Source: an uncultured Dehalococcoidales bacterium (GTDB lineage Bacteria > Chloroflexota > Dehalococcoidia > Dehalococcoidales > W498). From it: DNA of 30,278 nucleotides. The notes below the pieces were generated by a model. The model did no database searches and had not been told where the DNA came from. It worked only from the letters and a program-made list of their open reading frames with translations. Made by a program: the position numbers and the translations under genes. The stretch spans positions 1-30,278 of the forward strand of contig CAZMJZ010000001.1 of assembly GCA_964566845.1 (NCBI GenBank), in the 5' to 3' direction. Below, in pieces: positions 1-30,278 of the stretch (within the stretch, counting starts at the first letter, position 1; every line of letters begins with the position of its first letter).

Positions 1-56
1 AAAGAAGGAAAGCTATTATTATCTATTCAGGCTCATTTTTCGATTAGAAAAGACTG
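1..56. repeat. Dispersed repeat, inverted copy of 17111-17166; possible IS/MITE end running off the window edge
   Basis: 49/56 identity by hand alignment to the reverse complement of 17111-17166; homology stops sharply at GACTG (52-56). Confidence 0.7.
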
Positions 57-401
57 CAAGTAAGTTGCCGTACAAAGGGGTATATATAAGATTCAGTCAA
101 GGTACCCAGCACTGAAACGGCTGATTACAAAGCTACTAAATAATATCGTCTTCTTTCTGGTGTACGCTTCGACTCTGTACCGGTGTTCTCCACTAGCTTC
201 TCAGTTAACTAGCAGGCTTTCTTCAGTTAGTCAGCACTGATGACTCAGAAACAGTGCATAGGTCCATGCGCAAGTTACGTAACAACTAATCATCTTGTGA
301 CATGTATTCTAAATGAGAAAATCTTCGCATATGTACCTCTGAGGTAGTATGGAAAAAATGGACACCAAAGTCAGGTAAAATAGAAAGACGGAGGTGTCAG
401 A

Positions 402-716
402 ATGAAAGGGGTTCCGCAAGGAAGGTACACGAAGGAGTTTCGAGAGGAAGCGGTGAAACTGGTAACGGAAGAGCAGCTATCGTTACCGGAGGCAGCCCGC
501 CGGCTGTCTTTACCGCCATCGACGTTGGCGACTTGGGTGAAAGCCTGTAAGGCCGGCAGGCTTGGAGAGATAGGCAGGACGCAAAGGCCTCTGACCGAAA
601 TCGAGATGGAGTTGGCCCGAACGAAGAAGGAACTGGTGGAAGTGAAGATGGAGCGGGATATATTAAAAAAAGCAGCCGCGTACTTTGCGAAGGAGTCGCT
701 GCCCGGTACGCGATGA
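402..716 (+). CDS. IS3 transposase OrfA (HTH)
   Basis: YTKEFREEAVKLV...EAARRLSLPPSTLATWVK HTH followed by coiled coil MERDILKKAAAYF. Confidence 0.93.
   Translation: MKGVPQGRYTKEFREEAVKLVTEEQLSLPEAARRLSLPPSTLATWVKACKAGRLGEIGRTQRPLTEIEMELARTKKELVEVKMERDILKKAAAYFAKESLPGTR
665..672 (+). promoter_or_regulatory. -1 programmed frameshift site producing OrfAB
   Basis: A7G run; A-AAA-AAA in the OrfA frame; the -1 frame is open from 671 to the OrfB ATG at 713. Confidence 0.75.
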
Positions 717-1576
717 TGAAAGAACTGCGGCTTCACTACCCTTTACCGCTGGTGAGGCGAGTTTTAAGCGTGTCAGCCAGCGGGTACTATGCCTGGCTGG
801 GCCGGCCACTGTCGAGGTGGGCCCGGGAGGAAGCACGGCTGGAGATTGAGATTAAGGCGGCTCATAAACGGACAAGGCAGGTCTGCGGCGCCGAGAAGTT
901 ACAGTATGACCTAGCAGAGCATGGTATCAGGGTGGGCATTTGCCGGATCAAGCGCATCCGGAGAAAGCTCGGCATACGCTGTAAACAGAAGAGGAAATTC
1001 AAGGCCACCACCGACTCAAAGCATACCCTTCCGGTAGCCGAGAACATACTGGGTCAGCAGTTCAAGGTTGCCGCGCCGAATAAGGTGTGGGTGAGTGATA
1101 TAACATATGTGCCCACAGACGAAGGCTGGCTGTATGTTGCCGGCCATAAGGACCTTTTCACCGGTAATATCGTGGGCTACGCGATGGGAGAGCGGCTGAA
1201 AAAGAGTTTGGTTAGTCAGTCTTTGTTCCAGGCTGTGGCAGCCAAACGGCCGGCTAAGGGGCTGGTTCACCACTCTGACCGGGGCAGTCAGTATTGCTCC
1301 CATGAGTACCAGAGTATTCTTGACCGGTTCGGCCTGATCGCATCGATGAGCCGGAAAGGGAACTGTTTTGACAACGCTCCGATGGAGAGTTTCTGGGGAA
1401 CACTCAAGCAGGAACTGGTCCATAACCGCCGTTATAAAACTAGGCAGGAGGCGGTTCAGGACATCACGGAGTATATCGAGATATTCTATAACCGGCAGCG
1501 CCGACAGGCAAGACTCGGGTTCCTATCACCTGTGGCCTATGAACAAAGATTCTATGCAGGACTACTGGCAGTATGA
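713..1576 (+). CDS. IS3 transposase OrfB (rve/DDE)
   Basis: WVSDITY, HHSDRGSQY and DNAPMESFWGTLKQE motifs are intact. Confidence 0.95.
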   Translation: MMKELRLHYPLPLVRRVLSVSASGYYAWLGRPLSRWAREEARLEIEIKAAHKRTRQVCGAEKLQYDLAEHGIRVGICRIKRIRRKLGIRCKQKRKFKATTDSKHTLPVAENILGQQFKVAAPNKVWVSDITYVPTDEGWLYVAGHKDLFTGNIVGYAMGERLKKSLVSQSLFQAVAAKRPAKGLVHHSDRGSQYCSHEYQSILDRFGLIASMSRKGNCFDNAPMESFWGTLKQELVHNRRYKTRQEAVQDITEYIEIFYNRQRRQARLGFLSPVAYEQRFYAGLLAV

Positions 1577-1726
1577 AAGGTTTGGTGTCCACTATTGACA
1601 TCCGACCTCACTCCATGTAGACATCCCGATATCTATGCTTAGAATTGACGACACGAAACAGTGGCGGCAGCTGGATTTGGAAGCAGACCAAAACATTATA
1701 TATGAGCTATAATAGGCTTAAATCTA

Positions 1727-1936
1727 ATGGGAGGTATCGCATTTGTCACTTATGGATTAGGTTTAGTTATAGGTTTTGCAGTTGGTGTTGGAGTTGGTAT
1801 TTCTATTGGAAAGAAACAAAAACCTTGGTCTGAATTAACCACTGCAGAAAAGAAAGTAAGAATTATATCCATCTCTGCAGGTGGTGTGCTATTTGTAGCT
1901 TTGGTCGTGGTTTACATAGTTCGATTATCATCCTAA
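1727..1936 (+). CDS. Small membrane protein (about 2 TM)
   Basis: Two Gly/Val-rich hydrophobic segments around a basic KKQKPW loop; weak RBS. Confidence 0.65.
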   Translation: MGGIAFVTYGLGLVIGFAVGVGVGISIGKKQKPWSELTTAEKKVRIISISAGGVLFVALVVVYIVRLSS

Positions 1937-2050
1937 TGTTCGTGCAGTGGTGACGGTTCAATAATCATTCCTTTTTAGTATTGTATAATACCCATGGCAA
2001 CCACCTAACAAAAGGTTGCATCCGACACTGAAAATGCTGGAGGAGGTACT

Positions 2051-2305
2051 ATGGATAACTCAGTTGTATTGTCTGTTGGTGATGTCTTCCACTTGAGACG
2101 TGGCAAAGACCGCATTATCTATGCTGGTATGCCGTCAGACAACATCTATTCTATTGTGCAGAGGAAATGGGATTTCATGCCTTTGGGGTGTTGGGGGTTT
2201 GCCTGGAATCTGTTTTATCCAAGAGAGCAAAGCAAAATAAGGATAGATGGAGTAAATATATTAGTAGAGAAGGTGGCTCCCGATGAAATTAGATTGCGGG
2301 TATAA
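2051..2305 (+). CDS. Hypothetical protein, 84 aa
   Basis: Strong RBS GGAGGAGG just upstream; globular composition. Confidence 0.75.
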   Translation: MDNSVVLSVGDVFHLRRGKDRIIYAGMPSDNIYSIVQRKWDFMPLGCWGFAWNLFYPREQSKIRIDGVNILVEKVAPDEIRLRV

Positions 2306-2337
2306 CAATAAGCGATATGCAGTATAGAGGTATTTAT

Positions 2338-2514
2338 ATGAGGGAAATTGCTAAGTTGATAGCCTTTATCCTATTAATTATAGGAACTACTGGTCTTCTA
2401 GTGAATGAGTTTGTTACTGACTGGGGTAGAGGTATTACTATTACATTTGCTTGTCTCAATGTATTGGGACTCGTGCTCTTGATTTTTGCAGCTTGGATCA
2501 TGGGAAAACGCTAA
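2338..2514 (+). CDS. Small 2-TM membrane protein
   Basis: Two hydrophobic helices; AGAGG RBS favours ATG 2338 over 2317. Confidence 0.65.
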   Translation: MREIAKLIAFILLIIGTTGLLVNEFVTDWGRGITITFACLNVLGLVLLIFAAWIMGKR

Positions 2515-2538
2515 AGACAAGGAAGGATAACCAACATT

Positions 2539-2973
2539 TTGATATACGAGGATACGCCAAAATATGATCTATGGCTCAAACTCATGCTAGGCGGTGTATT
2601 AGCCCTTACTTTGATATTAGGGATAATTTTCATTTTCCAGGATAGTGAAGTAGCTTTGGCAATGTTTGGGGTAACGCTTTTTGACGCTCTATTATTTAAA
2701 GCAATTCTGCCACAGCGATTTCAGATATATCAGGACAGGGTAAGAATAGTGTTGGGTAGACCATTAGCCATAAATATCCCGTTTTCTAACATTCGAACCG
2801 TAAGGACGGTTTCAGCTCGCAAGGTTTTTGTTTATTGGGGGAACCGTTTTGCCACTTCAACACATATTATCGTGGAAATAGTTCGTAAGAAAGGCTTGGG
2901 TTTTGTTATATCACCAGCCAACGGAGATATGTTTCTAGAGCAGCTTAATCAGGCTCGTAATGCAGTATCCTGA
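2539..2973 (+). CDS. Membrane protein, 2 TM plus bacterial PH-like C-terminal domain
   Basis: TTG start after AAGGAAGGA; 2 TM then beta-rich IPFSNIRTV...VISPANGDMFLEQL. Confidence 0.65.
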   Translation: MIYEDTPKYDLWLKLMLGGVLALTLILGIIFIFQDSEVALAMFGVTLFDALLFKAILPQRFQIYQDRVRIVLGRPLAINIPFSNIRTVRTVSARKVFVYWGNRFATSTHIIVEIVRKKGLGFVISPANGDMFLEQLNQARNAVS

Positions 2974-3072
2974 AACGATGGTCTTTCAACACCCTTCGTG
3001 CTGTACGGGATTTATACCAAAGGATAGAATTCTAGTAATAACTGAGTGGTATTAAAAACGAGGAGGTCAAAA

Positions 3073-3255
3073 ATGGCTGGTGAAGACAAAGAAAATAAGC
3101 AAGCAGGATTAGGTAGTTTTGTATTTGTTGGGTGTCTTATCATTGGCGTAGGTGTTGGGATAGGGTTTGATCTTATGCCAGCAGCAGTTATCATTAGTTT
3201 TGGTATAGGTTTAATCGCTATGGGGATAGCACGCTATAAAACTGGTAAATGGTAA
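3073..3255 (+). CDS. Small Gly-rich membrane protein
   Basis: AGGAGG RBS before ATG 3073; two hydrophobic segments. Confidence 0.7.
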   Translation: MAGEDKENKQAGLGSFVFVGCLIIGVGVGIGFDLMPAAVIISFGIGLIAMGIARYKTGKW

Positions 3256-3390
3256 ATGATCTGCTTTAAATATACTCCTTACAATAATAATCTATTCCTC
3301 TGTGTAATAATCTTGCATTTTGTCTTATTAGTGTAAAACCCTTCAAACAGACGGGGAGATGGGGGGTTCGTCCAATTTGCATAATCCCTC

Positions 3391-3421
3391 AAAAAAGAAA
3401 TGCTAGCGGTAGAAGGCTAGC
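3391..3421 (-). terminator. Intrinsic terminator downstream of the displaced tmRNA/tRNA-like 3' end
   Basis: GCTAGC-8 nt-GCTAGC hairpin (3402-3421) followed on the minus strand by a T-rich tract (3391-3400). Confidence 0.6.
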
Positions 3422-3436
3422 GTTGTTACTACTACC

Positions 3437-3454
3437 TGGTGGAGACGTGGGAGG
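3437..3454 (-). other. Candidate att scar: displaced 3' end of tmRNA (ssrA) or a tRNA
   Basis: Minus strand reads CCTCCCACGTCTCCACCA, ending in CCA, with no 5' half of a tRNA/tmRNA upstream; a terminator follows. Confidence 0.6.
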
Positions 3455-3584
3455 CCCCATCTCTGTCAGCCCCAAAGATACTGCCCATTCTCAGACTGCG
3501 AGGTGCCTTGGGGGTGGTGTTTAACTAGGTTAGGTGAATTTTCTACGAAAATTCAATGTTATTGCAGAAGGACTATTTGTTAAA

Positions 3585-3641
3585 CATATTTACATGCCCA
3601 TGTTTACATCACCATGTTTGTTATCTGGGATAACAAACATG
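3585..3641. repeat. Three 14-nt-period direct repeats plus a perfect 13-bp inverted repeat
   Basis: CATATTTACATGCC / CATGTTTACATCAC / CATGTTTGTTATC; IR CATGTTTGTTATC-TGG-GATAACAAACATG at 3613-3641. Confidence 0.8.
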
Positions 3642-3715
3642 TATATTGGTACATCTGAAGAAGTGGAAAGGCGCTAGTTTGACTAATCAGACCTTTTCAT
3701 GTGACTGGGGCCTAT

Positions 3716-4048
3716 TTATGGATAGAGGGTAAAAAGAGGGTTTGACCAAAGCTCCTCGCCGGCTGCTATCCCTTCCCTGGTGAGACGGCAGTACACCCGC
3801 TCCGGAGCCGGGGGATAGTTATCCTGTATTGCTGAAGGCTCAGTCTTCCCAGTTTCCTCAACCCATCCCAAGCGTTTCAAGTGACTAAAATACCGGGTGA
3901 AGCTGGAATATCTCATCTTTAGCAGCTCATATGGAATACGGCTGAGGTAGTATTCCAACCATGCACGATATTGCTCCTCGGTATAAGCGGGTTTGTCTTG
4001 CCTTACTCGCCTTTCCTCTTCCCGCTCTACTGCATCCCTATTTTCCAT
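3716..4048 (-). pseudogene. Probable C-terminal remnant of a winged-helix protein from a mobile element
   Basis: YSSFTRYFSHLKRLGWVEETG...RVYCRLTREG resembles a wHTH recognition helix and wing; the ATG lies inside the fdhD 3' end. Confidence 0.45.
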
Positions 4049-4835
4049 CAGTTACTACCCTCCACTCGTTGGTGTAGACATTCATCCTCTTTCCCCTAAC
4101 AAATCCTATAAGAGTTACTCCCAAATCATTGGCTAGATTCACTCCCAGGTCAGTAGGGGCAGATTTGGAAATAAGTATAGGTATACCTTTTCTAGTCACC
4201 TTCAGTAATATCTCCGACGAGATTCTCCCGCTGGTAACTATTATGCAGTCATTTGTAGGTATATCTGTCAGGATACACTCACCAAAGACTTTATCAATGG
4301 CGTTATGTCTGCCTATGTCCTCGCAGAAAACCAAGATGTCCTTCGTATCGCATAAGGCGGCGCTGTGAACACCACCGGTTGTCTGATAGTTCAGAGAGGC
4401 GTGCTGGAATTCCTTTACTAGGGCAAAGACTTCAAGGGGTGTTACCAAAGTCTGAGATTCTGTTCTTGACTGTCCCTGAACATCAGCCGCACTAATATAG
4501 GAAGCCCCTCTTCCGCACCCCGAAGTTATGAGTCGTTTGAATAAGAGTTCGCTAGCGTGCTGATTATCTTTCTCAATTTCCACGCGTACCACGCCTCTCC
4601 GGTCATCAACCACTATCTCCCTGATTTCGTCTTTACTTCTAAGTAACCCTTCGGAGGAAAGGAAACCGATAGCCAAGTAGTCCAAATTCTTTGGGGAACA
4701 AAGCAGAGTAACTAGTTCTTGGTCATTTAGGATGATGGTAAGGGGGAATTCTCTGGCAACCATATCCTCAATGTTACGTCCGCATCCCTCAGTAAGCCGC
4801 AATATAGGAATCTTCTCCACTTCATTCTTCGTCAT
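4038..4835 (-). CDS. fdhD: Formate dehydrogenase accessory sulfurtransferase FdhD
   Basis: EFPLTI...LAIGFLSSEG, TSGCG, TGGVHSAAL, EDIGRHNAIDK and TSGRISSEI motifs. Confidence 0.93.
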   Translation of the reverse strand: MTKNEVEKIPILRLTEGCGRNIEDMVAREFPLTIILNDQELVTLLCSPKNLDYLAIGFLSSEGLLRSKDEIREIVVDDRRGVVRVEIEKDNQHASELLFKRLITSGCGRGASYISAADVQGQSRTESQTLVTPLEVFALVKEFQHASLNYQTTGGVHSAALCDTKDILVFCEDIGRHNAIDKVFGECILTDIPTNDCIIVTSGRISSEILLKVTRKGIPILISKSAPTDLGVNLANDLGVTLIGFVRGKRMNVYTNEWRVVTDGK

Positions 4836-4870
4836 CTTGCCCTCTCCTCACATAGTGCTTCCTAATTCTT

Positions 4871-5197
4871 CTATGGCTTGCATTTCTCAAGGGCACCGTA
4901 GAAAGCCTTCCAGAAGGGGTCAACGATTGGATGTTCAAGCTTTTCTTCCTCTCTACCTTCTATCAGAATCATCCCCTTGCCTGGCTCAGCCAACTCGTCC
5001 CCAATGGAAGGCTTGATTCCCTTTTGAGACAGAGCTTCCACTACTCCTTGGGCTCTATGCTCCCGGCAAGCGATGATTAGTGTCCCTTCGCTAATGGAGG
5101 CATAAGGGTCAATGCCAAAATAGCTGTATATCTCTTCCACACAGCCCTCAACTGCAATTTGCTCTTTTTCCACCCTTACTCCCAAGCCAGCGGCCTG
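4871..5197 (-). pseudogene. C-terminal fragment of an AIR-synthase/HypE-like (PurM superfamily) protein
   Basis: QAAGLGVRVEKEQI...FGIDPYASISEGTLIIAC...HPIVDPFW; N-terminal domain absent; same frame as selD, just after its TAA. Confidence 0.75.
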
Positions 5198-5209
5198 ACC
5201 CTGTTCCTC

Positions 5210-6253
5210 TTACTCTACAGTAACCACTCCTTTCGGTTCATTGATAGCCTCTCCAATGATAGTTGCATCCTCCACACCCACTTGTCGCAGATTATTGAGT
5301 AGCAGTTCAGCTTTCCCAGGACTTAAACAGATTAGCAAACCGCCAGAGGTTTGAGGGTCAAAGAGGATATCTTGCATATAAATAGGCAATTCCTCATCGA
5401 TTTTCACCGCACCGGAGTAAAATTCCCGGTTCCGGTGTAAACCAGCCGGACATAGTCCCTGCTTAGCGAACTCGATTGCTTCTGGTAAGAACGGGATAGA
5501 AGTGAGTTGGATGATAATGCTTACATGACTGTTTTGAGCTAGCTGGACAGTGTGACCAAGGAGTCCGAATCCAGTGATATCAGTACAAGCATGGACGCCT
5601 ACCTTCTGCATGAGCTCCGACGCTTTGTCGTTTAAAGTTACCATACACTTCGTAAGCTTCGTTATCGTCTCTTCGTCAACCATTCCAGCTTTCAAAGCAG
5701 TGCTTATGATTCCAGTTCCCAGTGGTTTAGTAAATATGAGCTTGTCTCCTGCCTTAGCCCCCGCATTGGTCACCAGCCGTTTAGGGGACACAACACCTGT
5801 AACAGAAAGACCATACTTTAATTCGGTATCCTCTACACTATGTCCCCCAACCAGAGCCACTCCTGCCTCACCCATCTTATCCACCCCACCCCTGAGGATA
5901 TCCTTCAATACTGAGATATCCAGGGACTTCGTGGGAAAGCAGACCACATTCATTGCTGTCAGCGGCTTGCCACCCATAGCATAGACATCGCTCAATGCGT
6001 TGGCAGCGGCAATCTGACCAAACATGTACGGGTCATCAACTATGGGCGTGATGAAATCGATGGTCTGAATAATAGCCAACTCATCAGTTAGCTTATAGAC
6101 GCCGGCATTATCTAGGCTCTTCACGCCTCGAATCACCTTTGGGTTAGATATTAGCGGTAAACCGCATAAAGCCTCATTTAGGTCTCCCGGACCTAACTTT
6201 GAAGCTCAACCGGACCCACGAACACTTTCGGTTAGGCGAGGGTCTTTCCTCAT
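5210..6253 (-). CDS. selD: Selenide, water dikinase SelD, Sec-containing (347 aa, Sec16)
   Basis: Extending the tracked ORF upstream gives MRKDPRLTESVRGSG-U-ASKLGPGDL with TGA at 6206-6208; GGAGG RBS at 6266-6270; TIDF, AANALSDVYAMGG, TDITGFGLLGH and DPQTSGGLL motifs. Confidence 0.95.
6171..6205 (-). promoter_or_regulatory. Bacterial SECIS element of selD
   Basis: Directly after UGA: GCUUCA-AAG-UUAGGUC-CGGGA-GACCUAA-A-UGAGGC, i.e. a 7-bp upper stem, G-containing 5-nt loop and 6-bp lower stem. Confidence 0.88.
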
Positions 6254-6355
6254 ATCCGTTTAGTTCCTCCGTTACTGAAGTCAGAGATTAGCACCTGCTT
6301 CACCTGGCATTGTAGCATTCTCAGCATATGTAGTAAAATGTTTGGGGGTATAATT

Positions 6356-7747
6356 ATGGAAAGGATGTTCCGCCATCTTCCCAGTGTCGACCGGGTACTT
6401 TCTGACGAACGGGTCAGGCGACTTGAGCCAACCTATCCCCGCAGCTTGCTTCTAAACTTAATTCGGCAGCACCTGGAACACAACCGCCTATACATTACGG
6501 CGAGTAATCCATGCTCCACCTTTGATGAAATAGTGGATGCCGTTTGTGCTCAAGTTCGTGCCTTAGGAAACCCGAGCTTGCGCCCTGTAATAAATGCCAC
6601 TGGCGTTATCATCCATACTAATCTCGGTCGTGCCCCGCTTAGTAAAGAGGCAATAGCAGCTATAGATGCAACGGCCAACAGTTACTGCAATCTGGAGTTC
6701 GACCTTGACAGTGGCACGCGGGGCTCTCGTAGCACTCATATTGAGCCGTTGCTGTGCCAACTAACTGGAGCGGAGGCGGCACTCGTAGTTAACAATAATG
6801 CTTCAGCGGTGCTGCTAGCCCTGACTACATTAACTAAGAAGAAGGAGGTAATCATTTCCCGAGGTCAAGCGGTAGAGATTGGCGGTGGCTTCCGAATCCC
6901 TGATGTAATGCGCCAGAGCGGGGCGAAGTTAGTTGAAGTGGGAACTACCAACTGTACCTATATTGCTGATTATGAACTGGCGATTAACCCACGGACAGCA
7001 GTGTTAATGCGGGTTCATTCCAGCAACTTCAGGCTAATGGGCTTTACTCACTTTGTTACCCTCGATAAGTTGGTAGCGCTAGGTAACCGCTATGACCTCC
7101 CAGTATTTGATGACCTGGGTAGTGGCTGTTTCTTGGACACAACCAAGTTCGGACTTGACCCGGAGCCAATGGTGCAACAAAGCGTTGCCATTGGTGCCGG
7201 GCTGGTCTTCTTTTCTGGAGATAAGCTTATGGGTGGTCCTCAAGCCGGGATTATCGTCGGTAAGAAGCAGTTTATTGATAAGTTGAAGAAACACCCGCTG
7301 ACTCGGGCGGTGCGAATTGACAAGATAAGACTAGCTGGTCTGGTAGCTACATTAATTCACTACCTCAAGGGTGAAGCAATAGAGAAGCTACCGGTATGGC
7401 GTATGATTTCGGCACCACTGGAGGAGATCCACCAGCGCGCTAGAACTTGGTCTCAAGGCCTTGATGACCTGGCTCAGGTGGTAGATGGGGAGACTATGGT
7501 TGGGGGCGGCAGCCTACCTGAGGGCACCCTACCGACGAAACTCGTCGCCATTGGCAGAGAGGGTAACAGAAAAGACAAAAAAACGGCTCAGGCCTTAAGC
7601 CAAAGGCTGCAGAATCAGGAAATGCCCATCGTTGGGCGGATTAGTGGCAGTGTACTACTCCTTGACCCGCGCTCTGTCCTTCCTGAAGAGGACCAAATTG
7701 TGCTTCAAGCGCTCCGCAAGTTAGCTGTCATCTGCAGGCACACCTGA
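6356..7747 (+). CDS. selA: L-seryl-tRNA(Sec) selenium transferase
   Basis: [22 protein letters not shown]-like [18 protein letters not shown], and PLP-Lys motif [13 protein letters not shown]; GGGGG RBS favours start 6356 over 6338. Confidence 0.96.
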
Positions 7748-7773
7748 TGGTAGTAAAAGCGGCAAAAGGGTGT

Positions 7774-9627
7774 ATGATGTTTGTACTGGGCACTGCTGGG
7801 CATATAGACCATGGCAAATCAGTGTTAGTGTATGCCTTAACTGGGATAGACCCTGACCGGTTGCGTGAAGAAAAGGAGCGGGGCATGACTATAGACCTTG
7901 GCTTCGCGTGGCTAAAGCTGCCCAGTGGACGAGACGTAGGAATTGTTGATGTTCCCGGACATGAGCGGTTCGTTAAGAACATGCTGGCGGGAGTAGGTGG
8001 CATTGACCTTACCTTACTTGTTGTCGCTGCCAATGAAGGGGTGATGCCCCAAACCAGAGAGCACCTAGCCATTATAGACTTGCTTAGCATAAAAAGAGGA
8101 ATCGTGGTTATTGCCAAAAAGGATTTAGTGGATGATGAGTGGCTGAGCTTGGTCAAGATGGAGATAGAGGAGCTAATTGCTCCAACTAACTTATCCCAAG
8201 CCCCGATTATTGCCGTCTCGGCAGTAACTGGTGAGGGCTTATCCGAGTTGGTTTCGGCTATCGATTCTCTCATAAGCTCTATTGAACCGAGAAAGGATTT
8301 GGGGCGACCAAGGCTTATCATAGACCGAGTTTTCACCATCGCCGGTGCTGGCACAATAGTCACTGGAACATTAATTGACGGTTTGCTCACTGTGGGACAG
8401 GAAGTAGAGATTGTTCCCGCCGGTTTGAGGTCACGCCTACGAGGATTGCAGACGCACAAAGCCCCTATCGATGTTGCTATTCCCGGGAGTAGGGTTGCCG
8501 CCAATTTGGTTGGTGTTGCCACTTCACAACTACAACGTGGCGATGTGCTTACCCAGCCCGGCTGGTTAGTACCTACCACGATGCTCAGTGCCAAGCTCCG
8601 TCTACTTCCATATCTTCGTCGTCCCCTACGACATAATGCTACCGTGAGTCTTCACACCGGAGCCACCGAGGCAATGGCTAAAGTCCGTCTGTTAGAGAAG
8701 GAGGAGCTTCAACCGGGAGAGGTCACTTGGGCTCAGCTGTCACTGAATAAGCCCATCGCCGTAATCAACGGCGACTGCTTCATCATCCGTTCTCCTATGG
8801 AGACTCTCGGTGGTGGTGATATTGTTGATTCTCATGCTAAGCGGCTTCGCCGCTTTCGCCCGGCAATTATCCAAAGCCTGAGAGTGAGAGAGGAGGGCAC
8901 TACTGAGGAGATTATCACTGCGTTATTAGAGATAAAGCAACCTATGGAGCTACCCAACCTCCTCGCTCAATGCAATTTCCCCACCAGTGATTTTCGCTCA
9001 GCCCTACAAACCCTTATCCAGCAAGGGAAAATATTGGGAATAGGTCAGGAAGAACGCAGCCTTCTTTGGACTAGATTGGGATGGAAGCGGCTGACTAAGA
9101 ACGCTGCCACCATAGTCCAAGACTATCACCGAAGATTCCCGGCTCGCCCCGGCATGCCCAAAGTGGAACTAACTAGCCGTCTAAAGCTGGGAGTATACTC
9201 TGCGGTAGCTCTGCAAAGGCTTTCTGGAGAAGGTGCCTTAATTGAAAACAGCACAAGCGTTCGCCTTCCTGCATACCAGATAAAGCTAACTCCGGCTCAA
9301 CAGGCAAAGATAGATGGCTTCCTGCGCGCCCTGGCTCAAAACCCTTATTCTCCACCTGGGAGCCTTATCCCTGAAACCGATTTGCTAAATCTGCTCGTTG
9401 AGCAGCATAAGGTGGTTAAGGTGAGTAGCAGCGTGGTCTTTTCTACCTCAACCTATGATGAGATGGTAGAAAAAGTGATTAATCACATTAAGGAGCGGGG
9501 TAAGGTGACCCTTGCTGAAGTCCGGGATTTGTTTGATACCAGCCGAAAGTATGCCCAGGCTTTCTTGGAACATCTTGACGAAAGAAAGATAACCCGCCGT
9601 ATTGGTGATGAGCGAGTTCTTTGGTAA
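7774..9627 (+). CDS. selB: Selenocysteine-specific elongation factor SelB
   Basis: [27 protein letters not shown] and C-terminal winged helix [14 protein letters not shown]; start could be 7747, 7774 or 7777. Confidence 0.96.
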
Positions 9628-9643
9628 GAGACTTAATTATCGG

Positions 9644-9737
9644 CGGGAGCGCATGGGAGTCGAACCCACCGAAGACACTTCTGATGCCCCCCAACGGATT
9701 TGAAGTCCGCGAAGCTCACCGGGGCTTACCCGCTCCC
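9644..9737 (-). tRNA. selC: tRNA-Sec (UCA), CCA not encoded
   Basis: Anticodon loop CTTCAAA (TCA = 9701-9703), 6-bp D stem with CGGT loop, long variable arm, GGTTCGACTCC T-arm, discriminator G followed by CCG. Confidence 0.95.
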
Positions 9738-9827
9738 TGACCTTGAATATATCAAGTATATATTAACCAACATAAAGAGTACAATAATTGACTATCGTGA
9801 CTCGGTATTCACCAACCTGAGTGTTCA

Positions 9828-10046
9828 TTATTTCCGAGGTGGGGTGAGCACAAGGCGATACCCGTCTGATGCCACTTCTACCTTAATGTGATACCCCTTG
9901 CTCTGAGCCAGCCGGGACACGTTCTCCTTTGAGACCATGCTCTCAACAAGTACAGTGACTGGTTCATTTGGATTTTCCTCAATAGCCTTCTTAGTTCTTA
10001 CTACCGGTATGGGGCAGGAAAACCCCTGGACATCGACCTCAACCAT
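9828..10046 (-). CDS. TusA/SirA/YedF-family sulfur/selenium carrier (72 aa)
   Basis: VDVQGFSCPIPVVRTKKAI (CPxP); RBS GAAGGAGAGG; ATG overlaps the upstream stop codon. Confidence 0.9.
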   Translation of the reverse strand: MVEVDVQGFSCPIPVVRTKKAIEENPNEPVTVLVESMVSKENVSRLAQSKGYHIKVEVASDGYRLVLTPPRK

Positions 10047-10938
10047 TGTAGTCCTCTCCTTCTCCATAGCAGACTCCGCTCCATTGACAAAGGTGCTCCT
10101 TGAACACAGCCCGAAATTGATTAATGATTTGACTGACTCTAGTAGCCGGGGTAGCTTGGGCAAACTTTCCTGCCGTGCGGTTGGCTCGGGCAGCAATTAT
10201 TGCCGCTTCGTGCAGTTCAAGACCAGCATAGGCAAAGGCAGAAATCAGGCCGGTAATAGTATCACCTGTCCCGCCGATAGCTTCCAGCTCGGGCACATCA
10301 GGTTGTGTGATGGTAGCCAGAATATTCCCGTCGCGTACAACGTAGTCAACTGCACCCTTGACCAGTAACAGCCTGGCTGTGTTTCGCTGCTGGCAAGCAG
10401 TTGTTACCAGCCTTGGCGTCTGGGTAATATCGGTATCAAAGAGGTGTTGGTTGATATAAGCAGGGTGGGTGGCATCCGGGTCAGCGAGGAAGGCCATCTC
10501 AGTAGCATCCGGCGTGAAGATGTCAAATTGTGCCGCTAATCCGGCTGCCTTGGCGACATACATTGAGGCAGCATCGGCAATCATGATTGGCTTTCTGGGA
10601 CACCTATTAACGGATTGGCAGACCTTTCTCATTAGAGTTATATCAGGAAGGATATAGTGTAGTGCCAGTACTTCCGGAGAAAGCTCGGGCAAGTGGCGGG
10701 CAAGATAATCGTAGATTAATCGGCTCCCCTCACCCCTCCCCAAGTCCCCAGCAACTACTGTCTGGGGTGGTTCAAGGTTCAGATAACTGGTAGTTGCCAG
10801 TGCTGCACCAATCATGGCTCCAGTGCCCTGAGCACAGGGCAAATGGTATCCGTCAACGACTAGCAATCCATCCTCGCCTCTAGTCTCCCCTGTGATCAGG
10901 GGCAACCCTTTGATCGGAACCGTTCCCGCAATGAGCAT
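10039..10938 (-). CDS. Ribokinase-fold (YjeF-C/ThiM-like) protein of unknown function
   Basis: IADA, FTPDATE, LLVKGAVDYV and anion-hole IGGTGDTITG motifs; GGAGG RBS supports a start at 10938/10941. Confidence 0.75.
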   Translation of the reverse strand: MLIAGTVPIKGLPLITGETRGEDGLLVVDGYHLPCAQGTGAMIGAALATTSYLNLEPPQTVVAGDLGRGEGSRLIYDYLARHLPELSPEVLALHYILPDITLMRKVCQSVNRCPRKPIMIADAASMYVAKAAGLAAQFDIFTPDATEMAFLADPDATHPAYINQHLFDTDITQTPRLVTTACQQRNTARLLLVKGAVDYVVRDGNILATITQPDVPELEAIGGTGDTITGLISAFAYAGLELHEAAIIAARANRTAGKFAQATPATRVSQIINQFRAVFKEHLCQWSGVCYGEGEDYNG

Positions 10939-10940
10939 CA

Positions 10941-11474
10941 CTATTGATTTCCTCCATTCCAGAGGATAAGACACTCCTCTAGAGCCCGGTCCAGCATCAG
11001 AGCGCACAGAGTAAAGCCGATATCCCTTGGTCGCGGCGCTTGGGCGAGCGGTTTACCGATTAGCTCAGCGTGAAGGCGGGGAATATCAGGGCAGCCGCCG
11101 CCGGAGGTATTCACAATGATGCCGCTCTCCCTGTCAAACGTGAGTTTCATATTGCCTGCCCTGACCATCATCCAATCACCGAAATCAGTTACCTTGACAA
11201 TTTGTAGAAGTTCCGAGGTACCTATCTTGAGTGGGGCAATACCGACATAGGTGGCATCCCTCTCGTTAAGTAGCCGCTCGATGCCTAGCTTCTCTACCAG
11301 GTTTATCTCCACCGCCAAATCACAGCCCTTTCGTAATTCTGGTGGTGGTGCAACCAGCCTTACAGCATACCCACCACCCTTGAGTACCAACTCCGCCTTC
11401 ATAGCGTCTGGCACTTCCACAAACAGTATCAGCCCCCCACTGGCAAAGGATTGTTCTTTCTTGAATATTGGCAT
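10941..11474 (-). CDS. DUF3343-like protein with an additional Cys-containing C-terminal domain
   Basis: AELVLK...VAPPPELRKGCDLAV, then SGGGCPDIP...GKPLAQA...CALMLDRALEEC; GAGAGG RBS before ATG 11474. Confidence 0.75.
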   Translation of the reverse strand: MPIFKKEQSFASGGLILFVEVPDAMKAELVLKGGGYAVRLVAPPPELRKGCDLAVEINLVEKLGIERLLNERDATYVGIAPLKIGTSELLQIVKVTDFGDWMMVRAGNMKLTFDRESGIIVNTSGGGCPDIPRLHAELIGKPLAQAPRPRDIGFTLCALMLDRALEECLILWNGGNQ

Positions 11475-11484
11475 AAATAACCTC

Positions 11485-12561
11485 TCACGCTTTTTCTCTA
11501 CTGAATAGAAATCCAATCGCCAGACAAAAAGCCAGGCCTACGATTACCCCCCAAATGGTATAGTCACCAATGCCCTTCGGGCTTGAGGCAAGCCCGAAGT
11601 TGTGCGCAATGGCAGCCCCAACGATAAAGCCAATAACAGTTATCCCGGCATCAGCATTTCCCTCCCCGGAGAGAATTGTCTGGCGCAGGGGACATCCGCC
11701 AAGCAAGGTAGCAGTGAGACCAGCCAGGAGCATACCCAGGAAGTTCCACAGAAGGTTGTCATGTGCCACTGGCTGCCCCGCGAAACCCCAATGATAGAAA
11801 CCAGAGGCAAAGTTGCCCAAGGCATAGTTACTGATTATGGCTCCAATGAAAAAGGCAGCAATGCCACTAAAGAGATAGGTATCCCTGACCAGAATGAGGT
11901 CTCGCCACCCACCAACAAAGCACATCCTGGTCCTCTGCGCCAGAAAACCGAAACAGAGACCGATGAGGAGTGAAATCCACAGGGCAGCATGCATTGAGCC
12001 TGGTCCCTTGTCGCTGAAAAAGAGAAAGCCTGGTTTGAAGATAGCCAGAAGGAGCAGTCCAAACATAATCAGCGGCACCATCCAGCCGACAGCAGTTGGT
12101 ATCTTCAGCGAAGGGCCAAGGTTGAAACCCCGTCTGAGAAAGAAGATGCCAATTTCTGCTCCAGCCACCACCCCCGCCAGAGCCGTAATACCATTAAGGT
12201 CGCCACCGGCAAGGCGAAGAACTACCCGAATCGGGCAGCCGAGAAAGACCAGCGCCCCAATCATAAAAAAGACGCTTAATATAAAGCGGATTATTGGTGA
12301 CGAACCACCTCTGGACTTAAATTCACCGAAGGAATAGGCAGAGATAAAGGCACCCAGCAAAAGCCCCATAATTTCAGGGCGCAGGTATTGCACTACCGCA
12401 GCCTGGTGCAGTCCCAGACTGCCAGCAATATCACGATAAAAACAGGCAACGCAGATGCCCATATTGGGTGGGTTGCCCCACTTGGTTGCCAGGGTAGCCA
12501 GAGCCCCAAAGACTAACCCAGCGACAATAATCCTCACTCGGGGTGCCCAGAACCGCTGCAA
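11485..12561 (-). CDS. YedE/YeeE-family putative selenium transporter
   Basis: Multi-TM; GNPPNMGICVACF, LGCP, RMCFVGG and LGGCPLRQ motifs; TTG start after GGGGAGGAG. Confidence 0.88.
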   Translation of the reverse strand: MQRFWAPRVRIIVAGLVFGALATLATKWGNPPNMGICVACFYRDIAGSLGLHQAAVVQYLRPEIMGLLLGAFISAYSFGEFKSRGGSSPIIRFILSVFFMIGALVFLGCPIRVVLRLAGGDLNGITALAGVVAGAEIGIFFLRRGFNLGPSLKIPTAVGWMVPLIMFGLLLLAIFKPGFLFFSDKGPGSMHAALWISLLIGLCFGFLAQRTRMCFVGGWRDLILVRDTYLFSGIAAFFIGAIISNYALGNFASGFYHWGFAGQPVAHDNLLWNFLGMLLAGLTATLLGGCPLRQTILSGEGNADAGITVIGFIVGAAIAHNFGLASSPKGIGDYTIWGVIVGLAFCLAIGFLFSREKA

Positions 12562-12733
12562 GGTTGTCTCCTCCCTTTACTTATTGAGCCTCTTTTTAGC
12601 CATAAGTCTGTTTCATAACTTGACGCTCTCTTGATAAACCATGTATTTTAGCCTAGAATAGCTAGAGCGGGATTATACCATAAGTATTTTCTTAACACAA
12701 GACAAATTTCACTTATAGTATGGTGAGGATATT

Positions 12734-13624
12734 ATGAACCTGGACAATCTGAGAACCTACCTTGATGTGGTTAAGCTGGGGAGCTTCTCAGAGGTGGCTA
12801 AGAAACTGTCCATCAGCCAGCCTGCGGTTTCCTTTCAAATCCAAAAGCTGGAGCGTGACTTGGGTGTTCGCCTGCTTGACCGGAGTCAAAAGGTAATCAC
12901 CGTGACCGAGGCTGGCAAAAAGCTAGTCCGCTTCGCTGAAGTTGTAGAGAAAGAGCGAGACCGTCTCCAGTACGACCTTGACCAGTTGCGTGAAGAGGTG
13001 GCTGGAGACCTGATTGTTGCTGCCAGTACTATCCCGGGTGAGTTCCTGCTGCCAGCGATTTTAGGTGAATTCAAAGCACTACATCCTGTTGTGAGAGTCC
13101 AGATGGTGGTCTCTGATTCTCTTACTGTCATCGCAGGAGTGCGAGATGGAACCTACGATATGGGGTTCTGCGGCATCGCCCCAGAAGGTCAAGAGTTGGA
13201 GTCATTCAAGATAGCCGAAGATGAGATTGTTCTCATTGTGTTTCCGGAGCATCCCTTTGCTCGACGGGGAGAAATTTCTCTGGCGGAGCTGGACGGAGAG
13301 CCACTTCTCTTCCGTGAGGAGACTTCAGGCACACAGCAAAGCCTCCAAGCCCTCTTATCCAAAGCTGGACTTGACCTCAGCATGTGGGCACCGAATCTGG
13401 TTCTGGGCACAACCCAGGCTGTGGTCTCGGCGGTAGAGGTAGAGGCAGGGATTGCCTTTGTGTCGAATCTGGCTATTAAAAAGGGGTTAGCCCTTGGTCT
13501 GGTCAAACAAGTCACTGTTGATGGTTTAAGGTTGAATCGGGACTTCTACTGCATCTATCGGAAGGAAAGGATAGTTTCCCGACTGCTTGGTGAGTTCATC
13601 GCCTTCGTTCAGGCAAGGGCGTAA
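12734..13624 (+). CDS. LysR-family regulator (selenium-associated/CysL-like), divergent from yedE
   Basis: GSFSEVAKKLSISQPAVSFQIQKLE HTH; ASTIPGEFLLP and REETSGT substrate-domain motifs. Confidence 0.92.
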   Translation: MNLDNLRTYLDVVKLGSFSEVAKKLSISQPAVSFQIQKLERDLGVRLLDRSQKVITVTEAGKKLVRFAEVVEKERDRLQYDLDQLREEVAGDLIVAASTIPGEFLLPAILGEFKALHPVVRVQMVVSDSLTVIAGVRDGTYDMGFCGIAPEGQELESFKIAEDEIVLIVFPEHPFARRGEISLAELDGEPLLFREETSGTQQSLQALLSKAGLDLSMWAPNLVLGTTQAVVSAVEVEAGIAFVSNLAIKKGLALGLVKQVTVDGLRLNRDFYCIYRKERIVSRLLGEFIAFVQARA

Positions 13625-13788
13625 CCAAGTAAGGCACCCCAGAATTTAGCAAAACTTGAAAGACCCTCTTGAGAACATTGTTCTCGCCTAAGAGACCATC
13701 CTTTTACACGACCACTAGAGCGTAATCGAGAAAACGTCAGAGTCATGCTGTCTGAGTTTCCATTTCACGCAGGCATATAGATGACTGT

Positions 13789-15410
13789 TCATTCCAGCCA
13801 CGCCTCCATATCCAGAATCATTGTCTTCAGCTGCTCCAATTCCTGTGGCGTAGCCTGCCATTATCCCCTGTCATGTGCCTCAAGCATCTTCTCTACCAAC
13901 TCCAGAATCGCGTACATGTTGTTTTCGGCAAGTCTACGCCACATCTCCTCATCAAACAACAGTGTCTCGGCAGCTTGGTCAAAGAGCCACTCCTTGACTT
14001 TTCCTGTCGTCACCTGTAAGCCGAGGAGGTACTCTATCCTCTGGGTGAGCTTTTGTGCCACGTGGAAATCGTGGCTCAGCATCCCGTCTATCCACTTCGG
14101 GTTAAGATCCCTGGTCCTTGTCACCCGGTCGATGACCTTTTCCACATCCTCTATCCCCAGGCTTTCTTCAGTGGTGTCAACGACCCATTGGTCAGGATAC
14201 TCGCCCCGCTTCTCCTTCACACTTCGAGCTAGGCCGCCAAAGAACTCATAATGATGGTCAAGGTTGGTAAACTCGTACTCTGTATTGCCACGCTCCTATG
14301 ATACTACATCAATTTGGCTAGTCAAGTTCTGGAATAGTTCCGGAACCCTGATGATTTGTCTACCCCAATAAGCGTGACTCATGCTGTCATCCTAGCTCGC
14401 TGCTAGTCCTTTCCCTTCTCGCTAATTGCTGCTCTACACTAAGGTCCGCATGGAGGTGGCATATTCGCTCTCCGAGAGGCCAAATATCCCAGCCTCGTCC
14501 AGTTCACCAAACTATCCTTCGCTTCCAGGTGGTTTTTACGGACGTAGTTGTGCTCGGGCGGTTCCTCGTCGCCCCAGCAGCCAGTTCGATAGCCTTGCTA
14601 AGAAGGTCAATATGAGTTCCGAAGAGGTCACGGAAGATGCCGCAAATGGTGATAACCGCATCAACCCTGGGTTTGCCCAGTTCTTCCGGGGGGATGAGTT
14701 CCAAGTCTTTGAACCAGGGGCTGGCTATGCTTACCAGCCTCACTTCCAGATAAGAGAGTATCTAGGCTATGGTATCTCCCCCTGTCTTTACCGTTTCAAA
14801 ACCCCAGAGCACCAGTCCCAGGCTTTCGGGATATCTTCTGTACTTCTCGTAAAATTTCTTGAACACCTTGGACGCAGTCTCTTCACCCACCCGCAAAGCA
14901 GTATGGGTTGGGATAAGCCTGGGGTCAAACTCATACATATTGTGGCCAACTGGGAAAATTCTAGGGGGTACTGATGGGGTCGCCATCCAGCTTCGTCAGC
15001 AGGTATTCTCCAGAGAGGTCTTTAAGCAAAGCACCAATCTCATCTGACTGGTCGATGCAGCTCTTAAGTTCGAGGATATAGAGCTTAGTCTCATTCGGGA
15101 TATCAACCTTGTTGCCCTTGAGCCATTTTGCCACCAAGTGCTGTTCTTCCTCGTCTATCTCTTGGGCAAATTTCGGGTTGTTGACAAACTCTCCTCGACT
15201 CTTTCCTCGGCGCTCGGCCAGAATCTCATGGAGGGAGGGAACCTCACGGCCAAGTCTGAGTGCCGAGGTTAGATATGATATCAAGGTCTCGTCCTCTAGT
15301 TTGTGGTCTATTACGTGCAGCCCTTTGTGTATGAGGCGCCTCTTCATACTGTAGAACAGCAATTTCAGTGCATCAACATCGCTTGCATCCAGGTTTAATT
15401 CACTGGCCTT
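13789..15410 (-). pseudogene. Degraded C-terminal half of a CobN/Mg-chelatase-H-like gene
   Basis: Fragments in several frames: KGLHVI, PTGHN-like FPVGHNMYEFDPRLIPT, VLWGFETVKTGG, LGKPRVDAVITICGIFRDLF, DHHYEFFGG, RTRDLNPKWIDGM, ENNMYA; many frameshifts and stops. Confidence 0.88.
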
Positions 15411-15548
15411 TTCATCGTGCCACAGGTTAAAGGTATCTGATTCTTCGTGCTCTATAGGCTCTTACCAGCATCTTTTTACCCCCCTTTCTTTGCCTATTTT
15501 TGGGCATATTTACCCTCTCAAACTCCGGTAGTTTTACGCTTTATAGCT

Positions 15549-15866
15549 TCACTTTACCCCTTTTATGTTGACACCGCCCCTTTTGCCTATCGCAAGCTTC
15601 CATTGGTAGCTGGGAAGCTCGCAATAGCCCAAAGCAAACGGAGCGTAGTAATCGGTGGCACTATCAGCAGTTATAGCATCTAAAAGCGCCTTTAATAAGT
15701 AGTGGGGCTTTTCGCCTAAGGCGGGCTTTACCTTACTTTTTATCCCAGCTACATATTCCCTGACGCAATCACGGATAGTCTGCTTATCCCAGCCGTCACT
15801 CCTGACACTAAATTTAAGGTGGTCCTCAATATATTTGGAGACTAATTCAAGGCTTACACATTCTCC
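15549..15866 (-). pseudogene. Startless 105-codon open frame, 3' fragment of an unknown gene
   Basis: Open from just after TAG (15867-15869) to TGA (15549-15551): GECVSLELVSKYIEDHLKF...YAPFALGYCELPSYQWKLAIGKRGG; not in the ORF track. Confidence 0.45.
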
Positions 15867-15900
15867 CTAATCCGTGGATTTTCCAAGGGAAATTTCACCT

Positions 15901-15987
15901 GTATTTGCGAGAAGCCGTAGGCGACGTGGCAATCTCTGGAATGGAAGTGAGATTGCTTCGTCCTTCTACCGAAGGACTCGCAATGAC
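15901..15987. repeat. REP-like palindromic element of the GTCATTGCGAG...GCAATCTC type
   Basis: Outer IR GTATTTGCGAG / CTCGCAATGAC; inner hairpins GCAATCTC...GAGATTGC and GTCCTTC-TACC-GAAGGAC. Confidence 0.75.
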
Positions 15988-16090
15988 ACCTACGTGATGG
16001 GCTTTTTGAATATGTACTCACGGATTAGGAATTCTTATGTCATGAAAACGCTAACATCTCAGAGCACAATACAGCACAGGAGGTGCAGCG

Positions 16091-16346
16091 ATGCTTTATA
16101 CGGGTTTTGTCTCTATATATAAGTTTTTCTTACATTACGACTATGAATGAGAGGGGAGATATTATCGGTCAGAAGAAGTTGCCGAGTAACGGTGATATAG
16201 CGGAGTTTCTAAAGGAGTTCGGAGAGGGGATGGAAGTGGCGATTGAAGCCACACCCATCTGGTACTTGCTTTGTGACAGACTGGAAGATGAGGATGAAGT
16301 CAGCGTTTTAAGTGATGACGATATGTTTAATCATCCCCGTGGCTAA
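16091..16346 (+). pseudogene. IS110-family transposase N-terminal remnant
   Basis: AGGAGG RBS, frameshifted start, then FSYITTMNERGDIIGQKKL...MEVAIEATPIWY (DEDD RuvC-like N-terminus); truncated. Confidence 0.75.
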
Positions 16347-16397
16347 TCATACTACCGTCAACGTAAAGCGGTCCCCGCAGAGGAAAGGGAAAGCCCC

Positions 16398-16427
16398 TTG
16401 ACATATCACCTTTATGCTAGCTATAAT
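16398..16427 (+). promoter_or_regulatory. Consensus sigma70 promoter
   Basis: TTGACA-N18-TATAAT. Confidence 0.75.
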
Positions 16428-16457
16428 GTACTCAATCTAAAATTTAAGGAGGTTGTT

Positions 16458-16616
16458 ATGGGACTTCTGCAAGTTAGCGGTATCATCGGCGGTGTTCTTG
16501 CTATTATAGCAGGAATCATTGTAATAATTTGGCCTCGGATAATAGCTTGGGTACTTGGTATATACTTAATCATAATGGGGATTTTTGCCATTTTAGCAGC
16601 TATTGGGCTTACCTAA
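16458..16616 (+). CDS. Small 2-TM protein, DUF3096-like (52 aa)
   Basis: AAGGAGG RBS; LAIIAGIIVIIWPRIIAWVLGIYLII pattern. Confidence 0.75.
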   Translation: MGLLQVSGIIGGVLAIIAGIIVIIWPRIIAWVLGIYLIIMGIFAILAAIGLT

Positions 16617-16814
16617 CTTTTACTCAGTCAAGAGCAGGTATGCGTTGGTGCTATATCGACTTTAAATAAGCTAGGTTCTAACTGGAATCTAGTCCAATAT
16701 TGGCTGCTCTTTACCCAAGTACCACATAAATATGGCAGGGAGTGCCTCTTGTCTGCTATTATCAGGAAATTATGGCAGGAATAATATATCTACGGGAAAT
16801 GGCAAACATAGGCA

Positions 16815-16990
16815 ATAAAAACAAAGGATTTATTTATATCTGTGCTATTTGTAATATCGGGCGGGGTAGGATGTGCCCAATCGGTATCTGGCAAGGTAAT
16901 AAAACCTAGAAGCCTTGGGTGACTTCAGCCAATTTCAACGAAGCTTATTTGACAACTCTGCTCACTGGAAACAGCATTTTCGCTTTTGTA
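16815..16990 (+). pseudogene. N-terminal remnant of a lipoprotein, probably a serpin
   Basis: Signal/lipobox-like (I)KTKDLFISVLFVISGGVGC-AQSVSGKV, then after a frameshift VTSANFNEAYLTTLLTGNSIFAF, resembling serpin helix A (N..FAF). Confidence 0.45.
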
Positions 16991-17109
16991 GACAACATAC
17001 AGCGAGGGTATTCATGCCCCCTCGAGATGATTGGATCCGAGGAAATACCTGCCCGGATAAACCAGCAAAGCGTTGGAATATCCCCAGGAGGTTCCAGCCC
17101 GTGGATAAC

Positions 17110-17224
17110 CAGTCTTTTCTAACCCGAAAATGAGCCTGAATAGATAATAACGGCTTTCTTTCTATCTCGCTACTTTTTTCACAGCAAATCATTTAACAAA
17201 CCTCGTGAATTTTGGAAGAGACTG
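17110..17224. mobile_element. Possible MITE/IS scar (about 115 bp)
   Basis: Ends CAGTCTTTTCTAA and (reverse complement) CAGTCTCTTCCAA match 11/13; the left half is repeated at 1-56; no TSD found. Confidence 0.45.
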
Positions 17225-17228
17225 AAGA

Positions 17229-17257
17229 TTGACAGTCGGTTGACAAGATGATACGAT
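17229..17257 (+). promoter_or_regulatory. Sigma70 promoter with extended -10
   Basis: TTGACA-N17-TACGAT with TG at 17249-17250. Confidence 0.65.
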
Positions 17258-17297
17258 TTGGCTCAGGGAGATAAGGACTAATAAGATTGGAGTGGGG

Positions 17298-17462
17298 ATG
17301 ATGAATGAGGAAGAAAAGGCAAAGCTAAAGAAAGAGCTGGAAAAGACCAAGGTCGAACCCGAAGAACTTCGTAAGCTTTCGTCAATTACAGTTTATAAGC
17401 TGGTGAAACGAAAGCAAGAAATCCAAGAAATACTTGCCGAAGTTGAAAAGGATTTAACGTAG
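17298..17462 (+). CDS. Small charged helical protein, 54 aa (below track cutoff)
   Basis: MMNEEEKAKLKKELEK...QEILAEVEKDLT; GGAG/GGGG RBS; lies between a promoter and the next ORF. Confidence 0.65.
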   Translation: MMNEEEKAKLKKELEKTKVEPEELRKLSSITVYKLVKRKQEIQEILAEVEKDLT

Positions 17463-17471
17463 GGGTGCACA

Positions 17472-17855
17472 ATGTCATCGCCTCGCTACGATAGAGTTAG
17501 GCGAGCGATAGCCCTTTATTCACAAGTTATTAAAGAAACCCTTAAAGAGCTACGCAACGCGTACATCATGGATATTATATTCATAGTCGTTGTTCCCGTT
17601 GGCATAAGTATCATAGCCTATTTATTCGCCAGCATTTCAGGTTTATTAGTGGTTCTTGGATTGGGTAGCATCAACGCCGCTGAGAAATTTGGTCGAGGAC
17701 AGACTATTCTAAAAAGCTATTTGGGCGACCGTTCTAGACTCAAGAAGAGTGCGAGAACATTGGAACTTGAAATTGAATTGTGTGACCCCTCGGATGACGT
17801 GTCTTTGCAGAACATTGAAAACAAATTGAAGGAATACCTCTCCTCTCTACCCTAG
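17472..17855 (+). CDS. Hypothetical 2-TM protein with helical flanks
   Basis: AGGGG RBS; central hydrophobic hairpin. Confidence 0.65.
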   Translation: MSSPRYDRVRRAIALYSQVIKETLKELRNAYIMDIIFIVVVPVGISIIAYLFASISGLLVVLGLGSINAAEKFGRGQTILKSYLGDRSRLKKSARTLELEIELCDPSDDVSLQNIENKLKEYLSSLP

Positions 17856-18339
17856 GTATGCCATATCTGTTTACCGCTTTTATTCTTCGTCTAACCTGAA
17901 GATTCAGCAGGCTTTTTGAAGTACTTATTATTTTTACTTTAATGCCTCGGGGTTTTGAATTTTCCTCGCTTTTGTTGGACCGTGGGGTGCCCATCCGCAC
18001 ATCTCTACGCTGACACAGACATTGAAGGCTATCCAGTGTTGCAGCAAGAATAATTCAAGGTTGTAGCCAATCGTGGGACTGGTGCCATGGTCGGCGGACA
18101 CTTAGTAACCCTGGCTAGCTGGCTCACTCTTATCTTTATGATTGTCAGATCAATGCTGGTGTGGTAGCACAGGTCTGTTTTAACAATAACTCAAAGGGCA
18201 CAGGCTGCCCACCACCTGCCATTGAGGCTCTATTGCTGACAACCCTAATCTATTAGTTGGTACAATTACCTGTGGCTGTCACCACATGACAACCTCCCTA
18301 CTCCAAATTCCAAGCCTATAAAGCAATATCTATCGTTTA

Positions 18340-18355
18340 TGGCGCACCCAGGGGG
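18340..18355 (-). other. Candidate att scar: isolated tRNA 3' end (Arg-like)
   Basis: Minus strand reads CCCCC-TGGGTGC-G-CCA (T-stem strand, acceptor strand, discriminator, CCA); no 5' tRNA half. Confidence 0.45.
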
Positions 18356-18457
18356 GTAATCCTCTAAGGATATTATATGATAAATAATCTTGAGAATTAG
18401 GGCGGTAAATTACCTTGAGAATTTTGCGCTAAAAGTGGTTATTTACCGTGAAAATTG

Positions 18458-19597
18458 TCACCTAGTAAACCAGGTGAACAGACTAGTTCCCGCGAGTACC
18501 ACAACGGCTGCGAAATAGAATACCGAGTTAACATTCAACAAATCGGCTATTACCCCACCTAAAAGTGGTCCTACAGCCATACCTATACTCATTGCCAAGG
18601 TAAACATGGCAAAAGTCGAGCCCATGCCGAATTTTTTGCCTTCATTTACTATCAGGGCTGAGGCGGCTGGTATGGAAATGGCACCACTAAGACCACCGAC
18701 GGCACACAGCCCTAATAGCTGCCAGAAGTTATGCGCTAGAGGAATCAAAGCCAAGAAGGTGAAGTTGATAAGGTTGCCCGTAATAACCAGCACCCTCCTG
18801 TTGAATCTATCAGCGATCTTGCCTGAGAGAGGCTGAAATAGTGCCATCAGCAGGATATTAACTGCCAGCAGGACTCCTATAAGAGCCGGGCTCAAGCCAA
18901 TACATATAGCTGCCAAAATAGGTAGGAAGGTAGCAAAGGCTCCCCTTCCCAGGGAAAAGGATAATCGGTAGCTAAGAATACCCTTGATTATGCCGCTGGT
19001 ACTCATCTTCTTAAAGGACAGACGATGGCTTATTGCTGTTTTCCTCTGTTTAACTTCAGGGAGAGAAAAAGCAACTATCAGAAAAGCCAGTAAATTAAGA
19101 GCGCCCATGGTGGAGAAGGCAACAGTCATCCCAAATTGCTTAGTTAGTGCCCCACCCATTAAAGGACCAAAGCCAAAACCAGCGAAAAAGGCAGCATGGA
19201 AGTAGCCCATCCAGGTTCCCTCTTCACCCTCTGGGGAGATATCGCCTACGTAAGCCTGAGCAATAGGTATAATCATACCGGCAGCAGCACCATGCAGTAG
19301 ACGGACTAGTGTTAGCTGAGATACACTACCTGCCCATATATAGCCAAGCGAAAGGATAGAATAGAAAAGAAGCCCAATGCATATGAACAGCTTCCGACCA
19401 CTGCGATCGGAGAGCCTGCCGACAATAGGTAAAAATATAGCTCGGGAGATAGAGAAGCTAGCAAAGATTACACCTAGCCAAATTCCATTAGCTCCCAGGC
19501 TATCGGCATAAAGTGGTAAAAGTGGAGATATTATTCCAACCCCTAGCATAGAGGAAAAAATGGAAAGAGCCAGAATGGGGAAAACCCTTTTTATCAT
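18458..19597 (-). CDS. MFS transporter (DHA1/TetA-like)
   Basis: Motif A GRLSDRSGRK and its repeat GKIADRFNRR; about 12 TM; start reassigned to MIKRVF. Confidence 0.92.
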   Translation of the reverse strand: MIKRVFPILALSIFSSMLGVGIISPLLPLYADSLGANGIWLGVIFASFSISRAIFLPIVGRLSDRSGRKLFICIGLLFYSILSLGYIWAGSVSQLTLVRLLHGAAAGMIIPIAQAYVGDISPEGEEGTWMGYFHAAFFAGFGFGPLMGGALTKQFGMTVAFSTMGALNLLAFLIVAFSLPEVKQRKTAISHRLSFKKMSTSGIIKGILSYRLSFSLGRGAFATFLPILAAICIGLSPALIGVLLAVNILLMALFQPLSGKIADRFNRRVLVITGNLINFTFLALIPLAHNFWQLLGLCAVGGLSGAISIPAASALIVNEGKKFGMGSTFAMFTLAMSIGMAVGPLLGGVIADLLNVNSVFYFAAVVVLAGTSLFTWFTR

Positions 19598-19652
19598 GTG
19601 GACATCTAAAGCATTATAGCGCCTTACCAATGAACCTAGCAACTTAAAGTAA

Positions 19653-19681
19653 TTGCACTTATAGCTTGTGGCTGGTATAAT
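19653..19681 (+). promoter_or_regulatory. thrS promoter
   Basis: TTGCAC-N17-TATAAT with extended TG. Confidence 0.7.
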
Positions 19682-19721
19682 CAAGAGGTTTCTATTTAGT
19701 AAGCCGGAAGGGATTCCAATA

Positions 19722-21473
19722 GTGGTTTCTAGCAAAGGACAAGTCGAACCTAACGGTAAAAAGTTAGAGATAATGCGGCACTCAACAGCTCATGTCATGG
19801 CAGAGGCAGTTCAGTCCATCTTTCCTCAGGCTAAGTTTGGCATTGGTCCGACTATCGAAAATGGCTTTTATTATGATTTTGATTTGCCTCGCTCATTGAC
19901 TCCCGATGATTTACCACTTATTGAGACGAAAATGAAGGAGATAATCGCCTCGGATGTGCCTTTTATTAGACAGGAAGTAACGAAGGAAGAGGCTCGCCGA
20001 CTGTTTGCCGCTCAGCCCTACAAACTGGAATTGATTGATGATATTGCGGATGAGAAGGTAAGCTTGTATCAACAAGGCTCTTTTATTGATTTATGCCGAG
20101 GTCCTCATGTAAATTCTACCGGTGAAATCAAGACTTTTAAACTGGTTAGCATTGCTGGAGCCTACTGGCGGGGTGATGAGCACCGCCCTATGTTACAGCG
20201 GATATATGGTGTTGCTTTTGACAACAAAGAGACTTTAGACGAACACCTAAAAAGACTGGATGAGGCGTCAAAGCGTGACCACAGGAAATTAGGTAGGGAA
20301 CTAGACCTATTTAGTATCCGTGATGAAGCTGGACCAGGGCTGGTTCATTGGCACCCTAAGGGAGCAATAATACGCCATGTTATTGAGAACTTCTTAACAG
20401 ATGAACTTTTTAAGCGGGGCTATGATATTGTATATACCCCTCATATTGCCAAATTGGATTTATGGAAAACCAGCGGTCATTGGGAATTTTATCATGATTA
20501 TTTATATAGCCCTATGGAGGTTGAGGGGCAGGAGTACATTATTAAACCAATGAATTGCTTGGGTCACATCCTAATTTATAAAACAAGGCTGCATAGCTAC
20601 CGGGAGCTGCCACTGCGTTACGCTGAATTTGGCACTGTTTATCGCTATGAGCGCTCTGGAGTATTGCATGGTCTATCAAGAGTCAGAGGCTTCACCCAGG
20701 ATGATGCCCATATTTTTTGCCGCTTTGCCCAGTTAGAAGATGAAGTAGTAGGGGTATTAGATTTGGCTCGCTTTATGATAGACACCTTTGGTTTTAATAA
20801 TTACCAAGTATTTCTTTCTACCCGACCCGATAAATATGCCGGCACCATCCAGGTCTGGGAAGAGGCGACACAGACTTTAAGCCAGGCTCTGGCTAGGATA
20901 GGGCTTGACTATCAAATAGATCCGGGAGAGGGTGTATTTTACGGACCTAAAATAGATATTAAGTTCGAGGACGCTCAGGGAAGAGCATGGCAGGGTCCAA
21001 CGATTCAGGTTGATTTTAATCTTCCCCAACGCTTCAATGTTACCTATATTGGTGAAGATAACCAAGAACACTTGGTGGCGATGATACATCGTACCCTTCT
21101 CGGTAGTATGGAACGGTTTGTGGCTTCGCTTACTGAACACTATGGAGGCGCCTTCCCAGTATGGCTAGCGCCTATTCAGGTTAAGGTGATTCCAGTGGCT
21201 GACCGTCACCTAGACTATGCTCGTAAGCTAGAGGCTGAACTTAAGAGTGAGTGGGTACGCGCCGAGGTTGATACTCGGTCAGAGAGAGTGAACCTTAAAA
21301 TTCGGCAGGCGCAACTTGATAAAATACCGTATATGCTTATAGTGGGTAATAAAGAGGTAGCTACTTCCACCGTTTCCGTCCGTTTGCGTAGCGGGGAGCA
21401 ACTGGCTTCTCAAGCACTTGATAGCTTTAAAGAAATTGTCAAACAAGCCATAGCAAATAAGGCAAGAGACTAA
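19722..21473 (+). CDS. thrS: Threonine--tRNA ligase (no TGS domain)
   Basis: MRHSTAHV, DLCRGPH, RDHRKLG, KPMNC, RYERSG and FYGPKID motifs; the track's GTG 19668 is upstream of the -10 box, so GTG 19722 is preferred. Confidence 0.96.
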   Translation: MVSSKGQVEPNGKKLEIMRHSTAHVMAEAVQSIFPQAKFGIGPTIENGFYYDFDLPRSLTPDDLPLIETKMKEIIASDVPFIRQEVTKEEARRLFAAQPYKLELIDDIADEKVSLYQQGSFIDLCRGPHVNSTGEIKTFKLVSIAGAYWRGDEHRPMLQRIYGVAFDNKETLDEHLKRLDEASKRDHRKLGRELDLFSIRDEAGPGLVHWHPKGAIIRHVIENFLTDELFKRGYDIVYTPHIAKLDLWKTSGHWEFYHDYLYSPMEVEGQEYIIKPMNCLGHILIYKTRLHSYRELPLRYAEFGTVYRYERSGVLHGLSRVRGFTQDDAHIFCRFAQLEDEVVGVLDLARFMIDTFGFNNYQVFLSTRPDKYAGTIQVWEEATQTLSQALARIGLDYQIDPGEGVFYGPKIDIKFEDAQGRAWQGPTIQVDFNLPQRFNVTYIGEDNQEHLVAMIHRTLLGSMERFVASLTEHYGGAFPVWLAPIQVKVIPVADRHLDYARKLEAELKSEWVRAEVDTRSERVNLKIRQAQLDKIPYMLIVGNKEVATSTVSVRLRSGEQLASQALDSFKEIVKQAIANKARD

Positions 21474-21492
21474 AGGTTATAGCCTCTATAGG

Positions 21493-21521
21493 TTGATTAG
21501 CCTAAGAAAATATGCTATAGT
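21493..21521 (+). promoter_or_regulatory. infC operon promoter
   Basis: TTGATT-N17-TATAGT with extended TG. Confidence 0.65.
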
Positions 21522-21565
21522 CAATTTTCGTAAGGTAATCGTGTTTGGAGGAGGTAAATAGGGAC

Positions 21566-22111
21566 ATAATTAAGAAGCTGCGTGTCAACGAAAGGATTAA
21601 AGCCAGAGAGGTTCGCCTCGTAGGGGAGAAGGGGGAGCAGTTAGGGGTTATGCCCTTATACCAAGCACTGGAGATAGCCAGAAAGCAAAACTTCGACCTG
21701 GTTGAGGTTGCCCCTAATGCAGTGCCTTCGGTGTGCCGTCTCCTTGACTATGGGAAATATAAATATGAGCAAGCGAAGAAGGAGCGTGAAGCGAGAAAAG
21801 GCCAAAAGATTGCTCTGCTGCGGGAGGTTAGGTTGCGACCTAAAATTGGTGACCATGATTTTGAGGCTAAGGCTAGGTTAGTCAGTAAACTGCTGACCGG
21901 TGGGGACAAGGTTAAAGTATCAATATTATTTAGAGGGCGTGAAGTCACCCACCCCGAGATCGGCTGGAAGTTGCTACAAAGGATGGCAGAGTCAGTAAAA
22001 GAATCAGCTTCTGCTGATGGGCAACCATTGATGGAGAGAAATAGGATGTTTATAATCCTGTCTACAGTAGCTCAAAAAAATAAAGTAAAGGAAGAAGTAA
22101 GGGAATCTTAG
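21566..22111 (+). CDS. infC: Translation initiation factor IF-3; likely ATA/ATT start
   Basis: RVNERI, DLVEVAPNA, DYGKYKYE and LRPKIGDHD motifs; the track's TTG 21545 overlaps the GGAGGAGG SD. Confidence 0.94.
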   Translation: MIKKLRVNERIKAREVRLVGEKGEQLGVMPLYQALEIARKQNFDLVEVAPNAVPSVCRLLDYGKYKYEQAKKEREARKGQKIALLREVRLRPKIGDHDFEAKARLVSKLLTGGDKVKVSILFRGREVTHPEIGWKLLQRMAESVKESASADGQPLMERNRMFIILSTVAQKNKVKEEVRES

Positions 22112-22312
22112 ATGCCAAAAATTAAAACTCATAAAGGGGCACAGAGACGCTTCCATATTACAGGCAGCGGTAAAATTATGCGAACAAAGGGTGGGAAAAG
22201 CCATTTGCGCCGCCGAAAAGCAAAGCGAGCTAAACGCCTTTATGATGAGACAATACCGGTAAGTTCCAGTGACAAGGCTCGGATAAAAAGACTCTTACCC
22301 TACGGGGTGTAG
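22112..22312 (+). CDS. rpmI: 50S ribosomal protein L35
   Basis: [14 protein letters not shown]...SHLRRRK. Confidence 0.97.
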
Positions 22313-22325
22313 TAGGAGGGATATT

Positions 22326-22685
22326 TTGCCACGAGTAAAGAGGGGTGTAACCGCACACAAGCGACATAAGAAAGTGCTAGCCCTGACCAAGGGGCATAGG
22401 GCGACCAGACACTCGCTTTATCGCCGGGCCCATGAATCTATGCTTAAGTCGCTAAGCTATGCTTATGCACACCGCCGAGAGCGAAAGGGTGATATGAGGC
22501 GACTGTGGATTTTACGGGTTAATGCGGCTAGTAGAGCTCTGGGTCTAACCTATAGTCAGTTCATAGATGGCTTAAAAAAGTCAGGGGTTGAAATCAACCG
22601 CAAGATGCTGGCTGATATGGCAGTCAGGGAGCCCGAATCTTTTGCCAATCTGGTAACCATAGCTAAAGGCAAGCTCCAAGACTAG
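22326..22685 (+). CDS. rplT: 50S ribosomal protein L20
   Basis: MPRVKRGV...[11 protein letters not shown]...[10 protein letters not shown]. Confidence 0.97.
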
Positions 22686-22711
22686 AAGATTACATTAAGG
22701 GTGGAAATCCA

Positions 22712-23155
22712 ATGAAAAAATACCCTATTCTTATTATTGCTATTATCATAACATCACTTTTACTGGCTATGCCGCTCGCTGGCTGTGAGGGAGAGGTGAG
22801 CTTCACTACAGCCTCTCTAAGTGAGGCGACTATGTGCCAAAGTGTGGACAAGGACATGCGACCAGTTAATGCTATCAGTGTTTTTAACGCTGATACTCCT
22901 AAAATCTTCTGCTCGGTTAAACTATCCAACGCTCCTCCTGATACTGAAATAAAGGCAGAGTGGATATATATAGAGGGGGAAGTGGAAGACTTGAATAATT
23001 TTATGATTGATGATTGGAGTGCGACCACTGAAGGAACTCATTATATTTCTACATCAATGACCCGTCCTTATGATGGATGGCCGAGGGGAGAATATAACAT
23101 AGTCCTATATGTAGATGGCGAAGAAAAGTTGAGTGTGCCCTTTACAGTAAAATAG
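22712..23155 (+). CDS. Predicted lipoprotein, beta-sandwich/Ig-like
   Basis: Signal peptide with lipobox LAGC; alternating beta pattern ending WPRGEYNIVLYVDG. Confidence 0.8.
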   Translation: MKKYPILIIAIIITSLLLAMPLAGCEGEVSFTTASLSEATMCQSVDKDMRPVNAISVFNADTPKIFCSVKLSNAPPDTEIKAEWIYIEGEVEDLNNFMIDDWSATTEGTHYISTSMTRPYDGWPRGEYNIVLYVDGEEKLSVPFTVK

Positions 23156-23251
23156 TCAAGTTATATATGCAGGTTAATTTTATAAGCTATAGTTATTTAT
23201 TTTGGTGATCTTTTGTTGTTTGTAACCTACAATAAGAACAGCTATGAAGTG

Positions 23252-23290
23252 AGTGCGGCGTTACAGTTACCAGTAGCCGCACTTTATTTT
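23252..23290 (+). terminator. Terminator/attenuator-like hairpin upstream of pheS
   Basis: AGTGCGGC / GCCGCACT 8-bp stem followed by TTATTTT. Confidence 0.5.
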
Positions 23291-23338
23291 AGCAGTAAGA
23301 GCGTGAATCTGCCTTTAAACTAGAGTTCAAGGTTAGAA

Positions 23339-24379
23339 ATGTTAAAACAGCTAGAAGAAATGGAATCAAGTGCGCTACGAGAGTTAGAAGACATCAACCG
23401 TATTAAGGGGTTGGAATCATGGCAGGTTCGTTATTTAGGTAAGAAGAGCGAGCTAACAAATATTCTGCGTAGCTTAACCACAATACCACTTGACGAGAGG
23501 AAGACCGTTGGCGCTTATGCCAATAAGGTTAAGGTCAATCTAGAGAATAGCTTAGGGGAAAAAAGGCAAACTCTTCGTGAGGCAGAACTAGCAGTATCGG
23601 CCAAAGGTGAGGTTATTGATATCACCCTACCTAGTCGTCCCTTTCCAGTAGGTCATTTACATCCTATCACTCAAACGCTATATGAAATATGCGATATATT
23701 TGTCTCTATGGGCTTTCAAGTAGTTGAAGGACCGGAGGCAGAGTGGGACTATTATAATTTTGAGGCACTCAATATTCCCGAGGAACACCCGGCTCGTGAT
23801 ACAATGTCAACATCCTGGATTGATTTTGAGACCGAGAGCGGTGAAAGACCTATGCTTCTGCGTACCCACACTACTTCAGTAACGGCTAGGATTATCGAGA
23901 CTATGCAGCCCCCAATAAGAGTAGTTGAGCCAGGCAAGGTTTATCGCTATGAGGCTAGTGATGCTACCCACACCCCTATGTTCTATCAAATTGATGGTTT
24001 TGCTGTAGATAGGGGCATTACTATGGCTGATCTGAAGGGGACGCTTTATGAATTTGCTCGTCGTTTCTTTGGCGAGGACAGGAAGGTGCGCTTCCGCTGC
24101 GACTACTTCCCATTTGTTGAGCCTGGCGTTGAGATGGCTATAGAGTGTTCAGTCTGTAGAGGTGCCGGCTGCCGTTTATGTGGGAATTCAGGCTGGATTG
24201 AAATATTAGGTGCGGGGATGACACATCCGCAGGTGCTGGAGCGCGGCGGTCTTGACCCTGAGATTTATACCAGCTTTGCCTTCGGTATGGGTATTGACCG
24301 TCTGCCTATGCTTCGCTATGGGATTGATGATATCAGACTACTCTACAACAGTGACCTCAGGTTTTTAAGGCAGTTCTGA
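23339..24379 (+). CDS. pheS: Phenylalanine--tRNA ligase alpha subunit
   Basis: GHLHP, HPARD, LLRTHT, FPFVEP and GWIEILGAG motifs. Confidence 0.97.
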
Positions 24380-24383
24380 TAAG

Positions 24384-26783
24384 ATGAAGGTTCCACTTAA
24401 ATGGCTTCAGGAACATATAGATATTACTATTCCTGTGCCTGATTTAGCTAATAGACTGACCATGGCTGGCATTGAGGTCGGGGGAAGGCAGGTTGTTGGT
24501 GGGAATTGGCAGAATATCGTTGTCGGTCAAATAATAGCTATCAGTCCTCATCCTAATGCCGACCGCCTTACTTTACCTACTATAGATTTAGGCACAGAAC
24601 GGCACACAGTTGTTACTGGAGCACCCAATATCAAAGTTGGTGATAAGGTAGCCTTTGCCTATGTTGGGGCTGAGCTCGTAGACGGGCATAGTGGGCAAGT
24701 ATTCCGCTTGAAGTCAGCTAAGATTCGTGGTGTTGTATCTAATGGTATGGTTTGCTCGGAGAAGGAGTTGGGCATCTCTGATAGCCATGAAGGAATTATG
24801 GTTTTGCCAACGGAGGCACCAGTAAGTGCCCTGCTGGCTGATTACTTAGGTGATGTTATTTTTGACTTAGAAATAACCCCTAACCGCCCCGATTGCCTGT
24901 CCATCATTGGAATAACTAGAGAGATTAGCGCTCTGACCGGGCAAGATTTACATCTGCCTCAGGTCAGCTATGAGGAATCGACATCCCCTATATACCAGCA
25001 AATATCAATAGAAATTGTGGCTCCTGACCTGTGTCCCAGGTATTGCGCCAGTTTAATTACCGGGGTAAAGATAGCTGAATCTCCAAAGTGGATACAGCAA
25101 CGGCTTTTAGCTTGTGGCATGCGCCCCATAAATAATATTGTCGATGTCACCAACTATGTCATGCTGGAATATGGACAGCCCCTCCACGCTTTTGACTATC
25201 ACCTAATTAGAGATAAGAAAATAATTGTTCGCCGGGCTACTGATAGCGAAGCTATCGTTACTCTGGATGGAGTAGAGCGGGTTCTTTCTAAGAATATGCT
25301 GGTTATTGCTGATAAAGAAAGAGCGGTGGCTATCGCTGGCGTCATGGGTGGTGCTAATAGCGAGGTGAGTGAGCAGACTACCTCAATACTGCTAGAATCA
25401 GCTAATTTCAATCCAGCCAGTATTCATTATACCGGTAGAACCCTACGCTTACCCAGTGAAGCCTGTATGCGATTTGAGAGAGGAATTCGCCCTGAGCTTA
25501 CTTTGCCAGCCATTAAACGGGCTACTCAGTTGATAATCCAGCTAGCCGGCGGTGAAGCAGCTAAGGGCTTGGCTGACATTTATCCCGGCAAGTTAGAGCA
25601 GAAGCCCATCTTGCTGTCAACCAGCCATGTAAGCAGGGTATTAGGTGTTAAGTTTAGTCTTGACCAGATAGTGAGCGCGCTGACTTCCCTGGGCTTTGAC
25701 TGCAAGACAAAAGAATCAGAAGTTTGGGTTACCGCTCCTTATTGGCGAAGCGATATACATCAGGCGGTTGACCTTATTGAAGAGGTAGCTCGTATTACTG
25801 GCTATGATAAGATCCCAGCTACTATGCTCAGTCAACCACTGCCCAGACAAAATCCAAAGCCTATTCTTAGCCTTAAGCAGAAGGTGAGGCGTAGCCTCAT
25901 CGGTTATGGTTTCCAGGAGATTATTACCTATTCATTAACCAGCCTTGAAATACTAAATAAGCTATTACCTGAATCTCATACCCTTGAACCTATGCCCCTT
26001 CGTGTGGCTAATCCGATGACTGCTGACCAAGAGTATCTTCGCCCCAACCTACGAGCTAACCTTCTAGCTGTCCTCTGTGCCAATCGGAGACATGAGGACG
26101 GTGGTATTAGGCTTTTTGAGCTGGGCAGAGTATATCTACCTGGACAGAATAACTTGCCTGAGGAACCTGAGGTGCTGTGCGGCATATTAAGCGGACCCAG
26201 ACTTGAAAAATCGTGGCACAGTGGGAGCGAATTACTTGATTTCTTTGATGCTAAGGGGGTGATGGAAGGCTTACTTAACCAGTTAGGCGTGGAGTCTAGC
26301 TTTGAAGAAAGCTCGGATGAAAGTCTGCACCAAAGCAAACAGGCAGCTATAGTTATAAACGGTAACAAAATGGGCGTTGTCGGTGAGCTAAACCCTAAAG
26401 TTACACAGGCTTTTGAGATTGGTGATACTGTCTGTCTATTTGAAATTAACCTGACAGCCCTTTTACCTTTTACAACTAGTTATAAGATATTCCAGCCGAT
26501 ACCCCGCTTTCCTGCTATACTTAGGGATTTGGCTCTGGTGGTTGATACCAGAATAACCCATCAGAAAGTGCAAAATATTGTTAAAAGCTTCCCATTAGTG
26601 AGCGAGGTTAGTATATTTGATGTCTATTCTGGCGAACAGGTGCCACCGGGTAAAAAATCGCTCGCCTATAGAATTACCTTTCAATTACCATCTCATACCC
26701 TGACCGATGAAGAGGTCAATAGGGTTCAAGAACAAATCCTGGATAAGCTATCCAGCGAGCTTGGGGCTACTCTACGTAGCTAA
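24384..26783 (+). CDS. pheT: Phenylalanine--tRNA ligase beta subunit
   Basis: HPNADRL, ITPNRPDCLS, NNIVDVTNY and RFERG motifs; FDX-ACB C-terminus. Confidence 0.97.
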   Translation: MKVPLKWLQEHIDITIPVPDLANRLTMAGIEVGGRQVVGGNWQNIVVGQIIAISPHPNADRLTLPTIDLGTERHTVVTGAPNIKVGDKVAFAYVGAELVDGHSGQVFRLKSAKIRGVVSNGMVCSEKELGISDSHEGIMVLPTEAPVSALLADYLGDVIFDLEITPNRPDCLSIIGITREISALTGQDLHLPQVSYEESTSPIYQQISIEIVAPDLCPRYCASLITGVKIAESPKWIQQRLLACGMRPINNIVDVTNYVMLEYGQPLHAFDYHLIRDKKIIVRRATDSEAIVTLDGVERVLSKNMLVIADKERAVAIAGVMGGANSEVSEQTTSILLESANFNPASIHYTGRTLRLPSEACMRFERGIRPELTLPAIKRATQLIIQLAGGEAAKGLADIYPGKLEQKPILLSTSHVSRVLGVKFSLDQIVSALTSLGFDCKTKESEVWVTAPYWRSDIHQAVDLIEEVARITGYDKIPATMLSQPLPRQNPKPILSLKQKVRRSLIGYGFQEIITYSLTSLEILNKLLPESHTLEPMPLRVANPMTADQEYLRPNLRANLLAVLCANRRHEDGGIRLFELGRVYLPGQNNLPEEPEVLCGILSGPRLEKSWHSGSELLDFFDAKGVMEGLLNQLGVESSFEESSDESLHQSKQAAIVINGNKMGVVGELNPKVTQAFEIGDTVCLFEINLTALLPFTTSYKIFQPIPRFPAILRDLALVVDTRITHQKVQNIVKSFPLVSEVSIFDVYSGEQVPPGKKSLAYRITFQLPSHTLTDEEVNRVQEQILDKLSSELGATLRS

Positions 26784-26834
26784 TGTTAGCCTGCTGCTAC
26801 ATGCTAAAGAGGAAGTGAAGGAAAAATAGGATTT

Positions 26835-27134
26835 ATGATTGAGGTAAAGAAAAAAGGGAAAGATGAAGAATTCAGTTTTGATGATTTAGAGCTATATCAT
26901 CAGGAATGTTCTGGTGGAAAGGTTAAAGATAACACTGAGTCAACTTTATCATTTCTACGTGGCTATAATTTGACTTGCCAAAGATGTAAATGCGAGAGAG
27001 AAATAGACATTGGAATTGAGTCAATTGTGATTATTAAAACAGCAATTGATGCAGAGGAAAGGGAAATCGAGCTAAATAAAGCTCCCTATGTCAATCAACC
27101 AAATAATGTTATTAGAATAGTTCAGAAGAGCTGA
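26835..27134 (+). CDS. Hypothetical protein, possible zinc ribbon
   Basis: AGGA RBS; HxxC ... CxxC (HQECSGG, LTCQRCKC). Confidence 0.55.
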   Translation: MIEVKKKGKDEEFSFDDLELYHQECSGGKVKDNTESTLSFLRGYNLTCQRCKCEREIDIGIESIVIIKTAIDAEEREIELNKAPYVNQPNNVIRIVQKS

Positions 27135-27210
27135 ATCTGAGATGGGAGGTAAAATGGTGCTAGGTCTGTTTTTCTAGCAACGATAAAAATACTGAAAGAG
27201 AGCTAAAATG

Positions 27211-27386
27211 GGGGCAAAGCCTCTCATACATAACCAATTTTCTCTGGTCTGTATAGGGAAGATTGAAGGGGCTTCGCCACTTCAAAAACTATCCTTCCCC
27301 CTCCCTTGCAAGGGAGGGCGCAGACTCGACTCTTAGAGAGGATAAAGGGAGTAGGTTGCTAACAAATATCTAAGGGGGTGAGGTAG
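27211..27386. repeat. Composite REP-like palindromes between convergent genes
   Basis: TTGAAG-GGGCTTCGCCA-CTTCAA hairpin (27263-27285); perfect 20-bp palindrome at 27299-27318; degenerate GGGGCAAAGCCTCT and AAGGG(A/G)GT(G)AGGT copies. Confidence 0.65.
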
Positions 27387-27390
27387 GTAG

Positions 27391-29088
27391 CTAATCCCTA
27401 ATAAGCTCCTTGAGCCTTTCGGCTATCCCCTCTAAAGGCAGAAGCTGAGATTCTTTTTCGGAGCGTCTTTTTATCTCTACGCTATTAGTCTTCAGGGTTC
27501 GTGGGCTGATGGTAACCCGGATAGGTATCCCCAACAAGTCGGCATCATTGAATTTTACCCCCGGTGATTCCTTACGGTCGTCAAGAAGCACCTCTAAACC
27601 CTGTGCCTCAAGGTCAGCATACAGGTTTTCAGCCGTAGCCGCCACCTGAGGATTTTCCAGATATAAGGGGCAAAGATAGATATGATACGGGGCAATAGCT
27701 AATGTCCAGATAATGCCTTTATCATCATGGTTCTGTTCTATAGCTGATGCCAGCAACCTACCTAGACCAATACCATAACACCCCATAACGATGGGGTGAG
27801 ATACGCCATTTGGGTCAACAAAAAATGCCCCCAGTCTCTCACTAAGGAAGGTGCCAAGCTTGAAGATATGCCCCACCTCAATGCCGTGGGTAGATGATAA
27901 TTTGCCACCACACTTAGGGCATCCTTCCCCAGCCTGAGCCCGGGCTATGTCAGCCACAATATCAGACTTAAAATCCCGAGGGTAGTTAACATTCCTAAGA
28001 TGAGTATCCGGTTTGTTGCCGCCAGCAACAAGGTTTGTTCCTGAGGTTATTGAATTATCGCCAGCAACCTTTATGCCACTTATACCTATCGGAGACGCTG
28101 AGCCAGCTACTATACCTGCTTCTATAACCTCTGCTTCGCTAGCCAGGCGAAGTTCAATACAGTGCAGAACATTTTTTAACTTCACCTCATTTACCTCAAT
28201 GTCACCTCTAATGACCACAAAGACTAGCTTGCCATCAGCAACATAGAATACAGCTTTAAGGGTATGGCTTTGGGGCACCTTCAGGAAATTTGATACCTCC
28301 TCAATAGTATAAAACCCTGGTGTGGCCACCTCTTCCAGAGGTAGTGGCTCCTTATCTTCTATTTTGCTTTTAATACTTTGAGCCTTCTCCTCATTAGCCG
28401 CATATTTACAGTTGTTACAATAGATAATTTCATCCTCACCAGTCTCGGTAATAACCATAAACTCGTGGGAATCCTTACCACCGATAGCGCCACTATCAGC
28501 TTCAACTAGGATGGCAGATAGCCCACAGCGTCTATATATATTTTGGTACGCTTGGAGCATCTTTTCGTAGCTTTGGCTCAGTCCATCTTCATCAGTATCA
28601 AAGCTATAGAGGTCCTTCATAGTAAACTCACGAACCCTTATCAGCCCAGCTCTGGGGCGAGGCTCATCACGGAACTTAGTCTGGATTTGATACAGAAGTA
28701 GAGGCAGGTCACGATAGCTTTTGACATTGTGACTTACCAGTTGAGTGATGACTTCTTCATGGGTTGGTCCCAGGACTAACTTACGGTCTCTGCGGTCGGA
28801 GAGGATAAACAGCCCTTTGCCAAAAGCCAGGTCCCGCCCTGTTTCCTGCCATATCTCCAGAGGCTGAAGAACAGGCATCATTAGCTCTTGTCCACCGGCT
28901 TTGTCCATCTCCTCCCGGATTATATTCTCTATTTTTTTAAGCACCCTCCAGGCTAAAGGCAGATAGGAATAGACACCTGCGGCTACCTGGTGTATCATCC
29001 CTGCTTTTATTAGTAGCTGGTGGCTAACCGTTTCTGCCTCAGCCGGCACCTCTCTTTGTGTCTTACCAAATAACTCTGATATACGCAT
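27391..29088 (-). CDS. proS: Proline--tRNA ligase (bacterial type with editing insertion)
   Basis: LGPTHEE, KFRDEPRPRAGLIRVREF, EVGHIFKLG and MGCYGIG motifs. Confidence 0.97.
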   Translation of the reverse strand: MRISELFGKTQREVPAEAETVSHQLLIKAGMIHQVAAGVYSYLPLAWRVLKKIENIIREEMDKAGGQELMMPVLQPLEIWQETGRDLAFGKGLFILSDRRDRKLVLGPTHEEVITQLVSHNVKSYRDLPLLLYQIQTKFRDEPRPRAGLIRVREFTMKDLYSFDTDEDGLSQSYEKMLQAYQNIYRRCGLSAILVEADSGAIGGKDSHEFMVITETGEDEIIYCNNCKYAANEEKAQSIKSKIEDKEPLPLEEVATPGFYTIEEVSNFLKVPQSHTLKAVFYVADGKLVFVVIRGDIEVNEVKLKNVLHCIELRLASEAEVIEAGIVAGSASPIGISGIKVAGDNSITSGTNLVAGGNKPDTHLRNVNYPRDFKSDIVADIARAQAGEGCPKCGGKLSSTHGIEVGHIFKLGTFLSERLGAFFVDPNGVSHPIVMGCYGIGLGRLLASAIEQNHDDKGIIWTLAIAPYHIYLCPLYLENPQVAATAENLYADLEAQGLEVLLDDRKESPGVKFNDADLLGIPIRVTISPRTLKTNSVEIKRRSEKESQLLPLEGIAERLKELIRD

Positions 29089-29149
29089 TTGCCTGTTTTT
29101 AAAAAGAGTCGCTGAGCCTTTTAAGTCTAGTTAGCTTATGTTTTTAGCT

Positions 29150-29581
29150 TTACCAATTCTTAATAAGTTTACCTTCCTTGTCTTTCATATTTCCGGAAAC
29201 GGCATATATGAAGTCGATGAGAGCCCAAATTCCTACTGCTAGAAGAAATAGAAAGCCCAGTCCCCACAGCCAGAAAGTCGCAAGGTACAATATGCCTAAG
29301 ACAAGCATCCCGACTGCGGTTCCAGTCTTCTCCAGGTAGAATCGATGAGCACCAAAAATTCCAAGGAACCAAGCCAGTAAAGTAGTAGCAAGTCTGGATT
29401 TTGGCGAAAATTCCTCTGTTTTTGCCAGTCCTGCTCCGCACTTTATACATATTTCAGCCAGGGCATCTGTGGGAGTACCACATGCCTGACAGAAGCTGTG
29501 CCCGGCTAAAGGCTTGGCTCCACAGCCCATGCAAATTTCTGGCGTTCCTAACAGTTCTTTACCACAGTTTCTACAAAACAT
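29150..29581 (-). CDS. Double zinc-ribbon + TM2 domain protein, paralogue 1
   Basis: Four CxxC pairs then KSRLATTLLAWFLGIFGAHRFYL; GGAGG RBS before ATG 29581. Confidence 0.88.
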   Translation of the reverse strand: MFCRNCGKELLGTPEICMGCGAKPLAGHSFCQACGTPTDALAEICIKCGAGLAKTEEFSPKSRLATTLLAWFLGIFGAHRFYLEKTGTAVGMLVLGILYLATFWLWGLGFLFLLAVGIWALIDFIYAVSGNMKDKEGKLIKNW

Positions 29582-29650
29582 GAATGCCTCCATTCCATCA
29601 GAAAGTGTTGCAAGGTATCTCTTGAGTCTAATTAAATTATGTTCATAGCT

Positions 29651-30031
29651 TTACCAATTCTTAATAGGTTTGCCTTCCTTATCCTTCATGTTTCCTGAAA
29701 CAGCAATTATAAAGTCGATGAGTGCCCAGATTCCCAATCCACCTAAGGTAAAAAGCATAGCAATTGCTGTACCAATCTTGCCTAGATAAAATCTATGTGC
29801 ACCGAACTCTCCGAGAAACCAAGCCAACAAGGTGGTAGCAAGTCTTGATTTTGGCGAAAATTCCTCTGTTTTTGCCAGTCCTGCTCCGCACTTTATACAT
29901 ATTTCAGCCAGGGCATCTGTGGGAGTACCACATGCCTGACAGAAGCTGTGCCCGGTTAAAGGCTTGGCGCCACAGCCAACACAAATTTCTGGCGTTCCTA
30001 ACAGTTCTTTACCACAGTTTCTACAAAACAT
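29651..30031 (-). CDS. Double zinc-ribbon + TM2 domain protein, paralogue 2
   Basis: Same architecture; AAGGAGG RBS. Confidence 0.9.
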   Translation of the reverse strand: MFCRNCGKELLGTPEICVGCGAKPLTGHSFCQACGTPTDALAEICIKCGAGLAKTEEFSPKSRLATTLLAWFLGEFGAHRFYLGKIGTAIAMLFTLGGLGIWALIDFIIAVSGNMKDKEGKPIKNW

Positions 30032-30123
30032 TTTAACCTCCTTTTTATAAAGTGCTTGCAGTATGCCGCTTAAACCTATTCAGCTTCCTGACTCGCCCAA
30101 AACAGAGTATAGTTTAAGCCTGG

Positions 30124-30278
30124 CTATTTAAATTCCCGCTTTGACATTGCTATGAAAATAATAGCAGGAATTGCTAAAATCCATATAGAGGGGAATGAGC
30201 AAATAGCCCCAGCAAGCGCCATCCCCCATACTCTTCTTCTAAGGGCAAAGATACCACCTATTATCGCTACTATCCCGA
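30124..30278 (-). CDS. 3' end of a membrane protein (truncated by window edge)
   Basis: GIVAIIGGIFALRRRVWGMALAGAICSF...IIFIAMSKREFK followed by TAG. Confidence 0.7.
   Translation of the reverse strand, partial: GIVAIIGGIFALRRRVWGMALAGAICSFPSIWILAIPAIIFIAMSKREFK

Follow-up and report, generated by a model that had tools for sequence, protein, structure and literature searches.

A four-gene yedE cassette beside the selenocysteine genes of an uncultured Dehalococcoidales bacterium, a candidate selenium acquisition system

Organization of the locus and its promoters

The window analysed here is a 30,278-nt stretch of DNA from an uncultured Dehalococcoidales bacterium. On its minus strand, yedE, a DUF3343-DUF8182 fusion gene, a ribokinase-fold gene, and a tusA-like gene form, in that order, a four-gene cassette. 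A selenium-type LysR gene is divergent from the cassette, the tRNA-Sec gene lies downstream of it, and selAB and a Sec-containing selD adjoin. The features are listed below.

5210-6253, minus strand: selD, selenophosphate synthetase (TIGR00476, 358 bits)
6338-9627, plus strand: selA (6338-7747) and selB (7747-9627), converging on selC
9642-9737, minus strand: selC, tRNA-Sec gene, anticodon TCA (ARAGORN; Rfam RF01852, 71.6 bits against a cutoff of 47)
9755-9784, minus strand: probable selC promoter, TTGTAC (9784-9779), 18-nt spacer, TATACT (9760-9755)
9828-10046, minus strand: tusA-like gene for a single-domain sulfur/selenium carrier, 72 aa, CPIP motif (PF01206)
10039-10941, minus strand: gene for a kinase-like enzyme of the ribokinase superfamily, 300 aa from GTG 10941 (PF01256)
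10941-11474, minus strand: gene for DUF3343 (Se_S_carrier, residues 15-79; PF11823) fused to DUF8182 (PF26554, about residues 80-177)
11485-12561, minus strand: yedE, YedE-family putative selenium channel, 358 aa, TTG start (TIGR04112, PF04143)
12631-12659, plus strand: predicted lysR promoter, TTGATA-17-TAGAAT (promoter scan, 10/12 matches)
12672-12716, minus strand: predicted yedE promoter containing two dyads of the LysR type (from aligning the intergenic regions of 11 LysR operons)
12734-13624, plus strand: gene for a selenium-metabolism-associated LysR-family regulator, 296 aa, divergent from yedE (NF040786)

An earlier sequence-only reading of this DNA gave the four genes, their order, their strand, and their junctions correctly. 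yedE starts with TTG at 12561 behind the Shine-Dalgarno sequence GGGAGGAG and stops with TGA (11487-11485). After a 10-nt gap, the fusion gene runs from ATG at 11474 to TAG (10943-10941). Two starts are possible for the kinase-fold gene: GTG 10941, with a 1-nt overlap (TAGTG), and ATG 10938, with a 2-nt gap; the GTG start agrees with the 300-aa database protein P0001. The ATG of tusA at 10046 creates an 8-nt overlap with the kinase-fold gene, which ends in TGA (10041-10039; ATGGTTGA), and tusA itself ends in TAA (9830-9828). Profile matches identified selA (PF03841, 473.6 bits) and selB (SelB-specific winged-helix and beta-barrel domains). selD encodes a selenoprotein itself, with an in-frame TGA (6208-6206) in the motif GSG-U-ASK; its N-terminus continues upstream.

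The operon had also been proposed to run toward selC. selC lies on the same strand, after a 90-nt spacer, but in this lineage it is probably transcribed from a promoter of its own. A TTGnnC-17/18-TATACT element (9784-9755 in the window) precedes selC in the window and in two related loci (L010 and L011) and is conserved among the three, whereas the flanking spacer is not. This element suggests a separate selC promoter, so operon transcription into selC would be at most read-through here. No terminator-like hairpin was found in the tusA-selC interval.

The window LysR scored 255.6 bits on the LysR_Sec_metab model NF040786, narrowly over the cutoff of 250, and a Syntrophaceae counterpart with 29% identity scored 290.7; the divergent regulator is thus of the LysR_Sec_metab type in two phyla. 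The putative yedE promoter consists of a -35 element, TTGTGT (12700-12695), and an extended -10 element, TGgTATAAT, ending at 12672. Dyad 1 is ATAAG (12716-12712), 5 nt, TTTGT (12706-12702), and dyad 2 is TTAAG (12695-12691), 6 nt, CTTAT (12684-12680). In the window, where 0.06 occurrences are expected, the operator motif YTTATGNTANAAT is found once. Across 43 loci it is confined to 10 that have this LysR type, with a single copy in each. The suggested LysR control of the operon is supported by these conserved, predicted operator dyads, which cover the yedE promoter. Both hexamers of the lysR promoter are conserved across loci, read on the opposite strand; the two promoters lie back-to-back, and the lysR promoter overlaps the yedE promoter footprint. 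Like HrsM and other LysR_Sec_metab regulators, the window regulator belongs to the family by its model score; it is divergent from selenium genes and has classical T-N11-A dyads in its target region. Its predicted target is a selenium-handling operon, whereas the targets of Methanococcus HrsM are Cys-isoform hydrogenase operons.

YedE and the carrier proteins

YedE matched PF04143 and scored 476 bits on TIGR04112 (cutoff 200). On two TsuA thiosulfate models it reached 53.9 (cutoff 400) and 19.6 (cutoff 645). All YedE copies tested are TIGR04112 members (458-519 bits), and four homologues from other lineages likewise fail the TsuA models. Five Cys residues of YedE are conserved in 30-32 of 32 homologues: C37 and C40 (CxxC), C109 and C290 (GCP), and C214 (MCF).

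Among the closest known systems is YeeE-YeeD, or TsuA/TsuB, whose mechanism and structure are established (PMC11073785). Both systems pair a PF04143 membrane protein with conserved pore Cys residues and an adjacent TusA-family partner, whose CPxP Cys accepts, or in the cassette would accept, the substrate at the cytoplasmic exit; in both, the genes are tightly linked. The window protein differs in belonging to the YedE clade and in having five conserved Cys rather than the three of YeeE. DUF3343-DUF8182 and the kinase-like enzyme have no YeeE/YeeD counterpart, and the genomic setting is one of selenocysteine genes rather than sulfur assimilation.

This kinship raises the alternative that the cassette imports and relays sulfur (thiosulfate or persulfide) in the manner of YeeE/YeeD, its proximity to sel genes being accidental. 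YedE and YeeE share one Pfam family, TusA and DUF3343 proteins are also encoded in sulfur-related settings and by organisms that lack selD (PMC5322559), and sequence poorly separates sulfur from selenium chemistry. We nevertheless regard this alternative as improbable, given the scores of YedE and its four homologues on the selenium-type and TsuA models. selD, selC, selAB, Sec-containing formate dehydrogenase (FDH), GrdA, and LysR_Sec_metab also recur beside the cassette in several phyla and gene orders, and cysteine desulfurase, Dsr, and Sox genes do not recur among its neighbours.

The DUF3343 domain of the fusion scored 51.6 bits on PF11823; the PF26554 (DUF8182) assignment was taken from the precomputed annotation of an identical protein (P0121). 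The AlphaFold2 model of the fusion had a pLDDT of 80. A PDB structural search with this model returned no neighbour, and no recognisable structural or sequence relative of DUF8182 was found. Alignment showed three invariant Cys in the fusion: C51 (GCD), C128 (GGGCPDIP), and C157 (TLCALM). The last is an additional residue, absent from the list of the earlier reader. The tusA-like protein scored 58.6 bits on PF01206. It fails both YedF models, matching TIGR03527 over the N-terminal domain only (58 bits, cutoff 110); in variant loci, a true YedF (TIGR03527, 223.5 bits) takes the place of TusA. Together, the TusA-like protein and the fusion carry four invariant Cys. The motifs listed for a Cys relay in the sequence-only reading are real and conserved in YedE, TusA, and the fusion; the kinase-fold protein has no part in such a relay itself, for the reason given below.

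The kinase-like enzyme

The ribokinase fold assigned to the third gene was borne out by an AlphaFold2 model (pLDDT 90.7), and the conserved motifs indicate an intact phosphotransfer site. TPDxxE (144-147), KG, and GGTGD (222-226) are invariant in 37/37 sequences. In these 37 diverse members, conservation reaches 90% or more at 56 positions, the majority of them without any variation, and no Cys is among them. The protein is therefore not a relay member itself. Its pocket carries the invariant polar residues D65, H94, Y95, D122, K130, D153, H158, Y161, and R254.

Public records name the homologues NAD(P)H-hydrate dehydratase, and the gene might accordingly encode NnrD, the NAD(P)HX dehydratase of housekeeping metabolite repair, and be a passenger in the operon. 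The best Pfam match is indeed Carb_kinase PF01256 (44.6 bits, above the gathering score), and the best Foldseek match is the TM0922 dehydratase (E 6e-7, TM 0.58, 13% identity), of the TM0922/YxkO group. However, structural similarity to TM0922 is no better than that to PfkB, PdxK, or ThiM, and only the C-terminal nucleotide-binding half aligns in sequence to solved structures. On the NnrD equivalog TIGR00196 (cutoff 129.85), the window protein scored 32.1, the Desulfovibrio piger homologue 33.4, and the fused form 26.2, and the gene always lies beside, or is fused with, DUF3343-DUF8182 and TusA. Although it keeps the ATP-site motifs, the protein is judged not to be a genuine NAD(P)HX dehydratase, and the passenger explanation is highly improbable.

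NnrD, the YjeF C-terminal domain, and YxkO (PF01256, TIGR00196) remain the nearest structural and profile neighbours, with a common ribokinase-like fold, GxGD anion hole, KG, and TPxxxE (NxxE-type) motif. Unlike NnrD, the kinase-like protein has an unalignable N-terminal 100 residues, family-specific invariant motifs (GDxGxGxGS, FHY, ADAxxMYxAK, and LADxxAxHPxY), and an obligate link to cysteine carrier proteins. By sequence, the kinase-like proteins form a distinct family within the ribokinase superfamily.

Recurrence across genomes and proposed role

Related loci were gathered via the kinase-like protein, and the counts therefore describe what accompanies its gene and not how often YedE has these partners; many of the loci are from related Dehalococcoidia metagenome-assembled genomes and are not independent. 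Within these limits, the same cassette is present in 31/35 loci, with yedE immediately preceding the fusion gene in 31/35, an arrangement far from chance. DUF8182 is directly upstream of the kinase-like gene in all 35, making the two obligate partners, and a TusA-family gene is downstream in 32/35. The cassette occurs in Dehalococcoidia, Syntrophaceae, Desulfovibrio, and Thermoanaerobacterales-type genomes with differing gene orders, such as yedE-tusA-fusion-kinase in D. piger and three other distant contexts. DUF3343-DUF8182-kinase is a single polypeptide in P0263, P0338, P0356, and others, as is kinase-TusA in P0042 and an L019 ORF.

In 12 loci, and also in L046, the cassette is followed by selD, and in nine selC adjoins it; in Syntrophaceae, selC lies within the operon, 5 nt past the yedE stop. 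Sec-containing FDH is beside the cassette in L011 and L024, GrdA in L045, and FDH operons and fdhD or fdhE in the window and eight loci. A Sec-machinery gene was present inside the fetched flank in 21/38 loci, which, within these flanks, argues against the genes belonging mostly to genomes without selD. Every marker open to scoring belongs to the selenium-specific family (seleno_YedE, LysR_Sec_metab, and, in variant loci, true YedF). Synteny and the selenium-specific families and neighbours thus bear out the proposed tight coupling of the four genes as one unit tied to selenium.

The FDH neighbours admit a further explanation, in which the product of the kinase-like enzyme and the carriers is not selenium for SelD but a small molecule, phosphorylated or containing selenium, that serves as a metabolite or cofactor, for instance in the maturation of FDH or another molybdoenzyme. 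To our knowledge, characterised ribokinase-superfamily members all phosphorylate small molecules, and the invariant polar pocket residues would suit such a ligand. Yet the fusion partners are protein carriers and not biosynthetic enzymes, selD/selC adjacency is commoner than FDH adjacency, and the cassette is also found next to GrdA and in the absence of FDH. We consider this explanation unlikely.

Comparative genomics has tied YedE, YedF, DUF3343, and LysR_Se to selD (PMC5322559). That system, YedE/YedF (FdhT/FdhU) with LysR_Se and DUF3343, shares with the window the YedE family, the LysR subfamily, DUF3343, and a TusA-like protein near selD/selAB. Its description contains no kinase-like gene (one unrelated 'kinase' match) and no DUF8182. 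In the window, the DUF3343 domain makes up the N-terminal half of a larger protein and the TusA-like protein has a single domain, in contrast to YedF; the four genes are a fixed cassette with fusion variants. E. coli-type YedE/YedF systems also lack kinase-like and DUF8182 partners. The new part is therefore the kinase-like gene with the DUF8182 domain, the others being published candidates (PMC5322559).

The cassette might instead protect against or store selenium, sequestering or exporting an excess under LysR induction at high selenium. Cysteine-rich carriers could equally sequester reactive selenium, and YedE transport and LysR regulation could run in either direction. A yedE deletion mutant of Methanococcus maripaludis had no clear transport phenotype, including uptake, which also speaks against the acquisition role proposed below; the yedE transcript of this species, by contrast, rose by 5.3 log2 in selenium starvation, not in excess (PMC11097638). 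The genes to which the cassette is physically linked are selD, selC, and selenoprotein genes, and not genes for efflux or methylation. Moreover, loss of the homologues FdhT/FdhU in Campylobacter reportedly lowers FDH activity (cited in PMC5322559), which also counts against protection. This role is improbable, about as much as sulfur import.

Genomic context strongly supports a selenium role, and we consider the cassette probably to be a dedicated selenium acquisition and trafficking system that supplies the adjacent selenocysteine machinery. Gene identities, junctions, motifs, synteny, fusions, selenium-specific neighbours, and operator and promoter conservation are the observed basis, from which we infer the transported species, ATP use, transfer order, delivery to SelD, and direction of regulation. 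As a member of the YeeE/YedE family, YedE would form a membrane channel lined with Cys and admit an inorganic selenium species, and the CPxP Cys of the TusA-like protein would take selenium at the cytoplasmic face, by analogy with YeeD/YeeE for thiosulfate. DUF3343-DUF8182, the ribokinase-fold enzyme, and TusA would form a soluble processing unit, in which the role of DUF8182 is a guess. This unit may use a nucleotide triphosphate to fix or convert selenium to a protein-bound selenotrisulfide or perselenide, which would then be handed to SelD. Specifically, the kinase-like enzyme might use ATP to capture selenite on carrier thiols by dehydration, a tentative and rather doubtful idea drawn from the phosphorylate-then-eliminate chemistry of its nearest relatives. 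LysR would bind the two predicted dyads (-51 to -15 of the yedE promoter) and most likely shut the operon at sufficient selenium.

According to a 2026 review, prokaryotes have no known specific high-affinity selenium transporter (PMC13188914). The cassette, found across several anaerobic bacterial groups, is a strong candidate for a dedicated bacterial selenium uptake pathway.

Gene organization and predicted promoters of the cassette

The sequence-only reading had proposed that four genes under LysR control form an operon running toward the tRNA-Sec gene (selC). Reading of the sequence and family models confirmed the four genes, their order, strand and junctions, and the selC spacing in every detail.

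Features of the cassette and its surroundings in the window
5210-6253, minus strand: selD, with TGA at 6208-6206 (motif GSG-U-ASK)
6338-9627, converging on selC: selA/selB, with selD beyond them
9642-9737, minus strand: tRNA-Sec (selC; RF01852, 71.6 bits, gathering threshold 47; ARAGORN anticodon TCA)
9828-10046, minus strand: tusA-like gene, 72 aa
10039-10941, minus strand: kinase-fold gene, 300 aa
10941-11474, minus strand: DUF3343 fusion gene, 177 aa
11485-12561, minus strand: yedE
12631-12659: lysR promoter TTGATA-17-TAGAAT from the promoter scan, back-to-back with the yedE promoter and overlapping its footprint
12716-12672, minus strand: predicted yedE promoter with two LysR-type dyads, from the intergenic alignment; the first dyad is partly degenerate in the window
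12734-13624, divergent from yedE: lysR (NF040786, 255.6 bits)

From yedE to tusA, the genes are joined by a 10-nt gap, a 1-nt overlap (TAGTG), and an 8-nt overlap (ATGGTTGA). Of these, the overlap at TAGTG presupposes a GTG start for the kinase-fold gene, as in P0001, a 300-aa database protein; the alternative ATG start at 10938 gives a 2-nt gap instead. The four genes have the features of an operon with predicted co-transcription: they share one strand, are separated by gaps of ≤10 nt or overlap, and have no terminator between them. The only terminator-like matches from yedE to tusA were weak and lay within the yedE coding sequence.

A 90-nt spacer separates the tusA-like gene from tRNA-Sec. 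The terminator scan found no terminator between tusA and selC, and the spacer fold was no more stable than its shuffles (z = -0.68). A TTGnnC-17/18-TATACT element just upstream of selC was kept in the window and in two related loci (L010 and L011). Because this element is conserved within a spacer that is not, selC probably has its own promoter in the window (9784-9755), with read-through possible. The proposed operon toward selC is therefore upheld for the yedE-tusA linkage and the missing terminator; its extension into selC is weakened by the probable selC promoter. Only the arrangement in Syntrophaceae argues strongly for co-transcription of selC with the cassette. In six Syntrophaceae loci (L027, L028, L029, L030, L032, and L034), tRNA-Sec lies within the operon on the same strand; in L027, it occupies 7344-7436, 5 nt past the yedE stop and 28 nt ahead of the first codon of the DUF3343-DUF8182 gene, so that a protein-coding operon devoted to selenium handling has a tRNA gene within it.

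selD encodes a selenoprotein itself, with the in-frame TGA in the active-site loop; hence, the host decodes Sec. The ORF finder displayed only the part of selD 3' of this TGA because the codon is in frame. Downstream of selD, fdhD (formate dehydrogenase maturation sulfurtransferase) lies within 4038-5185 on the minus strand. A 104-aa ORF between selD and fdhD (4871-5185) had no Pfam match and resembles the tail end of an AIR-synthase-type protein. Right after lysR, a frameshifted cobN pseudogene (13861-15362, minus strand) comprises four short ORFs in different frames, all of which match CobN/Mg-chelatase in its C-terminal half, at profile positions 568-1081. An IS3-type insertion sequence occupies 402-1576 on the plus strand, where a small ORF (402-716), presumably orfA, overlaps the start of the integrase-core ORF (713-1576). 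The Pfam scan of the latter ORF of this element returned rve and HTH_21.

The window LysR passed the selenium-metabolism LysR model NF040786 narrowly (cutoff 250). Its Syntrophaceae counterpart, with only 29% identity to it, nevertheless scored 290.7 on this model. Eleven aligned LysR-operon intergenic regions share one architecture with two conserved dyads of the T-N11-A type. On the operon strand, the order is an ATAAG-N5-CTTAT dyad, a -35 TTGnnn, a tTAAG-N6-CTTAT dyad, and an extended -10 TGnTAtAAT. The motif YTTATGNTANAAT occurred once in the window (0.06 expected) and once in every one of the ten loci that carry this type of LysR, in each case at the yedE promoter, and nowhere else in 43 loci. 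With the putative dyads centred at about -44 and -22, RNA polymerase would be occluded, and we infer that LysR may repress the cassette when selenium is sufficient. Such repression agrees with the induction of yedE by 5.3 log2 under selenium starvation in Methanococcus (PMC11097638).

The region downstream of the yedE -10 was also conserved and had apparent compensatory stems, and a leader RNA or riboswitch was considered for the yedE 5' region. This candidate was rejected. The stems were out of register between loci, an Rfam scan of the region returned nothing, and the conserved ATTtTA ... atCAAg corresponds to the lysR -10 (TAaAAT) and -35 (TTGATx) on the opposite strand with a 17-nt spacer.

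Conservation, gene fusions, and neighbouring selenium genes

Thirty-eight loci, one per species, were fetched from the genome collection with the kinase-fold protein, and the window proteins were mapped onto them. Where the flank was available, a DUF8182-containing gene directly preceded the kinase-like gene in 35/35 loci, yedE lay upstream of the DUF8182-containing gene in 31/35, and a TusA-family gene lay downstream of the kinase-like gene in 32/35; each count presupposes a kinase-like gene in the locus, and many of the loci are related metagenome-assembled genomes. A divergent LysR was present in 18 loci. The loci were labelled Dehalococcoidia, Syntrophaceae/Smithella, Thermoanaerobacterales, and Thermanaeromonas, with single contigs labelled Calditrichales and Deltaproteobacteria. 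Another branch, more distantly related and found via the fusion proteins, has the same four components in the order yedE-tusA-fusion-kinase and includes the complete genome of Desulfovibrio piger. In that genome (L043, CP189842.1), two HesB-like genes (Fe-S_biosyn, PF01521) occur just upstream of the cassette at 4230-5054 on the minus strand; a HesB-like protein counts among the Methanococcus selenoproteins (PMC11097638).

Among 1.84 billion representative proteins, a phmmer search with the DUF8182 protein returned no more than 92 clusters (50% identity). Most were DUF3343-DUF8182 proteins of 170-200 aa. In five clusters, of 514-588 aa, a single chain combined the kinase-like domain with DUF3343 and DUF8182, and a follow-up search gave about 40 such fused proteins. 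Kinase-TusA fusions were represented by the database protein P0042, with 370 aa and 29 member sequences, and by an ORF of 402 aa in the related locus L019. By the usual fusion logic, the fusions among the three soluble proteins (kinase-like, DUF3343-DUF8182, and TusA) suggest that they act as a complex. The varied gene orders, the varied selC positions, and the several fusions of independent origin point to selection and not just to common ancestry.

Within the flanks fetched, there was no sign that the four genes usually occur in genomes lacking selD: a Sec-machinery gene lay inside the flank of 21 of the 38 loci. selD directly followed the cassette in 12 loci and additionally in L046, another distant context, where SelD (8411-9325) comes directly after the kinase-like gene. 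tRNA-Sec adjoined the cassette in 9 loci. In L011 (about 600-3374) and L024 (1131-about 4300, minus strand), the cassette adjoins a Tat-signal formate dehydrogenase alpha subunit with a HCARI-U-HS selenocysteine codon, accompanied by FdhB-like, NrfD-like, and FdhE-like genes; the same cluster was located upstream of yedE in eight loci. The glycine reductase selenoprotein A (GrdA) adjoins the fully fused version of the system in L045 (8657-8989, minus strand). The ORF calls of this GrdA and of the L046 SelD both begin just past their Sec codon.

Two related loci, L008 and L015, carry a true two-domain YedF (TusA plus DsrE-like; 223.5 bits on TIGR03527 for L008) at the TusA position. They have no adjacent yedE. 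It is replaced, beside the DUF3343-DUF8182/kinase pair, by genes for a 2-hydroxyglutaryl-CoA dehydratase D-component-like protein (HGD-D) and a BcrAD/BadFG activase ATPase (5418-7441 in L008; 8888-10965 in L015). The HGD-D/activase pair is listed among selenium-linked neighbours (Lin et al., PMC5322559), and this arrangement may be an alternative, reductive selenium-processing module.

Transporter, carriers, and kinase-like protein

YedE scored 476.2 bits on TIGR04112, the YedE family putative selenium transporter (cutoff 200). Its homologues in four other lineages scored 458-519 bits, so that every one tested was of the selenium-type family. Against the thiosulfate transporter models TsuA/YeeE, it remained below the cutoff (53.9 vs 400 for NF052577; 19.6 vs 645 for NF041049). 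Cysteines C37, C40, C109, C214, and C290 are spread over both internal repeats and were kept in 30-32 of 32 homologues.

The tusA-like protein matched TusA PF01206 (58.6 bits, gathering threshold 28.6), and its CPxP motif reads GFSCPIPV (residues 8-15). It missed the cutoffs of the two-domain YedF model TIGR03527 (58 vs 110, N-terminal domain only) and the E. coli-form YedF model NF008242 (21.6 vs 79).

Residues 15-79 of the fusion protein matched DUF3343/Se_S_carrier PF11823 (51.6 bits, gathering threshold 25), and the N-terminal domain had a generic ferredoxin-like fold only. The C-terminal half is assigned to Pfam DUF8182 (PF26554) by the precomputed annotation of P0121, an identical database protein. 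Three cysteines are invariant: C51 of the DUF3343 GCD motif, C-terminal to a PPP-x-L-R-x-G segment and invariant in 33 sequences; C128, within GGGCPD(I/V)P; and C157, within TLC. In the AlphaFold2 model, C128 and C157 each lie at the start of a helix. With the TusA CPIP cysteine, the soluble carriers have four invariant thiols. Neither sequence search nor Foldseek of the fusion protein against solved structures returned anything significant, leaving DUF8182 with no detectable PDB relative. Descent of DUF8182 from a diverged TusA or DUF3343 domain was rejected, given a profile-profile probability of <1% and a shared patch of only 9 columns, V(N/D)xxGxxCP. The local strand-Gly loop-Cys-Pro-helix likeness to TusA is a lead only.

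The AlphaFold2 model of the kinase-like protein (pLDDT 90.7) has a ribokinase-like fold. Of its 55 PDB matches with E ≤ 0.001, the best 50 were all ribokinase-superfamily kinases or dehydratases. The top matches were the TM0922/YxkO NAD(P)HX dehydratases (TM ~0.58, 13% identity), which were barely ahead of PfkB, pyridoxal kinase, ThiM, or ThiD. A closer family assignment from the PDB was abandoned: the sequence search aligned only the C-terminal nucleotide-binding region, to ThiM (E 0.09), and a profile search again covered this region only (E 1e-4). The protein exceeded the broad Pfam Carb_kinase threshold and widely missed the NnrD equivalog TIGR00196 (32.1 vs cutoff 129.85), as did distant family members (33.4 and 26.2 bits). 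The phosphotransfer motifs TPDxxE (NxxE-type), KG, and GGTGD (GxGD anion hole) were invariant in 37/37 diverse members, and so were the family-specific motifs GDxGxGxGS, FHY, ADAxxMYxAK, and LADxxAxHPxY. We conclude that the protein is a predicted active phosphotransferase of a distinct family. For thousands of database entries in this family, the name 'NAD(P)H-hydrate dehydratase' is probably wrong.

Among the 37 diverse members, no cysteine of the kinase-like protein was universally conserved. C35 and the C-terminal CxWSGxC were invariant in the Dehalococcoidia group and missing from Desulfovibrio-type and fused members; hence, a cysteine relay through the kinase-like protein was rejected as a general feature.

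Candidate selenium supply route and its significance

The specific uptake of trace selenium and its safe passage to selenophosphate synthetase are a still unsolved step in bacteria. According to a 2026 review, a selenium transport system of high affinity and specificity has yet to be identified in any prokaryote (PMC13188914). YedE, YedF, DUF3343, and LysR_Se were put forward as selenium genes in 2015 (PMC5322559). In the searched literature, there was no direct demonstration of selenium transport by YedE (PMC11097638; PMC13188914), which remains a candidate from comparative genomics only. The system in PMC5322559 differs from the window cassette, which contains a kinase-like gene and DUF8182 not described there. 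Term-searched literature on selenium and YeeE/YeeD (including PMC5322559, PMC11097638, PMC13188914, and PMC11073785) held no kinase-like partner of YedE/YedF, and a search for DUF8182/PF26554 returned no papers. The cassette adds two obligate partners to the YedE candidate, one a kinase-like enzyme and the other a new cysteine domain, and the fusion proteins indicate that both work together.

We consider it fairly probable that the four proteins of the cassette cooperate as a system dedicated to supplying selenium. By analogy with YeeE/YeeD (PMC11073785), a selenium species would move through YedE from cysteine to cysteine and, at the cytoplasmic face, reach the cysteine of TusA. Spending nucleotide triphosphate, the carrier-kinase complex would next turn this species into a form that is bound to protein and destined for SelD. 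The closest characterised relatives of the kinase-like protein act in two steps, phosphorylation of a hydroxyl and elimination of the phosphate. The capture of selenite by thiols is a series of dehydrative condensations that requires four thiols, and the hosts are strict anaerobes, mostly without glutathione. From these properties, the YeeE/YeeD analogy, and the carrier-kinase step, it is proposed, purely by inference, that ATP drives a dehydrative capture of selenite by the four cysteines of the carriers, and we regard this mechanism as rather unlikely. Tentatively, the kinase-like, DUF3343-DUF8182, and TusA proteins could form an unrecognised ATP-dependent selenium-activating system, possibly via Se-OH phosphorylation and four-thiol selenite capture; together with YedE, they might provide a dedicated high-affinity route to SelD in strict anaerobes.

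The cassette offers a defined, small, experimentally tractable protein set for this step of selenium biology. Since it is found in the cultured D. piger, the hypothesis is open to direct genetics, and four small soluble or membrane proteins suffice for its biochemical test. If true, the cassette would represent the long-sought dedicated selenium assimilation route to SelD.

Follow-up and report, generated by a model that had tools for sequence, protein, structure and literature searches.

A ribokinase-fold protein tied to putative selenium carriers is a candidate for an ATP-dependent step in selenium delivery

Here, we describe a ribokinase-fold protein, called KIN, that is a good candidate for a previously undescribed ATP-dependent step in the delivery of selenium (Se) to selenophosphate synthetase (SelD). 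KIN is NnrD-like and is encoded in a selenium island within a 30,278-nucleotide stretch of DNA from an uncultured Dehalococcoidales bacterium (GenBank assembly GCA_964566845.1, contig CAZMJZ010000001.1, positions 1 to 30,278), which we call the window. Judged by its conserved residues and by the genes that accompany it, KIN is probably a dedicated, catalytically active partner of selenium carriers.

The KIN Gene and Its Selenium Island

The KIN gene occupies 10039..10941 on the minus strand. Read from an ATG codon, the open reading frame (ORF) covers 10039..10938 and specifies 299 amino acids. KIN homologs, however, are 300 amino acids long and begin with MMLIAG or MLLIAG, and an identical database protein (P0001) likewise has 300 residues. 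Because of these lengths, translation probably starts at the GTG codon at 10941 rather than at the ATG at 10938. The GTG shares one base with the stop codon of the upstream carrier gene (TAGTG; TAGTGATG), and a GGAGG sequence lies 12 nt 5' of it. At the other end of the gene, tusA begins before KIN ends, the start of the former and the stop codon of the latter overlapping by 8 nt (ATGGTTGA), in line with the coupling between the two genes that the original prediction had claimed. A chance ORF is excluded, and KIN is a real gene, because approximately 3,000 clusters are homologous to it and alignment of the 33 closest sequences gives 78% mean column identity.

The genes surrounding KIN bear out the original prediction that a ribokinase-fold gene is embedded in a selenium operon. 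Specifically, the first gene of the operon (11485..12561, minus strand) encodes a YedE-family putative selenium transporter that scores 476 bits against TIGR04112 (cutoff 200). Downstream of KIN, tusA (9828..10046, minus strand) encodes a TusA/YedF-type sulfurtransferase-like protein of 72 amino acids with a CPxP cysteine (Pfam TusA, 58.6 bits). This short protein scores 58 bits against the N-terminal region of the YedF model TIGR03527, below the cutoff of 110. Directly downstream of tusA lies selC, the gene specifying tRNA-Sec with anticodon UCA (9642..9737, minus strand; ARAGORN). Divergent from yedE is a gene for a selenium-metabolism LysR regulator (12734..13624, plus strand; NF040786 LysR_Sec_metab, 255.6 bits, cutoff 250). 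The island also possesses selA (6338-7747, plus strand; TIGR00474, 565 bits), selB (7747-9627, plus strand; TIGR00475, 339 bits), and selD (5210..6253, minus strand; TIGR00476, 358 bits). SelD in the window is itself a selenoprotein: its gene contains an in-frame TGA at 6206-6208, in the translation GSG*ASK. In related loci, SelD ORFs are uniformly 993 nt from stop to stop, which suggests that those enzymes contain selenocysteine (Sec) as well.

Linkage of KIN to a Two-Domain Carrier

The gene directly 5' of KIN (10941..11474, minus strand) encodes a 177-amino-acid carrier with two domains. The N-terminal domain, DUF3343/Se_S_carrier (PF11823, 51.6 bits), has Cys51 in a GCD motif. The C-terminal domain, DUF8182 (PF26554 in the precomputed annotations of relatives), has Cys128 in the motif NxSGGGCPD, plus Cys157. 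Cys51 and Cys128 are invariant and Cys157 is nearly so. The AlphaFold2 (AF2) model of the carrier has a pLDDT of 85, and a Foldseek search of the PDB with this model returned no match better than E 0.03 and, thus, no solved structural relative, which leaves the DUF8182 fold uninformative.

KIN and the carrier are inseparable in the loci surveyed. A DUF3343+DUF8182 gene lies directly upstream of KIN in all 147 loci in which an upstream gene is visible, comprising 79/79 loci from genomes and 68/68 divergent loci from metagenomes. For the remaining neighbors, we counted the 69 loci in which KIN is flanked by at least 3 kb in each direction. YedE is encoded in 65 of these loci, a TusA-like protein is encoded in 67, and 25 have SelD. 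Gene order differs between phyla while the gene set stays constant. Moreover, the carrier and KIN can be a single polypeptide. Carrier–KIN fusions (Se_S_carrier–DUF8182–linker–KIN) make up about 45 protein clusters, one of which contains 69 member sequences on 37 contigs. Occasional KIN–TusA fusions also exist (P0042 and one in locus L055), and the tRNA-Sec gene comes straight after tusA in the window and in at least eight related loci. With the carrier directly 5' of KIN and with YedE and TusA in the same locus, the window has the arrangement of the proposed YedE–TusA selenium module. Together, the adjacency, the two kinds of fusion, and the YedE, LysR_Sec_metab, SelD, and tRNA-Sec neighbors make the tie of KIN to Se/S carriers very strong and lend contextual support to the original proposal of an ATP-dependent enzyme acting on a Se/S species or on the carrier.

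Particular loci depart from this arrangement. In two of them (L008 and L044), YedE is missing from the 6 kb examined on each side of KIN, but a long YedF accompanies KIN and the carrier. An HgdD-like protein and a BcrAD activase are additionally encoded in L044. In the Desulfovibrio piger locus and in one related fused-type locus, the module has no SelD gene beside it. Locus L078 harbors a second DUF3343x–KIN pair, located beside lipoate and GcvH genes.

Could the module handle sulfur, for example thiosulfate or persulfide, with its link to selenium genes being secondary? Sulfur-handling members exist in each of the YeeE/YedE, TusA, and DUF3343 families; no sel genes adjoin the module in the D. 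piger and fused-type loci; and the second pair in L078 has lipoate and GcvH genes as its neighbors. We nonetheless consider a sulfur module improbable. TIGR04112, which YedE exceeds by a wide margin, is a selenium-specific equivalog, whereas the same protein earns only 54 bits (cutoff 400) and 20 bits (cutoff 645) from thiosulfate-transporter models. LysR_Sec_metab, SelD, and tRNA-Sec, moreover, recur beside the module.

Fold and Active-Site Motifs of KIN

KIN is confidently predicted to have a ribokinase-like fold, with the YjeF_C/NnrD branch as its nearest relative. Structure prediction on the single KIN chain, Foldseek, and profile comparison agree on this point. Pfam Carb_kinase (PF01256) matches KIN with 44.6 bits, above the gathering cutoff of 27, and the match is limited to residues 115–266, corresponding to model positions 92–229 of 242. 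The AF2 model has a pLDDT of 91.2 and a pTM of 0.91. When compared with the PDB, it yields 54 matches at E ≤ 1e-3, the best 50 of which are all ribokinase-like (NnrD, PfkB, PdxK, ThiD, ThiM, and ribokinase; TM 0.38–0.58). The top match is the NnrD protein TM0922 (E 6e-7, TM 0.58, 13% identity).

Every motif that had been quoted for KIN exists in the sequence: CAQGTGAM (residues 35–42), AGDLGRGEG (63–71), LHYILPD (93–99), ADPDATHP (152–159), VKG, and GGTGD. To define which residues the family retains, we used an alignment of 41 diverse sequences with 30% mean identity (alignment A3). IADAAS (residues 120–125; 10564..10581, minus strand), the equivalent of NnrD DADA(L), contains the invariant residues D122 and A123. 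FTPDATE (residues 141–147; 10498..10518, minus strand) is the equivalent of NnrD TPHxGE and is followed by a family-specific motif, FLADxxAxHPxY; T142–D144 and E147 are kept in at least 90% of the sequences. In VKG (residues 193–195; 10354..10362, minus strand), G195 is invariant and K194 is kept in at least 90%. GGTGD (residues 222–226; 10261..10275, minus strand), the anion-hole and catalytic-Asp motif, is invariant throughout, as are D198 and E219. KIN thus displays the signature of the ribokinase-like superfamily, namely the GGTGD anion hole and the acidic residues E147 (of TPDxxE) and D122.

Other features are peculiar to the family or to a part of it. The N-terminal approximately 100 residues carry the family-specific motifs [QR]GT, GDxGxGxGS, and HYxxP, and the AF2 model predicts an additional three-strand β insertion at residues 15–34. 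At the C terminus, the tail LCQWSGVC (10069..10092, minus strand), in which C284, W286, and C290 are invariant or near-invariant in alignment A1, is kept solely in the Dehalococcoidia-type subfamily and is absent from Desulfovibrio-type and fused members. Across the 41 sequences of A3, KIN has no family-wide conserved cysteine.

Retention of a full catalytic set at 30% mean identity is typical of active enzymes and not of pseudoenzymes. This consideration bears on a reading in which KIN is a nucleotide-sensing or scaffold subunit that binds ATP/ADP and, without modifying selenium, responds to energy state by gating or organizing transfer among YedE/TusA, the carrier, and SelD. Tight linkage and fusion fit a structural partner equally well, and so does the missing family-wide cysteine. 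A scaffold, however, would not be expected to preserve D122, E147, K194, D198, E219, and GGTGD over such divergence, and there is little chance that KIN has only this role.

KIN Is Distinct from Standard NnrD, ThiM, and Sugar Kinases

Source databases label KIN homologs "NAD(P)H-hydrate dehydratase" or "sugar kinase." We judged membership in the NnrD and ThiM families by the cutoffs of curated hidden Markov models (HMMs) and by hhalign comparisons with Escherichia coli Nnr, ThiM, and ThiD, because PMC4231035 contains no list of NnrD active-site residues on which a residue-level test could be based. KIN falls far below each cutoff. Against the NnrD models, it scores 32.1 bits with TIGR00196 yjeF_cterm (cutoff 129.85) and 13.7 bits with NF007856, the bifunctional Nnr model (cutoff 703). 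Against the ThiM models, it scores 27.2 bits with NF006830 (cutoff 180) and 16.9 bits with TIGR00694 (cutoff 256.4).

The closest relationship is to NnrD/YjeF_C (PF01256; TM0922, Bacillus subtilis YxkO, and the E. coli Nnr C-terminal domain), which is the top structural and profile match. With E. coli Nnr, the KIN family profile aligns at a probability of 80%, pairing KIN residues 99–256 with Nnr residues 332–472, and, specifically, ADA with DADA, FTPDxxE with TPHxGE, VKG with LKG, and GGTGD with GGMGD. KIN and NnrD thus share the motif order DADA/ADA, TP[HD]xxE, [LV]KG, GG[TM]GD, with the last Asp likely catalytic, and probably share the logic of phosphoryl transfer to a hydroxyl. Unlike NnrD, KIN has TPD in place of TPH, and it has no YjeF_N partner, being paired or fused instead with the DUF3343–DUF8182 protein. 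The relationship to ThiM is similar in kind: the fold is the same and a large lid domain is lacking in both. The best PDB sequence match of KIN is the ThiM structure 3dzv (E 5e-8), over the ATP-site region, residues 163–265. The KIN family profile aligns with E. coli ThiM at a probability of 43% over 74 columns, however, and Asp226 of KIN aligns with a Cys (GTGD vs. GTGC). KIN also differs from ThiM in having no thiamine-gene context.

Only residues ~99–282 of KIN are alignable in these comparisons (~163–282 in the PDB profile searches), and nothing aligns with the N-terminal ~100 residues in either the PDB profile searches or the hhalign comparisons with E. coli Nnr, ThiM, and ThiD. Two claims of the original prediction therefore stand: the N-terminal half is unlike NnrD and ThiM, and KIN is no standard NnrD, ThiM, or sugar kinase. 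The latter is reinforced by the extent of the family. An exhaustive phmmer search with KIN against 1.84 billion cluster representatives gave 253 matches at E ≤ 1e-3. With so few matches, the family remains separate from those of NnrD and ThiM, which are very large, and by sequence it is small and discrete. The family was originally called an orphan, an apt word for a protein that is uncharacterized but the wrong one if rarity is meant, since relatives are present in the genomes of 445 species. Hosts of the module are Dehalococcoidia, Syntrophales, Desulfovibrionaceae (including the cultured D. piger), and other anaerobes. We found no account of the kinase-fold family or of DUF8182 in the literature, our coverage of which is incomplete, so that this absence is no proof.

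These comparisons bear on two further readings. If KIN were a true NAD(P)HX dehydratase or a thiazole kinase and resided in a selenium operon by chance, the Carb_kinase score above the gathering threshold, the database names, and the NnrD proteins at the top of the profile and structure matches would all be accounted for. That reading is extremely unlikely in light of the equivalog scores, the unalignable N-terminal region, the TPD for TPH substitution, and the extra family motifs. Nor would a housekeeping repair enzyme be expected to follow a selenium module across phyla, to form a discrete family of 253 clusters, or to have an obligate association with a carrier that extends to fusion. Alternatively, KIN could be a trapping kinase that phosphorylates a hydroxyl-bearing organic molecule that comes in via YedE or serves the module; organoselenium compounds and carriers or cofactors of low molecular weight are examples. 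The DUF3343–DUF8182 protein would then be a mere neighbor in the pathway. Pnu-type facilitators pair with trapping kinases, offering a parallel to YedE and KIN. Characterized relatives of KIN (NnrD, ThiM, ThiD, PdxK, and sugar kinases) all act on small-molecule hydroxyls, and the GGTGD catalytic Asp is conserved as it would be for alcohol deprotonation. We regard a trapping kinase as unlikely, nonetheless: the recurrent fusions and the adjacency in every one of the 147 loci speak for direct partnership with the carrier, and the known substrates of YedE-family channels are small inorganic anions (thiosulfate).

Discussion

The best overall explanation, which we put forward as plausible rather than probable, is that a four-part selenium-acquisition module, composed of the YedE channel, the TusA-like protein, the DUF3343–DUF8182 cysteine carrier, and KIN, has KIN as its nucleotide-dependent catalytic subunit. 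This architecture has precedent, because in YeeE/YeeD thiosulfate uptake a TusA-like partner captures the substrate by a cysteine (PMC13047784). The notion is that the module acts upstream of SelD. A selenium species would enter via YedE and be captured by the TusA cysteine, from which selenium would pass to Cys51 in the DUF3343 domain of the carrier and then to Cys128, in the glycine-rich SGGGCPD loop, and Cys157. KIN would dock on the carrier and use NnrD-type chemistry, in which a hydroxyl is phosphorylated and the phosphate is then expelled as a leaving group. Here, the phosphorylated group would be a selenium-bound oxygen belonging either to the oxyanion or to a Cys-S-Se(O)OH adduct. Phosphorylation would make the condensation or hand-over of selenium onto cysteine irreversible, trapping trace selenium in the cell and supplying protein-bound selenium to SelD. 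This phosphorylate-then-displace chemistry, drawn by analogy with NnrD, is the more tentative part of the proposal, and we offer it with considerable doubt.

Several considerations weigh against this explanation. Because selenite and thiols react spontaneously, it is not obvious why ATP would be required. Nor are the acidic residues conserved in KIN clearly suited to an anionic substrate. The lack of a family-wide cysteine in KIN and the non-adjacent SelD in the D. piger and fused-type loci also count against it, as does genetic evidence from Methanococcus, in which deletion of yedE produced no clear phenotype for any selenium species tried (PMC11097638).

The presence of SelD, an ATP-dependent selenium-activation enzyme with a PurM-like fold, in the same island raises the issue of whether KIN could do the work of SelD. 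The original prediction had suggested a possible alternative route to activated selenium. In such a route, KIN and ATP would phosphorylate a carrier-bound perselenide (Cys-S-Se-), and a second carrier cysteine would resolve the product and free selenophosphate. Some features fit: the phosphotransfer machinery of KIN is intact, the SGGGC loop of the carrier resembles the glycine-rich Cys/Sec loop of SelD (GSG-U in the window), two further conserved carrier cysteines are possible resolving thiols, and SelD in the window contains Sec. If true, the SelD-independent route could restart selenoprotein synthesis where SelD itself needs selenocysteine, as is the case here. We disfavor it because of the co-conservation of SelD with the module, seen in 25 of the 69 well-flanked loci and in the window, a pattern expected more of consecutive steps than of redundant ones. 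SelD co-occurs with KIN and is not replaced by it, and the two differ in fold and in reaction. No KIN-bearing genome devoid of SelD came to light in the survey, which covered loci and their flanks. A perselenide nucleophile, furthermore, would have no need for the conserved catalytic Asp. Hence, SelD-independent activation is improbable, and it is just as doubtful that KIN and the carrier generate selenophosphate, or a Cys-S-Se-PO3 intermediate, by a one-ATP route.

A module upstream of SelD has counterparts in sulfur metabolism. In YeeE/YeeD (TsuA/TsuB) and in the YTD cluster, the latter consisting of YedE-like, TusA, and DsrEFH-like proteins, a channel and a TusA-like capture protein are combined with a lineage-specific acceptor encoded at the locus (PMC13047784, PMC12998232). 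The module described here likewise has a YeeE/YedE-family channel, a TusA-like protein, and a downstream acceptor in one locus. It differs in the acceptor, which is the DUF3343–DUF8182 carrier with a kinase-fold enzyme rather than a DsrEFH-like protein, and in the context, which is selenium (TIGR04112 YedE, SelD, selC, and LysR_Sec_metab) rather than sulfur. Neither PMC13047784 nor PMC12998232 describes a nucleotide-dependent component of YeeE/YeeD or YTD. The "conserved hypothetical proteins" of the YTD cluster were considered as possible KIN or carrier counterparts and rejected, as they are DsrF/H-like (PMC13047784).

On the selenium side, YedE, YedF, DUF3343, and LysR_Se were put forward as candidate selenium genes by Lin et al. 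2015 (PMC5322559), and all four components of that set occur in the single island of the window, together with selD, selA, selB, and selC. Lin et al. make no mention of a kinase-fold or YjeF-like partner. They describe DUF3343 as a small protein of 80–100 amino acids, whereas the window DUF3343 protein has the added DUF8182 domain and the tie to KIN.

It has long been a gap in knowledge how cells take up trace selenium, keep it separate from sulfur, which is far more abundant, and deliver it to selenophosphate synthetase. Neither a transporter nor a delivery chain specific to selenium has been demonstrated, and YedE, YedF, and DUF3343 are still candidates (PMC5322559; PMC11097638). To this candidate pathway, the findings here add a predicted, seemingly catalytically competent, nucleotide-dependent component, KIN, and a second carrier domain, DUF8182. 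In at least 445 species genomes, the four parts make up a single conserved unit. They also correct a widespread database annotation of KIN homologs as NAD(P)H-hydrate dehydratases or sugar kinases. D. piger can be cultivated, and genetic work is feasible in its relatives. Given that cultured organisms possess the module, its role in selenium acquisition is directly testable.

A Kinase-Fold Gene in a Selenium Island

KIN, the NnrD-like ribokinase-fold protein, is encoded on the minus strand of the window within an island of selenium genes. The order on that strand is yedE (11485-12561; TIGR04112, 476 bits), a gene specifying a 177-residue DUF3343 protein called the carrier (10941-11474), KIN, a gene for a 72-residue TusA/YedF-type protein with a CPxP cysteine (9828-10046), and the selC tRNA-Sec gene (9642-9737). 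The LysR regulator divergent from yedE passes the NF040786 equivalog, "selenium metabolism-associated LysR" (255.6 versus a cut-off of 250). Just past the module lie selA, selB, and selD (5210-6253, minus strand). The latter gene itself encodes a selenoprotein, with an in-frame TGA at 6206-6208 (…VRGSG-U-ASKLGPG…), and thus, production of SelD requires SelD's own product. In related loci, stop-to-stop SelD ORFs are uniformly 993 nt, suggesting that those proteins likewise contain Sec. Directly adjoining selD is fdhD, encoding the formate dehydrogenase accessory sulfurtransferase (4038-4835, minus strand), an arrangement that fits formate dehydrogenase being a main selenoprotein client. Every candidate Se gene put forward by Lin et al. 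2015 (PMC5322559) occurs in the window; that paper mentions no kinase-fold partner. An IS3-family transposase gene (713-1576, plus strand; NF033516, 326 bits) lies ~2.5 kb from fdhD and the island. Separately, a CobN/Mg-chelatase homolog at ~13800-17400 (minus strand) is broken into many short ORFs, including 13861-14220, 14504-14743, 14762-14986, and 14961-15362. Two pieces that were scanned align to separate regions of the Pfam CobN-Mg_chel model, and the homolog is probably a pseudogene.

The KIN ORF spans 10039-10938 (minus strand, 299 codons). The GTG at 10941 is probably the true start, because the identical database protein and the closest homologs are 300 residues long and begin MMLIAG or MLLIAG. 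This candidate start shares one base with the TAG stop of the upstream gene (TAGTGATG), and a GGAGG lies 12 nt upstream. At the other end, KIN runs 8 nt into the downstream tusA-like gene, across its ATG (ATGGTTGA), which supports the translational coupling to tusA proposed in the original prediction. The motifs quoted in that prediction all occur in KIN where it placed them. Given about 3,000 matching clusters (90% identity) and a mean column identity of 78% among the 33 closest sequences aligned, the ORF is, on these comparisons, not due to chance.

KIN Is a Divergent Offshoot of the NnrD Branch

Pfam Carb_kinase (PF01256, the YjeF_C/NnrD family) covers KIN residues 115-266 and scores 44.6 bits (gathering cut-off 27), while residues 1-114 have no Pfam match. 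Curated NCBIfam models place KIN far under their cut-offs: 32 versus 130 for yjeF_cterm, 27 versus 180 for ThiM, and 14 versus 703 for Nnr, with scores lower still for the pyridoxal and pyridoxamine kinase models. Profiles from the close-homolog alignment (A1) and the 41-sequence whole-family alignment (A3) match solved structures only in the C-terminal ATP-site region, with ThiM 3dzv first (E 5e-8), followed by the TM0922 and YxkO NnrD proteins. The AlphaFold2 model of KIN is confident (pLDDT 91.2, pTM 0.91) and has three additional β-strands inserted after β1 and before α1 (residues 15-34). The best 50 of the 54 PDB hits that Foldseek gives for this model (E ≤ 1e-3) are all ribokinase-like enzymes, at modest similarity: TM0922 NnrD leads (E 6e-7, TM 0.58, 13% identity), and PfkB, PdxK, ThiD, and ThiM follow. 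In profile-to-sequence alignment against E. coli, Nnr ranks first (probability 80%; KIN 99-256 with Nnr 332-472), ThiM is second (43%, 74 columns), and ThiD does not place. The Nnr alignment pairs IADA with DADA, FTPDxxE with TPHxGE, VKG with LKG, and GGTGD with GGMGD; ThiM, by contrast, has a Cys at the position of KIN Asp226. Together, these results identify KIN as a divergent NnrD-branch offshoot that has kept the phosphoryl-transfer apparatus and rebuilt its N-terminal third. The original prediction had recognized both features, namely ribokinase-type ATP-site elements (VKG and GGTGD), borne out by Foldseek and the Nnr alignment, and an N-terminal half unlike NnrD or ThiM, as seen in the 114 matchless residues and the start of the Nnr alignment at residue 99.

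Is KIN nonetheless a true NnrD or ThiM? Current database labels for the enzyme read "NAD(P)H-hydrate dehydratase" or "sugar kinase." When 1.84 billion representatives of 50% identity clusters were searched exhaustively with phmmer, just 253 proteins matched at E ≤ 1e-3, of which 58 reached E ≤ 1e-30. By this measure, the KIN family stands apart from the NnrD and ThiM families, both very large, rather than grading into them. The failed equivalog cut-offs, the discreteness of the family, and its obligate linkage to the carrier make membership in either characterized group extremely improbable, and the earlier proposal that KIN is neither a sugar kinase nor an NAD(P)HX dehydratase appears sound.

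Across 41 KIN members, at 30% mean identity, G38, H94, Y95, D122, A123, G195, D198, E219, and G222-D226 are invariant. At least 90% conserved are G64, D65, G67, G71, P98, M126, Y127, K130, T142-D144, E147, D153, H158, P159, K194, N253, and R254. No cysteine is conserved family-wide in these members, and the C-terminal LCQWSGVC tail seen in the window protein is confined to the Dehalococcoidia-type subfamily. That the whole catalytic set persists at such low identity points to an active enzyme, not a pseudoenzyme, and renders a non-catalytic sensor unlikely.

KIN and the Carrier Form a Unit

In precomputed annotations, the second domain of the carrier is DUF8182 (PF26554), for which we found no paper by name in the literature searched. 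Aligned unfused and fused members all keep Cys51 (GCD, in the DUF3343 domain) and Cys128 (N-x-S-G-G-G-C-P-D), and nearly all keep Cys157. The AlphaFold2 model (pLDDT 85) sets the SGGGCPD segment between a β-strand and a helix N-terminus, a predicted location typical of anion binding. Foldseek finds no resemblance to solved structures (best E 0.03).

Carrier and KIN can also be one polypeptide. Specifically, five representative proteins of 514-588 residues join Se_S_carrier, the second domain, a long low-complexity linker, and KIN, and a dedicated search yielded ~45 such fusion clusters. One of them comprises 69 member sequences, carried by 37 contigs that reach 438 kb, and YedE and TusA always precede it. 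These fusions are at odds with KIN being a small-molecule trapping kinase, a role that agrees with precedents in the family and that we consider doubtful. KIN–TusA fusions exist in P0042, a related database protein (29 member sequences), and independently in a MAG locus (L055). We weight them less because the genes overlap out of frame, so a single-base error can mimic a fusion.

A first scan of one genome per species identified KIN relatives in 445 genomes. Dehalococcoidia predominate among the best 80, which also include some Syntrophales, Thermodesulfobacteriota, Calditrichales, and Thermoanaerobacterales. A further 80 loci came from a second scan, in which divergent members (35-47% identity) served as seeds against metagenome contigs. 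Neighbors were found by searching six-frame ORFs with the window proteins and Desulfovibrio piger homologs. In every locus with upstream sequence (79/79 and 68/68), the gene directly upstream of KIN, in the same orientation, is that for the carrier; three flagged exceptions are artifacts of delimiting ORFs from stop to stop. Of the 69 loci flanked by at least 3 kb on each side, 65 have YedE, 67 a TusA-domain protein, 35 LysR, and 25 SelD. Order is lineage specific: YedE-carrier-KIN-TusA, YedE-TusA-carrier-KIN, or carrier-KIN-YedE (two half-genes)-TusA. Retention of the gene set despite varying order is a signature of selection on function, not inherited synteny.

Of 60 loci scanned, at least 8 have tRNA-Sec after tusA. 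In four loci, the selC slot instead holds a 95-99-nt tRNA with anticodon GCA (Cys) (L002:7129-7223, L007:7131-7225, L029:5605-5699, and L054:6944-7042). These tRNAs have a Sec-like long arm and a conserved T-arm, with loop CTGCAAA versus CTTCAAA of selC. In the divergent clade with YedE after KIN (L085-L088, L090, L098, L122, L124, L130, and L142), YedE is two consecutive genes of ~180 codons each versus one 10-TM protein. The complete D. piger genome (L084, CP189842) carries YedE-TusA-carrier-KIN, with no sel genes within the 8 kb flank on each side; two HesB/Fe-S_biosyn-family genes lie just 5′ (L084:4230-5054).

Following KIN at L044:6888-9569 are genes for a protein resembling HgdD (2-hydroxyglutaryl-CoA dehydratase D-component family), a BcrAD/BadFG-type activase ATPase, and a long YedF (TusA+DsrE-like). 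Both of the former families are STRING partners of YedF and DUF3343 in Lin et al. 2015 (PMC5322559), and the pair is possibly a low-potential Se reductase driven by ATP. A second carrier–KIN pair at L078:10136-11555, distant from YedE, adjoins genes for GcvH-like, dihydrolipoamide dehydrogenase-like (Lpd), LplA/B, and radical-SAM proteins. Here the carrier ORF is split, and the match of this KIN to the window protein reaches only E 2e-69. This pair may be a sulfur- or lipoate-linked paralog or a decaying copy. A sulfur-specific role could suit such paralogs, but it fits loci like that in the window poorly, and we give it little credence for the module.

A Proposed Role in Selenium Delivery

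Three points are established: KIN has a kinase fold and, judged by its residues, a complete catalytic set; KIN and the three-cysteine carrier are an obligate genetic unit; and that unit lies in a YedE/TusA locus, with SelD, selC, and a Se-specific regulator recurring alongside. KIN is probably a dedicated, active partner of Se carriers. Its architectural model, by analogy, is YeeE/YeeD, in which, as outlined in PMC13047784, the TusA-like partner takes the imported anion on its own cysteine. Similarly, channel/TusA pairs of sulfur "YTD" clusters recruit lineage-specific downstream acceptors, although those outlined (PMC13047784, PMC12998232) are DsrEFH-like, not KIN. The notion is that Se would pass from YedE to the TusA cysteine, to the carrier cysteines, and then to SelD, with KIN working on the carrier-bound Se species. 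Since KIN descends from NnrD, NnrD-type chemistry is the most economical: KIN would phosphorylate a hydroxyl, which would depart as phosphate. The target would be a Se-OH group, in selenite or in a Cys-S-Se(O)OH adduct. Phosphorylation would drive irreversible cysteine capture and hand-over, trapping trace Se. We offer this Se-OH phosphorylation tentatively.

KIN could, alternatively, phosphorylate perselenide directly to selenophosphate, bypassing SelD. Such a reaction is chemically attractive and would overcome the bootstrapping problem posed by a SelD that itself contains Sec. However, SelD is co-conserved beside the module, which argues for sequential steps, leaving the bypass improbable and disfavoring the alternative route to activated Se raised in the original prediction.

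The ribokinase-like fold and the channel/TusA logic are already known. Apparently undescribed in the literature searched are the enzyme derived from NnrD, the carrier with its DUF8182 domain, and the obligate pairing of the two in selenium loci. How Se is delivered to SelD, a long-standing question, is now directly testable in a cultivable organism.
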